Part shown: piece by piece, positions 1 through 64,000 of the stretch
Numbering within the stretch: the first letter of the stretch is position 1
How the letters are laid out: each line of letters starts with the position of its first letter
DNA from: Candidatus Babeliales bacterium
Lineage (GTDB): Bacteria > Babelota > Babeliae > Babelales > JANWKD01
Assembly: GCA_963762115.1 (NCBI GenBank)
Contig: CAVXJH010000006.1
Location: 128,001-192,000 of the forward strand
DNA length: 64,000 nucleotides
Reading direction: 5' to 3'
Notes under the pieces: model-generated
Databases searched by the model: none
What the model was told of the DNA's origin: nothing
The model's input: the letters and a program-made list of their open reading frames with translations, nothing else
Made by a program: the position numbers and the translations under genes

Positions 1-129
1 TAGTATAATTTTATTATATAATTATTATCATCTACATTTCTATAAATTTATTTTTATTTTTTATACGATGCATTAATACAACAGTACGATATACTAAGAA
101 AAAAATTAAATTACCGCAGGGAAATAATT

Positions 130-1203
130 ATGCAAAAACTTAAAATTGGTGTTTTGATGGGGGGAAAATCAATTGAACGTGAAGTATCATTCAATTCTGG
201 CCGCACAGTATGCGATCATCTTGATACAGAGCGTTATGAAATTATTCCTCTCTTCCAAACTATTGTTGGAAAACTTTTTATATTGCCATGGCGTTTTCTT
301 CATCGCGGTAAAATTAGTGATTTTGAACATCGCTTATCAACAGAAGCTGAATCCCTATCATGGGATTCATTAAAAAATAAAATAGATTTTATCTTTAATG
401 CTATGAATGGTCGCTATGGCGAAGATGGATCATTACAAGGCCTTCTTGAAATCCTTGGCATCCCTTATCTTGGCTCAAAGGTATTCACCAGTGCTTTGGG
501 CATGGATAAATTCCTACAAAAAGATTTTTTACAACTTCAAGGCATTATAACGCCCAAAGATGTTCGCGTATATAAAGAAGATATTATAACAATTGAGCGA
601 GATCTTTCTGCTTTATTAACGCAATTAGAAAAAGCTCATATCACATTTCCCTGCATAGTAAAACCTAGAAAAGAGGGTTCAAGCTTGGGAATTTCAGTCG
701 TTCATCATCAAACAGATTTATTTCAAGCTATAAAAAAAGCATCTGAAATCGATATTCATCAAAAACAAGATGTTTTAATCGAAGAAAGAATAGATGGCAT
801 GGAATTCACCTGCATTATCATTATAGATCAAACAGGATTACCTCTAGCATTGCCACCAACTGAAATCGTTAAAGAAGAGACAAGTGATCTTTTTGACTAT
901 GCACAAAAATATATGCCAGGACGATCAATAAAATTTACTCCTGCCCGTTGTACCACAGAACAACAAGAACTCATTCAGAATACCTGTATTAAAGTAATGA
1001 AGGTGCTTGGTATGCAAACTATAGGAAGAATCGATGGATTTTTAACCACCAATAATGAAGTGATTATTATTGATCCAAATACACTTTCTGGTATGGCCCC
1101 ATCTTCATTTATTTTTTGCCAAGCAGCACAATTAAACATGAATCATGCAACAATAATTAATCATTTAATTGAGACAGAAATTAAGAATTATCATATTTTT
1201 TAA
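130..1203 (+). CDS. ddl: D-alanine--D-alanine ligase family protein (paralog 1)
   Basis: GGKSIEREVSFNSG N-terminal motif, GRYGEDG, KPRKEGSSLGI, DYAQKY omega loop, RIDGF. Confidence 0.9.
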   Translation: MQKLKIGVLMGGKSIEREVSFNSGRTVCDHLDTERYEIIPLFQTIVGKLFILPWRFLHRGKISDFEHRLSTEAESLSWDSLKNKIDFIFNAMNGRYGEDGSLQGLLEILGIPYLGSKVFTSALGMDKFLQKDFLQLQGIITPKDVRVYKEDIITIERDLSALLTQLEKAHITFPCIVKPRKEGSSLGISVVHHQTDLFQAIKKASEIDIHQKQDVLIEERIDGMEFTCIIIIDQTGLPLALPPTEIVKEETSDLFDYAQKYMPGRSIKFTPARCTTEQQELIQNTCIKVMKVLGMQTIGRIDGFLTTNNEVIIIDPNTLSGMAPSSFIFCQAAQLNMNHATIINHLIETEIKNYHIF

Positions 1204-1214
1204 GGAGCAATAGA

Positions 1215-2336
1215 ATGCAATCAATAAAAAAAATTCGTGTTGCCGTATTGTTAGGCGGTCGTTCAAATGAAAAAGAAATTTCCTTAGAATCAGGGAGAAA
1301 TGTTGTCTATAAACTTTCTCCACAAAAATATGAAACGCTGCCCCTCTTTGTTAATAAAGATATGCATCTTTTTCATATCACACAACAACAACTAGTTTTA
1401 AATTCAACAAAAGAAATAGAAAAATCTCTTTGCCCCGAACAACAAGTAACGTGGAATAATTTGTCAGACTTTGCTGATTTTGTTTTTATCGGGTTACACG
1501 GCGGTGAGGGTGAAAATGGCTGTGTGCAAGGGGCTTTGGAAATGCTCAATATTCCTTATAATGGCTCATCAGTGTTAAGTAGTGCTTTGTGTATGAACAA
1601 GCATAAAACAAATCAATTATTAGCCGCTAAAGGATTTCACGTACCACAATCACTCTTTCTTGCAAACAATGAATGGACAGATGATCAAGAAACTATACTT
1701 ACAAAAATAAAACAAACATTTGCACTACCATTCATCATAAAGCCATTTGATGATGGATGCAGCGTTTTTGTCTCGAAAATCACCCACTATGATGAAATTC
1801 CTACAGCATTAAATGCATTTTTTCAAACAGGAAAATCGCATGCATTATTGGAAGAATATATTGTTGGCATGGAATTGACTGTCGGTGTTATTGGCAATGC
1901 ACAACCAAAAGCATTAACGCCTAGCCAAGCAATTGCTGCTCAAGGAATTTTATCAATTGAAGAAAAATTCTTACCCGGCGCTGGAGAAAATCAAACTCCT
2001 GCACCATTACCAGAAGCAACGTTAACGTTAGTTAAAAAAGTTATGGAAGAAGTATATAAAACGGTTGATTGTAAAGGTTATGCACGTATTGATTGTTTTT
2101 ATCAAACTGCCCAACAAAGTCCCACAGCTCAAGAAAGAGTCATCATTTTGGAAATCAACACGTTGCCTGGATTAACGCCTGCCACCTGCATTTTTCATCA
2201 AGCTGCTGAGGAAAATATTCGGCCTATGGATTTTCTTGATATGATCATCACCTTAGGATTTGAAGAGCATAAAAAAATTGCTGTTGCTCATGAAACGTTA
2301 CCAGAAAAAAATATAACCACAAACATATCGCTCTAA
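1215..2336 (+). CDS. ddl: D-alanine--D-alanine ligase family protein (paralog 2)
   Basis: GGRSNEKEISLESG, LHGGEGENG, RIDCF, LEINTLPGLT; AAGGAG RBS. Confidence 0.9.
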   Translation: MQSIKKIRVAVLLGGRSNEKEISLESGRNVVYKLSPQKYETLPLFVNKDMHLFHITQQQLVLNSTKEIEKSLCPEQQVTWNNLSDFADFVFIGLHGGEGENGCVQGALEMLNIPYNGSSVLSSALCMNKHKTNQLLAAKGFHVPQSLFLANNEWTDDQETILTKIKQTFALPFIIKPFDDGCSVFVSKITHYDEIPTALNAFFQTGKSHALLEEYIVGMELTVGVIGNAQPKALTPSQAIAAQGILSIEEKFLPGAGENQTPAPLPEATLTLVKKVMEEVYKTVDCKGYARIDCFYQTAQQSPTAQERVIILEINTLPGLTPATCIFHQAAEENIRPMDFLDMIITLGFEEHKKIAVAHETLPEKNITTNISL

Positions 2337-2340
2337 TAAA

Positions 2341-2378
2341 AAAAGAGCGCTTTCATTTTTTAGAAAGCGCTCTTTTTT
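2341..2378. terminator. Bidirectional intrinsic terminator
   Basis: AAAAGAGCGCTTTC-loop-GAAAGCGCTCTTTT between convergent genes. Confidence 0.85.
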
Positions 2379-2384
2379 ATTTTT

Positions 2385-3182
2385 TTAGTTAATTTTAAAA
2401 CCAGCATCAGTTAATATTTTTTCAACATGAGTAGCATCACTATCACTCAAAGATTTTTTATATATAATATTATTTTTAAACAAAAGATTTGAATCCCATT
2501 TCTTTGGGTCAGTTTTATTATTTCTATCTATAAGAGTATAAAGCCATTGTGCTGATGAAAAGGTATAATTTTTCCACTGCAATTCAATATCAAACATATT
2601 AATACCTTGAGCCATCAAGAAACTTGGTGATGATTTTGATTCAAAATCAACTTCAGCAGTATAAAATTCAAAGCCAATATCCCAACTCGATGAAGAATTT
2701 TTTGAAACTTGATTATACCACCAGGTATTTCTCATAAATTGCTCAAATGCTATAACATTAAAAACAAGCTTATTGCCATATCCTTGGCTATAAAGGTAAA
2801 TTGATATAAAATCATTTTCCCGTTCAATAACCACATAAGGATTCACATCTACTATTTGTTTTTTTGCATTATCACTATAACCACGAGTATTAATCTCAGG
2901 AGACAAAATTAATTTTGTTCCATTCTCTATACGAACTGATTGCCAACGAGTATCACCTATTAAAGGTTGCAAACGAATCAGTTTGTTTGGTTCAAGATCA
3001 AAATCGGCAATAGTATTAATTTTATAATATAAATCTTTAAATGGTGTGTGAAAGCCAAATTGTCCCTGAAATGTATAAAGTTGCGGAGCATAATCTGGAT
3101 TAAAACGATTAGCTTCTAAAGTAGTAATTGCACACATACTACCCAAAAACATAGATACAAATATTTTTTTTATAAGTTTCAT
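2385..3182 (-). CDS. Secreted hypothetical protein, paralog of 3274-4134
   Basis: Signal peptide; shares RFNxDY, NKLIRLQPLI, GNKLVFNxxAFEQFMRNT and THVEKILTDAGFKI with its neighbour; ATG chosen after GGGAGA RBS. Confidence 0.8.
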   Translation of the reverse strand: MKLIKKIFVSMFLGSMCAITTLEANRFNPDYAPQLYTFQGQFGFHTPFKDLYYKINTIADFDLEPNKLIRLQPLIGDTRWQSVRIENGTKLILSPEINTRGYSDNAKKQIVDVNPYVVIERENDFISIYLYSQGYGNKLVFNVIAFEQFMRNTWWYNQVSKNSSSSWDIGFEFYTAEVDFESKSSPSFLMAQGINMFDIELQWKNYTFSSAQWLYTLIDRNNKTDPKKWDSNLLFKNNIIYKKSLSDSDATHVEKILTDAGFKIN

Positions 3183-3215
3183 TGTATCTCCCATTCGAAG
3201 CTTTTTCTTACCATC

Positions 3216-3266
3216 TTAATTAATTTTAAATCCTGTATCAGTTAATATTTTCTCAACATGAGTAGC
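3216..3266 (-). pseudogene. Remnant 3' end of a third paralog (ATHVEKILTDTGFKIN-stop)
   Basis: 51-bp intergenic stretch nearly identical to the 3' ends of both flanking genes. Confidence 0.75.
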
Positions 3267-3273
3267 TTTGCAA

Positions 3274-4134
3274 TCATTCTGAACTCTTTAGCCCTTCAGT
3301 CGACGTGGGAGTCGTAATTTTAAATCCTGCATCAGTTAATATTTTCTCAACATGAGTAACATCGTAATCCGTCAAACCACTTTTTGATATAATATTATTA
3401 TCAAATAAAAGATTTTGATTTACTTTGCTTTTATCCACATTGATTAATTGTTTACCTTGTTTAAATTCGCCTAATAATGCCAAAATTTCAAAAGCATTTG
3501 AAGGCCATGAAAATAATGGCAATTCTTGAGCCGGGGTAAAGGTATTATTCTTCCAATGCAAATCAATATTAAATATACTTTTCCCATAAGATGCTACAAA
3601 ATCATTTTCAATCGTATCAAATTCAAACCCAAATTCCCATCCAAGGGCCATATTTTTATTTTTATTCAATCCCTGATATAAGTTAGTGTTTCGCATAAAT
3701 TGCTCGAAAGCTAATATGTTAAAAACAAGCTTATTGCCCACTCCTAAGCAATATAAATAAATTGTTATAAAATCATCTGCGCCTTCGATAACCACATAAG
3801 GCAGACTATACAATAATTTTGATTTAATAGTTCCAATAGAACTTATTTGTGGTGACAAAATTAATTTTGTACCGTTTATCACAAGAACTGATTTCCATCG
3901 GTCTGAAATAAGTGGCTGTAAACGAATAAGTTTATTCATAGGAATATCCATTTCAGGAAGCGTATTTATTTTGTATGATATAGGATCACTGTATGGCGCT
4001 GGTTTAAAACCGAATAGTCCCTCAAAAACATACGTTTGAGGAAGATAGTCAGTATTAAACCGATCGGCTTTTACTATACCCATTACCGACAAAATACTTA
4101 AAAAAATAAAAATAAAATTTTTCATTAACTTCAT
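3274..4134 (-). CDS. Secreted hypothetical protein, paralog of 2385-3182
   Basis: Signal peptide (..VKA|DRF); shared blocks as above. Confidence 0.8.
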   Translation of the reverse strand: MKLMKNFIFIFLSILSVMGIVKADRFNTDYLPQTYVFEGLFGFKPAPYSDPISYKINTLPEMDIPMNKLIRLQPLISDRWKSVLVINGTKLILSPQISSIGTIKSKLLYSLPYVVIEGADDFITIYLYCLGVGNKLVFNILAFEQFMRNTNLYQGLNKNKNMALGWEFGFEFDTIENDFVASYGKSIFNIDLHWKNNTFTPAQELPLFSWPSNAFEILALLGEFKQGKQLINVDKSKVNQNLLFDNNIISKSGLTDYDVTHVEKILTDAGFKITTPTSTEGLKSSE

Positions 4135-4142
4135 AACAAACC

Positions 4143-4391
4143 CTATGCCCTTCCTGCTAATTTTTTCTCATTAAGACGTAATTCTGTTATTTTTTTTGCA
4201 AGTTCCACTTGTTCATTAATACTTAAATTTTTTTTGGCTATGATTTGATTAATTTCCTTATTCAACTTAGCTTTTTCTGCTGATAAGGACGTCTGTTCTG
4301 ATGAAGTTAATGTTTTTGCATCAATTACCATAACATTAGCAACCATAATAAACGCCACATTTAAAATGATATTAATTTTTCTACTCTTCAT
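4143..4391 (-). CDS. Small secreted coiled-coil hypothetical protein
   Basis: AAGGAG RBS, hydrophobic N-terminus, helical Lys/Glu-rich body. Confidence 0.65.
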   Translation of the reverse strand: MKSRKINIILNVAFIMVANVMVIDAKTLTSSEQTSLSAEKAKLNKEINQIIAKKNLSINEQVELAKKITELRLNEKKLAGRA

Positions 4392-4517
4392 TACTTCTCC
4401 TTTTTATCATCATCTTTATTATATTTTATCATGCATTATTATCAATTTGCAATAATTTTTAAAAATAAATATAACCAAACTCAAATAGGTACATTTCCAA
4501 AAAAAACAATTGCTATA

Positions 4518-6503
4518 TTATTTGGCGTTACCAAATTCCTTATTTAAAAAAGCTTTAACCGTATCTGCGTTAGCTTTTATGTTAAATTCAGCAATACCTG
4601 CCAATTGCTTAAATTGAGGAAGTGTATAATCAAAATTAAGAAAGCCACAAAAACCATTGGTATTACTTATGCAATTAGCGTCAAAAGTGGATAAATTGTT
4701 TTCATCAATAAACTTTTTTAAGATTGGATTAGCTTGTGCTTTTTTAATAAGCGCATCATCTCTTACAAAATTAAAATAAATAATGCGCGGCGCCTGAGCA
4801 TGCTGCATATCTTTATATAATCGTAATGTTGGTGTTGATTTGTCATCAACCCGTTTATACGTATACCCATAAAGCCGCTGTGCATCTTTAAAGAACTTAC
4901 TCAGCTCTCCAGATTCTTCATTTTTTTGAAAATTATCACCCGAAGTATCACCAATAATAATTGCATTTACGTTGCGTGATGGACGTAATAAGGGCAAAAC
5001 AGGAATATTATAAGAAATACCAGCATCAACATACATCAATTGATCACTTGTTTTTAATGATTTTGGCACATTAGAAAAAGAAGCATTTTTATAAGGATTA
5101 AATGTTAATGAAGGAAATACACGCATAGTGTTAACTGACGTTGGTAAAACACTGATAAGATTAACCAATGTTGCCGCAATTAAATACTGAGTTGCTTCAG
5201 TACTCATTTTTTGCGCTGCTTGAGCTTTTAATCCATCTATTATTTTTTGAATATCAATCAAATTTACCAAATAAGCTGAACCAAAAGTCCCCATTAAATA
5301 ACCTAATGACTGTTGCGGAGAAATTTCTTTTGCTTTTCCTTGGTCAAATAAGCTCCCAAAAGAATATGTCGGCATAGCTGTTTTATATTCAAGATTTCTT
5401 ACTTCTAAGGGAGTAAATTCATTCCAATTATAATCTTGTTGGCCAGCACTATTAGTATAAACATTGACTGAAGTAAAAAGAGGGAACGGCTTATTACCAT
5501 CTTTAACATGATCCCATACATCAGTTAAATGGTACTTTCTAATAGTAGGATCTAATAAAGCTTTCGATAATAATGAACCATATATATCAACAGAACTTAT
5601 TGATTGATTAAAAAGAAATTTCGGCCAAAGGTCAGCAACTAATGCTTCTAAGTATTCAGGTTTTAGATAACCAGAATTATCAAAAGCAATTGTTTGAATA
5701 TTAAATTTTTTATCTTTTATTTTTTTTTCAAGTGATTGTTGAAAAGAATGTATAGAATTATTTGAAAATAACCAAGGCATCAAAAACCATGTTGAACCGG
5801 AAAGAGCACTTATATAACTTGTTGCATCTAACAGCCCAAGATCTTCAAGTGCGGCAAGATACCCTGATGTTAATATCATTGCACGATAACCACCACCAGG
5901 AGCAACATAGCCTAAAGTAATTGGCTTATTTGGCTGCTTATTAAAAAACTTTCCCCATCCTTTTTGTATAGTTTTTTGACGATTTTTCAAAAAAATATTC
6001 TTTTCATCACTCAATAATTGATCATTTTGTATAAGATTAGCAGCTTTATTTTTAAAGGGATTATCACGATTAGCATCTAATTTTAATTGTGGTATTTCAT
6101 TTTTTTCCCAAAAATCATATAAATAGTCCCACCCATCTATAAGTTGACCGGTAACCGTTTGATTTTTAGTGGCAATTTCTTGTAAAACGGTCATATCAAA
6201 TGAATCCAAATCATTACTTGCTTTAACAAGCAAAGCATTTTGTTGTTGTTGCAAAGAATCAATGGCGTTTTTTGTTGAATCATTTACCATGCCAGCAGTT
6301 TTTGATTGTTTTAAAGAAGTATTAATTTGATCTTGCAATGCATATAATTGTTTTTTATAAGAATGAAATAATGCATCATTATGAGGTTTAGCAAAAGCAA
6401 GAACATATTCAGCGTTCTGATAGGCAAAATCAAACCAATCTCTGCCAAAAGCATTATCAGAAATAAACATAATGCATACAAAAAAAATAATTTTTTTTAT
6501 CAT
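4518..6503 (-). CDS. Secreted lysophospholipase / cPLA2 (PLA2c, patatin superfamily) catalytic-domain protein
   Basis: PGGGYRAM oxyanion/Arg motif, ALSGSTW nucleophile, NEFTPLEV, YVDAGISYNIP catalytic Asp; signal peptide. Confidence 0.85.
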   Translation of the reverse strand: MIKKIIFFVCIMFISDNAFGRDWFDFAYQNAEYVLAFAKPHNDALFHSYKKQLYALQDQINTSLKQSKTAGMVNDSTKNAIDSLQQQQNALLVKASNDLDSFDMTVLQEIATKNQTVTGQLIDGWDYLYDFWEKNEIPQLKLDANRDNPFKNKAANLIQNDQLLSDEKNIFLKNRQKTIQKGWGKFFNKQPNKPITLGYVAPGGGYRAMILTSGYLAALEDLGLLDATSYISALSGSTWFLMPWLFSNNSIHSFQQSLEKKIKDKKFNIQTIAFDNSGYLKPEYLEALVADLWPKFLFNQSISSVDIYGSLLSKALLDPTIRKYHLTDVWDHVKDGNKPFPLFTSVNVYTNSAGQQDYNWNEFTPLEVRNLEYKTAMPTYSFGSLFDQGKAKEISPQQSLGYLMGTFGSAYLVNLIDIQKIIDGLKAQAAQKMSTEATQYLIAATLVNLISVLPTSVNTMRVFPSLTFNPYKNASFSNVPKSLKTSDQLMYVDAGISYNIPVLPLLRPSRNVNAIIIGDTSGDNFQKNEESGELSKFFKDAQRLYGYTYKRVDDKSTPTLRLYKDMQHAQAPRIIYFNFVRDDALIKKAQANPILKKFIDENNLSTFDANCISNTNGFCGFLNFDYTLPQFKQLAGIAEFNIKANADTVKAFLNKEFGNAK

Positions 6504-6691
6504 CCTATCCCCAATAACATAAAATGCTTGTAATTTTCCTTTCTTTTACAACCTCTTAATTATTATAGTTTGAAAATAACACAATATTCAACAATTTTTA
6601 TTATTGCAAAATGAAATATCAAAAAAAATATTTCTTATTTAGAAATTGAATACTTGCTTAACGCGAATTTGATAAGAAAAGATAATTCTGA

Positions 6692-6790
6692 TGTCATTCT
6701 GAGCACTCCTTGAGTGCGTAAGAATCCAGGTATAAGGTTTTTTCATTTTATTGACTGGATCACTACGGAACTTCGTTCCTCATGATGACA
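6692..6790. repeat. Palindromic TGTCAT...ATGACA repeat doublet (family A)
   Basis: TGTCATTCTGAG-hairpin-GAATCCAG ... CTGGATCAC-hairpin-CATGATGACA. Confidence 0.75.
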
Positions 6791-6875
6791 TTCTGTTAAA
6801 ATGGTGAATTTTGCTTGTAGAAATCTATATTACTTCGTCAAGTTCATAAAATTTTGAACGTATCAAATTCATGTA

Positions 6876-6913
6876 AAAGCCCATGGATTTAATCAAAAAT
6901 CCATGGGCTTTTA
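6876..6913. terminator. Intrinsic terminator
   Basis: AAAAGCCCATGGATTT/AAATCCATGGGCTTTT inverted repeat downstream of the minus-strand gene. Confidence 0.8.
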
Positions 6914-6933
6914 AGAACTTTAATGAGTAATTA

Positions 6934-8844
6934 CTATGCTTGAATATCAAGGTTTGAAATCATAGAAGACTGTACCGTTGTAGCATTTGGTGGAACACCA
7001 CCAGAATAACTAAATGAAACAGCAGTTACAGAAAAAGGACCTGAATAAGCAACGGTATAATTTTTATAAATAAGATTACCTCCAGAAAATGGCGGTCCTG
7101 ATGATCCGTTGCTAATTGCAGTATTACCCGCAACTAATGTATTACTACTGCCTGATAATACCGATCCTCCACTCGTAAAGACGATATTACTATCAAAAAT
7201 ACCTGATTGATTATTTTTCAAGATAGAATTATTGCTAATTTCATTAAAATTAGCACCATTTGCACCATCAATAAAAATTCCAGCACCAAAAACAACATTT
7301 GTTGCTGGTGTTCTTGGATTGTTACCTTCAGCAACACAATCAACAATTACTGATGAAGATTCGCTTGGTCCAAGCCCAAACCCATAAGCTGTCGGTCCAA
7401 CATTAAATGATCCAGTACAATTGGAAAATACATTTCCTTGTCCATTATCCGCTAGAAACCCATATGAACAAATCGAGATACCATTATTAGCATTTGCGAC
7501 ACATGATTCTATAAGATTGCCTATACCACTAACGCTATGTAATCCATAAACACAAATACCAACATTAAGATTCATAGAAGAGCGAGCTACTCGACAATAA
7601 TTACAACCTATAAGCGATATTCCTGCCGAATTTACTGCTCCCGATCCGTTTCTATCAACCAAACAGCTTTCAATTATCACATTTTCACAATTTACCAAAG
7701 AAATACCGCCGAGAGCAAGACCCGCTGTTGCACATAATGAAATGTTACATTGTTTAATTATACTTTCAGCAATGGGGGAACCACCAAAAGCAAAGAAATT
7801 AATACCCGATTCTGCTGCCTGAGTTATCGTTAAATTCATAATTTTTAGATTGGAAGCACCACCAAAAACTCTAATACCATCAAAAGCTACATTATTAATT
7901 TCACCATTTTTAATAGTAATATTTTCAAGGCCGGAATTAATTTGAATTCCTACATTAGCAACTCCCGAACCTAAAATTGATCTTCCACATAAATTAAAGG
8001 TGACATCACTTGAATTAATTATGAAAATGGAAGCTGCATTGGAAGTTATATTTTCAGTTAATACATAATTTCCCGGTGAACTTATCGTAAATGATCCACC
8101 CAATGCATCAATCAATCCTTGTGTTATAGAAATATTATGACAACCTGTTGCAAGACTGTTGAGCACAGAAAAGGTTCCATTAAATTCATTGGTGATATTA
8201 GCACAACACTCTGTTAACGTATTTTTAACATCAAAAATTGCCGTAAACGTGCCATTAAATTCATTGGTGATATTAGCGCAACATTCCGTTATTGTATTTT
8301 TAATATCTATAATTACCGTAAATTCATTTATAATAGAACCAATTCTTACTTGTATTTGACGCAATAACGCCTCAATTATTGAAAGATTACATGATGAACC
8401 AGGTCCAACAATATTTGATGATACACCTTGACGGGGCGCTCTTGTTTGCATTTGTTGAAATTCGGCAATCAAATCAGGAAAAGCTTTTTTAAGATCTTCA
8501 ACAGAAAAATCATTACTATTTTTACATACCTGTTCATAACATCTTAATAATCCATTAGAAAGACGATTTTCAATGCCTTTTTCTAATGCATTGTTAACCA
8601 AAGAAATAAGAAACGGCTTAAAATGAGGATTATCTATCGTTATATAACCAAGATCAGTATTATTTTCTTCTAAGGCAGACTCTATCATGTTGTAATATAA
8701 TTGAGCACTTTGAAGTTTAGATTTTTCTTTCATATTTTTTGCTATTGAATTTTTTTTAAGCCCTTTTTCTCTGGATTTAGCATCAAGCAAAAAATAAACC
8801 GATTGCAAACTTATTAGTATGAACAAAAAACGAAATAGCTTCAT
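6934..8844 (-). CDS. Secreted right-handed parallel beta-helix repeat protein with Cys-Cys repeats
   Basis: TISSPGNYVLTENI, VTFNLCG, ITIKNGEI and repeated (N/C)xxxxNxxxG beta-helix turns; tandem ECCANITNEFNGTF repeat. Confidence 0.8.
   Translation of the reverse strand: MKLFRFLFILISLQSVYFLLDAKSREKGLKKNSIAKNMKEKSKLQSAQLYYNMIESALEENNTDLGYITIDNPHFKPFLISLVNNALEKGIENRLSNGLLRCYEQVCKNSNDFSVEDLKKAFPDLIAEFQQMQTRAPRQGVSSNIVGPGSSCNLSIIEALLRQIQVRIGSIINEFTVIIDIKNTITECCANITNEFNGTFTAIFDVKNTLTECCANITNEFNGTFSVLNSLATGCHNISITQGLIDALGGSFTISSPGNYVLTENITSNAASIFIINSSDVTFNLCGRSILGSGVANVGIQINSGLENITIKNGEINNVAFDGIRVFGGASNLKIMNLTITQAAESGINFFAFGGSPIAESIIKQCNISLCATAGLALGGISLVNCENVIIESCLVDRNGSGAVNSAGISLIGCNYCRVARSSMNLNVGICVYGLHSVSGIGNLIESCVANANNGISICSYGFLADNGQGNVFSNCTGSFNVGPTAYGFGLGPSESSSVIVDCVAEGNNPRTPATNVVFGAGIFIDGANGANFNEISNNSILKNNQSGIFDSNIVFTSGGSVLSGSSNTLVAGNTAISNGSSGPPFSGGNLIYKNYTVAYSGPFSVTAVSFSYSGGVPPNATTVQSSMISNLDIQA
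8160..8305 (-). repeat. Intragenic tandem ~75-bp (25-aa) repeat
   Basis: KNT(I/L)TECCANITNEFNGTF twice; CCATTAAATTCATTGGTGATATTAGC is repeated. Confidence 0.85.
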
Positions 8845-8876
8845 TATCCTTTTACCTCTCAAAAAAATTTTATTTT

Positions 8877-10625
8877 TTAATAACTCTTATCAAAAATTAT
8901 ATTTCCCATTACTATTGTTTTGCTTTTATCCAAAATCTCTTCAGATGAAAATTTAATCAAACTCGTGTCATAAATTCCTGCATGAGAATTATAAATAATA
9001 CTATTGTTTTTAATAATATTGGCATAAGCACCTGAAATACCATCGATAAAAATACCAACACCGGCACAGGTAGCATTATTTGATTCTGCACGAGAATCTA
9101 TTATCGATGATATTATTTCTGTTTTTGCAAAATTAAAACCATAGGCATTTTGTCCATTATTATTAGATGCAGAACAGTTGATAAATAAATTTTGTTTTCC
9201 ACATTCTGTTGAAAAACCTAAAGCAAGTCCTTCAGAATTATTATTATTTGCCTGACATGCTTGTACAATAATATTGCTACTCTCAAACATTTGTAATCCA
9301 AATACCGTAATAGCTGCTGTATTAAAATTCATAAAAGAATTATTAATAGAACAATTAGTACATCGATTGAGTAATACACCTCCAGAAAAGGATGCTTTGA
9401 TAAAACCATTGCGATTAAAAAAACAATTTTTTATAACAATCGAATCACAATGCGTAAGCGTTAACCCACCCATTGCACCGTTTATATCAGTAGCACATGA
9501 ACTAATATGACAATTTTTCAATAAACATTCTCGAACACAACCATCATCACCATCAAAACCATTCAATATAATTCCTGATTTTTGACAATTATTAACAGAA
9601 ATATCTTTGATAGTTATATGAGAACTATTGGGTAAAATTTTTATGCCACAATCACTAAAATTATCAATATGACCATTCTTTATGGTAATATTCATATGCC
9701 CTGGATTTATTTGAATCCCTCTAGATGACCCATTTTCGCCGGATATTTTTCGCCCATTAAGATCAAAACAAATATCATTTGCCTCGATAATAAAAGAAGT
9801 GTTTTCTTTTATTACAATATTTTCAGCTAATAAAAAATTACCTGAATGATTAAAAACTAAACTATCAGCATAATTATCAACCAAACTTTGTGTTATAACT
9901 CTATAAGGCGATGATTCAGGAGACTCTATAATTGCTCTCGGCACTGCACAACAAGCAGTAACCTCTGCCAATATTGATGATAAAGAACTTTCTATCGAAG
10001 TACAACAGGTAGCAATTTGCTGTCCCAAAGATGAACAACAAATGGTCAATTGTGTTGAAAGATCAGAAATAGCACTAAGAATGGCACTTTCTGCGGCAGC
10101 AATCTGCGCCATAATTTTATATAACAATGAAAAAGTACTATTAAAATCCATTTGCATAATAACACAACATTCAATTACTTCAGCCTCTATCCTGCTCAAC
10201 AGTTGCCCAACAAGGACAAGATTGCAAGGAGTTGAACAACTTTTATGTTCAAGCAATTGATTTTGATGTTTCTGTAATCTTCCCGCTAAATAGGCAAACA
10301 AATCTGGCATTGCTTCTTTAAGATCCTTAACACAAACTTCATTTTTTCCTGCTATACATTGCGCATAACAATTTAACAAGCCTTGCGATATAACAAGTGA
10401 CAATCCTTCTTTCTGTGCATCCTCAACTGCATCAATCATAAATTTGATAAGAAGTTCATTATCGAGAATAACATATAAAGGCGCATCAGATTTTTCAACA
10501 AACGGCACCGATTGCGTCTGAGTTAATGATAAAAAATCAGATGTTTGTGCGGCATATAAAAAAGATACTTTGCTCTGTAAAATAAAAATTATCAAAAAAA
10601 ATTTAAAAATGGCTATAATTCTCAT
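8877..10625 (-). CDS. Secreted right-handed parallel beta-helix repeat protein, paralog of 6934-8844
   Basis: SGNFLLAENI, ICFDLNG, ITIKNGHI; CC-rich helical linker; N-domain shares GLLxCYxQ..VxDLKxAxPDL. Confidence 0.8.
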   Translation of the reverse strand: MRIIAIFKFFLIIFILQSKVSFLYAAQTSDFLSLTQTQSVPFVEKSDAPLYVILDNELLIKFMIDAVEDAQKEGLSLVISQGLLNCYAQCIAGKNEVCVKDLKEAMPDLFAYLAGRLQKHQNQLLEHKSCSTPCNLVLVGQLLSRIEAEVIECCVIMQMDFNSTFSLLYKIMAQIAAAESAILSAISDLSTQLTICCSSLGQQIATCCTSIESSLSSILAEVTACCAVPRAIIESPESSPYRVITQSLVDNYADSLVFNHSGNFLLAENIVIKENTSFIIEANDICFDLNGRKISGENGSSRGIQINPGHMNITIKNGHIDNFSDCGIKILPNSSHITIKDISVNNCQKSGIILNGFDGDDGCVRECLLKNCHISSCATDINGAMGGLTLTHCDSIVIKNCFFNRNGFIKASFSGGVLLNRCTNCSINNSFMNFNTAAITVFGLQMFESSNIIVQACQANNNNSEGLALGFSTECGKQNLFINCSASNNNGQNAYGFNFAKTEIISSIIDSRAESNNATCAGVGIFIDGISGAYANIIKNNSIIYNSHAGIYDTSLIKFSSEEILDKSKTIVMGNIIFDKSY

Positions 10626-10737
10626 TGCTTCTTACTACTCCCTATCATGCCCATAACTATAAAAAATCATTCAAATGATTTAATCATTAGGCACACTATA
10701 AGAAGCAATAAAAAAAAACAAGGCTTTAAAAAAAATA

Positions 10738-12006
10738 TTAAAATTTATGCTCTGCAGATGTATTAAAGTATTTAATCAAATCAATCTGTTTAATCCGCTC
10801 TTCATGCCCTGTCACCATATTCTTCACCGTAACTTCACGAGCTTGTTGCTCATCAGAACCAATAAGCAAGCAATACTGAGCACCCATTTTATTTGCTTTA
10901 CGCATCATACTCTTAACCGATTCTTCATCAACTAAAATATCAACACATACATCATGCGCATGCAACGTATCAGCAAGCAAAAGCGCCAAACTATGTTGTT
11001 CTTTACTGAAGGGTAAAATAAGATGCAACGGAAGCGGTTGTGGCATAATTAATCTATCTTTAATCGGTTCAACTAATAATAATAACCGCTCTATGCCAAT
11101 TGCAACACCAATTGAGGGAACATCTTGTTTTGCGCCAAGTTCTGTTGCCAAACGATTATAGCGTCCGCCACTACAAAAGGCATTTTGTGATCCCAAATTA
11201 TTGCTCACAAATTCAAACACGGTCTTATCATAATAATCAAGGCCACGAACGAGAGTTGGATTATAGGAATAGGAAATTGAAAGAAGTTGCAAATGAGTTT
11301 GTAACGTTTGCCATTCATGCTGGCAATCTGGACACAAATTATCCACAATATGTGGTGCATTTTTATAGAGTTCTTTGCACGTTTCAACTTTACAATCAAA
11401 AACACGCATAATATTATGCTCTTTACGCACTTTGCAATTATCACAAATTTGATCTTGAACGCCATTAAGAAATGTTTCTAAAACTTCTTTAAATCGTTGA
11501 CGATCGTCAAAACAACCCAAAAAATTAAGTTGTAAGGCAAACGTATCAAGGGTTAATTTTTCTTGAAACAAACGGTCAAGCATGGTAATCAATTGAACAT
11601 CTTGATCAATCGAATTTGATCCAATAACTTCAATATTTATTTGATGAAACTGCCGAAATCTTCCCTTCTGAGGACGTTCATGCCGAAACATTGGCCCATA
11701 TGAATACACCTTCCAAGGTAATGCCAATGAACCATGCTCCAAAAAAGCTCGCATTGTTGATGCAGTCGCTTCAGGCCGCAAACAAATCGATTCATCGCCC
11801 TTACTACTTTGAACAACAAACATTTCTTTGGTGACCACATCGGTTTGTAATCCCAGTGACCGTTTAAAAAGTTCAGTTTGTTCAAGAATTGGCGTTGAAA
11901 TTTCAGTGAAATTATATAATGCACAGTGTTTTTGAACAAGCCGTACAAGAAAATTAAAGAGTGTCAGATCAAGAAAATCATGAGTCCCTTTTATACGAGA
12001 AATCAT
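10738..12006 (-). CDS. hisS: Histidine--tRNA ligase
   Basis: RIKGTHDF, LRPEATAS, FRHERPQKGRFRQFHQ, LVRGLDYY, GGRYN, GIERL. Confidence 0.97.
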   Translation of the reverse strand: MISRIKGTHDFLDLTLFNFLVRLVQKHCALYNFTEISTPILEQTELFKRSLGLQTDVVTKEMFVVQSSKGDESICLRPEATASTMRAFLEHGSLALPWKVYSYGPMFRHERPQKGRFRQFHQINIEVIGSNSIDQDVQLITMLDRLFQEKLTLDTFALQLNFLGCFDDRQRFKEVLETFLNGVQDQICDNCKVRKEHNIMRVFDCKVETCKELYKNAPHIVDNLCPDCQHEWQTLQTHLQLLSISYSYNPTLVRGLDYYDKTVFEFVSNNLGSQNAFCSGGRYNRLATELGAKQDVPSIGVAIGIERLLLLVEPIKDRLIMPQPLPLHLILPFSKEQHSLALLLADTLHAHDVCVDILVDEESVKSMMRKANKMGAQYCLLIGSDEQQAREVTVKNMVTGHEERIKQIDLIKYFNTSAEHKF

Positions 12007-12349
12007 ACATAAAACCTTTTAACAAAAGCACACTGATGGCCTACTAATTTTCTTTTAGTGTATCATACAAAAAAAAATTTTATCTATTTTTTTTAAAAAA
12101 GATTGACTTCATATTTCTCAAACTGTTACAACACAAGCTGTAAGAGAAAATACTGGCTAGTAAAAAGGAGCTGCCTATGAAATAGATCACTAAGCTCTTT
12201 GACAAAAACAACAGACTAGATGAACAAAAAAATAATAAATTTTAGTAAACAATTGACATTCGCGTAAGCATCTTGGTAAAACACAAGTGAAGTATAAAAA
12301 ATGTGTAGTAGATGTACTGTTCTAACACTTCTAAAAAAGGAGTTATTTT

Positions 12350-13957
12350 ATGAAAAAACTACTTAATCTATCCCTACTTGTGGTAGGAATGTCGCTTGCG
12401 GCAAATATCATTGCTGCTGACAGCGATGATAGTTCAAACAACTCAACAAGAAAAGGTGGCGATGCAACCGGCCATACATTCTTCTGGGTTCGTCCTCAAT
12501 TTCAAGATCCTATGCCAGAAAAAATTTCTTTATGGCGTAATGATCGCGCAATGGCTCGTGATTGTGGTTGGAATGGAGCATTCCAAGTAGTACCTTTCGG
12601 TGGTCGCACTACAAAAAAATCGGCAAACGGCTTAGCTCGTTATTTTATGTTTGGTAATAAAACAGAATTAATTGTTGCTGGTGCTACTGCTACCGACGTA
12701 AACACTGATCAAGGTGTTGGTGTCGATGTTGGTGCTTTTAATTTTAATATTGAAACTCTCAATCCTACAGTTTTCAGTCAACCATTCAAAAGCACTCTAT
12801 CATTCAGTCCACGTCAATCAACTGTTGGTGCTGGTTTTGATTATATTCAATATTTTGGTTGGAATGATTGTTGTGAGCGCAAATGGTGGGGAGAAATTTC
12901 TTTCCCTGTTGTGCGTGTGCGCAATGATATGCGCTTAACAGAAACAGTAATAACACCTGCAGGAACTTTAGTTACCGGAGCTGCTGCAAACATGACCCAA
13001 GCATTCACTGGTCAATTTCCTTTTGTGAACACGATTAATGGAGCTTCTGTTGCCAGTCCTGTATGGCAATATGGCAAAATTGATGGACGCAGAAGTAAAA
13101 CAGGCGTTGCCGATGTTGAAATTAAAATAGGTTATGATTATGTTCGTAATGATTGCTCATATCTTTATACTTATGTTGGAGTTTTAGCACCTACAGGAAC
13201 AAAACCAAAAGCTGAATATGTATTTGAACCAATAATTGGTGAAAATAGACATGTTGGTGTTTTAACTGGTGGTTCTGGTGGATTCCAAATTTGGTCTGGC
13301 TGTGAAAAAACTTTGATGCTTGATGTTGATATGGCTTTCCGTTATTTAATTAGAAATACACAATTGCGCTCATTTGATCTTTATAACAGACCTTGGAGCC
13401 GCTATATGCCAGTATTTGCTAATCCCGCAGCTGCAGCTCTAATTGAACTTAGTGCCGGCATCAATCAATTTACTCAAAAACTAAGAGTTCATCCAGGATT
13501 CCAATTCAGCGTTAATTCAGCTTTAGTTTACAACAGCGAATGTGGCTTAGAAGCTGAAGTTGGTTATGGTGCTTGGGGTCGCCAAGGTGAAAGAGTTAGA
13601 TTAGCATCTCCATGGGTAGTTGGTCCTGCAATTGCCAATACAAGTCCTTTTGCTGTAGCAGATACAATAAATAGAGCTTCACTAATTGGTGCTAGTTTTG
13701 GTGGTGCAGCAGTTGATATTTTAACTCCTCCAGCAGGCACGACAACTAATTCACTTTTAATTCAAGAAACAGATTTGAATTTAGGTTCAGCGGCTTGTCC
13801 AGCGGCCTTAACTCAAACTATTTATGGCACCGTTGGTTATAATTGGAACTGGTGTTGGCCAATATTTGTAGGCGTGGGTGGCTCTTATGAATTCAGCAGA
13901 ATTAATACTGCCGTTAATCGTTGGACTGTTTGGGGCAAATTTGGTGTCTCAATATAA
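12350..13957 (+). CDS. Probable outer-membrane beta-barrel protein
   Basis: Signal peptide, alternating aromatic beta strands, C-terminal WTVWGKFGVSI beta-signal-like end, strong AAGGAG RBS. Confidence 0.65.
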   Translation: MKKLLNLSLLVVGMSLAANIIAADSDDSSNNSTRKGGDATGHTFFWVRPQFQDPMPEKISLWRNDRAMARDCGWNGAFQVVPFGGRTTKKSANGLARYFMFGNKTELIVAGATATDVNTDQGVGVDVGAFNFNIETLNPTVFSQPFKSTLSFSPRQSTVGAGFDYIQYFGWNDCCERKWWGEISFPVVRVRNDMRLTETVITPAGTLVTGAAANMTQAFTGQFPFVNTINGASVASPVWQYGKIDGRRSKTGVADVEIKIGYDYVRNDCSYLYTYVGVLAPTGTKPKAEYVFEPIIGENRHVGVLTGGSGGFQIWSGCEKTLMLDVDMAFRYLIRNTQLRSFDLYNRPWSRYMPVFANPAAAALIELSAGINQFTQKLRVHPGFQFSVNSALVYNSECGLEAEVGYGAWGRQGERVRLASPWVVGPAIANTSPFAVADTINRASLIGASFGGAAVDILTPPAGTTTNSLLIQETDLNLGSAACPAALTQTIYGTVGYNWNWCWPIFVGVGGSYEFSRINTAVNRWTVWGKFGVSI

Positions 13958-13987
13958 TAATTAAAGATATAATCAAGGATATAGATT

Positions 13988-14677
13988 ATGATAAAAAAAC
14001 TATTATTATTAAAGCTTTTGAGTTTAGCATTCATAATGAACTCGCATTGTATGGAACAATCGTTAACAGAATTACAAAGCCAATTAAGATATTATCAAGA
14101 GGAAGCACGTAAAGGAAATACTTCAGCTCAGGAAGAGGTACAATATCTTTTAGGAGAAATCAGACGTTTATACCCACAAGCACAACGCGGAGGAGCACAA
14201 CCTCAACGAGGAATTCAGCAATTACCTCCTGTTAGCGCTGAATGGATCGACTATTTAAAAGCTACTGAAAGTTCTAATGATCCTAATGCACTCAAAGAAG
14301 GTTTACAGGTATTTGATAATGCAGTTAGAGATCAAGCAGGAAAATTAAAGGCTACAGTACAAAAAGAAGCTCTGGATCTCATTAATCGCATCAAGGCCAA
14401 GTTAGCACGATTACAACAACCACAAAGAAGAGTGCAACCAGGCCCACAACCAACTCCAGGAAGACCCGCAAGACCAGTAAGCACCGGGCCAAGACCAACA
14501 GTAAAACCTAGGCCAGTAAGCACAGGACCTGGTCAGGTACGCCCAGGACAAGTAAATCAAGCAGAGATTGATCGTTTACATGATGCTGCTTTAGATGCTG
14601 TTGAAAAGGTTGTTACTGCAGCTCGCGCAGCCGGTCAAAATGAGATAGCAAATATATGGATGAAACTAGCACAATAA
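13988..14677 (+). CDS. Secreted hypothetical protein with Pro/Gln-rich repeats
   Basis: Signal peptide; RPVSTGP repeated twice. Confidence 0.75.
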   Translation: MIKKLLLLKLLSLAFIMNSHCMEQSLTELQSQLRYYQEEARKGNTSAQEEVQYLLGEIRRLYPQAQRGGAQPQRGIQQLPPVSAEWIDYLKATESSNDPNALKEGLQVFDNAVRDQAGKLKATVQKEALDLINRIKAKLARLQQPQRRVQPGPQPTPGRPARPVSTGPRPTVKPRPVSTGPGQVRPGQVNQAEIDRLHDAALDAVEKVVTAARAAGQNEIANIWMKLAQ

Positions 14678-14694
14678 AAATATAGTTAGATAAG

Positions 14695-14730
14695 AAAAGG
14701 GCTCGGTAATTTTACCGGGCCTCTTTTTTT
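14695..14730 (+). terminator. Intrinsic terminator
   Basis: GGCTCGGTAA-TT-TTACCGGGCC hairpin followed by a T tract. Confidence 0.75.
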
Positions 14731-14765
14731 GTTATAGTGTAACTAAAAAAAATTAGGAGTTACAC

Positions 14766-15782
14766 ATGAAATCAATTCTTATTACCGGCGGCGCAGGTTA
14801 TATCGGCTCGCATATTGCTTACACATTAGAACAACAAGGCTACCATCTTATTATTCTCGATACCTTTGTTCATCAGCAAACCTTTAATCAAACAAAAGCA
14901 ACAATTATTAAAGCAGATTTTTCTGATCAAACCATTTTGGAAAAAATTTTTAAGACCTATGATATTGAAGCAATTGTTCATTGTGCTGCTTGCATTGAAG
15001 TTGGCTTATCGGTCAAAAATCCAACACTTTTTTATGAAACAAATGTGGCAAAAACAATCACTCTTTTGCGAACAATGCTTGCACATAACATAAAAAAAAT
15101 TATTTTCTCTTCTTCTTGTGCAGTATATGGCAACCCACAGTTTTTGCCTCTTACTGAAGATCACCCAAAAAACCCTTTGAGTCCTTATGGCAGAACAAAA
15201 TTAATGGTAGAAATGATTTTGGAAGATTTTTGCACCGCTTATAATTTGCAGTATGTTGCCTTGCGCTACTTTAATGCCGCTGGCGCATTACCTGAATTGA
15301 ATTTAGGTGAGCAGCACAAACCTGAAACACATATTATTCCTTTATTATTACGCGCTGCATTAAACAACAAAGTATTTACGGTTTTTGGCAATGATTATGA
15401 AACACAAGATGGTACGGCAATTCGTGATTATTTGCATGTTCTTGATATTGCACAAGCGCACAGCAAAGCTTTGGAATATTTATTAAATAGTGGCATGCCA
15501 GACTGTTTTAATTTGGGAACAGGTAAGGGCGTTTCTATTGCACAGATGATAGAAACAGTTGAAAAAATAGTAAATAAAAAAATTAAAGTTAACTATGTTA
15601 ATCGGCGCTCCGGCGATGCGGCAATCTTGGTTGCAAATGCAAATAAGGCACAAAAAAAATTGCAGTGGCAATCACAATATTCTGAAATCAATTTTATTAT
15701 TAAAAGTGTTTATGATTTTGAATGTCATTATAACAAAATGATAACAAATTCTAAATCTTCACATATAAAAAAAGAGGGGTGA
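14766..15782 (+). CDS. galE: UDP-glucose 4-epimerase
   Basis: TGGAGYIGSH, FSSSCAVYG, YGRTK, LRYFNAAGA, DGTAIRDYLHV. Confidence 0.95.
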   Translation: MKSILITGGAGYIGSHIAYTLEQQGYHLIILDTFVHQQTFNQTKATIIKADFSDQTILEKIFKTYDIEAIVHCAACIEVGLSVKNPTLFYETNVAKTITLLRTMLAHNIKKIIFSSSCAVYGNPQFLPLTEDHPKNPLSPYGRTKLMVEMILEDFCTAYNLQYVALRYFNAAGALPELNLGEQHKPETHIIPLLLRAALNNKVFTVFGNDYETQDGTAIRDYLHVLDIAQAHSKALEYLLNSGMPDCFNLGTGKGVSIAQMIETVEKIVNKKIKVNYVNRRSGDAAILVANANKAQKKLQWQSQYSEINFIIKSVYDFECHYNKMITNSKSSHIKKEG

Positions 15783-15801
15783 TTTAAAAAATCACCCCTC
15801 T
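15773..15801. terminator. Bidirectional intrinsic terminator
   Basis: AGAGGGGTGATTT/AAATCACCCCTCT inverted repeat. Confidence 0.75.
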
Positions 15802-15835
15802 GAATTTGGCTAATCAAATATTAAGATAAAAATTA

Positions 15836-17275
15836 TTATAAGTTTGCTAATCCAAAAGAACCAACACCACACTTAGCAGCAATTTTATCCATTAGTGCTT
15901 TTTCTTGTGCATATACTTTATTTAAAACACATTGCGCACAAGGAACCCCACGTTTTTGAGCTCTAATTAATTTAACAAGTTGACCATTAACAAAGTTTGT
16001 AATTAATGCTTTTAATTCCTGATCATTACCTGCTAAGGTATTCGCTTTATCTAAAGCTGCTTGATCATAAGTAGAAGCAATTTGTATTAATAAGGTTACA
16101 ATTTCAGCCTTAGGATTTGCATGTACAACATTAACAACTCTATTAACAATACCTTGATTAACTTGTCTATCAAGAACAATAGGAGCTGCAACATAACCAG
16201 CGCCAGCTTGTGGTCTTTGCTGATGATTCATGTTATTATTTTGACCAGCAGGAACACCGTTTGGTTGTTGAGGAGCTTGGTGATTATTTACAGGAGCTTT
16301 AACTTTTTTTGCTTTAGGAGCAACAACAGGCTTTTTCCAAGCTTTATATGCTTTAAAAGCACCATAACCAACAACAGGAGCAGCAGCAACAACACCAAGA
16401 CCGATTGCAGTTTTGGGGTATTCTAAAGCTTTAGCAACAACAGGAGCAACAACATATTTGTTAGCTAATTTTGCAGTACCAACAACAAAGTCTTTTGATT
16501 TACCAGCAATATTTGATACCATCTTAGGTGTATCAGCATAACCAAAATAGTTTGCCGCACCAACAGCAAGACCAGTTACAGCAACACCAGCAGCAGAACA
16601 TCCTGCAGCTATTTTATTGCTAAATCTTGAACCAACATTGTAAGCTGCAACAGCAGCGCCAGCGCCAAGAGCTACATAAGGGTTAGCAACAGATTTAACT
16701 ACATTTAAAGCAGTTTCAGGATACATATAAGCAAGTGTACCTAAAGTAGTTGCTGTTGCAACAACAGCAGGAACACTAAACTTCCAATGTTTCTTCATTA
16801 GAACTAATGCGCCTGATTTGTGTAATAAATAAGAAACTGAACCTACGGTTACCATGCCACAGAAGCCTTGAGCAAGAAATTCTCTATCAGTTGCTTTTTC
16901 AACAACAAAATCCTTGCATGAAGTATAACCTTCAACAACAGCTGTTTTGCCTTTAGCTAATTTTGCTGCTGCTTTTGCTGCAATGCCTTTTGCTTCATTT
17001 GGTGTAAGAACTTCAACTAATTCATTAGTGAATTCTTGATTTGAAGCGTCAGAAACTGCTTCAACAACAGGAGCTTGATTAGCGGCAAGTTTATTTAAAC
17101 CGTAACCAGCAGCTCCGGCAGAAGTTACTCCAGCCATTAAAGTACCCGCTCTTTTAACAAGATCAGGTCCAACATGCTGTACTACCTTAGAACCGAAGTT
17201 AACCATAGGGTAAGTTTGAGAGATTGCTGAGAGCATAACCAGCCCCAGCATAGATTTATTAAAATTAGAGTTCAT
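15836..17275 (-). CDS. Ala/Val/Gly-rich hypothetical membrane protein
   Basis: Long ORF with GGAGG RBS, several hydrophobic segments, Asn/Gln-rich linker. Confidence 0.75.
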   Translation of the reverse strand: MNSNFNKSMLGLVMLSAISQTYPMVNFGSKVVQHVGPDLVKRAGTLMAGVTSAGAAGYGLNKLAANQAPVVEAVSDASNQEFTNELVEVLTPNEAKGIAAKAAAKLAKGKTAVVEGYTSCKDFVVEKATDREFLAQGFCGMVTVGSVSYLLHKSGALVLMKKHWKFSVPAVVATATTLGTLAYMYPETALNVVKSVANPYVALGAGAAVAAYNVGSRFSNKIAAGCSAAGVAVTGLAVGAANYFGYADTPKMVSNIAGKSKDFVVGTAKLANKYVVAPVVAKALEYPKTAIGLGVVAAAPVVGYGAFKAYKAWKKPVVAPKAKKVKAPVNNHQAPQQPNGVPAGQNNNMNHQQRPQAGAGYVAAPIVLDRQVNQGIVNRVVNVVHANPKAEIVTLLIQIASTYDQAALDKANTLAGNDQELKALITNFVNGQLVKLIRAQKRGVPCAQCVLNKVYAQEKALMDKIAAKCGVGSFGLANL

Positions 17276-17387
17276 ATGAACTTCCTCCATTTAGTTAGAT
17301 ATGATTGAAACATTCAACTAGCCATTCACTTACCTATTCTAAAGTAAATAAAGAGTTTGTCAATGGAGGTATATTTTATTTCATTAA

Positions 17388-17840
17388 TTATTTCAGTTTC
17401 TTGATTTCTCTCAAGGTTTCGCGCTTAATATCACGTTCCTTGATAGTTTCTTTTTTACTGACAGCTTTCTTGTGCTTACCGATACCAAGTTCAACTTTCA
17501 CCAAACTTCGTTCATTCAGATAGATTTTTAGGGGGATTACGGTGATTCCTTTACGCGAGATATCACCAACAAGACGGTTCAATTCTCTTGCATGAACCAA
17601 TAATTTACGCGTTCGCGCTGCTGCGCCATCTTTTTTTTGATAGGCTTTATCATAAGGAGAAACGTTACAATTCACTAAAAAAAGCTCGCCATCTTTGATG
17701 TGGGCAAATGAACCAATCAAAGAAATATGCCCAGCTCTAATGGATTTAACCTCATCGCCCGTTAAAACAAGACCTGCCTCAAGGCGATCTAAAATTTCAT
17801 AATCAAAAAAGGCTTTTTTATTCTGAGTAATTATTTTCAT
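17388..17840 (-). CDS. smpB: SsrA-binding protein
   Basis: NKKAFFDYEILDRLEAGLVLTGDEVKSIR, RTRKLL, IKERDIKRE. Confidence 0.97.
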   Translation of the reverse strand: MKIITQNKKAFFDYEILDRLEAGLVLTGDEVKSIRAGHISLIGSFAHIKDGELFLVNCNVSPYDKAYQKKDGAAARTRKLLVHARELNRLVGDISRKGITVIPLKIYLNERSLVKVELGIGKHKKAVSKKETIKERDIKRETLREIKKLK

Positions 17841-18322
17841 ACAGAAGTACCCGTTTCAGTAGATTTGCAATAGTTAAAAACTTGTTTTGTAATTGGGTAA
17901 AGTATAATCGCTAAGGCTATACCTAAAATATTGCCACCAATCAAAAATGACCATATACAAGGTAAGGCTAACCCTAATTTTTGCTCAAAAAAGGTACTGC
18001 AGCTTTGCATCCACCAAGGATTTATTATAGCAACATCAAGGGCTAACACCTTATGAAGCAACCAATACCCCAAACCATAATCTGCTGCATACACAGGAAT
18101 AAGGGTAATTGGGTTGTTAATACCATAAGCAGCAGCAAAGGTTACCGATAAATTTAAGCCAAAAAGCACTGAAAATGCAAAAATCATGATGGTGTGTAAT
18201 CCAGGAAATGGCGAAAAAGCTATATAAGCACCCATGCAAAAAGAAAGTGCCAGCTTATGCGGAGATTTTTCCTCATAAGCCAGTTTCTTGAAATATGCCA
18301 AACAACTATTTAAAATTTTCAT
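17837..18322 (-). CDS. DUF2062-like membrane protein
   Basis: SPHKLALSFCMG..FSPFPG, INNPIT, Y..DY.LG pattern. Confidence 0.8.
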   Translation of the reverse strand: MKILNSCLAYFKKLAYEEKSPHKLALSFCMGAYIAFSPFPGLHTIMIFAFSVLFGLNLSVTFAAAYGINNPITLIPVYAADYGLGYWLLHKVLALDVAIINPWWMQSCSTFFEQKLGLALPCIWSFLIGGNILGIALAIILYPITKQVFNYCKSTETGTSV

Positions 18323-18419
18323 ACTATCACCATATAATTTTTATTGTCTCTATAAGTCTTAGTATACTACAGTTATGATGCTTATACTAATGCTGTATTA
18401 CTAACAAAACAGGTTTACT

Positions 18420-18845
18420 ATGACAAAAAATCTATTATTTCCCCTCATATTTTTAACTTCTATTACTTCTATTTATTCTGCCGAATCAAAGAAAAACACC
18501 TTTTCCCTGAGTGACGGCATAGCAACAACGGTCAAAAATGAAACGATTTTGGTCGCTTTAGCTGGTTATACCCTTGCCTTTAGACCTGAATGGCTTAATC
18601 AATATCCCTATATTACCGCCTTTTGTGGTGCTTGTTTGCTAGGATCGGTTATCAGAAATACTTTTGCTAGAAGTCTTGAATTCAGTTCAAATAGCTTTAT
18701 TAGGACTGCAGTAAAATGTCCTTTTTCAACTGGCCTTGCTGCTTATGCACTTGCTTTCAATAGAGAACTTATTCGCCAACATCCTCTTGTTGCAACGCTA
18801 TTTGGCCTTTGGTTGGCAATACAATGGTCTGAGAATGTTGAATGA
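18420..18845 (+). CDS. Hypothetical membrane protein with internal duplication
   Basis: LAGYTLAFRPEWLNQYP vs LAAYALAFNRELIRQHP. Confidence 0.7.
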   Translation: MTKNLLFPLIFLTSITSIYSAESKKNTFSLSDGIATTVKNETILVALAGYTLAFRPEWLNQYPYITAFCGACLLGSVIRNTFARSLEFSSNSFIRTAVKCPFSTGLAAYALAFNRELIRQHPLVATLFGLWLAIQWSENVE

Positions 18846-18887
18846 TAATAAAATATTTTGCAAAAAAAAGAGACAATAAAGCAGAAT

Positions 18888-18986
18888 TGTCATTGCAAGC
18901 CGTTTTACTTGGCTAAAAGTTTCGAAAAATTCGCCAATAATGCGGCCTGTCCGCCGAAGTTTCAACGAAGGCGGATGGCAACCCAG
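18888..18986. repeat. Family A arm containing a nested family B palindrome (CCTGTCCGCCGAAG...GAAGGCGGA)
   Basis: TGTCATTGC...TGGCAACCCAG arm interrupted by 18946-18975. Confidence 0.7.
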
Positions 18987-19026
18987 ATAATAAAATTAGT
19001 TCCGTAAATTAAAAATCAAAATCTTA

Positions 19027-19090
19027 TTATAATTCGGCCCTATGCGGGCAGCACAAAGGTATTGCGTGCCCGCATAGGGCCGAATTATAA
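19027..19090. repeat. Long palindrome, family C (GGCCCTATGCGGGCA)
   Basis: TTATAATTCGGCCCTATGCGGGCA-16 nt-TGCCCGCATAGGGCCGAATTATAA. Confidence 0.85.
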
Positions 19091-19222
19091 TTAATAATTT
19101 ATAAACTAAAAATTAGAAACAAAAATGTAATTTAAAATAAACCATTTCGCCTTTCAATAAAAAAATTATAAACTGTAACATGAACAAAAAAAATAATTCT
19201 TTATTATCAAGACAAAAATAAA

Positions 19223-20038
19223 ATGCATTCAGAAAAACAATTAGCACAATTCAAAAAAGTAATTTGGGATTATTATGCAATACATAAAAGAGAATTTCCT
19301 TGGCGAAATATCGAAAATCCCTATTACATCATTGTTTCAGAAATTATGTTGCAACAAACACAAACACATCGTGTCATTACAAAATATGAACAATTCATTG
19401 AACAATTTCCAACCATTCATATTCTAGCACAAGCGCAACAAGCCGATGTAATCAAAGCTTGGCAGGGATTAGGATATAACAGACGTGCATTATCTTTGCA
19501 CAAAACTGCACAAAAAATTATACAAGAACACAAAAGCATTATTCCAAATTGTCCGACACTATTACAAACGTTTCCTGGTATTGGAAAAGCGACAGCATCG
19601 TCAATTGCAGCATTTGCCTATAACAAGCCGACAACATTCATCGAAACCAACATTCGTGCAGTTTTTATTTATTGTTTTTTTGTTAATCAAAGCAATATTA
19701 CTGATGAACAACTCATTCCTCTGGTTGCTGCAACCGTCGACCCAATCAATCCTCGCGAATGGTATTACGCGTTAATGGATTATGGTGTCATGCTCAAAAA
19801 AAATTACATAAATCCAAGTCGTTTAAGTAAACATCACACCAAGCAAAGCGCCTTTGAAGGATCAGATCGCCAAATTCGTGGCATGATACTAAAATTGCTC
19901 TCACAAGAAACTGCTCTTAATTTTGAACAATTTTGCGACCTTATTCCCCGTGAACAACAACGAATAGAATGTGCGTTAGACAATCTTTTAAAAGAAGGGT
20001 TTATAAAAAGTATTCAAACTACTTTTACTCTTGCTTAG
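19223..20038 (+). CDS. mutY: MutY-like A/G-specific adenine glycosylase (HhH-GPD), short form
   Basis: REFPWR, VSEIMLQQTQ, WQGLGYNRRA, PGIGKATA, ALMDYG. Confidence 0.88.
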   Translation: MHSEKQLAQFKKVIWDYYAIHKREFPWRNIENPYYIIVSEIMLQQTQTHRVITKYEQFIEQFPTIHILAQAQQADVIKAWQGLGYNRRALSLHKTAQKIIQEHKSIIPNCPTLLQTFPGIGKATASSIAAFAYNKPTTFIETNIRAVFIYCFFVNQSNITDEQLIPLVAATVDPINPREWYYALMDYGVMLKKNYINPSRLSKHHTKQSAFEGSDRQIRGMILKLLSQETALNFEQFCDLIPREQQRIECALDNLLKEGFIKSIQTTFTLA

Positions 20039-20094
20039 TCATAAGGACTTTGTTTATACTGCTAAAAAATTATAAAAAGTAGTAAGGAGAAATA

Positions 20095-20907
20095 ATGAAG
20101 TTCAGATTAAACGTGCTGTTCATACTCATATGCTTAAGCAATTTCTCACCTAATAAAGCTGCACTCGACAAAAAAACAATGCCCGAAGAAAATAAACCTC
20201 AAATTGATCCTGCATTCTTGACGCTATCAAAAAGATTACCCCTACCAACTTATGAAATTGTACCATTTAGATTTGATAAAATTCCCTGGTTAACTTCTGA
20301 GCAATTATCGCAGCATATGGAACTTTATAAAGGATATGTTAATAAGCGAAATGAAATAGCAAAAACGTTAAAAAAAGTTGATCCTTCCAAAGCATCTGGC
20401 GTTACCTATTCAAAATACCGCTCACTCAAAACAGCGGAAACATTTGCCATGAATGGCGACATTTTACACAGGCTTTATTTTCAAAATATCAGTGAAAAAA
20501 AATCACAAAAACCTGGTGAGCAAATGATGAATTTAATTATTGAAGCATTCGGCTCCCTTGAATCATTCAAAAATGATTTGTTTGCTTGTGCAAGCTCATC
20601 ACGAGGCTGGGTACTTACTGGTTATTCCCTTGATGATAATATGATTCACAATTTCTTGCTTGATGCACATAATCAAACGGTTCCCGTTCTTGTCATGCCT
20701 TTATTAGTGCTTGATGTTTATGAGCATGCTTATTTCCTTGATTTTGGCACCAAACGCCCATCGTATGTTCAACTGTTCTGGAGCAATATTAATTGGGATG
20801 TTGTTGAAGAACGCATCAATAAATGGGTTAATCCGCTTATTAAGAAATGTGAAGTTCCTGAAGAAAAAAATGAGAAAATTGAAACTTTAACAGCTTCCAA
20901 AAAATAG
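20095..20907 (+). CDS. sod: Fe/Mn superoxide dismutase family protein with N-terminal signal peptide
   Basis: QH..LYKGYV, LHRLYF, FGSLESFK, PLLVLDVYEHAYFLD, NINWDVV. Confidence 0.88.
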   Translation: MKFRLNVLFILICLSNFSPNKAALDKKTMPEENKPQIDPAFLTLSKRLPLPTYEIVPFRFDKIPWLTSEQLSQHMELYKGYVNKRNEIAKTLKKVDPSKASGVTYSKYRSLKTAETFAMNGDILHRLYFQNISEKKSQKPGEQMMNLIIEAFGSLESFKNDLFACASSSRGWVLTGYSLDDNMIHNFLLDAHNQTVPVLVMPLLVLDVYEHAYFLDFGTKRPSYVQLFWSNINWDVVEERINKWVNPLIKKCEVPEEKNEKIETLTASKK

Positions 20908-20990
20908 CATAAGGTATTTCTGATTCTTCAAATACCTTATCTAAAATAAATTTTTGTTTTCACGTTTTAGTTTATAAATTATCAATATTA

Positions 20991-21490
20991 TTCGGCCCTA
21001 TGCGGGCAGGCATGAATATATTGCGTGCCCAATATATTCAATACAAGGGCAACTAAGAGAAGAATCTCTTAGTAATCTCTCTTAACGCAAAAAAGTCGGA
21101 CTTGATCATTGCATGCTCAAAGTCCTCCACCAGTTTTGCTAATGAGGAAATTTTTGATTTTATCCGATGACTTGCGATTGATAATTATCTACTTCGTAGA
21201 ATCACAATTGTCATCTTAAAAAGCAAATCAACAAAGTTATAAATAATACTGGATTCTGAATCTACTTTGCTAAAAGCTTCGTAGGTTCAGAATGACATTT
21301 CTCATTTCGAAAGAAAATTTATAAATATATGTTAGTCCGGTAGTGCGTTGTGCACCCGAAAGAATGATGCGCAGCATCATGATGTGTGGTGCATATACGC
21401 GCGGAAAAAATGATCCAACGGAACGTTGGGGCCCTTGTATCAAAGGTATTGGGCAAACAATACCTTTGTGCTGCCCGCATAGGGCCAAAT
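20991..21490. repeat. ~500-bp hairpin-rich element bounded by inverted family C repeats
   Basis: GGCCCTATGCGGGCAG...ATACAAGGGC at left and its reverse complement at right; internal family A arm at 21249-21297. Confidence 0.7.
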
Positions 21491-21548
21491 GATATTAAAA
21501 ATAAATATTACTTTTGTTTTAAGATATTAAGCAAACCATAAATAATTA

Positions 21549-21878
21549 TTAATCCACAATTTTATTTTGTGCATCAAGTATCGCCAATAAGCGCGCACTT
21601 AATTGTCGATGAGATGCTATATCACTCTTTTCCATTGCATGAATTTGGGAATTATTAATAAAATTATACCCTAACTTAACTTCAATATCAGCCAACTTCT
21701 TCTCTTTAGGAAAATATCTTACAAGACGATTATCATTCCTTTTAGCTGTACAACTTTGCATACCTACAGTTATCTGTGGAATGGTTGTACCAGGTACCGT
21801 AACAAGAACAAACTTTTCCATGCCACATGCAAAAGCAACAAATAAAATGCTACCTAAAAAAAGTATTATTTTTTTCAT
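21549..21878 (-). CDS. Small secreted hypothetical protein
   Basis: MKKIILF signal peptide followed by MEK. Confidence 0.55.
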   Translation of the reverse strand: MKKIILFLGSILFVAFACGMEKFVLVTVPGTTIPQITVGMQSCTAKRNDNRLVRYFPKEKKLADIEVKLGYNFINNSQIHAMEKSDIASHRQLSARLLAILDAQNKIVD

Positions 21879-21949
21879 GAGATTCTTTCTAAAATTGGAT
21901 GAGAAAATAAAAAACTGCATAACCAAATATAACCATCAATGCATCGAAT

Positions 21950-22145
21950 TGTCATTGCGAGGCAACATTGTTGCCGTGGCAACCCAGAATATAAAATTCT
22001 ATTTATTTCCCAACTCCTTTACATTGTAATATTTTTTGAAACAAATCAAAAATAGATCATATATAAACATCTGTTTTTCATATGAATTTATTTATGAGAA
22101 CATTATAATCTGGGTCACCACGGCACAATGTGCCTCGTGATGACA
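21950..22145. repeat. Family A doublet (MITE/REPIN-like, ~200 bp)
   Basis: TGTCATTGCGAGGCAACATTGTTGCCGTGGCAACCCAG ... CTGGGTCACCACGGCACAATGTGCCTCGTGATGACA. Confidence 0.85.
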
Positions 22146-22196
22146 TTTTTGATTACTTGGTTTACGGTAAAATTATTGGCTATGTACAATAAAGGT

Positions 22197-22712
22197 TTAA
22201 ATTTCTGATAACACTGCGTGCGCAAATTTTTCAGCCTCTAAAGGCCCTCTAGCAGTAACAATGCGCTTATCTTTAACAACGCCAGCTTTTTCATAAATGG
22301 CAGCATGTTTATCAAAAATATCTTTTAATAAGCCATCCTCATCCCACCCTGTTGCTCGATGAGTAACCAAAGCGCCAGCTTTTGCCAAAATACGAGGCGC
22401 AATACAAATAGCAGCAACAACCTTATCAGCCATAACTGCTTTTTGAATAATGCGATAACTTATATCATTATCTAAGTGATCCAAAGCTCCGCCACCACCA
22501 ACAAACACTATTGCTTCATAATCATCAGAATTAAGCTTGCTTAACTCAACATCAACATCAGTTTTTGAACCATCAGTTGCTTGTGCTTTTCCACCTTTAT
22601 CACTTACCGTAACAACTTTATAACCGGCTTCTTGAAATATTTTCTTTGGTACACCATATTCTATTGGTTGATACCCAATATGAGCAATGATAATTGCTAT
22701 ACTTTTTATCAT
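22197..22712 (-). CDS. DJ-1/PfpI family protein
   Basis: GYQPIEY, AIVFVGGGGA, AAICIAP, IVTARGP. Confidence 0.92.
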   Translation of the reverse strand: MIKSIAIIIAHIGYQPIEYGVPKKIFQEAGYKVVTVSDKGGKAQATDGSKTDVDVELSKLNSDDYEAIVFVGGGGALDHLDNDISYRIIQKAVMADKVVAAICIAPRILAKAGALVTHRATGWDEDGLLKDIFDKHAAIYEKAGVVKDKRIVTARGPLEAEKFAHAVLSEI

Positions 22713-22946
22713 AGACTATCCCTTCCTTAATTTTTTGATTTTTTATTTTTCAGTATAAACCAGTTGAACTATAACATTCTAGAAAAATAATATGAAGGGC
22801 TTATTTTAATAATTTCAATCTGAATAAAATCAAACATTTCATTTAAAAATATACTTTTTCATAAAATAATTGTTACTAATTAATATTTGCGTTAAAATAA
22901 CAAATATACAGCTTTTTAAGAAGAAAATTTTAGATGAAAGTTTTTT

Positions 22947-23483
22947 ATGATAAGACATCCCTGGCATGAGGTATCTTCAGGTGAACACACCCCCGTAAGC
23001 GTAAATACCATAATAGAAATCACAAAAGGTTCAAAAGCAAAATATGAACTTGATAAAGAAAGTGGTCTTTTGCGTCTCGATAGAGTTCTTTTGACTCACC
23101 TAACCTACCCAGTTCATTATGGTTTTATTCCTCAGACCTATTGCGCTGACAACGATCCTCTTGATGTCATTGTTATTTGTTCAGAGCATCTACTTCCTTT
23201 AAGTATTGTCGAAGCAACGATTATTGGTGCTATGCATATGATTGATGGCGGACAACGAGATGATAAAATTATTGCTGTTGCCACCCATGATCATGCGGTG
23301 AATACAATAACTAATTTAGATGAACTTCCCATCGATCTTCTTGAAACCATACGACAATTTTTCGAAAATTATAAAAAACTAGAAGAAAAAAAAGTTATTA
23401 TTGAAAAATTTTTCAATAAACAAGAAGCACAAAATTTAATTATTGAAGCGCTTGAATTGTATAAAAAAGAATTTAAACAGTAA
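22947..23483 (+). CDS. ppa: Soluble inorganic pyrophosphatase (family I)
   Basis: KAKYELDK, YGFIPQT, DNDPLDV, DDKIIAV, FFENYK. Confidence 0.96.
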   Translation: MIRHPWHEVSSGEHTPVSVNTIIEITKGSKAKYELDKESGLLRLDRVLLTHLTYPVHYGFIPQTYCADNDPLDVIVICSEHLLPLSIVEATIIGAMHMIDGGQRDDKIIAVATHDHAVNTITNLDELPIDLLETIRQFFENYKKLEEKKVIIEKFFNKQEAQNLIIEALELYKKEFKQ

Positions 23484-23500
23484 TCTCACAAAATCACACA

Positions 23501-23536
23501 AAAAAAGGGTATACAAAAATTGTATACCCTTTTTTA
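23501..23536. terminator. Bidirectional intrinsic terminator
   Basis: AAAAAAGGGTATACAA/TTGTATACCCTTTTTT. Confidence 0.85.
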
Positions 23537-23557
23537 TTTTCAATAAATAGTATCTCT

Positions 23558-24559
23558 CTACCACTCAAGTGATCCGGCTGTTTGATATTCCGTTACACGA
23601 GTTTCAAAAAAATTCTTTTCTTTGGACAAATCGGTTGATTGCGACATCCAAGGAAATGGATTTTCAGTAAAATATACTTTTGGCAAATCAATACGCTCTA
23701 AACGACGATCAGCAATATGTTCAACATAATCACTAAATTGTTGCGCATTAATGCCGAGTAATCCTTCAGGACAAGCATCCAATGCATATTGCTTTTCTAA
23801 TACAACAGCTTTTTTAATTAATTCAACAATTTCTTGTTGGAATTCTGCTGTCCAAATAGTTGGATTCTCAGCTTTAACGGCATTAATCAAATCACACCCA
23901 AAAGCCAAATGAATACTTTCATCACGCATGATATATTCAAATTGCTCACCAATACCAACCATTTTGTTTTGACGTTTGAGGGCAAGCATCATGGCAAAAC
24001 CAGCATAAAAGAAAATGCCTTCCATGATTACATAATACCCAATAAGGTCATGCACAAAACGCTTAATATCTTCTTGTGTTTCTGTTTTAAAGTTTGGATC
24101 AAAAATTGATTGCGTCAAATTAATAACAAAAGCATCTTTTTGTGCAATTGAAGGTATCGTATTATACATATTATAAATCACATCAGGATCCAATCCTAAT
24201 GTGTCACAACAATAAATGAAAGTATCAGTATGCACTGCTTCTTCAAAAGCCTGTCGCAATAAATACTGACGACATTCAGGATTAGTAACATGACGATAAA
24301 CAGCCAACACTAAATTATTTGCCGTTAACGATTCCGCTGTTGAAAAAAATCCTAAATTCCAAAGAATTAATCGTCGCTCTTTTTCAGACAAAAATGTTGC
24401 AGATTTCCATTGCTCAACATCTTGTTGCATCGAAATTTCTTCTGGAGTCCAATTGTTGGCAATACCATCTTTATAATGTTGGCGAGCCCACATATAGGTC
24501 ATCGGTAAAATTTTATTAGGATCAGTTGCGCTATTATTCAAAATAGTTTTTTGTATCAT
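23558..24559 (-). CDS. nrdB: Ribonucleotide reductase beta subunit, class Ic (R2c)-type
   Basis: NWTPEEI, FFSTAESL, EEAVHTDTF, MEGIFFY, RDESIH, NFFETRVTEY. Confidence 0.95.
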   Translation of the reverse strand: MIQKTILNNSATDPNKILPMTYMWARQHYKDGIANNWTPEEISMQQDVEQWKSATFLSEKERRLILWNLGFFSTAESLTANNLVLAVYRHVTNPECRQYLLRQAFEEAVHTDTFIYCCDTLGLDPDVIYNMYNTIPSIAQKDAFVINLTQSIFDPNFKTETQEDIKRFVHDLIGYYVIMEGIFFYAGFAMMLALKRQNKMVGIGEQFEYIMRDESIHLAFGCDLINAVKAENPTIWTAEFQQEIVELIKKAVVLEKQYALDACPEGLLGINAQQFSDYVEHIADRRLERIDLPKVYFTENPFPWMSQSTDLSKEKNFFETRVTEYQTAGSLEW

Positions 24560-24591
24560 ATATATTCCTTTCATGGATTAAATTATGAGTA

Positions 24592-27111
24592 TCACTGACA
24601 CGATTCACAATCACTAGGATTATCAATACCACATGCATACGTGGTTGCAGGATTAAATGCCACTTTCTCAACTGATTCAGCGGGGGCAATTTCTTTGTAT
24701 TCACGCTTTTGAGTATACCCAAACTTTTTTGCATCTAACGTTGATTTTTCAATCTGACTCGCGCCAAGCGTTCGTAAATAATACATTGTTTTCATACCGG
24801 TACGCCATGCCGTTGTATAAATATCATGTAACTTCTGACCAGAAACGCCCTGCATAAAAACATTATGCGATTGACTTTGATCAATCCATTTTCCTCGTGC
24901 AGCGGTGATATTTATCATATGAATTGGATCAAGCTCAAAAGAACCTTTATACTTACGTTTTAGATGATCTGGAATCTCATCAATCATTTGTAAATTACCA
25001 TCATAATATTTAAGCTGGTCAAGCATAGATTGATTCCATAATCCTAATGCCTTTAAATCGTCCACTAAATACGTGTTAATGATAGTAAATTCACCCGCAA
25101 TATTTGCTTTAACATAAATGTTGCGATACATAGGTTCAATACATGGGTAACATCCAGCAATATTAGCAATGGTTGCTGTTGGTGCAATTGCTAATATATT
25201 TGAATTTCTCATACCCCATTCTTTAACCTGCTTTCTAACTGGTGTCCAATCAAGGGAGGAACTACGAGAAACTTCAATTGGCATGCCACGCTCTTGTTCT
25301 AATAAATCAATAGTATCAAGAGGAAAAATACCACGATGCCATTTTGAACCCTGATAACTTTGATACGTACCACGTTCATGTGCAAGTTCTGATGAACCAA
25401 GAACCGCAAAATATAAAATCTTTTCACCAGTATTATCAGCAAAAGTAACTGCTTCTTGCGAATCAAAAGGAATATTTAATTTAAATAATGCATCCTGGAA
25501 TCCCATACAACCAAGACCAATTGGCCGATGGCGCATATTTGAATTTTGCGCTTCAATCGTTGGATAAAAATTTAAATCAACAACATTATCAAGCATTCTG
25601 ATTGCTGTTTTAATTGTTGCCGCTAACATTTCCTCATCAAGTTTACCATCAACAATATGCCGCGATAAGTTCACTGATCCTAAATTACAAACAGCTGTTT
25701 CATCAGCAGAAGTATTAAGGGTAATTTCAGTACATAAATTTGAACTATGCACAACACCTGCATGATCCTGAGGTGAACGAATATTACAAGGATCCTTAAA
25801 GGTAATCCAAGGATGACCCGTTTCAAAAAGTCGGCTTAACATCTTACGCCATAATTTTTGTGCTGATACAATTTTAAATTGTATCATTTGGCCGTTGTTA
25901 GCTTTTTGTTCATACTCTTCATATCGTAGCTCAAATGCCTTACCATATAAATCATGCAAATCTGGTGTTTCATCAGGTGAAAACAAAGTCCAATCTTTAT
26001 CGGCAAGAACACGCTTCATAAAAAGATCAGGAATCCAATTTGCCGTATTCATATCATGCGTTCTACGACGTTCATCACCAGTATTGCGACGCAAATCAAG
26101 AAAATCTTCGATATCTAAATGCCACGTTTCTAAATAAGCACACGTACCACCGCGCCGAATACCACTACGCGTAATACCAGCAACAACATCATTAGCAATT
26201 TTCAAAAATGGCACAACGCCCTGACTTGTTGCATGAATACCTTTAATAATTGAACCCGTACCACGAATGCTCGTCCAATCATTACCAATACCACCTGCCC
26301 ATTTTGAAAGTTGCGCATTGTCGCCCATACATTTAAAAATATGCGCTAAATCATCATGAACCGTTGTTAAATAACATGAACTTAGTTGGGGAACAACATA
26401 TCCTGCATGAAATAATGTTGGCGTTGAAGAAATATACCGTAACGTAGAAAACAACTCATAAAACTCAACTGCTTTTTTATTTTTATCTTCTTCCTTAAGC
26501 GCAAGTCCCATTGCAATGCGCATCCAAAACGTTTGCGGAAGTTCAATCTTTTTTTTATTAATTTTAAGAAAATAACGATCATACAATGTTTGCAATCCTA
26601 GATATTCAAGCAAGTTATCACGTTCAATACGTAAATGTTGTGCAAGAAATTCTAAATCAAATTGCAATAATGCAGGATCCAATATTTTATTTTCAATACC
26701 TCGTTCAATGCTTGTGATAAAAGCACTTTGATACAAAGCATTCAATGAAGAATCAGTCGCAGAAACTTTAAAAACTTCTTTATAAATAGCTTGTAACAAA
26801 AGACGCGCTGCCACAACACCATAAGCAGGGTCTTGTTCCAAAAAAGCAATTGCTGATAAGACAAAAGCTTTTTCAAGATCTTGAGTTGTGACACCATCAT
26901 AAATATTCTTGATGACTTCTTTAACAATTAAATCAACAGAAACTAACGATGATAAATCACCCATAATACGATTAATTGTTCCATAGACTTTGTCATCATC
27001 AAACGCCATTTTAATACCATTACGCTTGGTAACCGTAAAATGAGTTAAGGCACTTTCATGCACATTTGGTGTCTCAAAACCCCCATTTACGAGACTGCTC
27101 TGAGAATTCAT
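24592..27111 (-). CDS. nrdA: Ribonucleotide reductase class I alpha subunit with ATP cone
   Basis: VTKRNG ATP cone, STPTLF, LSSCY, SNLCTEI, AIAPTAT, KTMYYLR, C-terminal CESC. Confidence 0.97.
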   Translation of the reverse strand: MNSQSSLVNGGFETPNVHESALTHFTVTKRNGIKMAFDDDKVYGTINRIMGDLSSLVSVDLIVKEVIKNIYDGVTTQDLEKAFVLSAIAFLEQDPAYGVVAARLLLQAIYKEVFKVSATDSSLNALYQSAFITSIERGIENKILDPALLQFDLEFLAQHLRIERDNLLEYLGLQTLYDRYFLKINKKKIELPQTFWMRIAMGLALKEEDKNKKAVEFYELFSTLRYISSTPTLFHAGYVVPQLSSCYLTTVHDDLAHIFKCMGDNAQLSKWAGGIGNDWTSIRGTGSIIKGIHATSQGVVPFLKIANDVVAGITRSGIRRGGTCAYLETWHLDIEDFLDLRRNTGDERRRTHDMNTANWIPDLFMKRVLADKDWTLFSPDETPDLHDLYGKAFELRYEEYEQKANNGQMIQFKIVSAQKLWRKMLSRLFETGHPWITFKDPCNIRSPQDHAGVVHSSNLCTEITLNTSADETAVCNLGSVNLSRHIVDGKLDEEMLAATIKTAIRMLDNVVDLNFYPTIEAQNSNMRHRPIGLGCMGFQDALFKLNIPFDSQEAVTFADNTGEKILYFAVLGSSELAHERGTYQSYQGSKWHRGIFPLDTIDLLEQERGMPIEVSRSSSLDWTPVRKQVKEWGMRNSNILAIAPTATIANIAGCYPCIEPMYRNIYVKANIAGEFTIINTYLVDDLKALGLWNQSMLDQLKYYDGNLQMIDEIPDHLKRKYKGSFELDPIHMINITAARGKWIDQSQSHNVFMQGVSGQKLHDIYTTAWRTGMKTMYYLRTLGASQIEKSTLDAKKFGYTQKREYKEIAPAESVEKVAFNPATTYACGIDNPSDCESCQ

Positions 27112-27616
27112 AGTTTTCCTTTTAAAGCTAGTGATATAAACTCATTATTCAATACAATAAAAAACCCCAACAAACATGCTTTTTCACCTACTCCTTTTTT
27201 AAAAAAGACGATTGTTTCCCCATAAAACAATCAATAATGACGCAAAACATCATCTACAACAGATGATCAAAAAGCGCTATAACACAATTTAAATTGTTTT
27301 TCTATTTGTAAAATTAATTATCGGCATTACCATCTACTGTATCACCTTAAACCCTTCTAAGCAAACAAAATTTTATAGCTAAATAATACAAAACATATTC
27401 TTAATTTTTTTGTGAAATTAGATTGCCAGACAATACAAATAGTAATCTTCCCATAAGATTTATTGTATAAATTAGTTCCCATCGCCGTGTAAACAATTAT
27501 AATTTTTTTTTATAAAAAGAGTGAAAGCCAAACAAGAATCAATGACTATTGACAGCTCATATTGAAAACCCTTATCTTGAATTCTAGAGACATCTTAAAA
27601 AAGGAGATTTTTTCAA

Positions 27617-28009
27617 ATGAATATCGCAAAAAATAAATTTTTGTTCTTATGTATAACGTTAATAACTCTAGCAAATACACTAGAATGTACCGTTAGAGAA
27701 TTTAAAGGCACCGATGCTCAATTTGATGCCATCCTCAAAGAAGGTAAGCCTGTTGTGGTTAAATGTTACCAAACCTGGTGCTCTGCATGCAAACATTATG
27801 AAGATAGTTTTAAGTCTATTTCAAATCAATTTCCACATGTTACTTTTTTAGCAGTCGATTGTGCAAAAAATCCATCAATTGAATCACGCTTTGGATTTCA
27901 TGGTTATCCAACAACTATTTTTTTTGATTCAACCGGCAATAAAAAAAACCAAAGAACAAATGTTTTAACGGCAGAAGAATTACGCAAAGAAGTTGAAAAA
28001 TTACAATAA
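27617..28009 (+). CDS. Thioredoxin-family protein with signal peptide
   Basis: WCSAC, GYPT cis-Pro; hydrophobic N-terminus. Confidence 0.88.
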   Translation: MNIAKNKFLFLCITLITLANTLECTVREFKGTDAQFDAILKEGKPVVVKCYQTWCSACKHYEDSFKSISNQFPHVTFLAVDCAKNPSIESRFGFHGYPTTIFFDSTGNKKNQRTNVLTAEELRKEVEKLQ

Positions 28010-28033
28010 CAATTACTAGATAAGGAGTTTTTT

Positions 28034-28702
28034 ATGTATACAATCAAACACTATGCTTTAGTTGCTTTATTACCAATTGTATTTCAGTTTACAAACTGTG
28101 AAGAAAATTGCCTAATGGGTGCTATAGATATTGTAAAAACTGCGCCAACCAGTCAAGTTATTGACATAACAACAAGTGAAGCACTCAACAAACACAAAAA
28201 GTCCGGCAAACCAATGGTTGTTAAATTTTATACAGACTGGTGTAACCCATGCAAGGATATGAAAGAACCTTTTGCAAACTTAGCAAAAGAATATACCAAT
28301 GTTACCTTTATTGCTGTTAATGGCGATCATGCACCATCTTTGACGCAAGAATTTAATGTTGAAGGCTATCCAACATTAGTATTTATTGACAAAAATGGTG
28401 ACCAATTATTTGTACGCGTTGGTGGCGCAACTAAGGGTGCTCTTTCTGATTTAGTAGAAAAATTAAGCAAGGGCACCATGCAAAAACAAGAAGTTAAATC
28501 AAAAATGGAAGAAGAAAAACCAAAAGTAGAAGCTGCTCCTGCACCAGCCAAAAAAGCTATCGCACAAAAAAAATCACAACCAAAGAAAACAATGCCAGTA
28601 AAAAAAGCTGTTGCACAAAAAACATCGCAACCAAAAGAAATAGTTCGTAAAGGGCCCGGCGGAAAACGCATTCGTTATGTTGCCGTTATGGATGAAGAAT
28701 AA
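28034..28702 (+). CDS. Thioredoxin-family protein with signal peptide and basic AKKA-repeat tail
   Basis: FYTDWCNPC, GYPT; PAKKAIAQKKSQPK / PVKKAVAQKTSQPK. Confidence 0.88.
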   Translation: MYTIKHYALVALLPIVFQFTNCEENCLMGAIDIVKTAPTSQVIDITTSEALNKHKKSGKPMVVKFYTDWCNPCKDMKEPFANLAKEYTNVTFIAVNGDHAPSLTQEFNVEGYPTLVFIDKNGDQLFVRVGGATKGALSDLVEKLSKGTMQKQEVKSKMEEEKPKVEAAPAPAKKAIAQKKSQPKKTMPVKKAVAQKTSQPKEIVRKGPGGKRIRYVAVMDEE

Positions 28703-28726
28703 TTTTTAAATTATTATTAAAACAAA

Positions 28727-28768
28727 AAAAAGAGCGGAAATAATTGAGAAAATTATTTCCGCTCTTTT
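28727..28768. terminator. Bidirectional intrinsic terminator
   Basis: AAAAGAGCGGAAATAATT/AATTATTTCCGCTCTTTT. Confidence 0.85.
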
Positions 28769-28783
28769 GTATTTAAATTTTAC

Positions 28784-30757
28784 TTACGAAACTAATAACA
28801 ACGCAACAATCGACATAAGCTTAATCAAAATGTTTAATGCTGGTCCGGAAGTATCCTTGAAAGGGTCTCCAACCGTATCACCAACAACAGCTGCTTTGTG
28901 CGCATCTGAGCCTTTGCCGCCAAGATGACCCGCTTCAATATACTTCTTTGCATTATCCCATGCACCACCACCATTTGCCATCATTAATGCTAATAGGACA
29001 CCAACAAGAGTTGCCCCAACAAGCAATCCCCCAAGTGCTTGCACACCAAGAGTGAACTTAATAACAACAGGCAATGAAACGGTAAGAACACCAGGTAAAA
29101 TCATTTCATGTAAAGCAGCTTGCGTACTAATTGCAACACATCGTTTATAATCAGGCTCGGCAGTGCCTTCCATCAACCCAGGAATTTCTTTAAATTGACG
29201 ACGAACTTCCATCACCATTTTCAACGCCGCTTGACTAACTGAACGCATGGTTAATGCTGAAACCAAAAATGGCATAGCACCACCAATAAACATTCCCACT
29301 AAAACTAACGGATTAAGTACATTTATTGCCACCAATTTTGCCAATTCTGAATAAGCAGCAAATAAAGCAAGCGCCGTTAATAATGCTGAACCGATTGCAA
29401 AACCTTTACCCATTGCAGCAGTTGTATTCCCAAGAGCGTCAAGCTTATCAGTAATGGCACGTATATTAGGGCCAAAATGTGCCATTTCAGCAATACCGCC
29501 AGCATTATCAGCAATAGGGCCATAAGCATCAACAGTCATAGTAATACCAACCGTTGCAAGCATTGCAACAGCTGATAAGGCAACACCAAAAAGACCGCCG
29601 CCATAATTAAAGGCAAATAAAACTGCTAAAGAAAGTAAAATCACCGGCAAAACGGTTGACTCCATACCAACAGATAAGCCATAAATTAAATTTGTTGCAG
29701 CACCTGAACGAGAACTATTAGCAATATTAATTACTGGTTGTCCGCCCGTATAATATTCCGTAATTAAACCAATAACAATACCCGCAAAACACCCTAATAC
29801 TATTGCAACAATAAGTTGCAAATCTAAGTGCATTGCATATAAATAAGCAGTGCTAAAACCTGCAAAAAATATAATTGCAATGAACGTTGCATAGCGCAAC
29901 ATCGCCGCAGGATGTAATCTTAAAAAGAAATTAGAACAAAGACCAATGATTGAACTTACTAACCCAAATGCAGAAAGCATCAAGGGTAACGATTGATACA
30001 TAAAATTATTATATTCAGGACTTGCAATAGCCAAGATTATGCAAGAAACCATTGCGCCAACATATGATTCAAAAATATCAGCACCCATGCCCGCTGTATC
30101 GCCAACGCAATCACCAACGTTATCAGCAATAACGGCAGGGTTGCGAGGATCATCTTCAGGAATTCCTGCTTCAAGTTTTCCTACCAAATCAGCACCGACA
30201 TCAGCAGATTTAGTAAAAATACCGCCGCCAACACGAGCAAAAAAGGCAACTAAACTGCCGCCCAAAGCAAAACTTGTTAAAATGGGAACAAAATTAAGAT
30301 GACCAGCAAAGAGATAAAAAACGGTTGCAATACCAAAAAGGCCAAATGTCGCTACGGCAAAACCCATAACGCCGCCGCCAAAAAATGCAACTGAGAATGC
30401 AGCATGTTCACCTTTATTTTTTGCAGCCATTGTTGTGCGTACATTGGCAAATGTTGCCGCACGCATACCGATAAATCCTGTTGCAGAAGATAAAAAAGCG
30501 CCGCATAAAAATGCTAATGAAGAAAGCATGCCAAGTCCATACCATAATAAACCAGCGACAATTAACGCAACAATAGAAATAATTTTATATTCTTCTTCCA
30601 AAAAGGTCATTGCACCTTTTGAAATTGCCAATGCAATCTTCGACGCCACTTCATTATCGACTTTTATTTTTACAATTTTGTAAAATAAAAAGGCGACTAC
30701 GGCCAAGCCACAAAGAGCGACTGCTATAAGAAATAAAAAACATTCGAGTTGATTCAT
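28784..30757 (-). CDS. hppA: Membrane-bound ion-translocating pyrophosphatase (K+-dependent, Na+-PPase-like)
   Basis: [61 protein letters not shown]. Confidence 0.96.
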
Positions 30758-30856
30758 AGGTAATCCTCATTTCTCTTTATAGAAATAGTGTAAAACAATT
30801 GAATTAATGACTACAAAACAGATTTCAGGGTACTTTTTCAAACAAAATTTGTAAAG

Positions 30857-31534
30857 TTAGTTTCTTATTACTTCATCTTTCAAGTTAGTTCCCTTATCTA
30901 AATGAAGTGTGTCGATTGAATAAATATTTTTTTTAATTTTTTCAATAACAATCTCTTTCAACTGCTGCTTAGTGAATATTTGCTCTAAATCAGATCCGCA
31001 CATTTTTATAATATACTGATATGCTGCTAAAATTTCTTGCGTTGAAATTAATAAAGATTTTTCTTGCCTGACTTTTTCAAATGCACTAATAATTGACTCT
31101 GCTATAACACGATGCATTTCTTTTAAACCACCATTATTATACATAACAAGAGCTAAATGTTTTATAATGATCGATCTGGGATACCCTGAAACCATTAAAT
31201 TCCAATCTTCACCACCTAAATAACCGCCATTCCTACAATCAGTTCTGAGAAGCACAACGGGAATATCAAGCATTTTTGCAATCATAAATTCTACAACAGT
31301 TCCTGAATCCAAATCAGGCCCATCAAAGTTAAAAAGAACTAAATCGGCATGAATAATTGCTTTAATATCATTATTACGCATTTCTATGCAACTTCCTGAT
31401 GCACCCTCCCATTCTTGAGGCAATATACATTGATATAATTGATTGGATAATGTTTCTATTTCTTGAGCAAGCAAAAAATTTCCTGTTAAATGTTTTTGAT
31501 CAAATAAATCTCCAGCGAAATAAACCTTAAACAT
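30857..31534 (-). CDS. Nucleoside 2-deoxyribosyltransferase family protein
   Basis: VYFAGDLF, LPQE, DIKAI..AD, DSGTVVEF, WNLM. Confidence 0.8.
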   Translation of the reverse strand: MFKVYFAGDLFDQKHLTGNFLLAQEIETLSNQLYQCILPQEWEGASGSCIEMRNNDIKAIIHADLVLFNFDGPDLDSGTVVEFMIAKMLDIPVVLLRTDCRNGGYLGGEDWNLMVSGYPRSIIIKHLALVMYNNGGLKEMHRVIAESIISAFEKVRQEKSLLISTQEILAAYQYIIKMCGSDLEQIFTKQQLKEIVIEKIKKNIYSIDTLHLDKGTNLKDEVIRN

Positions 31535-31614
31535 CTTTATTCCTTTACAATAATAATTTTATGAAATGTTTAAAACTAGTAAAATTACACCAAAAACAAA
31601 AAAACATTAACCTT

Positions 31615-31835
31615 GAAATGTCATTCCGAGGCACATTGTGCCGTGGGAACCCAGATTATAAAATTCTATTTATTTTTCACTATTATTTTTTAACAATAAA
31701 GTTGAAGTTATAAAATTTTTATTATTACAAGCAGGTGTTCTATTTATCTGTTATTGTTTTTTCAATAAGGATTTTATTTATTAAAACATTATAATCTGGA
31801 TTCCCACGGCATAATATGCCTCGGAATGACATTTC
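31615..31835. repeat. Family A doublet with ~47-bp near-perfect terminal inverted arms
   Basis: GAAATGTCATTCCGAGGCACATTGTGCCGTGGGAACCCAGATTATAA ... TTATAATCTGGATTCCCACGGCATAATATGCCTCGGAATGACATTTC. Confidence 0.88.
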
Positions 31836-31933
31836 GATTTTTAACATCTTTTGGCTAAGTTAAATGCTGCATGCCTTAGATAACTTTTTTTATCAAATTC
31901 ACATTAGATCATATCGATACAAATTATAAAAAA

Positions 31934-32392
31934 CTAAAGACCTGAACATCCTTTTTTTTTACATTCTCGCATGAGAGAATCATATTTTTCTTGTGTTGAA
32001 TCAAGACGAGAATTATGCCAATTTAAGCGCATCGGTCTCAAAAGCGCAGCATTTGCTATACTCAATGCTGAGGTTCCAAAAAAAACCGTACCAATAAATG
32101 GACTAAATAAGTAAGTAACAGCTCCCAGAAAAAGATATCTACCATATGGCTGGTCATATTCAAATCTGTCACGATCTTCTTGAATTTCACGAATTTTTAT
32201 GTTTCGTTCAGATATTTCTTGCTTTATAGATTCTAAATTTTCTCGTAATTTTTTACACTTTTCACTTTCAGAAAGTAATTTCGACAAGCCGTTATAAGGA
32301 TTTTTACTTATTTCATCAGAAAAATAATCTGCAATTGCTGAATTCATCATAAAAAACATCAGACTAAAAACACATAATTGAAAAAATTTCAT
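31934..32392 (-). CDS. Secreted/membrane hypothetical protein
   Basis: Signal peptide, coiled coil, central hydrophobic hairpin. Confidence 0.7.
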   Translation of the reverse strand: MKFFQLCVFSLMFFMMNSAIADYFSDEISKNPYNGLSKLLSESEKCKKLRENLESIKQEISERNIKIREIQEDRDRFEYDQPYGRYLFLGAVTYLFSPFIGTVFFGTSALSIANAALLRPMRLNWHNSRLDSTQEKYDSLMRECKKKGCSGL

Positions 32393-32526
32393 AGAAAACC
32401 TCTATAAATCAATAATAAAATAATTAAATAATACATTAATATAATATCACGAATTTGATAAAGAAAAAAATAAACCTAGCCAATTCTAGTGACAATAAGC
32501 AAATCGATATTTTTATCAAATTCGCG

Positions 32527-33834
32527 TTATTTATAACGCAATAATGCAGGATGCCGAAAGGCAAGAACTACTATGCCGATAAGATTCGGTAACGCAACAA
32601 GGGGCAAAACGGTATCCATAATTGCCCAGACTAAAGGTACTTCACTAACAGAACTGATAAAAATAATGCCGCCAACAAATGCATAATAAGAACGAATCCA
32701 ACGATAATTAGTGAATGTTGCAAAACTTTGTCCGCCATTAAAGGCATTACCGAGCACTGTTGTGGTAATAAAAAGCGTTACACTAATAATAAAAAACAAA
32801 GGGCCAATTGTCGGCAATTGTGCTTCAAAAACATTAAATACTAACGTGTTACTAAAAACACCTTGTTTCCAAATTCCTGTGGTTAACACAAGTAACCCTG
32901 ACAATAAACATAAAAAAGTATCGGCACTCATTGAATACATCGCCAATATTCCCTGATCGATTGGTTTCTTTACGTCAGACATTGCATGAGCAATTGAAGA
33001 TGTTCCCATGCCAGATTCCGTAATAAATACACCTTTATACACACCTTCTTTTAATGCTGCAAAAATAGTGGATCCCAAGAATCCTCCAATAGGAGCGGCA
33101 GGTGTTAAAATTGAACTAAAAATTAATTTGAAAGCTGCAACAAGTGCTGGGATGTCATGCAATAAAATCCATAAGCTAAAACTTACATATAAACCAAACA
33201 TAAAAGGAACTAATTTGCTTGCAACATTGCCAACTCTTTGAGCTCCGCCAATTAAAATATAAAAAGCGAAACAAGCGAGCAAGAGACCTGTTGTCCATTC
33301 AGGAATTCCCTTTTTGAATAAAATCTCTGATAATGCCTTTGATTGAATACCTGACCAACCAGCAAACAAAAATAATGTTGCAAAACCATACCAATGAGCA
33401 AAAAATGGATGAACCATTTTCAAATATTCTGCCGGCCCTCCCAAAATACGACCATCAGCTGTTTTTTTTCTATACTGCAAGGCAAAAACAACTTCCGTTA
33501 ATTTAGTCACCGAGCCGAAAAATGCATACACAATTAACCAAAAAAGCGCTCCTGGACCACCAACAACAATTGCCAATGAAGGACCAACAATGGTACCAAT
33601 ACCAATCGATGTTGCCATTGCCGTAAATAATGCATGAAATGCATCAATCGTTTTTAAATTGCCGGCATGTGTTCTTTTTAAACCATCCTGAATAATCGTG
33701 ATAAAATAACGAAATGCAAAAATCTGAGGAAAACCTGTTTTCACGGTCAAAAGAATACCTACAACCAAAAAAAGAAAGGTAAAAGGAATACCAATAATTA
33801 TGTTTATCGTATTAAAAAATGATAATAAATCCAA
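32527..33834 (-). CDS. Alanine/glycine:cation symporter (AGCS family)
   Basis: ATSIGIGTIVG, GGPGALFW, GGPAEY, ESGMGTSSIAHA, PNLIG. Confidence 0.92.
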   Translation of the reverse strand: MDLLSFFNTINIIIGIPFTFLFLVVGILLTVKTGFPQIFAFRYFITIIQDGLKRTHAGNLKTIDAFHALFTAMATSIGIGTIVGPSLAIVVGGPGALFWLIVYAFFGSVTKLTEVVFALQYRKKTADGRILGGPAEYLKMVHPFFAHWYGFATLFLFAGWSGIQSKALSEILFKKGIPEWTTGLLLACFAFYILIGGAQRVGNVASKLVPFMFGLYVSFSLWILLHDIPALVAAFKLIFSSILTPAAPIGGFLGSTIFAALKEGVYKGVFITESGMGTSSIAHAMSDVKKPIDQGILAMYSMSADTFLCLLSGLLVLTTGIWKQGVFSNTLVFNVFEAQLPTIGPLFFIISVTLFITTTVLGNAFNGGQSFATFTNYRWIRSYYAFVGGIIFISSVSEVPLVWAIMDTVLPLVALPNLIGIVVLAFRHPALLRYK

Positions 33835-33864
33835 AATAATTCTCCCTTGCTATGCTCAATGCTG

Positions 33865-34467
33865 TTAAACAATTCGCTTTGATAAAAATGAAAGTGCTTG
33901 CCGCAAAAGTTGATCAAACGTCGCGCTCTGATTCAACTCAGATTCTTTGATATATGCTAAAGCAGCACTAATTTCATTACGAGAATAATGTAAAGAATTA
34001 AGCACGTCGCTAATAGTACTCCAATGACCAAGCGTTACATCTTGATCAATAACAATGCCTGATTCAAGAAGTTTTTCAACTTTGTGGCGCAATTGCACAA
34101 TCATCTGCTCGGCTTTTTTTGCACCAATACCCGGCACAGCACTTAATGCTTTTTCATCGCCTATCTGTACCGCTTTTATAAAAACATTTGGTTGCATATG
34201 CTTTAGCACCGCTAAGGCAATTTTTGGGCCTATACCAGAGCAAGCAGTCACCACAAGAAAGAGCGAACGCTCTAATTCAGTTACAAAACCAAATAACGAT
34301 GGACCAGATTCTTGATTCCAATGCATATAAATATGCAATGAAATTGTATCATCTTTTTTAAAATTTTCTGTTCTTGCTAATGACACAGCAAAACCAACAC
34401 CATGCACATCAACTGTTAAATTTTGATCTTTTATTTCTTTAATTGTTCCCGTCAAACAGGTAATCAT
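33865..34467 (-). CDS. ruvA: Holliday junction branch migration protein RuvA
   Basis: DVHGVGF, LFGF...ER.LF, SGIGPKIAL, VPGIGAKKAEQM. Confidence 0.95.
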   Translation of the reverse strand: MITCLTGTIKEIKDQNLTVDVHGVGFAVSLARTENFKKDDTISLHIYMHWNQESGPSLFGFVTELERSLFLVVTACSGIGPKIALAVLKHMQPNVFIKAVQIGDEKALSAVPGIGAKKAEQMIVQLRHKVEKLLESGIVIDQDVTLGHWSTISDVLNSLHYSRNEISAALAYIKESELNQSATFDQLLRQALSFLSKRIV

Positions 34468-34689
34468 AGCAATACACACTTTGTTTAAATTTTTTTTCTT
34501 TGAGCGTACCGCTAAAAAAAAGCTTTAGCAAACAAAGATTGATTTTTTTATATTTCTAATTGTAAAATCAAAAAAATAGTTTGTTCTCTTTTTTTATCAC
34601 AACTGAGCAATAAAAACCAACTCTTATCGAATTTTACCAATCGACAATTGACAATACCTATATTTTTGTTAGGATTTAAATGTTTTTAC

Positions 34690-34764
34690 GCGGGAATAGC
34701 TCAGTGGTAGAGCGTTGCCTTGCCAAGGCAAAGGTCGCGGGTTCGACCCCCGTTTCCCGCTCCA
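34690..34764 (+). tRNA. tRNA-Gly(GCC)
   Basis: GCGGGAA acceptor stem, TTGCC-TTGCCAA-GGCAA anticodon arm, GGTTCGA T-loop, encoded CCA. Confidence 0.97.
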
Positions 34765-34949
34765 TTTTATTAAAAATGGCTATTAAATTTACAACATCTC
34801 ATTAAAATCCCTGGTATAGTGAAGTTCTAAAAAACACTCTGAGCAAAAGACAACTTTTCCTTTTTTATGTATTCTTGTACAAAAAATGCTTAAAAGCGTA
34901 CTCTTAGAGATAGGTTGAGTTAAAAAATTAATATAAAGGTCTTATAACC

Positions 34950-35624
34950 ATGAAATCACTCATGCAAGAAGCTTCTTCAGTGATAAAAGCAATTGAAAAA
35001 GGTTGGGAAAGCGCTGGAAAACCAAAAGAATTTTCAATAAAAATCTTTGAAGAACCAAAAAAAAATTTTATCGGCATGACCGTTCAATCAGCAAAAATTG
35101 GTATTTTCTTTGACGAAAAAACACCATTGAAAAAAGCTGAAAAAGAAGAATTCAAAAAACGTGAGCAAGTAACGGCGAAAAATATTAGCTCAGCACAAAT
35201 AAAACAATCTCACGAACAGCCTCTTGCCCAAGAAAAAGCTAGGCCAGTTCAAAAGCCTACAGCACCTGCTTTCAAGGAACCTTTCAAAAAAGAAAAAATT
35301 GTTGAAACTCGCCCCGTTGAAACTCACTCAGTAATACAAGAGCCAAAACAGCATAAAGAAGTGTGGTCTGATGATATGGTGCACGTTGTTGATACCTGGT
35401 TACGCGACATGTTAAAACAATTAAATCGTTCTGATGTAACTTTTTCATTACAACCTTCATCATACCAACTTAATATTCAATTCAATGCATTAATCAACAA
35501 AAGCCCTGATAAAGATCAACAGCTTATGCGCAGCTTTGCCTTAATACTTATGCAAACATTGCGACACTCTTTCAAAAGACCGCTGCGTGGTTTTAAAATT
35601 ATGCTCACTACAAAAAATGTATGA
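34950..35624 (+). CDS. jag: Jag/EloR N-terminal-domain protein (truncated)
   Basis: Jag_N-like start (ASSVIKAIEKG...EEPKKNFIG), position upstream of mnmE; no recognisable R3H. Confidence 0.65.
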   Translation: MKSLMQEASSVIKAIEKGWESAGKPKEFSIKIFEEPKKNFIGMTVQSAKIGIFFDEKTPLKKAEKEEFKKREQVTAKNISSAQIKQSHEQPLAQEKARPVQKPTAPAFKEPFKKEKIVETRPVETHSVIQEPKQHKEVWSDDMVHVVDTWLRDMLKQLNRSDVTFSLQPSSYQLNIQFNALINKSPDKDQQLMRSFALILMQTLRHSFKRPLRGFKIMLTTKNV

Positions 35625-36997
35625 TAAGCACTGATCAAGAAACAATTATTGCACAATGCACTCCCCAAGGTTCTGGAGCAATTGCTCTTTTGCGTATATC
35701 GGGTGATAATGCCTTTGCTATTGCTACAAAAATGAGCGTTTTAGCTTCAGGGAGCACACTTAATCGCGTACCAACGCATACGGTACACTACGGTTGGGTA
35801 AAAGATGAAAATGATATTCATATTGATCAAGTACTTTTTATTGTCATGCATGCGCCAAAAACTTTCACGGGACAAAATGTTGTTGAAATCACCTGTCACA
35901 ACAATCCATTCTTAATTGAAAGGATTATCAATCAAGCAATTAAGCATGGTGCTCGCTTGGCACAAGAAGGTGAATTCAGCAAACGTGCATTTTTGCACGG
36001 CAAAATTGATTTGGTGCAAGCAGAAGCAATTAATGAACTGATTCATGCTTCAACGCAAAGCGCCCTCAAACAAGCATTATCACAACTTGAAGGAACATTC
36101 TCCCACTGGATCAATACTCTTGAAAAAGAGCTCATAAAAAATCTTGCACTTTCAGATGCAAGTTTTGAATTTATTGATGAAGAAATGGAATTTGGTAAAC
36201 GCATTCAAGAAAGCATTGAAAATATTCTTGCTTCGATGATCACGCTCAAACAAGCATTCAATCAGCAACAACAAATTCGTCAAGGAATTCGTATTGCTTT
36301 GCTTGGTGCCGTGAACGCTGGAAAATCTTCACTCTTTAATGCATTAGTCAAAAAAAATCGTGCTATTGTTTCTCATGTTGCCGGAACAACACGCGATACT
36401 CTTGAAGCTGGTTTATATAAAGATGGTTTTTATATGACCTATGTTGACACCGCGGGCTTGCGAGAAACCAATGATAGTATTGAACAAGAGGGTATCAAAC
36501 GATCATTCCAAGAAGCACAACAAGCTGATATTATTTTACTCATTATTGATAGTTCGCGAGCAATTACCGATCAAGAAGCAGCTATTTATCAAGAATTATA
36601 TACGTTATATGCCCCAAAAATTATGGTGATTGAAAACAAAGCCGATATTGCACTATCACAACAAACATTTAGCTTACCAGTGACGGCACTTAAAACAGCT
36701 GCTCACAACAATGAAACTATTGAACATCTTGAAACAGTTGTTGAACAAAAAATTACCACGCTTTTCACCCATCTTGAATCACCTTTTCTTTTAAATCAAC
36801 GCCAATTCAATCTACTTCTCTCCTTAGAACAAAAATTATTAGCAATTGCACCACTTCTTGAATCAAGCTCAATTGAATATGAAATTGTTTCCTATCATCT
36901 TAAGGAAGCATTAGAAAATATCACCGAATTATCAGGAAAAACCGTTTCTGAGCAAGGCATGGATGCAATTTTCAGAGAATTTTGCATAGGAAAATAA
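35621..36997 (+). CDS. mnmE: tRNA modification GTPase MnmE
   Basis: TIIAQCTP, FTGQNVVEITCH, GEFSKRAF, GAVNAGKSS, GTTRD, DTAG, FCIGK. Confidence 0.97.
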   Translation: MISTDQETIIAQCTPQGSGAIALLRISGDNAFAIATKMSVLASGSTLNRVPTHTVHYGWVKDENDIHIDQVLFIVMHAPKTFTGQNVVEITCHNNPFLIERIINQAIKHGARLAQEGEFSKRAFLHGKIDLVQAEAINELIHASTQSALKQALSQLEGTFSHWINTLEKELIKNLALSDASFEFIDEEMEFGKRIQESIENILASMITLKQAFNQQQQIRQGIRIALLGAVNAGKSSLFNALVKKNRAIVSHVAGTTRDTLEAGLYKDGFYMTYVDTAGLRETNDSIEQEGIKRSFQEAQQADIILLIIDSSRAITDQEAAIYQELYTLYAPKIMVIENKADIALSQQTFSLPVTALKTAAHNNETIEHLETVVEQKITTLFTHLESPFLLNQRQFNLLLSLEQKLLAIAPLLESSSIEYEIVSYHLKEALENITELSGKTVSEQGMDAIFREFCIGK

Positions 36998-37097
36998 AAT
37001 AAAATTTTTTTTCAGTAAATACTCTAACTCTTGTTTACTAAAATCTAATTTTAGTACTCTTATTTTTGTAGCTTAGAAACAAATAAGGGAGAAAATA

Positions 37098-38747
37098 ATG
37101 CAAAAAACAAGTTTGATTGCAAGTTTAATGCTTGCAACTTTATTACAAACAATCTCACTCAAAGCAAATTTACAAGGTGAATTGATACACCTTACTGATA
37201 CCCTCACTGATCTTGAAATGGCATTAAACATACGACCTCAGCCCCAGCCTGAGCCTAGAAGACAAGTTACGCCAGCACCATCAACAACAACTGCATGCCC
37301 TGTAACGCCTCCCGGAAAAACTTTAAGACGCGTACAATCTGCTTACTTACCTAAACAACCCTTGTCTCAATCCGCTGAAACACCCACTGCGAAACCTAAG
37401 CCTGCCCCACAACCAAGAGCAACTCTTGCACAAACAACTCCTCCCGGCGGTATTCCTGTTGCAAAAAAAATAGAACCAGAAGAATCACCCATCGAAAAAA
37501 TTCAACGTTTAGCTAAAGAAAGACAAGAAAGAAGAAAGAGTCTTGGAGCGCCATTAAAACCATTATCAACTCCTGGAGAATTTCAAATACCTACCCTAAG
37601 ACGCAAACAAGTTAGCCCTAAGAAAGAATCAGTTTTAGATATTTTTCAACTGGTAGACCGAGGCGAAGGCCTTCAAAAAGATTTTATAGTCAAAAAAGAA
37701 ATAAAATTACCTAAACCATTAACTACTGGCATCGATCTATTTATTTCACAACAAGTAAATACCTTAAGTACAGCAGAAGATAAAAAAATAACTGCAGCTG
37801 AGATCAATACATTTATTAATACACGAGTTAAAGATAAAGATTCTACAAATAATCAATTGCAAATTTTTAAGGCTTTAGCAACCATTCTTACCATCGATCC
37901 ATTATTAATACAAACAAGTATAGAAACATTGCGTATTATTAATGTACCAAATGAAGATATATATCAATTGATGGCAGAACTTTACACAGGAAGAGTTGAT
38001 TATTTATCATATGAATTTGAACTTATGCAACAAAATTTAACAAAAAATCCAAATCAAGCTCTCCCAAAAGGAACAAGAGACGCTATAGATGAAGGATTAA
38101 CGTATCCAATTGAAATATCGGGTGAAGTGCAAGATGCACAAATTAAAGCAGAAAAAAACAATGATCGGCTTGCAGGAAACTTCTTCAATAATATAAATAT
38201 CCAATGGGAAAGATTGCTATTATTGCTTAGAGGATTATCAGGACAACAAAAAGAAGCATTACGTAAAGAGGGAATCGATATAGATCAATATATCACTAAT
38301 ATAGAAGAGAATAAATTACGAGCTTACTGTCGTTATGATCCAAAGCTTAGAACAAAAGAGTGTCAACCTTATATTTCTTTTTACCAAGAATTAAACAAAA
38401 TGGCACAAGCTGCCAATGATTTCAAGGAAAATAAATCAAAATATAATCGTAGTACAAGAACATTTGCTATCCAAAATATTATTAATAAATTAAATGCTTT
38501 TGCAATATATGCTCAAGATCCTAAAATTTGCCAAGTCTGTCTTAATGAAGATGCACAAAAAGCTAATGAAGAAAACACGAATAATAATTTTGCTGACATA
38601 GAAACATTATTTAATGATCTTCTTGTGCAAGAACCAAGTAACAAAAAATATTCCGAGACGTTAGAAGTAATAGAATCAATTAAAAGTGATGAAGCCAATC
38701 GAAGATCAAAAGTTAGAAGAGGTGGCGTAGGTTATCAATATCAATAA
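37098..38747 (+). CDS. Secreted hypothetical protein (Pro-rich N-half, helical C-half)
   Basis: Signal peptide then NLQGELIHLTDTLTDLEMAL; 549-aa ORF. Confidence 0.8.
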   Translation: MQKTSLIASLMLATLLQTISLKANLQGELIHLTDTLTDLEMALNIRPQPQPEPRRQVTPAPSTTTACPVTPPGKTLRRVQSAYLPKQPLSQSAETPTAKPKPAPQPRATLAQTTPPGGIPVAKKIEPEESPIEKIQRLAKERQERRKSLGAPLKPLSTPGEFQIPTLRRKQVSPKKESVLDIFQLVDRGEGLQKDFIVKKEIKLPKPLTTGIDLFISQQVNTLSTAEDKKITAAEINTFINTRVKDKDSTNNQLQIFKALATILTIDPLLIQTSIETLRIINVPNEDIYQLMAELYTGRVDYLSYEFELMQQNLTKNPNQALPKGTRDAIDEGLTYPIEISGEVQDAQIKAEKNNDRLAGNFFNNINIQWERLLLLLRGLSGQQKEALRKEGIDIDQYITNIEENKLRAYCRYDPKLRTKECQPYISFYQELNKMAQAANDFKENKSKYNRSTRTFAIQNIINKLNAFAIYAQDPKICQVCLNEDAQKANEENTNNNFADIETLFNDLLVQEPSNKKYSETLEVIESIKSDEANRRSKVRRGGVGYQYQ

Positions 38748-38759
38748 TTAAATTTTATC

Positions 38760-38790
38760 AGAGGGGATTTCATGCGAAATCCCCTCTTTA
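38760..38790. terminator. Intrinsic terminator
   Basis: AGAGGGGATTTC/GAAATCCCCTCT. Confidence 0.8.
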
Positions 38791-38793
38791 TTT

Positions 38794-39441
38794 TTATGCC
38801 GCTAATGCATACATCTCAACACGACGATTTGGCGCTTGACCTTCCAAACTATCATCAAAAGAAACTAGTTCTTCGTTGCCAACACCAAATACTTTAAGGT
38901 GTGATTCTGGAATACCTGCTTGCACTAAGTTTTCTTTGATGGTACTTGCACGCTTCATTGACAAAGCAACGTTATACGCATCGGTACCATGATATTTACA
39001 TGAATGACCTTTTACACATACCATGCGATCATTTTTATAAATCTCTTGTGCTTTTTTGGTTAAATCTTCAAGAGCTAATTTTTCATTTTCAAGTGGCTTT
39101 GAACTATCATAGGAAAAATGAACTACTTTAATTTCATCTTTCAAATGAGTTGGCTCTTCCCATGAAATATCAAGATCATTTTGAGCAGCGGTCATTGAAT
39201 CTTGCATAAAAGGGTTTTCTGTTTCTTCTTCAAGAACGAACGCCTCAATATCTTCATCAAAAAGACTGATCATGGTACTATCATTTTGAGCAAGAGGCAT
39301 AGCAACATCGCCAATTTGTTCTGTTTGATTCTTGTTATTTCTTGATGTAGAACTTCTTTTTTGACTCTTTTTACATCCTGATAACGCAATAGTTAACAGT
39401 ATCATGGCAAAAACCAAAGTTTTTTGGTGCATAGTTTTCAT
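38794..39441 (-). CDS. OmpA-domain (Pal-like) lipoprotein
   Basis: Lipobox LSGC; HFSYDSS, KGHS, YNVALSMKRA, NRRVE. Confidence 0.88.
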   Translation of the reverse strand: MKTMHQKTLVFAMILLTIALSGCKKSQKRSSTSRNNKNQTEQIGDVAMPLAQNDSTMISLFDEDIEAFVLEEETENPFMQDSMTAAQNDLDISWEEPTHLKDEIKVVHFSYDSSKPLENEKLALEDLTKKAQEIYKNDRMVCVKGHSCKYHGTDAYNVALSMKRASTIKENLVQAGIPESHLKVFGVGNEELVSFDDSLEGQAPNRRVEMYALAA

Positions 39442-39680
39442 AGTATTTTACATCCTTATTGATAAGCTTTTATAGACGACACGTTACTAATAAAATGCAC
39501 TGTATCACATTTTTTTATGATTTTCTACTTCAATGCCTGCATTGATTTGATGAATTTCTACTATTTACAGATAAGTTTGGGTATACTAAGAAAAGAATAT
39601 AACAAACTATAATTCTAACAGTAACGTCGTCTATCTTAAAAATTGAACAACTCGTTGGAAAATAGTAATTGGAAAAAAGT

Positions 39681-41207
39681 ATGAAAAAAATTTTAATTAG
39701 TGCAAACCCTTGGCAAACAAAAATTGCCGTTACCCGTGATGATGAACTACAAAATATCTATTTTTCATCGCATGCAACAGAAAACTTAGAACGCTCATTT
39801 TTTAAAGGTACTATCATCAAGGTGCTTCCGGGTATCCAAACTGCTTTTGTTGATATTGGCCAAGAAAAAGCTGGCTTTTTACACATTTCAGAAATCGATC
39901 GTGAAATGGCTCTTCATAAAATGACAAGTACTGTTGAATTGGATGATGAAGAAACAGCGACTCCTGAACCTGAACGACAATCCTATCAAGCTATGGATAT
40001 TGGCAAAATCCTCAAAGAAGGCGAACCTATCTTAGTGCAGGTCAGCAAAGAACCGGTGTATGAAAAGGGTGCAAAACTCACAACATGCTTCACTCTACCG
40101 GGCAGATTTATCGTGCTTATGCCAAATATTCCTCGCATTGCCATTTCTAAAAAAATTGAAGAACGAGAAGAACGACAACGCTTAAAAGAAATTTTGGCTA
40201 AAAATCTTCCTGAGGGCATGGGAGCAATTATTCGAACAACCTCTGACGGAAGACAAGAAAAAGAAATTGCTCAAGATTTACACTTTTTAGTATCAACCTG
40301 GCAACAGATTGAAAAAAAATACAACGAGGCAGAGCGTAAAGAAAAAATTTATGAAGATTTGCCGCTCACGTTGCAAATTGTGCGCGATCATCTTGATGCT
40401 GATGTGGAAGAAGTTATTTCAGACAATCAACAAAATCAACAAGAAATTTATAAATTTGTAAAAAAAATAGCACCAGAATTTAGTTATAAAATTCATTTTT
40501 TTAGTGGCAATCAAGATCTTTTTGATAAATACACCATCAATCAACAACTGCAGCAGTCATTATCCGAAAAGGTACATTTACGCTCAGGTGGTTCAATTAT
40601 TATTGAAACAACTCAAGCAATGACGGTTATTGACGTGAATACCGGACGCTATATTGGTAAAAGTGACCTAGAAGAAACTATTTTAAAAACAAATCTTGAG
40701 GCAGCTGAAGAGATCACCCGACAATTGAGGCTACGCAATATCGGTGGGCTTATTGTTATTGATTTCATTGATATGTCCTCACCGGCAAATCGACAAAAGT
40801 TATTTAAAACCTTTGAAAGAATGCTCAAAGAACGTGATAAATTTCAATCAGTTGTCTTAAAAATTTCTGAATTTGGCCTTGTACAAATGACCAGAAAACG
40901 TTCAGGCAAAACGCTCATTCAAGAATTAACTGAATCATGCCAAACGTGCAAAGGCCTTGGTTATATTAAAACAATTCAAACAATCTGTTTTAATTTATTA
41001 CCAAATATTAAACAAGCATTATATGCAAATAAAGGACACAATATTCTTACCATTGAACTGCATCCAAGAACATTTGATTATATAACAAACCAAGAATATA
41101 ATTCGATTTTTTATTTTGAGAAAAATTTTGGGTGTAAGCTTATTTTGGAAACAAATGACGAAATGCCACTTGATGAATTTAAGATTGTGCGGGAAGAAAA
41201 AAATTAA
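39681..41207 (+). CDS. rng: Ribonuclease E/G family
   Basis: PGIQTAFVDIG, VQVSKEP, AMTVIDVNTG, RLRNIGGLIVIDFIDM, GLVQMTRKR, CQTCKG. Confidence 0.95.
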   Translation: MKKILISANPWQTKIAVTRDDELQNIYFSSHATENLERSFFKGTIIKVLPGIQTAFVDIGQEKAGFLHISEIDREMALHKMTSTVELDDEETATPEPERQSYQAMDIGKILKEGEPILVQVSKEPVYEKGAKLTTCFTLPGRFIVLMPNIPRIAISKKIEEREERQRLKEILAKNLPEGMGAIIRTTSDGRQEKEIAQDLHFLVSTWQQIEKKYNEAERKEKIYEDLPLTLQIVRDHLDADVEEVISDNQQNQQEIYKFVKKIAPEFSYKIHFFSGNQDLFDKYTINQQLQQSLSEKVHLRSGGSIIIETTQAMTVIDVNTGRYIGKSDLEETILKTNLEAAEEITRQLRLRNIGGLIVIDFIDMSSPANRQKLFKTFERMLKERDKFQSVVLKISEFGLVQMTRKRSGKTLIQELTESCQTCKGLGYIKTIQTICFNLLPNIKQALYANKGHNILTIELHPRTFDYITNQEYNSIFYFEKNFGCKLILETNDEMPLDEFKIVREEKN

Positions 41208-41344
41208 GATCAGCCCCGTAGAGGTGAAGATAGTCCAGCCGTCGCTTATCCACGCCTTCAGGCTTGGCAAGCTTGTATGTTAAATCAAAATGATTTTAAA
41301 GCTAAATTTTGTTAATTTATGATCAGTTGTTTTGAAATTAATTG

Positions 41345-41495
41345 TTTGAGAAGCTGATAGATCTCGTGTCAAGCTTGGTCTCAAAGGACCGTGTCATAGT
41401 TTGAGACTATCAGCTTATACAAAAATGACCTCGAACAATCACTAGAGACGTATCAAGTACATACGATCTCGCATGTCTACAAGCCAGAGGTATTT
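41345..41495 (+). ncRNA. IS110 bridge RNA (target- and donor-binding loops; 5' end may extend to ~41285)
   Basis: Two stem/internal-loop/hairpin modules carrying TGTCAAGCT + GTCATAG (target guides) and ACAATCACT + TACAAG (donor guides). Confidence 0.88.
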
Positions 41496-42437
41496 ATGAA
41501 AAATATATCAAAAGTATTTATAGGTGTCGATATTTCAAAAAACACTTTAGATGTTTATATCCATCCAGTAGGAAAATCTTTAAAAGTATCAAACTCAGAA
41601 GTTGGAATAACGGAGATCATTAAAGAATTAGTTAAATATGATATCGAACAAATTGCATGCGAAGCAACTGGTGGGTATGAAAAATTACTTGCTCGAATAT
41701 TAAAAAAAAATTGTTATTATCTTTGGATCATCGATCCAAGAAGAATAAAAGGCTATATTGTTGCTAGTGGCTGCAAAAGCAAAACGGATAAAATTGATGC
41801 TCGAAAAATTGCTGAATTTGCTTCTAAAAATTCTCCTGATTATGAGATAATGAACAAAAGCGAAAATCAAGAAAAATTACAAGCTTTGGTCAATCGTAAA
41901 AATGACTTGGTAAAATTTTTAGTTGCCGAAAAAACAAGATCTAAACATCCATCTCATGCATTATATGCATCAAGTATAAAGAAATTTATCAAAATCTTAG
42001 AGTGCGAAATCAAATCAATTGATTTAAAGATACAAGATTTAATTCAGCAAGATGAAAAATTAAATACAAAATCAAAAATTTTGGAGTCAATTCCAGGAAT
42101 AGGCAAAACTTCAGCTGCAACATTATTATCATTCGTTCCTGAACTTGGTCAAATAAGTAATAAAAAAGTATCAGCACTCATTGGTGTTTGTCCTTATGAG
42201 AATGAAAGTGGAAGTTATAAGGGTAAAAAATTCATCAGAGGTGGAAGAACTATTCCAAGAAATATGCTTTATATGTGTGCATTAACAACTATTAAATATC
42301 ATCTCCCATTAAAGGAACTTTACGATCGTTTAATAACTTCTAAAAAACCTTTTAAAATAGCTATCGTAGCTATTATGCATAAACTTATTGTGATTGCTAA
42401 TTCTTTACTAAAAAAAGGTGAATTATGTAAAGCTTAA
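41496..42437 (+). CDS. IS110 family DEDD recombinase/transposase
   Basis: GVDISK, CEATGGYE, KTDKIDA, SIPGIG, ENESG catalytic Ser loop, RGGR. Confidence 0.97.
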   Translation: MKNISKVFIGVDISKNTLDVYIHPVGKSLKVSNSEVGITEIIKELVKYDIEQIACEATGGYEKLLARILKKNCYYLWIIDPRRIKGYIVASGCKSKTDKIDARKIAEFASKNSPDYEIMNKSENQEKLQALVNRKNDLVKFLVAEKTRSKHPSHALYASSIKKFIKILECEIKSIDLKIQDLIQQDEKLNTKSKILESIPGIGKTSAATLLSFVPELGQISNKKVSALIGVCPYENESGSYKGKKFIRGGRTIPRNMLYMCALTTIKYHLPLKELYDRLITSKKPFKIAIVAIMHKLIVIANSLLKKGELCKA

Positions 42438-42566
42438 TATTGTTTAGCTTTATTAAAAAATATTTGACTTTTAACACAATCACTATGGCGGACAGCTTTC
42501 GCAGACATTTTCTTATCATAAATCATTTAAAAAAATGGCCACGCCAGCTGAAGCCTTGGCGAAAGC

Positions 42567-43022
42567 TGGTGGAGGCGATGGGAATCGAACCCATGTCCGC
42601 ATCATGTCGGACCCAAGGCGCTACATGCTTAGTTTTCGAATATACAAACGATAACCCTCAAAAACAAAAGATGAAATCGTAGGTTAGTTGCGTGATATTC
42701 TTTTGATTACCCAGCTAAGAAGTCTAACAAAAGAATCTTATCTGATATTATACGTGTCAGCTCAACTGATAAGCACGCCTCGCTGACAAGATCAAACAGA
42801 GGTATTAGCAATAGCCAACTACAGAAGATACTTCACTGAAAGCGTTTCTAAAAACGTTTTGAGCTGTAAATACCACTTCATTAGCTAATGTTTTAACTCT
42901 GGTTGATAGACCAATATTTTGATCTGCATTTATTGTTTTTGACCACTTTTTTTACGAGATCTCAGTCAAAACTCGACATGCTCCTTGCGTCATCTATAAC
43001 ACGTCGAAACCTGGACGCCCCC
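42567..43022 (-). ncRNA. ssrA: tmRNA (456 nt)
   Basis: 5' GGGGGCG..GGTTTCGAC and 3' GGGTTCGATTCCCATCGCCTCCACCA forming an Ala-type acceptor stem with G3-U; internal ATAAAT-GCA resume context. Confidence 0.95.
42805..42927 (-). CDS. tmRNA tag reading frame ADQNIGLSTRVKTLANEVVFTAQNVFRNAFSEVSSVVGYC
   Basis: GCA resume codon after ACAATAAAT, 40 codons to TAA. Confidence 0.75.
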   Translation of the reverse strand, partial: ADQNIGLSTRVKTLANEVVFTAQNVFRNAFSEVSSVVGYC

Positions 43023-43142
43023 AAAAATTTCAAAGAAATCTTAATTTTTCATTTCTAATTGTAATGTTTATAGGGTGTTTTGTCAAGTATGCTTTAGCAA
43101 GCTACTAATTTTTTGATTAAAAAGATAGGCGCTTAATTTTAA

Positions 43143-43790
43143 CTATTTTTCTTTCTTCCGAGCTTCATAAACCTGACGGAATTTATCGAGAAAAGTTTCA
43201 TGGGACATTTTTTTTGTAATAAAAGACCAGGTAACATGATCTTCTTCATTTTTAACTTTTTTACCTTCTGTTTGCTCATCAAAAACAATATCAGAATCAA
43301 AACCATACATATTTTCAAATTTTTTGACTTGATCTGAACCTTCAAGGATAATTTCGGTTTCTATATGATCAAGATCACCTTGTTCATCAAAATAAATTTT
43401 ACTAAAAAACTCACTAAAATCTGCCAACTTAGAATGAAATTTATCAATAAAAACTGAGCAGGATTGACTTGGGATCGGTTTTTTAGTCGAATTCATTATT
43501 TGCCATTTTACATTATCATCAGGATTATCTGAAGGCCTCGTCCTAAACCTCAGCACTCCATCTTCTGTAAAACATTTCGGTTTTCGTTCAGTAAAATATT
43601 CCGATTTTCTTATAAAAGCACCTAAATAGTTACTCCATTGATATCTATCACTCCAATATAAATTATGAAAAATTAAAGCATTAGTTATTGATGAACCAGC
43701 CAACTGAAGTTTAGACCTTACCTGTTTCTCTTCCATTGCATTCATTGCTGGAACAATTAAAAAACTGAGCAAAAATAGTATTTTTTTCAT
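43143..43790 (-). CDS. Secreted hypothetical protein
   Basis: MKKILFLL signal peptide, AMNA|MEE. Confidence 0.75.
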   Translation of the reverse strand: MKKILFLLSFLIVPAMNAMEEKQVRSKLQLAGSSITNALIFHNLYWSDRYQWSNYLGAFIRKSEYFTERKPKCFTEDGVLRFRTRPSDNPDDNVKWQIMNSTKKPIPSQSCSVFIDKFHSKLADFSEFFSKIYFDEQGDLDHIETEIILEGSDQVKKFENMYGFDSDIVFDEQTEGKKVKNEEDHVTWSFITKKMSHETFLDKFRQVYEARKKEK

Positions 43791-43865
43791 AACTAACTCA
43801 TAATATGACGGAAACATTACAACAAATATTTTATCTCAATCATTATAAAGAACACGGAATAAAAA

Positions 43866-44396
43866 ATGAAATCATCGTTATTATTTCTTTTTCTCATTAT
43901 TTTGCCAGGCTGCTCAATAAATAAACAACAAGAAACTTCTGAAAATAAAATTTCTGTTGAAGTATATGATCTTAACAAATCAACTGATATAATAATTTCA
44001 TTATTAAAAAAAGATGAGTTAAAAACAATTTTAGCCGAATCAGGTCAGGATCGAGAGGGTATAGATACATTAATTAAAAATTTTAGCCCATCAGAAATGG
44101 CTTTTGAAGCAGAAATCTTAAATCATAAAAATCCTGTAGTTTTATTATTTTATGATCCTAATGAAAATAACACTGAGATAATCGAACTATTAGCAGAGCT
44201 TGCAAAAAAATATGAAAATTCTCTAAAATTTATAAAAATTGATACAAAGAAATTATTTAGAGTTACTCAAAAAAGTGAAGTTGATATATTGCCAACCGTT
44301 ATGGTTATTCATAACCGCAATGAACTTGGCCGCCTCGAAAATCCGATAATAACAACCTTAGAAGATGAATTGCAAAAAATAATAACCGCAGATTAG
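43866..44396 (+). CDS. Lipoprotein with thioredoxin-like fold lacking CxxC
   Basis: Lipobox LPGC; PVVLLFYDP, LKFIKID, ILPTV; no active-site cysteines. Confidence 0.7.
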   Translation: MKSSLLFLFLIILPGCSINKQQETSENKISVEVYDLNKSTDIIISLLKKDELKTILAESGQDREGIDTLIKNFSPSEMAFEAEILNHKNPVVLLFYDPNENNTEIIELLAELAKKYENSLKFIKIDTKKLFRVTQKSEVDILPTVMVIHNRNELGRLENPIITTLEDELQKIITAD

Positions 44397-44440
44397 ATTT
44401 TTTATGATTTCTGCTATAATTAAAAAATAAAATTTATTAA

Positions 44441-44545
44441 CTGGATCCTCCTTCGCTTCTCCAGGCCTTCCTACTTCGCTCCTACGGAGCTACGAAGGAT
44501 AAATCAGGCTTGGCAAGCTACGGCGGACAGGTCCCCACGATGACA
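44441..44545. repeat. Triple-nested palindromic repeat; contains an empty IS110 target
   Basis: CTGGATCC[CCTTCGC..(CTACTTCGC..GCTACGAAGG)..TGGCAAGCTACGGCGGACAGG]..GATGACA. Confidence 0.8.
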
Positions 44546-44574
44546 TAACGTAGTTGTGAATACAAGGAATAATA

Positions 44575-46035
44575 ATGGCAGAACAATCTTCAGTTTTAAA
44601 TACCTACCCTGATTATGAATGCGTTATTGGCATTGAAGTTCATGTTCAATTAAACACAAAAAGTAAAATTTTTTGCTCATGTTCCAATGAACAATCAACT
44701 GAACAAAATAAAAATATCTGCCAGATATGCGCAGGATATCCAGGCGTCTTGCCCGTATTAAATAAACAGGTTGTTCATAATGGAATTATGGCTGGGCTGG
44801 CAACACATTCAACGATTTCTCCCGTTTCGGAATTTGCTCGAAAGCATTATTTTTATCCTGATCTTCCAAAAAATTATCAAGTGACTCAAAGCGATCGGCC
44901 AATTTGTCTTGATGGGTATATTCCTATCACCCTAGAAGATGGCACCATAAAAAATGTTCGCCTTATTCGTATTCACATGGAAGAAGATGCCGGAAAAAAT
45001 ATTCATGCTCCGACAACAAATGAAAGTTTCGTAGATCTCAATCGTACCGGCACCCCACTTCTTGAAATTGTCAGTCACCCCGATATTGCCAATGCAGCCG
45101 AAGCAAAAGCATATTTAAAAGCATTACGTCTTATTGTTATGTATTTGCGCATCTCAACAGGCAACATGCAAGAAGGTTCATTCAGAGCGGACACCAATAT
45201 TTCTGTGCGCAAAAAGGGTGATCCAAAATTGGGTACTCGAGCTGAATTAAAAAATATCAACTCATTCAAATTTATTGGTGATGCTATTGAATATGAAATT
45301 CAACGGCAAATAGAATTGCTCGAATCAGGCCAAAAAGTCCGTCAAGAGACACGTTTATGGGATGTTAAGGAGCAATGCTCAAAGCCGATGCGCTCCAAAG
45401 AAGAAGCGGCAGATTATCGTTATTTTGAAGATCCTGATTTGCCTCTTGTTGAAATTACTGAGGAAATGATTTCGCGCGTCAAAGAAATAATGCCAGAACT
45501 ACCCCAACAACGCTTCGAGCGCTATGTTAATATGCTTGGCATTTCGGCTTATGAAGCAGACGTGTTAATTGAAGATTTGGAATTGTGCATGTATTTCGAA
45601 GAAGCATTAAAACATACCTCCAGCAAACAACTCATTAACTGGGTGTTACGCGATATCATGGGTCTTATCAAAAATGAAAAAATTTCGTTAGCTGAATGCA
45701 AAATAACTCCTGAAAAATTAGCACAATTAGTTGCTTTAATTGATCAGGGCATTATTAATAACCGTACAGCACAAGAAATCTTTGCCATTATTGCTAAAAC
45801 AGGCCAAAATCCTGAAGAAGTTGTCAAAGAAAAAGGCTTACAACAAATTGGTTCAACAGAAGAATTAGAAAAAATTGTCAAAGAAATTATTGCGCAAAAT
45901 CCTGGTAACGTTGCTGAATATAAGGCGGGTAAAGAAAAATTATTTGGCTTCTTTGTTGGGCAAGCAATGAGTAAGTCACAAGGAAAAGCGAATCCTAAGA
46001 TTCTTCAAGAATTGTTGAAAAAGTATTTACAATAA
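44575..46035 (+). CDS. gatB: Asp-tRNA(Asn)/Glu-tRNA(Gln) amidotransferase subunit B
   Basis: IGIEVHVQL, RKHYFYPDLPKNYQ, HMEEDAGK, RSKEEAADYRYF. Confidence 0.98.
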   Translation: MAEQSSVLNTYPDYECVIGIEVHVQLNTKSKIFCSCSNEQSTEQNKNICQICAGYPGVLPVLNKQVVHNGIMAGLATHSTISPVSEFARKHYFYPDLPKNYQVTQSDRPICLDGYIPITLEDGTIKNVRLIRIHMEEDAGKNIHAPTTNESFVDLNRTGTPLLEIVSHPDIANAAEAKAYLKALRLIVMYLRISTGNMQEGSFRADTNISVRKKGDPKLGTRAELKNINSFKFIGDAIEYEIQRQIELLESGQKVRQETRLWDVKEQCSKPMRSKEEAADYRYFEDPDLPLVEITEEMISRVKEIMPELPQQRFERYVNMLGISAYEADVLIEDLELCMYFEEALKHTSSKQLINWVLRDIMGLIKNEKISLAECKITPEKLAQLVALIDQGIINNRTAQEIFAIIAKTGQNPEEVVKEKGLQQIGSTEELEKIVKEIIAQNPGNVAEYKAGKEKLFGFFVGQAMSKSQGKANPKILQELLKKYLQ

Positions 46036-46038
46036 TAT

Positions 46039-46293
46039 TTACCATAACACACAAGAATCACAACAGGGACAAATGTTTTGTTTTTCATATGATTGAATTT
46101 TGGCTAAATATTTTTTAGATTTTTTAAGTGTTTTTCGCAATCTTAGACTTTCTTGATAATCTCTTTGCAATGCTTGGGCAAGTGGATAATTACTTTCCGC
46201 CGCCAATTGCACAGAAGTTTTTGACTGTTGCATAGCATGCAATGAAAATGAAAATAATGTCATCATAAAACATGCCGCTAGTTTTTTTATCAT
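46039..46293 (-). CDS. Small secreted hypothetical protein, Cys-rich C-terminus
   Basis: Signal peptide SLHA|MQQ; ends CPCCDSCVLW. Confidence 0.6.
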   Translation of the reverse strand: MIKKLAACFMMTLFSFSLHAMQQSKTSVQLAAESNYPLAQALQRDYQESLRLRKTLKKSKKYLAKIQSYEKQNICPCCDSCVLW

Positions 46294-46306
46294 AAATGTC
46301 CCTTAT

Positions 46307-46822
46307 CTATACGCTTTTCAATTCTTGAAAATACGGTCTCAATTTTGTATATAATGCATATAAATCTATTGAAATTTGTTTAGTATCAGCAAGAGTAACC
46401 ATAAAATTAGTATCTCCAATCCAACGCGGTAAAACATGCATATGAACATGAGCAGGAATGCCAGCACCAGATGCTCTGCCCAAATTAAGACCAACATTGA
46501 TGCCTTGCGCATGCAAAACATCATGCATAATTTGTGTACTCTGCGTTACTACTTCCATCATTTCAAAACGAACATCAGCAGATAATCCACTTAATGAATT
46601 ACAATGCTCAATTGGCAAAATTAATAAATGTCCACCATTATAAGGATACAAATTAAGCATCACGATAACATGTTTAAATCGACGCAAAATGAAATATTTT
46701 TCATCTTGCGTGTCAGCAATTTGCAAACAAAAAACACACGTATCTGCCGTCATATTTTCATGTCTTTCTTGATCTAATGTTGTTGTATAGTTATTTCTCC
46801 ATGGTGCATATAAACGATCCAT
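46307..46822 (-). CDS. HIT-family hydrolase (Ap4A phosphorylase-like)
   Basis: LYAPWR, CVFC, NLYPYNGGH, HVHMHVLPRW..D.NF. Confidence 0.92.
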   Translation of the reverse strand: MDRLYAPWRNNYTTTLDQERHENMTADTCVFCLQIADTQDEKYFILRRFKHVIVMLNLYPYNGGHLLILPIEHCNSLSGLSADVRFEMMEVVTQSTQIMHDVLHAQGINVGLNLGRASGAGIPAHVHMHVLPRWIGDTNFMVTLADTKQISIDLYALYTKLRPYFQELKSV

Positions 46823-46826
46823 GTTG

Positions 46827-48317
46827 TTATTTTCCTGTCAGAATTTTTAGGTGTGGTTTTTTATCAAATACCCAAAACCACCATGTTAAGGTGAGAATAA
46901 TCATGAGCGGTTCAACAGGCATACGTAATCGAGCATACCCGAAACCGCCTGTCATGAATACTAACCCACCAATAAAAAAGCCAGTTTTTAACCATAGCGA
47001 TCGATAAAATTGTGTGTTAAGTGAAGCTTCATTAGTTGAAAATAACGGTTTAATCAAAAAGAGCCATATACCCCCAAATAAACCTAGCCAAAACCACACT
47101 AAAAAGAAAAATTCAAGCCAACAAAAAAAACCAAGAAATGGCGGCATATTTTGTGTAAATAACCACAAATTAATTTTTTCCAATAAAAATTCTTCGGGTG
47201 GATCATAAGAAAAACTATTATTGGCAAAAGCAACTAATTGGCTGGCATAAGGATCAAAAATAGTTTTTAAAACTTCTTTTATCCAATCATACATAAAATA
47301 AAAAGGGTGAGCCTTGATAATTGGCCATGCAATTTTTGAACATATCAATTCACGCGCAAGATATAGATGTGGTGCTTGCGTTTTTAAACGAGCTGTTTCA
47401 AGAGTTGTTTCTTGCACAACATGGTTCATCAAATATCTCATACAATCAAGCAAAGGCTTTCCTGTTAAAGAACGTAAAATTTTGGGCGCACAAAATGTTT
47501 GCAAATAAGCACCCGTCATTGGGCAGAAAAAAAGATGTCCTGTTAATTGATAGTTTCGAACATACCAACCCCCAATAATGGCAAAAAATAACATTAAAAA
47601 TAAAATAATTTTCTTTGCTTTTATGCGCCAAGCACATGCTCCTAACAAAAGAATAAACGTTGCTACAAGAACCGTAAACTGACCATTCGGTCGCAACCAT
47701 GTATATAACCCCAAAAAGAATGCTGCTAATAAAATATCAGCAATCATTGATTGGGAAGTGAGTATATGTATGATAGGTTCGCCAAGTAACCTGAAGCTAC
47801 GATAAAAGAAAATATAAAAAAGTAACAACAATACCGTTGCAAGAGCATCAGAGAGAATGTAACAACTAGCCAAAACAAAACCACCATGAAAAACAGCAAT
47901 CCAGGCAGCTACCCATGCAAGCATTAATGATTGTGCCAAATATAACGCCAAAAAAAAGAGTAAGATTGGTATCGTTGAACAAATAATAATCTGCACCCAA
48001 ATTGATGCCTCCAAAGCTTTCTTGTTTTGCATAAAATCAAAACCTTGTGGGCCAAAAAGAGAATAAAAAATACTTAAATATACAGGATACCCCGGCGTTC
48101 GCCAGAAAATTGGATAAGCATTATCAGGGCGCTGCATACCACGACCCATGGCAAGAGAATGTGCACAATAATGGTAATCACGTGAATCTGGTTGTAAATA
48201 ATAACCATGTGGCGCAATATAGCAACCAAAGACAAGAGCACGGACAATAACCGCTACAATAAAAATTAAGCTTAAATGATGCCAACGATTTTTTAATGAA
48301 AATGGTAGAAAACTCAT
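46827..48317 (-). CDS. Polytopic membrane glycosyltransferase (GT-C / ArnT-PMT-like)
   Basis: PDSRDY, RTPGYP, ILSDAL, LRP, W.VRNY, ARLRMP; many TM segments. Confidence 0.7.
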   Translation of the reverse strand: MSFLPFSLKNRWHHLSLIFIVAVIVRALVFGCYIAPHGYYLQPDSRDYHYCAHSLAMGRGMQRPDNAYPIFWRTPGYPVYLSIFYSLFGPQGFDFMQNKKALEASIWVQIIICSTIPILLFFLALYLAQSLMLAWVAAWIAVFHGGFVLASCYILSDALATVLLLLFYIFFYRSFRLLGEPIIHILTSQSMIADILLAAFFLGLYTWLRPNGQFTVLVATFILLLGACAWRIKAKKIILFLMLFFAIIGGWYVRNYQLTGHLFFCPMTGAYLQTFCAPKILRSLTGKPLLDCMRYLMNHVVQETTLETARLKTQAPHLYLARELICSKIAWPIIKAHPFYFMYDWIKEVLKTIFDPYASQLVAFANNSFSYDPPEEFLLEKINLWLFTQNMPPFLGFFCWLEFFFLVWFWLGLFGGIWLFLIKPLFSTNEASLNTQFYRSLWLKTGFFIGGLVFMTGGFGYARLRMPVEPLMIILTLTWWFWVFDKKPHLKILTGK

Positions 48318-48399
48318 ACAATTCCTTTTTTAGTCATTTTTTTATGAGAGCTTAAAACAACTTATAGTATTTGCCAAGAATAACTCGATAAAATTTATA

Positions 48400-48456
48400 T
48401 TGACTTTTGCAAGAAAATTGAATTATAATGCAAATATAAGCGAATAACTATTCAAA
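48400..48456 (+). promoter_or_regulatory. sigma70 promoter overlapped by two ARG boxes
   Basis: TTGACT-18-TATAAT; TGAATTATAATGCA and CGAATAACTATTCA match TGAAT-N4-ATTCA. Confidence 0.8.
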
Positions 48457-48468
48457 AAAGAGTTGTTT

Positions 48469-48948
48469 ATGAAGAAAAACAAAAAAGAAATCCGACATCA
48501 GGCACTAACAGAACTAATAAGCCTCTATCCAATTGAAGATCAAACAACATTAGCGGCACTTCTCAAGGAGAAATATAATATTGAAACTAATCAATCAATT
48601 GTTTCCCGGGATTTACGCGAATTAGGCGTCACCAAAAAAATTGTTGATGAAGCTTCAGTATATGAAATTGATTCATCCAATACTACTTATGAACTTTTAG
48701 TAAGATCCATTATTAATATCCAACACAATGAATCAATGATTGTCGTCAAAACAATACCAGGGCTTGCAAGTTTTGTTGGCGATTTTATTGATCAACAAAA
48801 CTTACCAGAATTACTTGCTACTTTAGCAGGAGAAAATGTAGTTTTTGTTGTTCCTAAAAGCATTCATGTCATAAAAGAAACGTATGTTGTCATCTGCAAA
48901 GCCTTGCACTACAAAATTAAAACAGTAGAGGATCATAATGTTAAATAA
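48469..48948 (+). CDS. argR: Arginine repressor
   Basis: QSIVSRDLRELG wHTH, VVKTIPGLA, TLAGENVVFV. Confidence 0.92.
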   Translation: MKKNKKEIRHQALTELISLYPIEDQTTLAALLKEKYNIETNQSIVSRDLRELGVTKKIVDEASVYEIDSSNTTYELLVRSIINIQHNESMIVVKTIPGLASFVGDFIDQQNLPELLATLAGENVVFVVPKSIHVIKETYVVICKALHYKIKTVEDHNVK

Positions 48949-49708
48949 AAATCTTGTGTTAATAACAATTTTTGTATCGGCAATCATTGCAGGCATAAGT
49001 TTACATACCTATTTTAAACAACGTTCCATAAAGTCCGATAACACCATTCTTATTGTGGGTACTAATGCAGAATTTCCTCCCTTTGAATATATTGAAAATG
49101 ATAAACTTGTAGGTTTTGACATTGATTTGTTACAAGAAATAGCAAAACGTATGGGCAAAAGACTTGAAATTAAAGATATGCCCTTTTCAACACTCATTTC
49201 ACAATTGCAAATGGGTGGAATACATCTTATTGCCGCTGGACTCACACCAACAAAAGAGCGCGCTGAACATGTACTTTTTTCGCATAATTACCTTGCCGGT
49301 GAACCACTTATTATTGTTAGCCTCGCAACAAAAACACCTCTTAAAAATATTGACGATTTAAAAACAAAAGAAATTATTGTTAATGATGGCTTTACGGCAG
49401 ATTTATATCTTTCAACATTGCCAGAAATCACCCTAAAAAGACTTCCTTCTGTTGCTGATGCTTTTTTAGCATTAACAAGTGGACGCGGAGATGCATTTGT
49501 AACGGCCCACAACACCGTTAAACCTTTTTTTGATCAATATGGTTCTGAAAAATTTATGATATCACCAATCGAGGGAACCAATGAACCGGCAGCATTTGCC
49601 ATTTCAAAACAGCATCCTGAGCTTGTTGAGCAGATCAATAAAGTTTTAGAAGAAATGCAAGAAGACGGTTCTCTAGAAGCATTCAAAAGAAAGTGGCACT
49701 TACCATGA
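48938..49708 (+). CDS. Polar amino acid (probably arginine) ABC substrate-binding protein
   Basis: GTNAEFPPFE, GFDIDL, TPTKERA; in argR operon. Confidence 0.9.
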   Translation: MLNKNLVLITIFVSAIIAGISLHTYFKQRSIKSDNTILIVGTNAEFPPFEYIENDKLVGFDIDLLQEIAKRMGKRLEIKDMPFSTLISQLQMGGIHLIAAGLTPTKERAEHVLFSHNYLAGEPLIIVSLATKTPLKNIDDLKTKEIIVNDGFTADLYLSTLPEITLKRLPSVADAFLALTSGRGDAFVTAHNTVKPFFDQYGSEKFMISPIEGTNEPAAFAISKQHPELVEQINKVLEEMQEDGSLEAFKRKWHLP

Positions 49709-50364
49709 TGACTCTTAGCTTTATTCAACAAACATTACCCTTATTATTGCGCGGCACCTTAATCACTCTGCAGATTGCATTATGTGCAAGTTTAATAGGA
49801 TTTTTTTTAGGCACCTTATTGGGTTTTTTGCACAGTAGTTCAAACAAAATTGCACGATTTTTAGTGACTATGTATGTCACTCTATTTCGAGGCACGCCTA
49901 TGCTTATTCAAATTCCCTTTTTTTATTATTTATTGCCAAGCATTGGTATCGAGCTTTCATTAATTACTACAGCAATTATCGCAATCGGCTTAAATAGTGG
50001 TGCTTATATTAGTCAAACAATTCGATCAGGTATTGCCTCTGTTGGCAAAGGACAACTGGAAGCTGCAAAAGTTTTAGGATTTTCACCGTGGCAAACGATA
50101 CGTTTTATTGTTTTTCCACAAGCAATTCGCATTGTCATTCCTGCTCTTCTTAATGAAATGATCACGCTCATCAAAGATTCAAGCTTAGCGTCAACTATTG
50201 GCGTTGTTGAGTTATTTAAAGAAGGCACCATTATTATAAGCAGAACCTATAATGCTATTCCGGTGTATTGCTTGATTGCTCTTATTTATTTAACACTCAC
50301 TGGCATCGTTTCTATTTTTGCGCACTATATTCAATCGAGGATCAATCGTCATGTTAGTCATTAA
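49705..50364 (+). CDS. Polar amino acid ABC permease
   Basis: FRGTPMLIQ, GQLEAAKVLG EAA loop, IKDSSL. Confidence 0.93.
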   Translation: MMTLSFIQQTLPLLLRGTLITLQIALCASLIGFFLGTLLGFLHSSSNKIARFLVTMYVTLFRGTPMLIQIPFFYYLLPSIGIELSLITTAIIAIGLNSGAYISQTIRSGIASVGKGQLEAAKVLGFSPWQTIRFIVFPQAIRIVIPALLNEMITLIKDSSLASTIGVVELFKEGTIIISRTYNAIPVYCLIALIYLTLTGIVSIFAHYIQSRINRHVSH

Positions 50365-51067
50365 AAATCTTTCAAAAAAATTTCAAAACAAAGTAGTACT
50401 TAATGCTATAGATTTACACATTGCAAAAGGTGAAATCGCTGTTTTACTCGGTCAATCAGGCGTTGGCAAATCAACGTTATTACGCGTTTTAAACAATTTG
50501 GAAAAACCTGATTCAGGTGAAATAAGTATTGATGGAAAACTTTTAGATCTTACTACCGTTAATCAAGATCACACTGTTGGTATGATCTTTCAACATTTTA
50601 ACTTATTTGAACATTTAACGGTTGAACAAAACATTACATTGGCCTTAACAAAAGTTGCACACAAATCAAAAATTGAAGCAAAAAAAATTGCGCGCACACT
50701 TTTAAAACAATATGGTTTAGAAAACTTAGAAAATGCTTATATCAGCCAATTATCAGGTGGGCAAAAGCAACGTCTTGCAATTGCACGAACGTTAGCACTT
50801 AATCCACGAATTCTTTGTGCTGATGAACCAACATCAGCTCTTGATCCGTTACTCACCAACTATGTTGCGCAAACGCTGCAAGAACTTGCACAACAAGGAT
50901 TAATCGTTTTAATTGCTTCACATGATGTTGCCTTGGTCAATGCACTTGATTGCACAATTTATTTAATGCAACAAGGATCAATTGTTGAAACTACAACTTC
51001 AAAGAAATTACGTGAGCGTCCTGAAAACTACCCTCAACTAAGCGCATTTATGCAGGGAAAAAGTTAA
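50351..51067 (+). CDS. Polar amino acid ABC ATP-binding protein
   Basis: GQSGVGKST, LSGGQKQR, DEPTSALDP. Confidence 0.93.
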   Translation: MLVIKNLSKKFQNKVVLNAIDLHIAKGEIAVLLGQSGVGKSTLLRVLNNLEKPDSGEISIDGKLLDLTTVNQDHTVGMIFQHFNLFEHLTVEQNITLALTKVAHKSKIEAKKIARTLLKQYGLENLENAYISQLSGGQKQRLAIARTLALNPRILCADEPTSALDPLLTNYVAQTLQELAQQGLIVLIASHDVALVNALDCTIYLMQQGSIVETTTSKKLRERPENYPQLSAFMQGKS

Positions 51068-51069
51068 AA

Positions 51070-52239
51070 TTACCACTTAAATTGCGTTTTTTCTTCTCCT
51101 CCCAATCCAAGTTTTATTGGCTCAATAATTAAATTATAAAAACTCTCTTTATTTTCTTGTAATTGCGATAGTAAACCATCAATGAATTCGTAAATAGTAC
51201 CCATCTTTGCATTATATGGTGATAATCGATATTTTTCATCTCTCCAGGCGTCACTTCTATTATTACTCTTAAAATCACTTATTTTTCTATGCAAGACATC
51301 AAAATTATTAGATATCGCATATAAAAATGGCAATATTTCTTTTTTATAGAGATCAGGAAAGCGTTCCATTAATGATGTGTTAACAAAAACCGTAAATTTA
51401 GTTATACCAATATTTGGCAATAGTATAGAATCAAAATCTTTTGGCTTAATATCTTTATTTTTCAATATATTAAGATCATTTAAAAAATTGTCACTTGCTT
51501 CCTTGAATGTTTCTAATGCTTCTTTTGCTTTTTCAAGTTTATTTTTAAGAACAATCTCATCTGATGATTCTTCTTTTTCAAGTCCCAATCTTCTCCCCAA
51601 CTCTAACCTGAACTGTTCTGGATAATCTTTCATAAAAAATTCTGACAACGTTTCTACCATTTGCTTTATATTTATTGTTCGCATGCCCTGACCTTGCAAA
51701 GAGTGAACCATACTATTTTTATTATAATCTTGGTGATGTTGTAACCCACTCATTTGAACAACCTTGTTAAGACGATCTTTAGCATCCTGAAGCGATGTTT
51801 TTGCTTTTTCAAAAATGGCAAAAGCCTTTTTTTGTGTATCTTCTGAGACTTGAACTTTTTTCTTTTGCAAATCTTGGACAATAGCATTAAGCTTTCCCTT
51901 AAATGCATTAAGGGTACCTAATAAATCGCTATATTCTTCATACAAAGACTCTATTATTTTTTTATCAAAAGATGACACATCTTTTTGCTTATGAAGATGA
52001 TGCCCAAATCCTGCCGCATCCATTCCAAATCTTTTGATTCCTTCTTCAATCTCATTTAATGCATAAATTACTTTTTGGTCTGCATCACTAATAGAAGTGC
52101 TTTGAATTGGCTTTCCAGATTTTATTAAAGCGCTTTCTAATGCATTAAGCCTTCTATGCAATTCTTGCAATTCAGTTTGCAAAGAACCTTGCATTAAAAA
52201 TGGTCTTACTAAAAAAAATATTAAAAATAATCTCTTCAT
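51070..52239 (-). CDS. Secreted alpha-helical hypothetical protein (tandem family)
   Basis: QG|SLQTELQEL motif; shares KDRLNK, FRxxLGRxLG, FPDLYK, FLYxI and PIxxxLG with its neighbour. Confidence 0.8.
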   Translation of the reverse strand: MKRLFLIFFLVRPFLMQGSLQTELQELHRRLNALESALIKSGKPIQSTSISDADQKVIYALNEIEEGIKRFGMDAAGFGHHLHKQKDVSSFDKKIIESLYEEYSDLLGTLNAFKGKLNAIVQDLQKKKVQVSEDTQKKAFAIFEKAKTSLQDAKDRLNKVVQMSGLQHHQDYNKNSMVHSLQGQGMRTINIKQMVETLSEFFMKDYPEQFRLELGRRLGLEKEESSDEIVLKNKLEKAKEALETFKEASDNFLNDLNILKNKDIKPKDFDSILLPNIGITKFTVFVNTSLMERFPDLYKKEILPFLYAISNNFDVLHRKISDFKSNNRSDAWRDEKYRLSPYNAKMGTIYEFIDGLLSQLQENKESFYNLIIEPIKLGLGGEEKTQFKW

Positions 52240-52255
52240 TTAAACTTCTCCTATT

Positions 52256-53416
52256 TTACCAATCGCCCTTTTTAACACCCAATTCATCTTCAATTGGCTT
52301 AACAATAGAGCCATAAAGTATCGCATTGCGCCAAGCATCAAGCCTCTCTTTGATTTCATCAATAAAAGTAGGAAGATGTAATTCTTTTCCCTTATAAGTT
52401 TCATATTTAAGCACAGTTATTTGTTTGTAATTATTTCTGTAAAAATTAGTTAATTTCTCAATTAATTTTTTAATGTTACTATTGATGTGATATAAAAATG
52501 CACGAATATCTTTATATAAATCGGGAAAATAATTAGCCAAACGCTTATTATTAACAAATGATTGAAGCTTAAATTGATCTAAAGCAATAGTTGGATCAGC
52601 TTTCTCTAAGTCTTCAAAATCTTCTTGAGTAGGCATTCCCAACTTAAATTTTTCAAGTTCTTGCAAAAAAACTTTACTTTGATCATTAAATTGTTTAAAC
52701 ATTTCGTCTGCAAAATTCCATTGTTCTAGAATGTATTTTTCATCCACGGATTCTTCTTCTAGAACCCCTAATTTTCTACCCAAATTTTGTCTAAATCTTT
52801 CCAAACACTTGCTCATTGAAAGACCGAGCTTCATTGTAATAAAATCTGCCAAACTAGCATTATGTATAGTCTTACATACAAAACAAGCAATGCTATATTT
52901 TTGATCATAACCAGGTTTTTTCCTAATATTAGTTTCACTAACAATCTTATTCAAACGATCTTTAAAATCTTGAAAAGTGAAATAAATTTCTTGAACAAAA
53001 GCAAACAATTCTCTTTGAACTGACATTGATAAGAGCGCAATGTTTTCTTCAATCAAATTACATTCATTCTCCAATTGCTTATTAAGTTTTATAAATTTTT
53101 CACCCACTAAATCATTTTTAATAACAATATTTTCAACCATATTTTGATCAATTTTTGCTGCATTTCTTAATGCATAAATTTCATTTTCTACTTCATATTC
53201 TTCGTTAACCAATGCCTTTATTTCCATTTTAAATTTTACTAAATTCGCTCGTATTTTTTCTTCAACATTATTACTTTTTAATTGCTTGCTACTCACCCCT
53301 AAATTTAATGTGCGCTCTAGCGCACTAAGCTTTCTCTGCAATTCTTGCAATTCAGTTTGTAAAGAACCCTGTAACAACAATGGCGATAAAAACAATATAA
53401 CCAATAATTTTTTCAT
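52256..53416 (-). CDS. Secreted alpha-helical hypothetical protein (tandem family)
   Basis: QG|SLQTELQELQRKLSALE; paralog of 51070-52239. Confidence 0.8.
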   Translation of the reverse strand: MKKLLVILFLSPLLLQGSLQTELQELQRKLSALERTLNLGVSSKQLKSNNVEEKIRANLVKFKMEIKALVNEEYEVENEIYALRNAAKIDQNMVENIVIKNDLVGEKFIKLNKQLENECNLIEENIALLSMSVQRELFAFVQEIYFTFQDFKDRLNKIVSETNIRKKPGYDQKYSIACFVCKTIHNASLADFITMKLGLSMSKCLERFRQNLGRKLGVLEEESVDEKYILEQWNFADEMFKQFNDQSKVFLQELEKFKLGMPTQEDFEDLEKADPTIALDQFKLQSFVNNKRLANYFPDLYKDIRAFLYHINSNIKKLIEKLTNFYRNNYKQITVLKYETYKGKELHLPTFIDEIKERLDAWRNAILYGSIVKPIEDELGVKKGDW

Positions 53417-53426
53417 CTACGTCCCT

Positions 53427-54089
53427 TTATTTTTGCCAAAGTTCACTATATTCATTCATCGCTCTTTGAGCCCTATCAGTTATTTTTTCAATATCATTTT
53501 GCATGCTAAAAAAAAAATTTTTTAAAATTATAGTTTTATCACCAAAAAAATTTATTAATTTTGCATCTTGCGTCCAATATTCTTTAATGAAAAATGCTGA
53601 TTTTTCATGTGCTAACAAAAATTCATTAAAAAAATTATTAAATTGATTCCAGTCATCTTTTATCTTTTGATAAAGTTGAATTACTTTTGCACCAAATTTT
53701 TCTTTAATATCAAGGTCGTAAGTATATTTATTAATTATTTCCGTAAGACCTATTAACTTATTATGCAGGGAAATTGATTTAGCTTGATATTCCTCAATAA
53801 ATCTTTTTATTTTAAATAATTTTTTTGTATCATCCATTTCTTTTAAAAAATTAATAAGATGATCAAAATTATTACGTTGTTTTTGAACAACCTTATTGGT
53901 CTTTTTTAATAACTGCTCAAATTCTTGTTCTATTTCTTTTTCTGTTTTTGGTTTTTGATGTAATAAAACTTGTTCTAGAGCAACAAGATTATCAAATAAC
54001 TCTTGCAAATTTTGTTGCAAAGATGCTTGCACTTCATAAAATGACATACTAAAAACAAAAATTATTCCCCAAGAAACTATTTTTTTCAC
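53427..54089 (-). CDS. Secreted alpha-helical hypothetical protein (tandem family)
   Basis: QA|SLQQNLQELFDNLVALE; GTG start. Confidence 0.75.
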   Translation of the reverse strand: MKKIVSWGIIFVFSMSFYEVQASLQQNLQELFDNLVALEQVLLHQKPKTEKEIEQEFEQLLKKTNKVVQKQRNNFDHLINFLKEMDDTKKLFKIKRFIEEYQAKSISLHNKLIGLTEIINKYTYDLDIKEKFGAKVIQLYQKIKDDWNQFNNFFNEFLLAHEKSAFFIKEYWTQDAKLINFFGDKTIILKNFFFSMQNDIEKITDRAQRAMNEYSELWQK

Positions 54090-54190
54090 AAAAAAACCTC
54101 ATCAGTATTTTTTCAAGAGTTCTTTACAAAAAAAAATTAAAAAAGTAGGGTACTCAATGTCAATGTTATTGAATTATAAAAGGAGATTGT

Positions 54191-55582
54191 ATGATCAAGC
54201 GTCTATTATTTGTGATAGGTATTCTTACCCCAATAAGTACAACTTTTACCTCAGAATATAAAGTTGCTCAATTATGTGAGGATTGCGAATCAAGCAATGT
54301 ACAATTTATTGAATTTTGTTGCACAGATCGTGATGGAAACTATAAATCAGTCATACGACCAATTAACTATTTAAAAAATGATCTTCAATATGGCATATTT
54401 CTCGATGGTTCATCAATTCCAGGATGCACAGAAATCACCAAAAGTGATATTCAGCTCAAACCAGACTTAGATGCACCAATTACAAAATTACCATGGCATG
54501 ACAATCAAATTGGCATGATCCGCATTATTTGCGATATGTATCTTGATGATACTACTCCTTATACCTCTGATCCACGCCATATTTTAAAAAAAGAATTAGA
54601 AGCGGCTTATGCTCTTGGTTATGATTTTTATGTTGGTCCAGAAATTGAATTTTATGTATTCAATACTACCGATGACAAAACGTTAATTCCCCTTGATAAT
54701 AATAACTATGCAGCGTGTTCAAATGATTTTGCTCTTTCACAAGCGCTTGCTAATACCCTCAATGTTCTTAATGCAATGGGCTTGTATATTGAAAAAATTC
54801 ATCATGAAGTCGGACCTGGTCAATTTGAAATAAGTAAACATTATGACAATGCTTTAAATATTGCCGATCAAATTGGCACTATTGAGCAAGCGCTCAGTAT
54901 TGCAGCTCAAATTTATCATAAAAAAGTTAGTTTTATGCCAAAACCAATGTTTGGCAAACCTGGCAGTGGTATGCATCTCAATTTAAGCCTCTTTGACCTT
55001 CACCATAACTGCAATGCGTTCTTTAATCCTGAAAATCCTGAAACAATAAGCGATACAGCAAAATATTTTATTGCTGGTATTTTAAAACATGCACGCGAAT
55101 ATACTTTACTTCTTAATCCAAGCGTCAATTCCTATAAAAGGCTTGTAAAGGGCTACGAAGCTCCTATTTATATCTGTTGTGGTGAAAAAAATAGAAGCGC
55201 CTTAATTCGTTTGCCACACACAAATGCAATGCAACCCCAAGCATTTAGACTAGAAATACGGTCTCCCGATGCATTATGTAATCCCTATTTAGCTTTTGCT
55301 GCATTACTACGAGCAGGCATGGAAGGCATAAAAAATAAATATACACTGCCAACTTTAATTGATGAAAACATTTATGTAATGAACGAAGAAACCAGAACCG
55401 CTCAGCATATTGCTACCTTGCCACATTCACTACAAGAAGCAATAGAAGCGTTTGAAGAAAGTTCTCTTATGCGTGAACTGCTTGGCGAACATTTATTTTT
55501 AAGTTATTTAAAAGCAAAGAAAACAGAATTAGCGAATTTTGAACAAGCAGTTACCGACTGGGAATTGGAACGTTATTTATAA
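54191..55582 (+). CDS. glnA: Glutamine synthetase type I family protein
   Basis: LDGSSI, GPEIEFY, HHEVGPGQFEI, FMPKP, GSGMH, NSYKRLV.GYEAP, NRSALIR, EIRSPD..CNPYL, TDWELERY. Confidence 0.9.
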   Translation: MIKRLLFVIGILTPISTTFTSEYKVAQLCEDCESSNVQFIEFCCTDRDGNYKSVIRPINYLKNDLQYGIFLDGSSIPGCTEITKSDIQLKPDLDAPITKLPWHDNQIGMIRIICDMYLDDTTPYTSDPRHILKKELEAAYALGYDFYVGPEIEFYVFNTTDDKTLIPLDNNNYAACSNDFALSQALANTLNVLNAMGLYIEKIHHEVGPGQFEISKHYDNALNIADQIGTIEQALSIAAQIYHKKVSFMPKPMFGKPGSGMHLNLSLFDLHHNCNAFFNPENPETISDTAKYFIAGILKHAREYTLLLNPSVNSYKRLVKGYEAPIYICCGEKNRSALIRLPHTNAMQPQAFRLEIRSPDALCNPYLAFAALLRAGMEGIKNKYTLPTLIDENIYVMNEETRTAQHIATLPHSLQEAIEAFEESSLMRELLGEHLFLSYLKAKKTELANFEQAVTDWELERYL

Positions 55583-55658
55583 AGGCTAAAAACACCAAGT
55601 AGCATTATTTAAAGAAAAATAGTATTCTTAATTTGCTTTAATCTATTTTCTCAACGTT

Positions 55659-56816
55659 TTGCTACTTGGTGTGTTACAAATTTTCACTCATTTTTTTTCA
55701 ATTACTTTTCATCCGTTATTATTCTTTGTGTTGGCATTCATAGGTGGTATTGCAACACAAGCTATTCTTAATGCTTCATATATAGAGATGACAATCGTTC
55801 TGAGTGTTTTAGTTGGCATTTGTATACTATTTTCAAAAAAATCAATTCCCGTTGCACTCTTTTTATTAAGTGGCTTTTTATGCGGAGCACTCTGTTACAA
55901 AAAACAGATCGATGATCACGAACATTTTTGCAAAACTTTTTGTAATCAAACCTATGATGTTATAGCAACCGTGACCGACAAACAATCCATAGAAAATTCC
56001 TATCAAAAAGAATTTTTAAAACTTTCAATTCAAGAGCTCTATAATGTTAAAACACAAGAGCAAAACCATATCAACACATCTTGTATTGCTTATTGTTCGA
56101 CCAAGATGGATACCATCACCATTGGTGATACGGTCAGGTTTTCGAATATATTTTTAAAAAAATCTAAAAACAATGCTTTTGTACGCCATCTTTTGAAAGA
56201 AGGTAACTCTATAAGTTTTTTTGCTAAAAATATTCCTACACTAGTGCATAGACCTAAATATTCATTACAACGAACTCTTTTTAATGAAAAAATATATTTA
56301 TTAACAACCATAAAAAACAAAATGTCATTTCGCTGTTACACACTATTCGCCTCTTTATTTCTTGGCAATAGAACCCATAATAAAAAATATCTTACAACCA
56401 TCAAAGAACAATTTAAATATTGGGGACTATCTCATTATTTGGCACGGTCAGGACTTCATTTAATTATTTTTCTTTTATTATTTACTTTTTTATTACGGTT
56501 AATACCATTTTCTCGCACGTTAAAATCTCTCATTCTCACCACCATCTGCTTTCTTTATGCGCTCTTTAGTTGGTCCAGTATTTCATTTATAAGGGCACTT
56601 TTAACCTATTTTTTTTATTGCTTATATATTTTTTTTAATTTTCAAATAAACACCCTTCATATTTTAAGTCTTATAACTTTTATCATCTTAATGACAAATC
56701 CCTTACAACTTTTTTTTCTTGATTTTCAATTGAGCTTCGGTCTTACTTTTGCACTTGCTTTTATTAACCATGCAAAAACAAATAAAGCAAAAATCGCACA
56801 ACTCTTGCCCAAATGA
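55659..56816 (+). CDS. comEC: ComEC/Rec2 competence-domain membrane protein (no MBL domain)
   Basis: GLSHYLARSGLH, SFIRA, NPLQLFFLDFQLSF; start uncertain. Confidence 0.8.
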   Translation: MLLGVLQIFTHFFSITFHPLLFFVLAFIGGIATQAILNASYIEMTIVLSVLVGICILFSKKSIPVALFLLSGFLCGALCYKKQIDDHEHFCKTFCNQTYDVIATVTDKQSIENSYQKEFLKLSIQELYNVKTQEQNHINTSCIAYCSTKMDTITIGDTVRFSNIFLKKSKNNAFVRHLLKEGNSISFFAKNIPTLVHRPKYSLQRTLFNEKIYLLTTIKNKMSFRCYTLFASLFLGNRTHNKKYLTTIKEQFKYWGLSHYLARSGLHLIIFLLLFTFLLRLIPFSRTLKSLILTTICFLYALFSWSSISFIRALLTYFFYCLYIFFNFQINTLHILSLITFIILMTNPLQLFFLDFQLSFGLTFALAFINHAKTNKAKIAQLLPK

Positions 56817-56867
56817 ACATCGATTTATTATGTTGAAGACAAATATTTTATGAAAAAAGGGAGAAAA

Positions 56868-58367
56868 ATGGTTTTTCTAAAAAAAATTATAGCTACAAAA
56901 AAAATTATTAGTATACTATTTGGCCTCTGTTTCTGCCTTAACCAAATGAATATATATGCAGAATCAAAAAGCAATGATTATGAAAGCCAAATAGTAGAAA
57001 CCTTAAATGAATTATTATTGCCAACACCTGAATATATAAGCACTGTTACTGAAATTGTTAGCCTTGAAGAAAGTTACAATGTATCAGTTCGCGCTATACA
57101 ACCTCAACCTAAAAAACATATCACTTTTATGACCTATATGGCTGCCGATAACAACCTAGCATTCTTTGCACGCAAAAATCTTGATCAACAAGCTCAAATT
57201 GGATCAAATAACTTAATAAATATTGTAACCGAGCTTGACACTCGGTTATCGGGAAATCAAAAAGTAACAAAAATTTATTATGTACAGAAAGATCAATTGA
57301 TAATATTAAACAATGACGATCCTTCAACACAAAAAATGGATAGCGGCAATCCTGAAACGCTCATTAAATTTTGTCGATTTGCCATCAAAAATTTTCCCGC
57401 TGACCACTATGTTCTTGTGTTGTGGAATCATGGTACCGGCATTATCGATATTGGACAATATAGCGCCTTTAACTCAAGTAAATTATTCCGTTACAACGCT
57501 GATATTAACATGCTTGAACTTGATCGCTCAATGCCATTTCTTGAATTTATCACTCAATCACTCCCCGATCCCCGCGGACTTTGCTTTGATGACACAACAG
57601 GACATTATCTTACTAATCAAGGATTAGAATATGCCCTAAAAACTATTTGCAATGAATGTTTAAATGGAAAAAAATTGGATATTATTGGCTTTGATGCTTG
57701 CCTCATGTCAATGCTTGAAATTGGCAATATCATTAAAGATTATGCAGACTATATGGTTGGATCACAGGAAGTTGAATTAGCTTTAGGATGGCGCTACGAT
57801 TTAATCTTGGCACCCGTTACGCAACATCGCATGAATATGAATATATTTGCGCAACATATTGTTGACACCTATCATGAAATGTATCATAAAATAACAAAGG
57901 ATTACACACAGTCTGCCGTTGCTTTAAAAGAATTATACCAACTAGAAGACAATGTAAACAATGTTGCGCTATTGCTTATTGAAGCCCTCAATAATGAAAA
58001 AAGCAACACGGTTCGTGATGCGCTCAAGGCAAGTAGGCATAAATTATTTTGCACTCATTTTGTTGAACAAAGCTTCATTGATTTATGGCATTTTTATAGC
58101 AACGTACTGAGTAACTGCCCTAAATTTCAATTTAAAAACAACACAACAGGAGCAACAATAAAAAATGAAATCGTCAAAACTTTGCAACAAGGAATCACCA
58201 TAATGCAACGCATAATTATTGCCAATGTTGTCGGCAGCGGACTTGCAAAAGCAAAAGGAATTTCAATTTATTTCCCCGAACAACGAATACATGGTTCATA
58301 TGCCTATACCAAGTTTGCACAGACAAATAATTGGGGAACATTTATTTCAAAATACATACAATTATAA
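56868..58367 (+). CDS. Clostripain (peptidase C11) family protein
   Basis: YMAADNNL, MDSGNPETL, LVLWNHGTG, GFDACLM, GISIYFP; signal peptide. Confidence 0.9.
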   Translation: MVFLKKIIATKKIISILFGLCFCLNQMNIYAESKSNDYESQIVETLNELLLPTPEYISTVTEIVSLEESYNVSVRAIQPQPKKHITFMTYMAADNNLAFFARKNLDQQAQIGSNNLINIVTELDTRLSGNQKVTKIYYVQKDQLIILNNDDPSTQKMDSGNPETLIKFCRFAIKNFPADHYVLVLWNHGTGIIDIGQYSAFNSSKLFRYNADINMLELDRSMPFLEFITQSLPDPRGLCFDDTTGHYLTNQGLEYALKTICNECLNGKKLDIIGFDACLMSMLEIGNIIKDYADYMVGSQEVELALGWRYDLILAPVTQHRMNMNIFAQHIVDTYHEMYHKITKDYTQSAVALKELYQLEDNVNNVALLLIEALNNEKSNTVRDALKASRHKLFCTHFVEQSFIDLWHFYSNVLSNCPKFQFKNNTTGATIKNEIVKTLQQGITIMQRIIIANVVGSGLAKAKGISIYFPEQRIHGSYAYTKFAQTNNWGTFISKYIQL

Positions 58368-58391
58368 TTGAACACAGAGACTATTTTTTTT

Positions 58392-58961
58392 ATGAATACA
58401 AAAAATCAAAAACAGCAGCTCCTAAAAGAGCTTTATGCACCATTTACTGAATGCAGCAATTTTCCCCTTGAAACTACCGGCGCCACGCGTGTTGTCTTTG
58501 GCGAGGGGAATCCCAATGCGCAATTAATGATTATAGGTGAAGCTCCAGGGAAGCAAGAAGATGAACAAGGAAGGCCTTTTGTTGGACGCTCAGGTAAACT
58601 ACTCACAAAAGTTCTTGAAAATTTAGGTTTAAAGAGAGAGGAAGTGTTTATTACCAATGTGGCTAAATGTCGCCCACCCAACAACAGAACTCCAACAACG
58701 CAAGAAGTAGCTCTTTATAAAACACTGATCTTAATGCAAGAAATCAATATCATTAAACCAAAAGTTATTATTACTCTTGGCGCAGTAGCATTAGAGGCGA
58801 TTCTTGAAAATGGCGCAAAAATTGGCAAAATACGGGGAACAATACAGCATAAAAACGGCCTAACTATCGTTCCAACATATCATCCTGCATATATCTTAAG
58901 AAATCCAGCAAAATTAATTAATTTTAGCCACGATATACAACTTTCAATTTCCTTGCTATAA
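58392..58961 (+). CDS. Uracil-DNA glycosylase family 4
   Basis: VFGEG, IGEAPG..ED..G.PFVG.SG, TNVAKCRPPNNR, TYHPAY. Confidence 0.93.
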   Translation: MNTKNQKQQLLKELYAPFTECSNFPLETTGATRVVFGEGNPNAQLMIIGEAPGKQEDEQGRPFVGRSGKLLTKVLENLGLKREEVFITNVAKCRPPNNRTPTTQEVALYKTLILMQEINIIKPKVIITLGAVALEAILENGAKIGKIRGTIQHKNGLTIVPTYHPAYILRNPAKLINFSHDIQLSISLL

Positions 58962-58989
58962 AAGCAATTCTTGCCACATAATTTCACAT

Positions 58990-59285
58990 AGAAAATGTGG
59001 ATAACTATGTGGATAACTATGTGGATAACTTTAATGCATAAAATGATATAAGCGATTGAAAGATGCAATTCAGATGCAACCTTCGCAAACAAGGCAATAG
59101 AAGGCAAGATTGAACCTTCACAAAAAGTTATCCACAGGTTATCCACATAGTTATCCACATTAAAAAATGACAAAAAACCCTTTATTTATCGGTGTTTTTT
59201 TCCGAAATGGGCATAGTTATCCACAAAAATCGAAAAGCCTATTATTATAATTATATAATAAATTATATATATAACTAATAATACG
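58990..59285. other. Probable chromosomal replication origin (oriC)
   Basis: Perfect DnaA boxes at 58996, 59008, 59020 (TGTGGATAA) and 59128, 59139, 59151, 59217 (TTATCCACA), then GCC-TATTATTAT and an AT-only tract. Confidence 0.85.
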
Positions 59286-59396
59286 CTTCCAAAAAATGTG
59301 GAAGGGGATTTTGTTTCAAGACATCCTTCTTTTTTTTTAAATTTTGCTAGACTTCTAACTACACACCTAAATTCTTTATTTTAGACAAAGGAAATC

Positions 59397-60473
59397 GTGA
59401 AACTTTTTCAGGTTATAGAAGAGCTCGTTGAAGAAAAAGGCCTAGAGCGGTCTGTTTTGAGCTCAATTATTTGCGAGGGCATGCTTGCTGCATATGCAAA
59501 AAGGTATCCAGATTTGCATTTCCAGGTAGATCATGACAAAAAAACTGATGAAATATCTATCAACGTTCAAAAGAAGGTTGTGGCATCAGTTGTCGACGAA
59601 GATACTGAGATTAGTTATCGAAAAGCCAAAAATATCAACCCTGCACTTACTATTGGTGATACTATTTGGGTTCCTTTCGAGGGAAAAATTGGAAGAATTG
59701 AGATCTTGCGTGCAAAACAGGTTATTGCAAATCAAATTCGCTATATTGAAGCTGAAGCTATTTACAACGAATTCAAAGATAAAAAAGACACAATAGTTCA
59801 CGGCGTTGTTCATAAATGTGAACGCAATGGTGCTATTATTAAAATTGATGATGCTTTAGCGTTTTTGCCGAAATCGCTTACTATTCCTGGGGAAAAATGT
59901 AACGTCGGCTTTTCAATTCGCGTTCTCTTAAAGGATGTTTTAACTGAACCAAGAAATGATAATCAGCTTATTTTAGATCGTGTTTCTCCTTTGTTTATTG
60001 AAAAATTATTTGAACTTGAAATTCCAGAAGTATTTGAAAAGCTCGTTGAAATTAAAAAGGTTGTTAGAATTCCTGGTTATAAATCAAAAGTTGCCGTTGT
60101 CTCGCATGACGCAAATATAGATCCTGTTGGCACCTGTGTTGGTGTTGGTGGTGTTCGCATTAAGCCAATTCTAAAAGAGTTAGGCACGGAAAAAATTGAT
60201 ATTATTTCTTGGAGTGATTCTTTAGAAAATTTTATAAAGGACGCTTTAAAGCCTGCAATTATAAATAGAATTGAGCTTATTGATAATAAAAATGCAAATG
60301 TTTTTCTTGAAGAAGATCAACGTTCGTTGGCCATAGGCAAGATGGGGCAAAATATTTCTTTAGCCTCTCAATTAACGGGAATTAATATTCATTTAGTTCA
60401 AAGCAACTCTCAAAGACTTGATCGTCATGAAGAGGAGCAGCAAGATTATTCAGGTGTGGATGATCTTAATTAG
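59397..60473 (+). CDS. nusA: Transcription termination/antitermination factor NusA
   Basis: GRI....AKQV, LFELEIPEV, RIPGYKSKVAV, DPVGTCVG, LAIGKMGQN. Confidence 0.97.
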   Translation: MKLFQVIEELVEEKGLERSVLSSIICEGMLAAYAKRYPDLHFQVDHDKKTDEISINVQKKVVASVVDEDTEISYRKAKNINPALTIGDTIWVPFEGKIGRIEILRAKQVIANQIRYIEAEAIYNEFKDKKDTIVHGVVHKCERNGAIIKIDDALAFLPKSLTIPGEKCNVGFSIRVLLKDVLTEPRNDNQLILDRVSPLFIEKLFELEIPEVFEKLVEIKKVVRIPGYKSKVAVVSHDANIDPVGTCVGVGGVRIKPILKELGTEKIDIISWSDSLENFIKDALKPAIINRIELIDNKNANVFLEEDQRSLAIGKMGQNISLASQLTGINIHLVQSNSQRLDRHEEEQQDYSGVDDLN

Positions 60474-60531
60474 CCATTAGTTTGGTAAAAATATAATGTA
60501 TTTATAATTTCATAGGGTAAAATTAAAGCTT

Positions 60532-62502
60532 ATGCGCGTATATGAACTCTCAAAAAAACTTGGTTTATCAAATAAAGAGTTAATCGATAAGTTGCAACAG
60601 GCAGGGTTTGATGAACTTACCCATATGTCTGCGCTTTCACAAGAAGCAATCGATATTGCTAGTCAGTCTATAAAAACAGAATCAGCTCCTATCGAAAGCG
60701 TTGAAACAAAAGTGGAAATAACCCCAAAAAAAGTTCAAGAAGAAGTTGATGCTAAAATAGCTGAACCTCAAAAAGTTATACAGCCATCAAATCAAAAAAA
60801 ATTAGACGAAGATACCATTGTGCTTGAACCAATGACCGTTGCACAACTATCTCAAAAAATACATAGACCTGTTAACGATATCATTTTAACACTTTTAAAA
60901 CAGGGTGTAGTTTCTCCAAAAAATCAATTATTGTCGACAAAAGTTATAGAACAGCTTGCAAAGCATTATCAATTTAAAACAATTGCACCATCCTCAGAAC
61001 AATTAGATACCACAAGGCCGCTTATAAGAGTTTCATCGCAAGCTCACAGTCGATCCCCTGTTGTTGTTGTTATTGGGCACGTAGATCATGGTAAAACAAC
61101 TTTGCTTGATTTTATTCGTAAAACAAAAGTTGCAGCAAAAGAGCAAGGCGGTATTACGCAACATCTTGGTGCTTATCAGGTTGAAACGCCACAAGGCAAA
61201 ATAGTTTTCCTCGATACTCCAGGACACGCAGCATTTACAAAAATGAGAGCGCGTGGCGTTAAGGTCGCTGATATAGCCGTTTTAGTAGTTGCTGCTGATG
61301 ATGGCGTTATGCCGCAAACTATTGAAGCGATAAAACATGCCAAAGCTGTGCAAGTTCCTATCATTGTTGCTATTAATAAAATTGATAAAGCAACGCCAAT
61401 GCAAATTGAAACGGTAAAGCGTCAATTAGCTCAACATGATGTAGTCCCAGAAGAATGGGGTGGTCAAGTTATTTTTGCACCTATTTCAGCTAAAACTGGG
61501 GCAGGAGTTGATCAATTATTAGAATTGATTGTGTTACAATCTCAGCTTATGGAATTATCAACAGATGAAAGTGCGCCGGCGCAAGGATTTGTTTTAGAAG
61601 CTCGTATGGAAAAAGGCCGTGGAGCTGTTGCGACAGTCCTTTGTCATGAAGGTACGGTTAAGATAGGTGATTACTTTATAGCGGGTCAGTCTCATGGGAA
61701 GATAAGTTCTCTTATGGATTCTCATGGTCGCATGCTAAAAAAAGTTGGACCTTCAATACCTGTTCAAATTGCAGGTTTTTCAATATTACCTGAAGCTGGT
61801 GATAGTTTTGAAGTTGTCTCACAAGATCGTTATAAAAATATTCGCTTTGAAAAATCTCTCGCAATGGAATCTGATATTGGTAAATTTTCTCAAGGTGAAT
61901 CAATTAATCTCTTGATTAAAGTAGACAGTAAATCCAGTAGGGAAGCCTTATTGGGAGCTATTGATCAATTGCCTGTAAATGATGAAAAACGTATACATGT
62001 TGTATATGCTGCGGTGGGCGATATTAGCGAAAGCGATGTTACTTTAGCGACGGCAACTGATGCAATTATTTATGGTTTTCATGTGAAGCCAGAATCAAAT
62101 GCTACGGTTTTAGCGCAGAAAAATAATGTTGCGATAAAGTTATTTCAGATTATTTATAGGCTTTTAGATGATATTGCCTTATTAGTTAAAAAAGATGTAA
62201 AAATAAAAATGATACGCACCAAGATAGGTGAAGCTATTGTTCGTCGTGTATTCGAAACAAAAAATGAAGGAACTATTGCAGGTTCTTATGTTAGAGAAGG
62301 TCGATTTGCGCGTAATGGTTTTGTTATTATCTGGCGTGGTAAAAGTAAAATTGGTGATGGCCCTATTAAGAGTTTGCAACGAGACAGAAAAGCAGTAAAA
62401 GAAGTGCATTCTGGCTTTGAATGTGCCTTTATTATTGATGGTTTCAATGCATGGGAAGTTGATGATAGAGTTGAGTGTTATCTCGATATGCCTGCTCAAT
62501 AA
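60532..62502 (+). CDS. infB: Translation initiation factor IF-2
   Basis: [46 protein letters not shown]. Confidence 0.98.
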
Positions 62503-62581
62503 TTTTTATAATACTTTTTTTACTATTTCTTTGTAAAACGACATATTTTGTTCCAATATTGCCTAAAAAAAGGAGTGCATC

Positions 62582-63595
62582 GTGGCGACAATAATAATGA
62601 TCAAACTGTTTTTTGCAATTTTTATTTCTCTTCTTATTACTTTATATGCTGTCCCTATTATGTCTAGTTTAGCAAAGCGGTTGGGAGTCCTCGATATTCC
62701 CGATGGCAAAATAAAGAAACACGAAAAACCAACACCCTATTTAGGTGGTATTGCCGTCTATTTAGGGTTTATTACTTCTTTGGCTCTTGTCTTTCCCTTT
62801 GAGAATCAAATCCTTCTTTTTGTTCTTGGTTCAACATTATTACTTTTTGTTGGATTAATTGATGATTTATTAGTATCCAAACCATATCAAAAATTTTTTG
62901 GTCAATGTTTAGCAACGCTTTGTTTTTTGAAGGCAGGTTTTTTTTTAAAAGAAACATTTTTCCTTAAAAGTTATTGGAATATTCCCATTTCACTTCTTTG
63001 GATGCTTTCTATAATAAATGCTTTTAATTTAGTTGATGTTATGGATGGATTGGCAACAAGTTTAGCGATTTATGCAACATGTTCATTTATGATTATTGCT
63101 ATAGCATTTAATCAGGGAAATATAGCTCTTTTGTTAGGATCATTATTGGGGGCATTATTAGGCTTTTTTTGGTATAATAGACCTCATGCCCAAATTTATT
63201 TAGGAGATGCAGGATCTCTTTTTATTGGTGGATTTTTAGCTACAATACCTTTCCTCTTTAATTGGGGTTTGTATAACTGGCATGGATTTCTTACTCCGGT
63301 AATTATTCTCGCCATTCCCTTGCTTGAAGTATGTACTCTTATCATAGTTCGCTCTCGAAAAGGAATTCCTTTTTATCAAGGGAGTCCGGATCATTTTTCT
63401 TTGTATCTAAAATATAATGGTTGGAATGTCTATGAGATTTTACTATATGTTTTTAGCTTATCTATCGTTCTCTTTTTAGCAGCCTTTGCATTTGTCTTTA
63501 ATAAAGTAACTTTATTAGAGCTTATTGGTCTTGGGCTATTTTTTTTGATTATTTGGTATAGCAGTTTAGCCTATAAAAGGAAAAAAGCCTTTTAG
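62582..63595 (+). CDS. WecA/TagO-like undecaprenyl-phosphate GlcNAc-1-P transferase (MraY family)
   Basis: KKHEKPTPYLGG, GLIDD, NAFNLVDVMDGL, YLGDAGS, DH. Confidence 0.9.
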   Translation: MATIIMIKLFFAIFISLLITLYAVPIMSSLAKRLGVLDIPDGKIKKHEKPTPYLGGIAVYLGFITSLALVFPFENQILLFVLGSTLLLFVGLIDDLLVSKPYQKFFGQCLATLCFLKAGFFLKETFFLKSYWNIPISLLWMLSIINAFNLVDVMDGLATSLAIYATCSFMIIAIAFNQGNIALLLGSLLGALLGFFWYNRPHAQIYLGDAGSLFIGGFLATIPFLFNWGLYNWHGFLTPVIILAIPLLEVCTLIIVRSRKGIPFYQGSPDHFSLYLKYNGWNVYEILLYVFSLSIVLFLAAFAFVFNKVTLLELIGLGLFFLIIWYSSLAYKRKKAF

Positions 63596-63852
63596 TACCA
63601 CCTCTTTTAAGCCTTATGCCCATTTTTTGTTGCTTTTTTGGTGTATAAAATGAAAACACAACATAAAAAAGAATTTTTGGCTTTTATAGAGCATTTTTTT
63701 GTTGTTGCATTTATTGTGCATATCAAGTTTGTTGTTTTTTGTTTTTTTTTAGTCAGATTATATAAAGCTTCATGTTTAGTTGGTTAATTAAACTCCATCC
63801 TACCATCTGTGATAGTTTGGTTTGGGTAGTATGAGTTGAAGCACTGCTTATT

Positions 63853-63931
63853 AAAGAGTAATAGCTCAAATTTTATTTACTACAATTCCTTCTTAGCCTT
63901 TCAAATTTCTTGAGCTATTACTCTTTTTTTT
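63853..63931 (+). terminator. 17-bp perfect inverted repeat followed by a T tract
   Basis: AAAGAGTAATAGCTCAA ... TTGAGCTATTACTCTTT(TTTT). Confidence 0.5.
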
Positions 63932-64000
63932 AATTCTCTTCAATGCCGAATTGTTTTCTTGTTATTGGATCAAAAGCTTTTTTAGAATCTGTAAGTTTTT

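What the first reader, a model, noticed from the sequence alone, without database searches (positions are those of the whole stretch)
41272..42484. Promoter assembled only on IS110 excision/circularisation
Joining the right end to the left end through one CT gives TTGACT-TTTAACACAATCACTTG-TATGTT. That is a -35 (42464-69) and a -10-like hexamer (41276-81) spaced by exactly 17 bp, pointing into the bridge RNA and recombinase. In the integrated state the two halves are 1.2 kb apart. Short subterminal inverted motifs TGTTAAA/TTTAACA flank the core. Junction promoters are known for IS110 elements, so this independently supports the end assignments.
Basis: partly seen in the sequence, partly recalled or inferred. 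Interest (0 to 1): 0.7.

Follow-up and report, generated by a model that had tools for sequence, protein, structure and literature searches.

The report
IS110 circle-junction promoter, known type
The two ends of this five-copy IS110 jumping gene each carry half of a promoter-like sequence, which would be joined when the element circularises and likely then drives its predicted guide RNA; this is an ordinary, already published trick of the family, seen here in a new member.

Summary
Observation confirmed. Five near-identical copies and intact empty sites fix the element at 41272-42484, between two CT cores. Joining the ends gives TTGACT-17-TATGTT, in the same register as the published IS621 junction promoter. 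The same boxes and spacing recur in 20 of 22 related elements (own included; recombinases 31-87% identical to each other). TTGAC lies outside the guide-bound and inverted-repeat bases, so its conservation points to promoter function. The left end holds a predicted bridge RNA whose donor guides spell the junction (9/9 and 6/6).

Limits: no junction was found in this assembly or in contigs of 8 runs, and activity is untested. The match alone is modest (9/12; 3-9% by chance). 'Only' is too strong: rng reads into this copy, the target repeat offers a weak hybrid -35, and in IS621 the linear form is also transcribed.

Side results: all 4 of 14 REP-like copies that fit the right target guide are occupied. 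A fifth insertion matches only that guide. The subterminal repeat is 7-8 bp and covaries.

The scan found this mechanism before on other DNA. Verdict: new member of a known kind, low interest.

The parts
41240..41271 (+). Left part of the REP-like target repeat; left target TGGCAAG at 41265-71; TTGGCA at 41264-69 is a possible weak hybrid -35
   Evidence: 14 copies of this 30-mer family in the genome, 4 occupied by the IS; the reconstituted empty site folds as a hairpin; hybrid match
41272..41273 (+). Left CT core
   Evidence: boundary shared by 5 of 5 copies
41274..41495 (+). Left end, 222 nt, non-coding
41276..41281 (+). -10 half TATGTT; overlaps the right donor (CTTGTA, 41272-77) and the subterminal repeat
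   Evidence: T1, A2, T3 and T6 invariant in 22 of 22 elements; variants TATGAT, TATCTT, TATATT
41278..41284 (+). Left subterminal inverted repeat TGTTAAA
   Evidence: complementary to 42470-76; pairs kept in 14-21 of 22 elements per position, with compensatory changes
41288..41491 (+). Predicted bridge RNA; start inferred 6 nt after the -10, as in IS621
   Evidence: fold z = -3.72, 0 of 200 shuffles as good; two-loop consensus in 14 relatives, 11 of 34 pairs with double-sided changes
41351..41416 (+). Target-binding loop: left target guide 41367-75 (TGTCAAGCT, 8/9 to the target); right target guide about 41392-99 (pairs CTATG plus wobbles)
41428..41491 (+). Donor-binding loop: left donor guide 41435-43 (ACAATCACT, 9/9 to the right-end side of the junction); right donor guide 41478-83 (TACAAG, 6/6 to CTTGTA); the closing stem pairs the SD-like GAGGT
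41496..42437 (+). IS110 DEDD recombinase, 313 aa; D12, E56, D98, D101, S238 intact
   Evidence: PF01548 + PF02371; NF033542 at 190 bits, cut-off 140; IS621 8wt6 E 1e-32; residues
42464..42469 (+). -35 half TTGACT (5/6)
   Evidence: 19 of 22 elements at the same offset, plus 1 shifted by one base
42470..42476 (+). Right subterminal inverted repeat TTTAACA
42476..42482 (+). Left donor ACAATCA
   Evidence: equals the first 7 nt of the left donor guide; changes with the guide in relatives
42483..42484 (+). Right CT core
   Evidence: 5 of 5 copies
42485..42494 (+). Right part of the REP-like target (ATGGCGGACA)

Best explanation
This is an intact, five-copy IS621-type IS110 element whose right end carries a -35 box and whose left end carries a -10-like box, which would form a sigma70 promoter on the circular intermediate that likely drives the predicted bridge RNA and the recombinase. 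Shown from sequence: the ends, CT cores, both boxes and their 17-bp spacing, the four guides, the intact catalytic residues, the REP-like targets and the conservation in relatives. Inferred by analogy to IS621: (1) low read-through from flanking genes (here rng) or weak hybrid promoters make the first recombinase and bridge RNA; (2) recombination at the two CT cores makes a 1211-bp circle, by excision or copy-out; (3) the junction promoter starts near 41288 and raises expression; (4) the donor loop binds the junction itself and the target loop binds GGCAAG-CT-ATGG in the repeat; (5) insertion splits the promoter again, so expression is high only while the element is a free donor.
For: Same register as the tested IS621 promoter: 13 nt + CT + TG between the boxes (activity in PMC11208160 section 5, and PMC13626964 section 5). 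TTGACT-16/17-TATnnT in 20 of 22 junctions, against a straddling match in 2 of 20 integrated left ends and 0 of 18 integrated right ends. Columns -19 to -14 are 19-21/22 conserved while -20 to -40 are 8-17/22. TTGAC is outside the inverted repeat: three of its five positions pair with the left end in only 5, 1 and 9 of 22. The boxes occur on all main branches of the recombinase tree. The donor guides match the junction and change with it. The host has one sigma70-type factor with canonical region 2 and 4.2 motifs and a TTGACA-17-TACAAT site upstream of tmRNA.
Against: No junction was seen in the assembly, in contigs of 8 runs (contigs only, depth about 7 at best), among 10 pattern hits in 261 genomes, or among 9 viral hits. 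The -10 is 4/6, and its bases are also held by the right donor guide and the inverted repeat. In relatives the left core was placed with that guide, so T1-A2 are conserved by construction. Two of 22 elements lack the -35 at the usual place (L005 TTGCTT; L019, right end at a contig end). Relatives are kin, not independent.
Confidence: 0.88

Rival explanations
1. The junction is real as the recombination donor, but the conserved bases are protein- and guide-binding signals (donor, subterminal repeat, a recombinase contact at TTGAC). The promoter likeness is incidental or too weak to matter, and expression comes from read-through or internal promoters.
For: TATGTT overlaps the right donor and the inverted repeat completely. 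A score of 9/12 is common here: 12 such sites in 2.3 kb against 9.2 expected. A co-directional upstream ORF is present for 3 of 5 copies.
Against: TTGAC is conserved at the exact -35 distance, outside guide and repeat. Of the 4 elements whose -10 moves to TATGAT or TATATT (5/6), 3 lose repeat pairing in doing so and 1 compensates. IS621 has boxes in the same register with a different sequence and tested activity.
Confidence: 0.08
2. The junction promoter works, but the integrated element is not much quieter: a -35 supplied by the target repeat (TTGGCA-16-CAAAAT) or the internal TTTAAA-17-TATGAT drives similar bridge RNA levels, so there is no real switch.
For: The hybrid scores the same 9/12 and TTGGCA is present in all 4 repeat-inserted copies. 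Two of those 4 have no co-directional ORF among the two nearest upstream.
Against: A straddling match occurs in only 2 of 20 integrated left ends, close to the 3-9% background. The internal site was not seen in the relatives' left ends on inspection (not counted formally).
Confidence: 0.1
3. The promoter-like match is chance in AT-rich DNA.
For: 3.3% of random joins and 9.4% of shuffled ends give some straddling match.
Against: TTGAC + 17 arises in 0.07% of controls, and the same register holds in 20 of 22 elements.
Confidence: 0.02

Closest known systems
IS621 of E. coli and its RE-LE junction promoter (Durrant 2024, PMC11208160: section 5, passages and supplement hits read; Hiraizumi 2024, PMC11208158: passages; Hiraizumi 2026, PMC13626964: abstract and section 5)
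   Same: CT core; long left end with a two-loop bridge RNA; short right end; DEDD plus serine recombinase; REP-type target; -35 in the right end, 17 bp, -10 in the left end right after CT-TG; left end starts TGTAT
   Different: Distant protein (117 bits to 8wt6); other boxes (TTGACT/TATGTT against TTGCAG/TATTAT); other left donor (ACAATCA against ACAGTAT) and target; right target guide pairs 5-6 bp plus wobbles against 4; subterminal repeat 7-8 bp against 2-3; activity untested here
ISEc21 (IS110 family) and ISEc11 (IS1111 family) minicircle promoters (Siddiquee 2024, PMC11187229: passages read)
   Same: Abutted ends of a circular intermediate form -35/-10 boxes
   Different: ISEc11 has its non-coding region downstream of the gene; that paper describes IS110-type repeats as absent or short and imperfect
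IS492 and IS4321/IS5075 junction promoters (Perkins-Balding 1999; Partridge and Hall 2003; seen only as reference entries)
   Same: Circle formation cited as reconstituting a promoter
   Different: Not read and not compared by sequence
ISPpu10 and ISPpu9 of Pseudomonas putida (10.64898/2026.03.19.712850: abstract and outline; PMC12288879: search listing only)
   Same: IS110 elements inserted in repeated intergenic or REP sequences
   Different: A target stem-loop requirement was not tested here; the fifth copy lies outside the repeat

Membership tests
IS110 family | [quoted passage not shown] | tested here: met
   both over cut-off; NF033542 over cut-off; D12/E56/D98/D101/S238 align with IS621 D11/E60/D102/D105/S241
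IS110 family | Short core at both ends; scarless empty site with one core | tested here: met
   CT at both ends in 5 of 5 copies; identical 32-nt empty site in 3 intact copies of the interrupted element
IS110 group (IS621-like) | Long left end, short right end, bridge RNA in the left end | tested here: met
   222 nt against about 45 nt; two-loop consensus fold with 11 of 34 pairs doubly changed in 14 sequences
IS110 group (IS621-like) | Four guides matching target and donor | tested here: met
   left target 8/9; right target 5 Watson-Crick pairs then wobble, pair, wobble; left donor 9/9; right donor 6/6; donor guides change with the donor in relatives
IS110 group (IS621-like) | Sigma70-like boxes split between right and left end in IS621 register | tested here: met
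IS110 group (IS621-like) | Subterminal repeat short (2-3 bp per PMC11208160; absent or short and imperfect per PMC11187229) | tested here: inconclusive
   7 bp perfect here, 7-9 bp in 13 of 22 elements: longer than the IS621 pattern and at the lower bound given for IS1111
IS110 family | Circular intermediate exists | tested here: inconclusive
   no junction in the assembly or in low-depth contigs of 8 runs; no raw reads were offered
IS110 family | Junction promoter is active and starts the bridge RNA | not testable with these tools
   needs reporter or start-site mapping
IS1111 group | Long right end holding the RNA | tested here: not met
   right end about 45 nt; the guides are in the left end
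IS1111 group | Subterminal inverted repeats of 7-17 bp | tested here: met
   7 bp, covarying; not enough for membership given where the RNA lies

The most novel reading that the evidence does not exclude
A lineage-wide IS110-group clade that keeps its bridge RNA in the left end yet has IS1111-length (7-8 bp), covarying subterminal repeats. Six bases (TATGTT) would then serve at once as -10 box, right donor and repeat arm, trading promoter strength against recombinase binding. Its longer right target guide dominates site choice: it fills every matching repeat copy (4 of 4, against 0 of 10 others) and can insert on a right-arm half-match alone, a class that the IS621 half-match preprint could not score.
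Probability: 0.35. Interest if true: 0.38.

Novelty: new member of a known kind. Interest (0 to 1): 0.17.

Why it matters
The mechanism is published and tested for IS621 and ISEc21, so the finding adds a member, not a principle. Its value is modest. It extends the IS621 promoter register to a clade of distant elements in a small-genome lineage. It supplies about 20 natural compact (about 310 aa) bridge recombinases with one shared donor and varied targets. It offers a natural case of right-guide-dominated targeting and of a right-arm half-match insertion, both relevant to off-target rules in bridge editing.

Tried and rejected
Search for the physical junction found none. It is absent from the assembly. 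No RE-to-LE joint appeared in contigs of 8 of the 20 listed runs; only X1 held most of the element, at depth about 7, and contigs drop rare forms, so this is no evidence of absence. The two RNA runs laid (X10, X11) covered the tmRNA end and short unlike pieces only.

A junction pattern over 261 genomes gave 10 hits, against at least 5 control hits in the listed rows. Only L043 lies by a recombinase, and it is a right end followed by a donor-like flank, not by a left end. Nine exact viral hits lie in one homologous region with no IS110 gene nearby and were rejected as chance.

Extending the inverted repeat over the -35 was rejected. An extended -10 was rejected because the TG sits directly before the hexamer. 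tmRNA as the insertion target was rejected: it ends 83 nt away and the other copies lie elsewhere. CAAAGG in the target loop is complementary to the fifth site's left flank but lies in the wrong order for pairing; I took it as chance. Rfam has no match to the left end. The automatic left-guide placement misplaced several cores and was replaced by the right-donor-guide rule. Three strings from this element had no hit in the Durrant supplements (three files were cut when stored and one was unreadable), so inclusion of this clade in that dataset is not excluded.

Full report
Observation. All coordinates check. Joining 42484 to 41274 through one CT gives TTGACT-TTTAACACAATCACTTG-TATGTT with a 17-nt spacer. 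It scores 9/12 and is the only match at 16-18 nt spacing that straddles the core in this element. The ORF 41496-42437 is an IS110 recombinase: PF01548 and PF02371, NF033542 over cut-off, nearest solved structures IS621 and ISCro4, with D12, E56, D98, D101 and S238 intact. It lies between an Rne/Rng-family gene (39669-41207) and a convergent tmRNA gene (42567-43022).

Ends. The genome holds 5 copies that differ at 1-2 positions. Their flanks diverge just outside CT at both ends. Four sit in one REP-like repeat. The fifth interrupts an integrase-core (rve) transposase gene ('IS481-like' is my recall). Its 32-nt empty site with a single CT stands unchanged in 3 intact copies. The element is thus 1213 bp with both cores and would give a 1211-bp circle. 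This evidence does not use the promoter.

Bridge RNA. The left end folds better than 200 of 200 shuffles (z -3.72). Fourteen relatives at 55% or more protein identity give a two-loop consensus; 11 of 34 pairs show double-sided changes and 456 of 473 cells pair. The donor loop holds ACAATCACT (9/9 to the right-end side of the junction) and TACAAG (6/6 to CTTGTA on the left-end side). The RNA thus spells the joined sequence, the best sequence evidence that the junction is a working substrate. The target loop matches the repeat 8/9 on the left. On the right it gives 5 Watson-Crick pairs followed by wobble, pair, wobble.

Chance and conservation. Alone the match is modest. Some straddling 9/12 site arises in 3.3% of random CT joins and 9.4% of shuffles of the ends; TTGAC + 17 arises in about 0.07%. 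Relatives were found in 20 of 261 genomes of the phylum, own included, plus 4 metagenome loci and L001, which is the same element as L004. I took 26 distinct elements and dropped 4: no donor guide found (L021, L028), right end beyond the contig (L032), left end missing (L015). Right cores were placed by the left donor guide, which does not touch the -35; two (L017, L018) were moved one base by hand on right-target-guide evidence. Left cores were placed by the right donor guide, which fixes the first two -10 bases by construction. Of 22 junctions, 19 read TTGACT-17-TATnnT and one reads it with 16. L005 has TTGCTT, and L019, whose right end is at a contig end, has none. Integrated left ends give a straddling match in 2 of 20 and right ends in 0 of 18. 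Conservation falls from 19-21/22 across the -35 to 8-17/22 just upstream. The inverted repeat covers about 8 pairs and stops before TTGAC, so neither guides nor repeat explain the -35. The recombinases are 31-87% identical and the boxes occur on every main branch (the long branches include broken frames). These are kin, so the counts are not independent events.

Comparison with the literature. The Durrant 2024 supplement gives the IS621 junction as TTGCAG, 17 nt ending CT-TG, TATTAT, with the RNA starting 6 nt later. This is the same register and puts the predicted start here at 41288. That paper shows transcription from the junction in IS621 and five orthologues, and loss of recombination when the -35 is removed unless the RNA is supplied in trans. 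Siddiquee 2024 shows sequenced minicircle junctions with boxed promoters for ISEc11 and ISEc21 (passages). Hiraizumi 2026 shows that the linear form is weakly transcribed and that read-through is required for excision (section 5). A 2026 preprint argues that IS621 circles are mostly single-stranded copies (abstract), so 'excision' may be copy-out and the promoter would then need second-strand synthesis. Earlier scan notes report the same mechanism on other genomes; none overlaps this place. A listing for Dependentiae/Babelota with IS110 terms showed no mention of those names in the top 15 of 703 papers. That host label is my inference from the small genome and one-order phylum and comes from no call. 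I do not claim the clade is absent from print. bioRxiv supplements were not seen.

'Only' applies to this promoter, not to expression. rng ends 64 nt upstream on the same strand, and 3 of 5 copies have a co-directional upstream ORF. No terminator-like site was found in 41000-43300. The repeat contributes TTGGCA-16-CAAAAT, equal in score to the junction but at background frequency among relatives. No junction was seen in the assembly, in contigs of 8 runs, or by pattern scans; these tests had little power. Activity is untested.

Side findings. Of 14 repeat copies (30-mer, at most 6 changes), the 4 followed by CT-ATG are all occupied and the 10 followed by ACG, TCG, TCC or ACA are empty (Fisher p 0.001, copies not independent). 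The fifth site matches the left target guide 3/9 and the left donor 4/9, but the right guide over 6 pairs plus 2 wobbles; 0.5% of CT sites have that ATGA. It fits a right-target half-match, a class the half-match preprint excluded for IS621 because its guide is 4 bp (section 8). It is a single event. The 7-8 bp covarying repeat is longer than the 2-3 bp given for the IS110 group and reaches the IS1111 range of 7-17 bp, though Siddiquee allows short imperfect repeats in this group.

Verdict. The feature is real and correctly read. It is most likely a working circle-junction promoter of IS621 type (0.88). It is a new member of a known kind; interest 0.17.

Noticed in passing
G000:C6, copy with left core at 255179 (- strand): Fifth copy inserted in frame-reading direction into another IS's rve transposase gene at a site matching only the right target guide (left 3/9); three intact copies of that IS hold the same empty site.
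   Followed up: partly
G000, 14 REP-like copies; window 41240-41273 and 42485-42494: Every repeat copy followed by CT-ATG is occupied (4 of 4) and none of the other 10 is: targets look saturated.
   Followed up: yes
window 41428-41432 and 41487-41491: The closing stem of the donor-binding loop pairs the SD-like GAGGT in front of the recombinase start, which could damp translation (inference from the fold).
   Followed up: no
window 42539-43022 (- strand): tmRNA gene (Rfam 148 bits, missed by ARAGORN) points at the IS right end, with a second repeat-like hairpin at its 3' end and TTGACA-17-TACAAT upstream (43086-43058); read-through would be antisense to the recombinase.
   Followed up: no
run X4, record 21: A related strain joins the end of rng to the tmRNA end with 139 other letters and no IS.
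   Followed up: no
run X3, record 14: A close variant element differs at 41368 and 41396, inside the left and right target guides; one contig at depth about 4.
   Followed up: no
L005, left end: The first 18 nt of the left end are duplicated in tandem, and this element's -35 is degraded to TTGCTT.
   Followed up: no
L010, flanks: A 26-nt stretch starting at the right core is repeated about 75 nt upstream of the left core; the right flank fits the right target guide only 4/6.
   Followed up: no
L015/L041/L043 (G026): Broken element with no recognisable left terminus whose right end is followed by a donor-like TGTAT flank; possibly a donor half-match event.
   Followed up: partly
L053-L061: Nine viral contigs carry the 20-nt junction pattern inside one homologous region with no IS110 gene nearby (looks like a T4-type terminase region by recall); judged chance.
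   Followed up: partly
G000, many places: A further, roughly 190-nt dispersed repeat family with dozens of copies lies next to the rve-type IS.
   Followed up: no

Follow-up and report, generated by a model that had tools for sequence, protein, structure and literature searches.

The window analysed here, a stretch of 64,000 nucleotides from a Candidatus Babeliales genome (G000; 1.53 Mb, 34% GC), carries an IS110-type recombinase gene preceded by a long leader, and the question raised by this locus is whether that leader encodes a bridge RNA whose guides account for where the element has inserted. A sequence-only reading of 41345-41495 had proposed that it does, with a target loop and a donor loop of the IS621 type around a CT core, donor ACAATCA-CT-TGTAT and target TGGCAAG-CT-ATGGC; this interpretation, including the assignment of donor and target, is now backed by four more copies of the element and by covariation in 15 RNAs. 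The left end of this five-copy IS110-group (IS621-type) element is thus predicted, with high confidence, to encode a bridge RNA, the loops of which likely pair with the joined ends of the element and with a host repeat, the recombinase inserting at the shared CT.

The insertion sequence and its recombinase

The element spans 41272-42484, from CT (41272-73) to CT (42483-84), a length of 1213 nt made up of a left end of 222 nt, a recombinase frame of 313 aa and a right end of 45 nt (Table 1). It sits between an RNase E/G gene, which ends at 41207, and a tmRNA gene on the opposite strand (window 42567-43022, minus strand; 148 bits, Rfam). A long left end holding the RNA and a short right end (222 against 45 nt) place it in the IS110 group and not the IS1111 group, according to the definition given in PMC11208160. 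The junctions read TGGCAAG-CT-TGTATG at 41265-79 and ACAATCA-CT-ATGGC at 42476-89, and the 2-nt CT is shared by both ends in all five copies and by the empty site, with no longer duplication. For the sub-terminal inverted repeat ATA...TAT of the IS110 group the junction has ACA...TAT (two of three), with AACA/TGTT just outside.

The recombinase scores above the cut-off with each of three profiles (PF01548, 65 bits against 29; PF02371, 56 against 21; NF033542, 190 against 140), and D12, E56, D98, D101, S238 and G239, the positions of which match IS621 residues, are unchanged throughout an alignment of 36 proteins, which comprises the query and 35 of the 120 homologues listed. By sequence, the nearest solved structures are those of IS621 and ISCro4 and no others, and the closest transposase relatives come from genomes of the source's own phylum; viral contigs yielded only four relatives, at approximately 30% identity. 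The recombinase had been described as intact, which holds at the level of sequence, as the frame is open, the catalytic residues are invariant and four more copies carry only one or two differences. Judged on these features, the element is a genuine and recently active IS621-type insertion sequence, sharing nearly all of the defining features examined.

Elsewhere in the window, an 80-aa frame at 42440-42682, on the strand opposite the tmRNA, is likely spurious, and no Pfam match was found for a 549-aa protein (37098-38747, plus strand) or a 224-aa protein (43143-43817, minus strand). An Rfam scan of the window found the tmRNA and one tRNA only, with no family matching the bridge RNA.

Table 1. 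Features of the element, its predicted bridge RNA and the host repeat (window coordinates).
Feature	Position	Strand	Remarks
Left half of host repeat, with left target TGGCAAG at 41265-41271	41237-41271	+	
Left CT core	41272-41273	+	Boundary the same in 5/5 copies
Left end, 222 nt, with right donor TGTAT (41274-78) and the predicted bridge RNA gene	41274-41495	+	
Predicted -10 box TATGTT	41276-81	+	Geometry as in IS621
Predicted AT-rich 5' stem-loop of the bridge RNA	41291-41340	+	Fold -8.4 kcal/mol; this sequence only, outside the relatives' alignment
Target-binding loop; A41361 bulges from the outer stem, 41377-41390 form the inner hairpin	41351-41416	+	Fold and compensatory changes
Left target guide GUCAAG+CU, 7/8 to target; U41367 likely linker	41368-41375	+	
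Right target guide, 7 nt, reads CT-ATG(A/G)(C/T)	41393-41399	+	
Handshake guide UU of the target loop; its first U can pair with A at donor position 7	41400-41401	+	
Donor-binding loop; 41428-32 and 41487-91 form the outer stem, A41466 bulges from the inner hairpin (41445-41470)	41428-41491	+	
Left donor guide ACAAUCACU, 9/9 match to element right end and core	41435-41443	+	
Right donor guide, UACAAG (41478-83) contiguous, 6/6	41473-41483	+	
Handshake guide CC of the donor loop; its first C can pair with G at target position 7	41484-41485	+	
IS110 recombinase, 313 aa, DEDD RuvC domain (D12, E56, D98, D101) and Tnp domain (S238-G239)	41496-42437	+	Profiles and alignment
Right end, 45 nt, with left donor ACAATCA (42476-82)	42438-42482	+	
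Predicted -35 box TTGACT	42464-69 region	+	Spacing of this box conserved in relatives
Right CT core and right target ATGGC	42483-42489	+	CT in 5/5 copies
Empty repeat copy TGGCAAG-CT-ACGGC, a natural control without insertion that departs from the right guide at one base	44511-44524	+	G000:C6:172511

The predicted bridge RNA and its relatives

The strings on which the sequence-only reading was built are all in place: AAGCTGATAGATCTC (41351-65), GAGACTATCAGCTT (41403-16), TGTCAAGCT (41367-75) and GTCATAG (41393-99) in the target loop, and ACAATCACT (41435-43), TACAAG (41478-83) and ACCTC/GAGGT (41428-32 and 41487-91) in the donor loop. Folding recovered the proposed two modules of 41345-41495, with 29 of the 31 named pairs at a probability of 0.97-1.0 and two terminal pairs at 0.78-0.79. 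The z score for 41280-41500 was -3.0, a fold equalled by one of 200 shuffles, and we infer that the RNA starts near 41287-41289. The left target guide had been put at nine bases with eight matches, an extent that is probably one base too long. A ‘CG’ followed by U or C stands before the left target guide in 16 of 16 bridge RNAs, as C47-G48-U49 does in IS621 (PMC11208158), and in eight of the 15 RNAs scored, the window element included, six bases lie between that U/C and the core. It forms a Watson-Crick pair with its own target in one of those eight, the window element itself. The guide is therefore best read as GUCAAG-CU with seven of eight matches, since U41367 stands at the position of the IS621 linker U49 and is scaffold-like in relatives. 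On the donor side, the upstream AU at 41473-74 may add a discontinuous pairing with the right donor like that of IS621. The A-N4-G motifs of IS621 (flipped-A/syn-G), placed by analogy and without an aligned IS621 RNA, are found by position in three of four cases, the exception being GGACCG at 41386-91.

A different account would be that chance matches have accumulated in an AT-rich leader, the fold of which is a hairpin controlling translation of the recombinase mRNA. The likely ribosome-binding site of the recombinase (window 41487-41498) overlaps with the donor-loop stem at its 3' strand, GAGGT (41487-91), in 16 of 16 aligned relatives, and the donor stem may damp translation, possibly limiting that from read-through transcripts. 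However, when 41290-41495 was dinucleotide-shuffled 20,000 times the four guide matches arose singly in 204, 2484, 37 and 1443 shuffles, at least three together in four, and all four in order in none, and an mRNA structure cannot yield covariation with flanking host DNA in other genomes. As the sole explanation, chance with a translation hairpin is refuted by these two results and we give it almost no credence, whilst a dual role, in which a bridge RNA also controls translation, is possible.

The evidence for such covariation comes from relatives of the element. After identical loci were collapsed, 37 were parsed and 10 dropped, either for want of a parsable junction (L204, L203, L186, L190, L188 and L104) or because the target loop was missed by the search pattern (L004, L005, L191 and L102); loci under 38.5% identity were left unparsed. 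Relatives of at least 57% identity provided 26 sites and 16 distinct bridge RNAs, 15 of them with both flanks (L098 is without a left flank), and one site was scored per RNA. The sequence-only reading had suggested aligning homologous left ends as a check, and across the 15 distinct RNAs the guides do change with their own targets: the six bases of the left target guide before the core matched at 64 of 90 positions (shuffled mean 33) and five bases of the right target guide at 64 of 75 (shuffled mean 30), each reached by 0 of 100,000 shuffles, although these and the other shuffle counts overstate the case, as the parsing patterns were written after viewing the sequences and kin are not independent. 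Without the window element the figures are 59/84 on the left and 60/70 on the right (1 and 0 of 100,000 shuffles). In its natural form the right guide has 7 nt and pairs tightly, with 14, 14, 14, 10 and 12 of 15 RNAs matching by position; left-guide matching falls off with distance from the core (15, 12, 10, 10, 9, 8 and 4 of 15 from position 7 to 1). Poor one-sided matches were seen on the left in L183, L100 and L180 (2-3/6) and on the right in L185 (2/5).

Handshake bases, as defined in PMC11208158, covary with the DNA as well. The donor-loop handshake base is complementary to target position 7 in all 15 close RNAs (shuffled mean 9.9; 65 of 100,000 shuffles). Over all distinct bridge RNAs, each of the two loops shows such complementarity to position 7 of the other DNA in 20 of 22, a figure reached by 0 and 23 of 100,000 shuffles. 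The left donor guide changes together with the right end in L202 and L184 (both ACAATTA), L028, L206, L031 and L133; the right donor is invariant in relatives and hence shows no visible covariation. In the scaffold, 11 of 31 pairs have changed on both sides (compensatory changes), a count reached by 0 of 500 shuffles and compared with 1-3 in slid controls; the donor-loop outer stem had no such change. Natural retargeting among these relatives suggests that the recombinase would be programmable, as had been proposed.

Several relatives differ in other respects. The left end of L180, a 70% relative, has an 18-nt tandem duplication of its start, including the core. In L189, L205, L206 and L193 (42% relatives) the right junction has TT in place of CT and the right guide ends in AA, L206 having CT on the left and TT on the right. 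The related elements L002, L003, L014, L096 and L182 target different dispersed palindromic repeats, and genome G001 holds two different elements with different target loops and one shared donor sequence, making cross-mobilisation possible.

When the two ends of the element are joined they read TTGACT, 17 nt and TATGTT, with TG before the second box, and a sigma-70-like promoter is predicted to form at the circle junction in the layout described for IS621 (PMC11208158). This junction promoter is absent from the linear element, in which a promoter scan gave eight sites against 7.1 expected and no terminator, and was uninformative. Sequencing runs were searched as contigs; 20 matched, one with over half of the words, and small shares were excluded as evidence. 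No circle joint was present in contigs of four runs, and those of the single RNA run covered only the tmRNA, contigs being a weak test in both cases. Low read-through expression suffices for excision of IS621 (PMC13626964) and would likely lead to excision of this element as well.

The target repeat and the fifth copy

Five copies of the element are present in G000, 99.8-100% identical and 1-2 nt from the window copy, with all frames open and identical ends; as the copies differ by so little, their spread must be recent. One, at G000:C6:303523-304735, has C261Y at a nearly invariant position and may be impaired. Four copies share the site TGGCAAG-CT-ATGGC within a dispersed hairpin-bearing repeat; the repeat nature of the target, in common with the handshake guides and the junction promoter, did not feature in the sequence-only reading. 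The first three bases of TGGCAAG belong to a small DNA hairpin, as part of its 3' arm (-3.6 kcal/mol for the 25 nt left of the core). A 13-nt search permitting up to one mismatch gave 16 matches, 14 of which are copies of the repeat, and ATG follows the core in all four filled copies and in none of the ten others (Fisher p = 0.001; the copies are not independent). The ten empty copies read ACGGC (3), TCGGC (2), ACGAA (2), TCGTC, TCCAC or ACAGC at this point. The ATGGC form is nowhere empty in G000; it is found empty in 57 of 261 genomes of the phylum and so was not created by insertion. For the filled site in the window (41220-41273 with 42485-42570) there is a paralogous empty site at G000:C3:68967-69097 (92% over 132 nt), which reads ACGGC.

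Scoring of every CT site in the genome, after the elements were removed in silico, gave evidence that is independent of the junctions first proposed. Just five of 148,293 CT sites score 10 or more out of 12 Watson-Crick matches against the two target guides taken together, namely the four filled repeats and one empty site inside a 422-codon frame. It is likely that the 7-nt right guide decides which repeat copies are used in G000, where each copy with ATG is filled and each of the others empty. A REP-associated tyrosine transposase was sought as the source of the repeat and not found; the five Y1_Tnp matches (L220-L224) are near-identical and look like one multi-copy IS200-like element, and by eye the repeat was absent from the three Y1_Tnp flanks examined. 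A contig from a run of another study (X3; depth about 4) lies on 41243-41577 and represents a close variant of the element with six differences. Of the three listed, two lie in the target guides, 41368 G>T in the left and 41396 A>G in the right; with the second of these changes the right guide would match ACG, as found in empty repeats, as if the element had been retargeted.

The RNA could be real and its matches nevertheless relics, the left guide having drifted and the copies having spread by a protein-guided or recombination route. U41369 lies opposite a target G in all four on-target copies, a mispair that is fixed in all five, and one insertion was made without a left match. However, the 1-2 nt between copies indicate recent spread, and filled and empty repeats split on one base which is read only by the right guide. 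A left-guide mispair is present in IS621 too (PMC11208158), and guides in nature depart from their consensus targets at 0-2 positions (PMC11208160). We consider relic guides very unlikely, and a bridge RNA still in use remains the preferred reading.

The insertion without a left match is the fifth copy (G000:C6:253967-255179), which has split an IS481-like transposase gene (above the cut-off for rve_3; 163 bits with NF033577, under the cut-off of 224). This IS481-like element has four copies flanked by repeat sequence, at G000:C5:85127-86319, C3:347542-348878, C3:197475-198823 and C6 ~254000, the last being that interrupted by the IS110 element. The intact copy G000:C5:85127-86319 (99.9% over 1193 nt, gap-free) gives the empty site as GCCTTTG-CT-ATGAT. 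Its left arm agrees with the left guide at one of seven positions, the handshake G, whilst its right arm pairs at five of five; 778 of the 148,293 CT sites do the latter, 203 of them with G at position 7. A donor-like off-target was rejected, with only 2/7 matches to the left donor and 2/5 to the right. The 25 nt left of the core form a hairpin of -7.0 kcal/mol, compared with -3.6 to -4.6 at the on-target sites; in a background of 10,374 sampled CT sites 2.5% fold at -3.6 or lower and 0.17% at -7.0.

These values raise the possibility that the same bridge system also needs a DNA hairpin left of the core to choose its target, as has been reported of ISPpu10 (10.64898/2026.03.19.712850), in which case right guide, handshake base and hairpin could suffice without the left guide. 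Such a requirement would add to the explanation preferred above. All five sites in G000 have a hairpin with left-target bases in its 3' arm, the fifth site ranks second to fifth by hairpin (there being four identical IS481 copies) among 149 G-CT-ATG(A/G)(C/T) sites, and the best empty guide match is missing from the 14 strongest hairpins listed. Against this, 16 of 19 relatives' sites folded weaker than -2 kcal/mol, which rules out the hairpin as a clade-wide rule, and repeats of this kind are palindromic in any case. The 25-nt window was picked once, after the sites had been seen. Furthermore, the off-target is a single event with three identical IS481 sites left empty, and the place of the fifth copy is partly explained by survival in a dispensable gene. 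A hairpin requirement is thus conceivable, but we lean against it.

Half-match insertion, at sites which pair with one arm and the core, has been described for IS621 (10.64898/2026.08.31.748434), and the genomic classes set out in that study omit right-target-only sites, the right guide of IS621 being 4 nt. No further report of natural right-target half-matches was found among the literature matches listed. The fifth copy fits half-match insertion with an ISPpu10-like target hairpin; this is suggestive, and as one event it is a lead only. A more speculative proposal, which we think somewhat doubtful, is that in this Babelota clade stable insertion needs no left-guide pairing, provided that a 7-nt right guide is combined with the handshake base and with a hairpin left of the core. 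The fifth copy would then be a right-target-only half-match and the right guide would lead, the reverse of the long-left/short-right weighting of IS621.

Proposed mechanism and known bridge recombinases

By analogy with IS621, the element would circularise, the circle junction would build the TTGACT-17-TATGTT promoter, and an RNA of approximately 200 nt would be transcribed from it. A recombinase tetramer would hold the donor (ACAATCA-CT-TGTAT) and the target (TGGCAAG-CT-ATGGC) on their respective loops, and S238 would cut beside the core. The top strands would be expected to swap, aided by handshake pairs between U41400 and donor A7 and between C41484 and target G7, giving insertion without loss of bases.

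The closest known system is IS621 of E. coli (PMC11208160, PMC11208158, PMC13626964; PDB 8WT6), which resembles the window element in its DEDD and Ser recombinase, long left and short right ends, CT core, an RNA with a 5' stem-loop, target loop and donor loop, junction promoter geometry, handshake guides, a right donor ending TGTAT-like, repeat (REP-like) targets and the natural left-guide mispair. However, the protein of the window element (313 aa) is distant (phmmer 117 bits, E 1e-32), its guides and target differ, and its right target guide is 7 nt whereas that of IS621 is 4 nt, longer ones being known in orthologues. In the left target guide the conserved G is also one base closer to the core, the left end is longer with an AT-rich 5' part, and the host belongs to the Babelota. 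ISCro4/IS622 (10.1101/2025.05.14.653916; PDB 9T56) has the same architecture and a 14-nt donor/target reading with handshake bases, but its protein is equally distant (116 bits). ISPpu10 and ISPpu9 of Pseudomonas putida (10.64898/2026.03.19.712850; PMC12288879) are IS110 elements which insert into intergenic palindromic repeats, and ISPpu10 shows the tolerant left guide, strict right guide and target hairpin overlapping the left target that are seen here (10.64898/2026.03.19.712850); the hairpin is found at the five sites of the window element but is missing at most relatives' sites. In comparison with the half-match insertions of IS621 (10.64898/2026.08.31.748434), the fifth copy is a candidate for a natural insertion by the right target only, with a guide of 7 nt.

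Bridge RNA architecture, longer natural right guides, handshake guides and repeat/REP targeting are already published, and 5,511 target and 2,201 donor ncRNA pairs have been analysed (PMC11208160). Among the literature matches listed no paper dealt with both IS110 or other insertion sequences and Dependentiae/Babelota, although the clade may be within the thousands of PMC11208160. Approximately a quarter of 72 bridge recombinases screened worked in human cells (10.1101/2025.05.14.653916), and to this pool the window adds a compact (313 aa), recently active and distant orthologue with fully readable guides. G000 provides a clean natural specificity experiment, in which one right-target base splits four filled from ten empty repeats, whilst one copy records an off-target event which bears on the design rules for off-targets, opening no new mechanism.

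Follow-up and report, generated by a model that had tools for sequence, protein, structure and literature searches.

The tmRNA gene at this locus of a Babeliales genome was predicted, from the letters of the 64,000-nt stretch of DNA analysed here (the window), to encode a 40-residue tag ending in Gly-Tyr-Cys. This raises the questions of whether so long a frame is real, how the RNA holds the additional codons, and which protease would read the tag in a phylum, Babelota, whose members are described as intracellular parasites of protists. The genome comprises 1.53 Mb in seven contigs and is 95% complete.

The reading frame of the tag

We gathered tmRNAs from two genome searches, one of 61 relatives and one of 151 genomes drawn from the phylum. 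They yielded 163 tmRNA sequences, of which 159, from 156 genomes, had a tag called; one further match of the 151-genome search was left out. The sequences without a call were G153 and G155 (apparent frameshifts), G126 (no clear resume site) and G160 (partial). The tag frames of G153 (L257) and G155 (L201) carry what appear to be single-base shifts. Fourteen of the called tags were set by hand from the consensus and the expected length, and these 14 lean toward the length law described below.

The tmRNA scored 148.3 bits against RF00023 (43022..42567, model positions 1-374 of 374; gathering score 47) and is the only copy over the cut-off in this genome. Its resume codon is GCA at 42927, and the frame runs to a TAA at 42807-42805 with GYC as the tag end. 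A wrong resume codon or frame was considered and ruled out by the Rfam alignment, by the resume positions and by the length law. The Rfam consensus resume column coincides with the GCA of the 40-codon frame, with no shift downstream or into another frame, and the resume codon lies at tmRNA position 96 here and at 90-99 across the 159 called tags. The hexamer preceding it, ATAAAT, is the commonest in the set (62/159). Among the 149 of the 159 tmRNAs that retain pseudoknot 2, tmRNA length equals 335 + 2.98 x tag codons, with a residual SD of ~7 nt, and 336 nt lie outside the tag in this tmRNA. As the tmRNA grows by three nucleotides for each tag codon, the frame is real and all the extra length is tag. 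The length law seems to us a stronger argument for the frame than a shuffle test, in which 3.9% of 20,000 shuffles of a 120-nt stretch of the same composition were free of stops by chance. In the 35 tags of at least 28 aa, the other five frames contain on average ~2 stops each.

The check suggested with the original prediction, a run of ARAGORN and Rfam, gave the RF00023 match and no call by ARAGORN, relaxed threshold included; such tmRNAs may therefore be under-annotated. An assembly error at the Cys end was considered as well and is unsupported. A 151-nt contig (X3), possibly from the source sample itself, agrees letter for letter with 42724-42874, which rules out a consensus error at the Cys-stop end, and inspection revealed no single indel that would bring back an Ala end. 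The sigma-70-like promoter upstream of the gene (Table 1) is a consensus match only, and shuffles yield ~2 sites per region at a looser threshold. Contigs from RNA libraries carry sister variants of the tag, and their presence there does not show transcription. The cofactor gene smpB, noted at the outset as part of the same window, was indeed found in it. The tmRNA is intact and likely adds Ala plus the 40 encoded residues to stalled nascent chains.

Elsewhere in the window, three tandem ORFs (389, 386 and 220 aa; 51070-54089, minus strand) have alike N-termini after a signal-peptide-like start. The start of a 549-aa ORF at 37098 is similar to theirs, and the four may belong to a family of secreted paralogs.

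Table 1. Features discussed in the text. Positions are those of the window unless a genome or locus is named; G000 is this genome.
Feature	Position	Strand	Basis or remark
tmRNA (ssrA), one-piece, 456 nt, CCA encoded	42567..43022	-	Rfam RF00023
Tag frame, 40 codons + TAA	42805..42927	-	Translation; resume position and length law in relatives
Resume context ATAAAT, 5′ of the GCA resume codon	42928..42933	-	Rfam consensus resume alignment
Sigma-70-like promoter TTGACA-17-TACAAT, 11/12	43058..43086	-	Consensus scan; 35 nt upstream of the tmRNA
Predicted 7-bp hairpin, tag codons 1-7	42908..42925	-	Same positions in three genus members
Predicted extended helix 5, irregular 43-bp hairpin, ~115 nt	42791..42907	-	Codons 7-40 and stop
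Hypervariable block, codon 13 to just past the stop	42799..42891	-	Comparison with L073; joints in X1, X5, X4, X6, X13
smpB, tmRNA cofactor	17388..17840	-	PF01668, E=3e-49
Two full-length Lon paralogs, 822 and 780 aa	G000:C3:394347-396815 and C6:379981-382323
FtsH, 880 aa, two tandem AAA modules before the M41 peptidase	L304, G000:C3:371530-374169
Paired tmRNAs, G004	L032 2233-2600 and 4384-4823		Tags of 13 and 33 aa
Paired tmRNAs, G138	L300 980-1339 and 10554-10978		Tags of 9 and 31 aa

A predicted extension of helix 5

When the tag frame plus 15 nt was folded, most of the tag was predicted to lie in one long hairpin at the place of helix 5 (Table 1), with an MFE of -36.0 kcal/mol and z-scores of -3.7 against dinucleotide shuffles and -2.2 against synonymous recodings. 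The two closest relatives, a genus member (G001) with a 36-aa tag and a metagenome locus (L073) with a 38-aa tag, gave hairpin z-scores of -2.5 and -3.6, respectively, though the sequences differ. The predicted apex is at codons 26-27 in all three, and a C-G pair of the basal stem is swapped for U-A in G001. Native codons beat synonymous recodings at z<-1.64 in 25 of the 35 long tags, and the mean fold z was -2.2 for tags of up to 12 aa and -3.2 for those of at least 28 aa. Because short tags fold too, the hairpin would be the ordinary helix 5 scaled up. Helix 5 carries the stop codon and is unwound during tagging (PMC3968760), and the predictions fit a model in which the extra codons are held in a scaled-up version of it.

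Tag length across the phylum

The 159 tags range from 6 to 46 aa with a median of 15. While 124 are shorter than 28 aa, 33 have at least 30 aa (in 9 of 21 families), 19 at least 36 and eight at least 40; the tmRNAs of relatives reach 475 nt. The tag had been called exceptional for its length, and it does exceed the 8-35 residues given in two reviews (PMC3968760, PMC8012679), but the eight tags of at least 40 aa show that it is not unique. A 2025 database paper reports a modal tag of 10 aa and discusses very short tags, and the available portions of its text and supplement contain no match for Dependentiae or Babel (PMC11915505); its figshare database draws on GTDB genomes and so probably includes these sequences. 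A full-text literature search turned up no paper that deals with Babelota tags or with the loss of ClpXP in the phylum. In the Babela genome paper a tmRNA is listed and, in the part accessible, 'Clp' occurs nowhere (PMC4378268), and subject terms searched in the accessible part of a TM6 comparative paper (PMC4776705) gave no match. A scan of viral contigs gave 0 matches, and two of the three matches of a metagenome pattern scan (L074 and L075) were discarded as chance matches in non-tmRNA DNA.

Several tmRNAs of the set have peculiarities of their own. The longest tag (46 aa; L037, G045) contains a tandem 9-nt repeat that translates into a three-residue repeat, a visible route of growth. Ten tmRNAs, all of family f6 (e.g., L047, L043 and L051), are without ~55 nt 3′ of the stop, at the site of pseudoknot 2, and the tag frame seems to extend over that region. 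Two genomes of different families, G004 and G138, each carry a short-tag and a long-tag tmRNA gene, both intact and at a short distance from each other (Table 1), and in both genomes an ATPase-like ORF of ~400 aa adjoins the short-tag copy.

Proteases of the phylum and the case for Lon

The original prediction held that the tag would call for a different protease, and the gene inventory bears this out. Using a search that was positive in 10 of 14 controls, clpX was found in none of the 61 relatives and none of 230 phylum genomes. ClpP-like genes were detected at E<=1e-20 in three of the 230 genomes, this one not among them; two lie amid ORFs of phage-like appearance, judged by eye, and the third sits on a small contig of an assembly with 300 contigs. 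A weak ClpP match in this genome turned out to be an SppA/S49 peptidase. HslV was over the cut-off in 0/61 genomes, with one partial match, and was not found in this genome, where the only AAA_2 protein has ClpB as its best match. Lon was found in all 61 genomes, mostly with two matches each, FtsH in 60 of the 61, and Prc in 44/61 and 116/151, this genome having a PDZ/S41 Prc. Of the ATP-dependent proteases searched for, Lon and FtsH are thus the only ones left, and these two also make up the ATP-dependent set of Mycoplasma (PMC8138137). As the absence of ClpXP is common to short-tag members, it permits long tags and does not explain them.

Two other links to tag length were tried and dropped. 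Prc loss is not a general correlate, since Prc is present here and missing in the short-tag families f5 and f14, and the relation to the two-AAA FtsH is not clean. Open frames of ~890 aa like the FtsH of this genome occur in families f1, f2, f3, f5, f11 and f17. Genomes of f16 and f18, with tags of 40-42 aa, have extra Lon-like matches (G019, G021, G038 and G052 are listed), some of them in frames of 1100-1900 aa.

We consider it probable that this lineage, having lost ClpXP, switched to Lon as Mycoplasma did and that the hairpin has driven a relaxed growth of the tag. Lon is proposed as the reader because clpX was not found, because of the Mycoplasma precedent, and because -AFA ends are frequent (the commonest end triplet, 42/159), acidic ends are few (Asp or Glu in the final four residues of 3/159 tags) and long tags have extra aromatics (4.5 per tag vs 1.6 in short ones). 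In M. pneumoniae a 27-aa tag is degraded in vivo by Lon and not by FtsH (PMC8403727). The Lon of Mesoplasma reads an NYAFA end (PMC9382460), which the -AFA ends of the phylum resemble; the sister tags end in -AFA, this tag in -GYC. Acidic terminal residues are disfavoured by Lon (PMC11986505).

Without ClpX, Lon would likely read the tag as it does in Mycoplasma. A tag that need not fit a ClpX pore would have only to stay open, lack an acidic end and be rich in Ala, Phe and Val. Changes on the two arms of helix 5 would let it lengthen or shorten, and this helix is predicted to hold the longer message in folded form up to its unwinding by the ribosome. Lon, with its two paralogs, may then take the tag as a long exposed segment of hydrophobic and aromatic residues, FtsH would be a likely second reader, and the GYC end would be tolerated rather than selected. 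The slow degradation of terminal Cys by Yersinia Lon in one His-degron series (HC 0.34, HS 0.48, HR 0.25; PMC11986505) would count against reading by Lon, and the unusual two-AAA FtsH or the Prc of this genome could be alternative readers.

Amphipathic and membrane-anchor-like tags

The tag had also been described as resembling an amphipathic helix. For this tag alone the periodicity is borderline (p=0.037, and not below 0.05 in a mean-centred scan), and in an unbiased scan five of 36 long tags passed p<0.05, this tag not among them. At the level of the genus the description holds better. The 100-degree moments of residues 7-31 are in phase in the three tags (51, 51 and 67 degrees), with a combined p of 0.0002 obtained on related sequences and a segment chosen post hoc. 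Such a genus-wide pattern is not predicted by pure drift, a point against the relaxed tag growth that we favour. In long tags the hydropathy of the resume frame (0.51) shows no excess over that of frame +1 (0.49).

Tags shaped like a C-terminal membrane anchor were seen in other lineages. A 17-residue window with hydropathy of at least 1.8 is present in 17 tags of at least 25 aa, and in 15 of these it is followed by 2-4 Arg/Lys. The 15 anchor-like tags belong to f3 (5), f6 (9) and f19 (1), three separate places in the tree. Their hydrophobic run has ~17-20 residues, and examples are L044 (G006), L046 (G026), L043 (G009), L047 (G029), L037 (G045) and L295 (G062). For 14 of the 15 the genome has no Prc match, although they represent only ~three lineages.

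Such tags fit a reading that we hold to be considerably less likely than the switch to Lon, namely that FtsH is the main reader and that rescued chains are carried to the membrane by their long tags, amphipathic ones here and anchor-like ones in three lineages. The in-phase moment of the genus tags would agree with it, within the limits just given, as would the two tandem AAA modules of the FtsH in this genome and the expansion of ATP-dependent Zn proteases in Babela (PMC4378268). However, this tag does not resemble a transmembrane segment (its best 19-residue hydropathy is 0.60), FtsH of ~890 aa occurs also in the short-tag genomes G058, G028, G025 and G020, FtsH is of ordinary length in the long-tag genomes of f6 and f18, and in M. 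pneumoniae FtsH depletion left tagged proteins unstabilised (PMC8403727).

A broader idea, which we put forward just as tentatively, is that after phylum-wide ClpXP loss the tag became a hairpin-encoded module, quick to evolve, that addresses rescued proteins to one protease or another. Amphipathic tags of 36-40 aa and anchor-like tags would then lead to FtsH at the membrane, short -AFA tags would lead to Lon, and both routes would be in use in genomes with two tmRNA genes. If this were true, tmRNA would encode a targeting signal and not only a degron.

Variation of the tag on a conserved scaffold

The original prediction made the long frame depend on its conservation in relatives, and the tags of the genus, of 36, 38 and 40 aa, are all long. 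The tags of G001 and L073 start like this tag and both end in -AFA. L073 and this genome agree at 93/95 nt before the tag, at 36/36 nt of codons 1-12 and at 233/238 nt after the stop, while inside the hypervariable block (Table 1) 43 nt are identical and 37 mismatched over ~87 nt. The tmRNA of L073 is thus ~98% identical outside the block and yet encodes a different 38-aa tag; its neighbouring gene is 78% identical. In sequencing runs, of which 8 of the 24 listed were compared, the block is bridged by X1, X4, X5 and X6, where it is 8 letters shorter, just as in L073, and in X13 it is 27 nt shorter. The loose end of X10, read by hand, is an -AFA-stop variant, and X2 does not bridge the tag. There are accordingly at least three tag variants on this near-identical scaffold. 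Judged from these alignments, the long frame is conserved, and the interior and the Cys end are not.

This variability is what would be expected if length were a neutral by-product of RNA hairpin drift, the interior being a spacer and only the last small or hydrophobic residues being of importance. The raw within-genus pN/pS is 0.98, and in 17 of 21 pairs of tmRNAs whose remaining sequence is at least 90% identical, conservation is lower in the tag than in the scaffold; these include pairs of 8 vs 19 and 9 vs 21 aa. Nevertheless, we find this account somewhat less plausible even than reading by FtsH. The clades f6, f18 and f16 retain long tags and conserved features, with pN/pS of 0.60-0.85 in four other long-tag groups, and all genus tags share N16, A22, A29 and F30. 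The long/short label is also clustered, with 16 changes on a tree of the tag-free scaffold, whose bootstrap support is not settled, vs 31.8 for shuffled labels. At least nine of these changes are forced by well-supported branches, on a tree that is blind to gain vs loss.

The C-terminal end

Ala ends 142 of the 159 tags; the last two residues are -FA in 53, -AA in 28, -VA in 20 and -YA in 15. Cys ends five, always with TGC before the stop. The terminal Cys had been taken as a possible signal, which the relatives contradict: the end of the near-identical sister tmRNA is -AFA, as in the other close relative, and GYC is therefore not a conserved signal. On the sequences compared, it is a local and incidental variant. 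In the alignment the GYC codons are the Ala-Phe-Ala-stop of the sisters read one base off, and from these three sequences we infer a recent, compensated one-base register slip of the genus-typical -AFA. It is very improbable that the Cys end serves a new adaptor or protease as a dedicated signal, or that the tag of this strain no longer acts as a degron. Although the end is real in the sequence and Cys arose five times in 159 tags (once more as -YC, in G088), L073, G001 and the X10 variant lack it, and the five cases are in unrelated tags of 12-40 aa with a codon that is a one-base slip of an Ala codon.

Relation to known systems and significance

The switch of tmRNA tags to Lon in Mollicutes was reportedly described by Gur and Sauer in 2008 and by Ge and Karzai in 2009. 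The switch to Lon that we favour for Babelota resembles it in the reduced genome in which no ClpXP was found, in that Lon and FtsH were the sole ATP-dependent proteases found of those searched for, and in an extended tag with frequent -AFA ends (PMC8403727, PMC8138137, PMC9382460). Babelota is an unrelated phylum and differs in tags that reach 40-46 aa, in a labile tag length (6-46 aa) where Mollicute tags are uniformly long, in two Lon matches for most genomes, and in the anchor-like tags or paired tmRNA genes of some lineages. Lon is proposed as the reader by analogy with the Mollicute switch, and we assume the two systems to be convergent.

With the E. coli-type tmRNA (RF00023) this one shares the tRNA-like domain, a pseudoknot scaffold of ~335 nt, the resume context, SmpB and a stop codon associated with helix 5. 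It departs from the E. coli-type ClpXP degron in a tag four times the modal 10 aa, in the lack of an -AA end and in that clpX was not found. Chlamydiae retain ClpXP, and long tmRNAs therefore do not require ClpXP loss. The chlamydial tmRNA, likewise over-long and from an intracellular bacterium, was the longest in a 2005 alignment at 425 nt (PMC1168896).

The overall interpretation of the original prediction is partly supported; what it missed is the RNA-hairpin nature, as predicted here, of the extra length. The pattern is phylum-wide, with this tag as its visible tip, and the record length, the predicted hairpin and the anchor-like tags of relatives are its interesting parts. It provides a second, phylum-scale natural experiment on the fate of the ssrA degron after ClpXP loss. 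In it the encoded tag has been pushed beyond 8-35 aa, to 36-46 aa in 19 of 159 tags, and the RNA is predicted to accommodate this through a helix 5 extended to ~115 nt, for the ribosome to unwind. Because sister tags differ in their ends on a shared scaffold, they make the recognition rules of Lon and FtsH directly testable, and they may also be a source of orthogonal degron-protease pairs like mf-Lon.

What the first reader, a model, noticed from the sequence alone, without database searches (positions are those of the whole stretch)
44504..44531. IS110 targets a host palindromic repeat; an empty target lies about 2 kb away
Removing the IS restores CCTTCAGGCTTGGCAAG-CT-ATGGCGGACAG. An uninterrupted copy, TCAGGCTTGGCAAG-CT-ACGGCGGACAGG, sits at 44504-44531, and a diverged relative is at 18946-18975 (reverse strand). 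The guide therefore points at a dispersed intergenic repeat (family B), analogous to IS621 using REP sequences, which gives the element many harmless landing sites. The guide reads TGTCAAG/ATGAC rather than TGGCAAG/ATGGC, suggesting mismatch tolerance or a different optimal repeat variant elsewhere in the genome.
Basis: partly seen in the sequence, partly recalled or inferred. Interest (0 to 1): 0.72.

Follow-up and report, generated by a model that had tools for sequence, protein, structure and literature searches.

The report
RNA-guided transposon targeting one repeat variant
A bacterial jumping gene of the RNA-guided IS110 family sits in the same spot of a dispersed intergenic repeat in four of its five copies, but only in one spelling of that repeat, so the nearby uninterrupted copy is likely a poor target; this is a new example of a known strategy.

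Summary
Observation confirmed, interpretation partly. The IS110 at 41272-42484 is IS621-like, with a predicted bridge RNA. It has 5 near-identical copies: 4 split a dispersed hairpin repeat at TGGCAAG|CT|ATGGC, and 1 lies inside an IS481-like gene where only the right arm and position 7 match. Those 4 are among only 5 of 148,326 CT sites with at least 10/12 exact guide matches. Of 15 long-form repeat copies, all 4 reading ATG after the core are occupied and none of the 11 empty ones reads ATG (p=7e-4). The 44504 copy reads ACGGC, an A:C mismatch beside the core, so it is likely not a preferred target. No perfect-match variant exists in the assembly. The right-arm 'mismatch' is a U-G wobble; the left-arm one is real. 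Relatives show guide-target covariation (58/65 right-arm positions, 14/14 handshake pairs) and are retargeted to other spellings or other repeat families. The repeat family sits upstream of small GIY-YIG genes (27/30 loci), often at tRNA ends. Repeat targeting by IS110 is known (IS621, ISPpu10).

The parts
41272..42484 (+). IS110 element including both CT cores (1211 bp with one core); 5 copies genome-wide, at least 99.8% identical
41496..42437 (+). IS110 recombinase, 313 aa; D12, E56, D98, D101 and S238 align with the IS621 catalytic residues
   Evidence: PF01548 + PF02371; NF033542 above cut-off; IS621 and ISCro4 structures at E 1e-32; positions
41352..41415 (+). [quoted passage not shown]
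   Evidence: consensus fold and covariation over 14 elements; coordinates
41429..41492 (+). predicted donor-binding loop: left donor guide 41435-41443, right donor guide about 41477-41483, handshake bases 41484-41485
   Evidence: matches the element's own ends; stems covary
42464..42469 (+). -35 hexamer TTGACT; 17 nt from TATGTT (41276-41281) once the two ends join in a circle (predicted junction promoter)
   Evidence: sequence only
41236..41273 (+). 5' part of the occupied long-form repeat, ending in the left target and core
42483..42496 (+). core and 3' part of the occupied repeat (right target ATGGC)
42535..42570 (-). short-form repeat abutting the tmRNA 3' end, the inverted partner of the occupied copy
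42567..43022 (-). tmRNA; its 3' end lies 83 bp from the IS
   Evidence: Rfam RF00023, 148 bits
44446..44531 (+). unoccupied long-form repeat with a nested 33-nt repeat (44471-44503); core 44518-44519; right target ACGGC with a mismatch at position 11
18946..18975 (-). short-form relative; poor match to both guides (4/7 left, 3/5 right)

Best explanation
This is an IS621-like IS110 element whose predicted bridge RNA likely steers recombination into the ATG-reading spelling of a dispersed intergenic hairpin repeat: four of its five copies sit there, and the ACG-reading copy at 44504 is likely a poor target. Inferred by analogy with IS621: the element forms a circle, the joined ends make a promoter for the bridge RNA, the donor loop pairs with the joined ends, and the target loop pairs with 7 nt + CT + 5 nt. 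Shown from sequence: the right guide pairs 5/5 with all five used sites (one wobble each); the left guide pairs 6/7 with the repeat (mismatch at distal position 3); the donor-loop handshake C pairs with target G7 at all five sites. Inferred: core-proximal right-arm pairing is strict and distal left-arm pairing is lax.
For: 4/5 copies at the identical 14-mer. These are 4 of the 5 sites with >=10/12 exact matches among 148,326 CT sites. ATG copies 4/4 occupied, non-ATG copies 0/11, Fisher p=7.3e-4. C3:69054 is a 92%-identical paralogue of the window's occupied module, reads ACGGC, and is empty. The left repeat halves of the occupied sites differ at 2-5 of 35 nt while the IS copies differ at 0-2 of 1213, which points to separate insertions. 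In 13 related elements the right guide pairs with its own target at 58/65 positions (shuffled mean 33, 0/20000); the handshake base pairs with target position 7 in 14/14 as C:G, G:C or U:A. A 98%-identical allele in run X3 lies in another copy of the repeat and has A41396G, which would pair with ACG. ISPpu10 experiments found a strict right guide and a left guide tolerant at distal positions (10.64898/2026.03.19.712850, passages). IS621 uses REP sites through a G-T wobble (PMC11208160, passages).
Against: No activity, transcript or circle was seen; the four runs laid were contigs only and showed no end-to-end joint. Five insertions are a small sample. 1/5 copies has almost no left-arm pairing, so the element is not strictly repeat-specific and an ACG site cannot be ruled out. 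ATG spellings are only 7 of 105 long-form copies in other genomes (my count) and 0 of 13 in the same-genus genome, but 4 of 15 here, which is somewhat high. The X3 allele rests on one contig of depth 4, and its right target could not be read. The permutation tests treat related elements as independent.
Confidence: 0.8

Rival explanations
1. One reading: any copy of the repeat family, including 44504, is an equally good landing site, and the empty copies have simply not been hit yet.
For: The left arm at 44504 is identical to the used sites. The off-repeat fifth copy shows loose specificity. In the same-genus genome the sister element leaves many matching targets empty: 16 of 30 fetched copies read a used right-arm spelling, against 3 occupied.
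Against: 4/4 ATG copies occupied against 0/11 others, p=7e-4. The difference is an A:C mismatch two bases from the core. Relatives' right guides track their targets at these positions, 12/13 at each of the first three.
Confidence: 0.12
2. The T after the core is made by the insertion itself (ACG converted to ATG), or the element carries ATG as part of its right end, so ACG copies are the true pre-insertion targets.
For: All 5 right flanks start with ATG. No empty long-form ATG copy exists in this genome, and the spelling is rare elsewhere (7/105).
Against: The fifth site rebuilds to a sequence 100% identical over 202 nt to two intact copies of its host element (99.5% to a third), so nothing was added or changed. 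Wobble positions are left uncorrected. Uninterrupted long-form ATG copies occur in 6 other genomes (L173), and short-form ATGGC copies lie empty in this genome. The window copy has a left-arm G that pairs with this T.
Confidence: 0.05
3. Targeting is mainly structural: the recombinase favours a hairpin whose 3' arm is the left target, together with a right-guide match, and the left guide matters little.
For: All five used sites have 6/7 left-target bases in a predicted hairpin arm, a feature of 19 of 778 right-arm-compatible sites (30-nt window). The off-target site ranks 5th-10th of about 778 for hairpin strength in the 25- and 30-nt windows and 21st in the 40-nt window. ISPpu10 uses such a stem-loop (10.64898/2026.03.19.712850).
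Against: Post hoc, and one off-target event. Stronger hairpin sites are empty, and 3 of 4 identical IS481-like sites are empty. Most relatives' targets show no such upstream hairpin (3 of 15 non-G000 loci reach 5 or fewer than 5 paired at best; none reach 6). Left guides match their targets near the core (13/13 at position 6, 12/13 at position 7).
Confidence: 0.15

Closest known systems
IS621 (IS110 group) inserting into E. coli REP sequences
   Same: DEDD + serine recombinase (E 1e-32); bridge RNA in the left end; CT core; donor right arm TGTAT identical; repeat target reached through a wobble; handshake pairing at position 7 (PMC11208160 passages; PMC11208158 section 11).
   Different: Right guide pairs over 7 nt naturally (4 in IS621). 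The target is a low-copy repeat (15 long-form copies) of a different family, with no GTAG end seen. Only one spelling is used, and it is exhausted.
ISPpu10 / ISPpu9 in Pseudomonas putida REPs
   Same: Repeat targeting; strict right guide and lax distal left guide; left target inside a hairpin arm (10.64898/2026.03.19.712850 part 1, passages, discussion; PMC1525189 abstract).
   Different: The hairpin gate was tested for ISPpu10 and is only suggested here. It is not general among the relatives.
REP / REPIN repeats (GTAG and CGTC superfamilies, RAYT-associated)
   Same: Short, intergenic, imperfectly palindromic, often in inverted pairs. The target of the G001 sister element looks CGTC-type (PMC3733652 passages).
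   Different: This family lies at tRNA and tmRNA 3' ends and upstream of small GIY-YIG ORFs. The two Y1 transposase loci viewed are not flanked by it.
Half-match off-target insertion by IS621
   Same: Insertion at a site matching one arm only (10.64898/2026.08.31.748434 part 1, passages).
   Different: That study scored donor-arm half matches and left out right-target-only sites; the natural case here is right-target-only plus position 7.

Membership tests
IS110 group (IS621-like bridge recombinase) | N-terminal DEDD RuvC domain plus C-terminal domain with catalytic serine | tested here: met
   D12, E56, D98, D101, S238
IS110 group (IS621-like bridge recombinase) | Left-end non-coding RNA with target and donor internal loops matching target and element ends | tested here: met
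   96% of cells paired and 11 of 33 pairs with two-sided changes over 14 elements (structure taken from the consensus fold, with 2 pairs removed); guide matches. Predicted, not shown transcribed.
IS110 group (IS621-like bridge recombinase) | Scarless insertion at a 2-nt core, no target duplication | tested here: met
   the fifth site rebuilds to intact copies at 100%
IS110 group (IS621-like bridge recombinase) | Promoter formed across the joined ends | tested here: met
   TTGACT-17-TATGTT; sequence match only
IS110 group (IS621-like bridge recombinase) | Handshake base of the donor loop pairs with target position 7 | tested here: met
   14 of 14 elements, three pair types
IS110 group (IS621-like bridge recombinase) | Circular intermediate and expressed bridge RNA | tested here: inconclusive
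   contigs of four DNA runs only; no end-to-end joint; no RNA run laid
Classical REP (GTAG/CGTC, RAYT-mobilised) | Multi-copy, extragenic, imperfect palindrome | tested here: met
   15/15 long-form copies outside ORFs >=120 aa, mask covers 84%; folds (z -0.2 to -5.0, so strength varies)
Classical REP (GTAG/CGTC, RAYT-mobilised) | Terminal GTAG or CGTC tag | tested here: not met
   by inspection of the aligned copies
Classical REP (GTAG/CGTC, RAYT-mobilised) | Flanks a RAYT gene | tested here: inconclusive
   5 PF01797 matches of near-equal score; the 2 viewed are not flanked by this repeat; GIY-YIG association seen instead

The most novel reading that the evidence does not exclude
The 'host repeat' is itself the cis module of an undescribed selfish element: inverted hairpin pairs that grow from tRNA and tmRNA 3' ends and are spread by small stand-alone GIY-YIG nucleases. 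This IS110 clade is then a hyperparasite whose bridge RNA keeps being rewritten, by single bases, to follow sub-variants of that repeat or to hop to other repeat families. That gives a natural record of guide-target tracking, including target exhaustion followed by right-arm-only, hairpin-assisted spill-over.
Probability: 0.3. Interest if true: 0.62.

Novelty: new member of a known kind. Interest (0 to 1): 0.38.

Why it matters
Repeat targeting by IS110 is established, so the core finding is ordinary. Its value is as a clean natural data set. Five insertions and eleven near-identical unused sites isolate one core-proximal base as the likely determinant, and a one-base sister allele would open those sites. 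Fourteen relatives (57-100% identity) give natural target and handshake covariation and compact 313-aa recombinases with a naturally long right guide. The side result, that the target family lies upstream of small GIY-YIG genes at tRNA ends, was not found in my searches and may merit its own study.

Tried and rejected
I first guessed that the right-arm mismatch was a handshake position. Rejected after reading PMC11208158 section 11: handshake positions are 6-7, left of the core, and position 13 is an ordinary U-G wobble. Search for a perfect-match target: 0 in the assembly. One ancestral insertion spread with its flanks: rejected, since the flanks differ more than the IS. Looking for an empty allele or circle in public runs: X4 holds a contig across the locus without the IS, but its 139 intervening letters did not align and were not shown; X1 and X2 added no new site; no circle joint. 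Single-sequence folding did not recover the donor loop; the alignment fold did. The transposase tree left 10 of 20 inner branches open, so no order of retargeting events is claimed. The right-arm permutation (28/65) came from a one-column parsing error and is replaced. The loose repeat pattern gave 43 hits against 25 in the control, so it is not used for counts. Loci at 44% identity or less (L005-L009, L027-L034, L037, L038, L041) were left out of the guide analysis because the parser relied on close-clade motifs. The hairpin idea did not generalise to relatives. Three look-ups of earlier scan findings returned nothing. Cluster look-up gave no names.

Full report
OBSERVATION. The quoted sequences are in place: 44504-44531, the rebuilt empty site at core 41272-41273 / 42483-42484, and the short relative at 18946-18975. 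The element spans 1211 bp plus one core, between an RNase E/G gene and the 3' end of tmRNA. It encodes a 313-aa IS110 recombinase whose only solved relatives are IS621 and ISCro4, with the DEDD and serine residues in place. Joining the ends gives TTGACT-17-TATGTT. A consensus fold of the left ends of 14 related elements gives two internal-loop hairpins with two-sided changes at 11 of 33 pairs. The genome (1.53 Mb, 7 contigs, 95% complete) belongs to a one-order phylum of small genomes; I suspect Dependentiae/Babelota from recall, and no call shows it.

There are 5 full-length copies, 99.8-100% identical. Four lie at TGGCAAG|CT|ATGGC in the repeat, all in one orientation. The fifth lies at GCCTTTG|CT|ATGAT and splits an IS481-like transposase gene that has three intact copies elsewhere (best family NF033577, below its cut-off). 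With the IS copies removed, 5 of 148,326 CT sites have at least 10 of 12 exact matches to the guides; 4 are the occupied repeat sites and the other has two mismatches close to the core. Counting wobbles as pairs, 14 sites reach at least 6/7 left and 5/5 right, and 10 of those are empty, so exact matches rank the used sites better than wobble-tolerant ones. No site matches the guide perfectly.

IS 44504 A TARGET? The long form of the repeat has 15 copies (14 seeds plus 44446-44531), all outside long ORFs. All 4 that read ATG after the core are occupied; none of the 11 empty ones reads ATG (Fisher p=7.3e-4). The right guide has A opposite that base: it pairs with T but not with the C of ACGGC. 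The left-arm difference at position 3 is a true mismatch but distal. For ISPpu10, distal left mismatches were tolerated and the right guide was strict (10.64898/2026.03.19.712850, part 1 of 8, passages, discussion). The best internal control is C3:69054, 92% identical over 135 nt to the window's occupied module, reading ACGGC and empty. In run X3 a 98%-identical allele sits in another copy of the repeat and carries A41396G, which would pair with ACG, plus G41368T in the distal left guide; this is one contig of depth 4, and its right target was not readable. I conclude that 44504 is likely a poor target for this allele. Against this: five events are few, and ATG spellings are rarer elsewhere (7 of 105 copies outside this genome, my count; 0 of 13 in the same-genus genome). 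Conversion at insertion is unlikely, because the fifth site rebuilds exactly, wobbles are kept, and uninterrupted ATG copies exist in 6 genomes.

THE FIFTH COPY. It pairs 5/5 on the right and at position 7, and at only one other left position (a wobble). Its left target is the 3' arm of a 9-bp hairpin (z -3.4), ranking 5th-10th of about 778 right-arm-compatible sites in 25- and 30-nt windows and 21st in a 40-nt window; the four repeat sites also have 6/7 left bases paired. This resembles the ISPpu10 stem-loop gate and the half-match insertions of IS621 (10.64898/2026.08.31.748434, part 1 of 6 and passages, where right-target-only sites were not scored). It is one event, found post hoc; stronger hairpin sites are empty and most relatives' targets lack the hairpin. 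Three identical sites of this class remain empty.

RELATIVES. 19 of 261 phylum genomes hold a relative at E<=1e-40, and 4 metagenome loci were added. For the 14 distinct elements at 57% identity or more, the donor guides are nearly fixed while the target guides vary. The right guide pairs with its own target at 58 of 65 positions in the 13 with a readable right flank (shuffled mean 33); the worst case, G087, has a rearranged junction and an empty guide-matching copy nearby. The donor-loop handshake base pairs with target position 7 in 14 of 14, as PMC11208158 section 11 (read in full) predicts. Kin are not independent, so these tests overstate. G164, G114 and G220 hit the same repeat family in ATG, ACG and TCG spellings (family pattern 38, 1 and 40 matches, controls 0). 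The 75%-identical element of the same-genus genome hits a CGTC-like repeat (32 matches, control 0) and there leaves many matching sites empty. G058 and G243 hit two further repeats (15 vs 1; 16 vs 0). The targets of G001b, G232, L017, L019 and L020 were not counted. The tree is too weak to order these changes.

WHAT THE REPEAT IS. Six of the 15 long copies lie within 100 bp of a tRNA or tmRNA (5, plus the window copy), as the inverted partner of a short form that begins at the RNA's 3' end. Two such pairs in this genome precede small GIY-YIG ORFs. That ORF family occurs in 65 of 121 sampled genomes. In the 30 loci fetched (best match per genome) the repeat motif lies within 300 bp upstream in 27, against 4 of 30 control windows, and a tRNA lies within 400 bp upstream in 20. 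That the nuclease spreads the repeat is inference. PMC3733652 (passages) describes GTAG and CGTC repeats and finds no dedicated transposase for CGTC. My searches for a GIY-YIG link to REP-like repeats or tRNA ends gave no relevant listing (listings only), nor did searches for IS110 in the suspected phylum. The library lacks most subscription papers, and no supplements were read.

VERDICT. A real, IS621-like, repeat-targeting IS110: a new member of a known kind (PMC1525189 abstract lists several such elements; Choi 2003 was seen only as a reference title). The 'empty target', 'many landing sites' and 'better variant elsewhere' parts are not supported. Shown: copy number, sites, guide pairing, covariation. 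Inferred: expression, circle, strictness at position 11, hairpin help, and the role of the GIY-YIG protein.

Noticed in passing
G000 C5:10616-10876 (L043), C5:155825-156073 (L044); L156-L185: Small stand-alone GIY-YIG ORFs (about 80 aa) sit just downstream of inverted pairs of the target repeat family (27/30 loci), often right after a tRNA 3' end (20/30); a possible undescribed tRNA-associated selfish module.
   Followed up: partly
G000 C3:533000-533206 (L042), C3:558505-558723 (L045); window 21972-22148 and 31597-31853: A second GIY-YIG subfamily is flanked on both sides by inverted CGTC-type repeats; gene-less copies of such repeats occur in the window. PMC3733652 reports no dedicated enzyme for CGTC repeats.
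   Followed up: no
window 44446-44531: Nested repeats: a short-form copy sits inside a long-form copy, and the whole appears to lie within a CGTC-like frame.
   Followed up: partly
window 19024-19090, 20973-21050, 21431-21507: A further dispersed inverted-repeat family, with more than a dozen copies genome-wide, often adjacent to the IS110 target repeat.
   Followed up: no
L021 (G114): The first 17 nt of the IS left end are tandemly duplicated at the left junction.
   Followed up: no
L026 (G087): The IS lies in a local duplication: the right junction does not match the guide, while an empty guide-matching copy of the left flank follows about 250 bp downstream.
   Followed up: partly
G164:C19:8512-9112: Eight copies of the repeat motif at exact 69-bp spacing (plus one 102 bp before), an array-like arrangement.
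   Followed up: no
G004:C1:795232-797822 (L072, L076): Two full-scoring tmRNA matches about 2 kb apart, each followed by long-form repeat copies.
   Followed up: no
G000 C3:498763, C6:283117, C6:404294, C7:24556, C5:13616: Five near-identical IS200-type Y1 transposase copies, plus four IS481-like copies: several recently expanded IS families in a 1.5-Mb genome.
   Followed up: no
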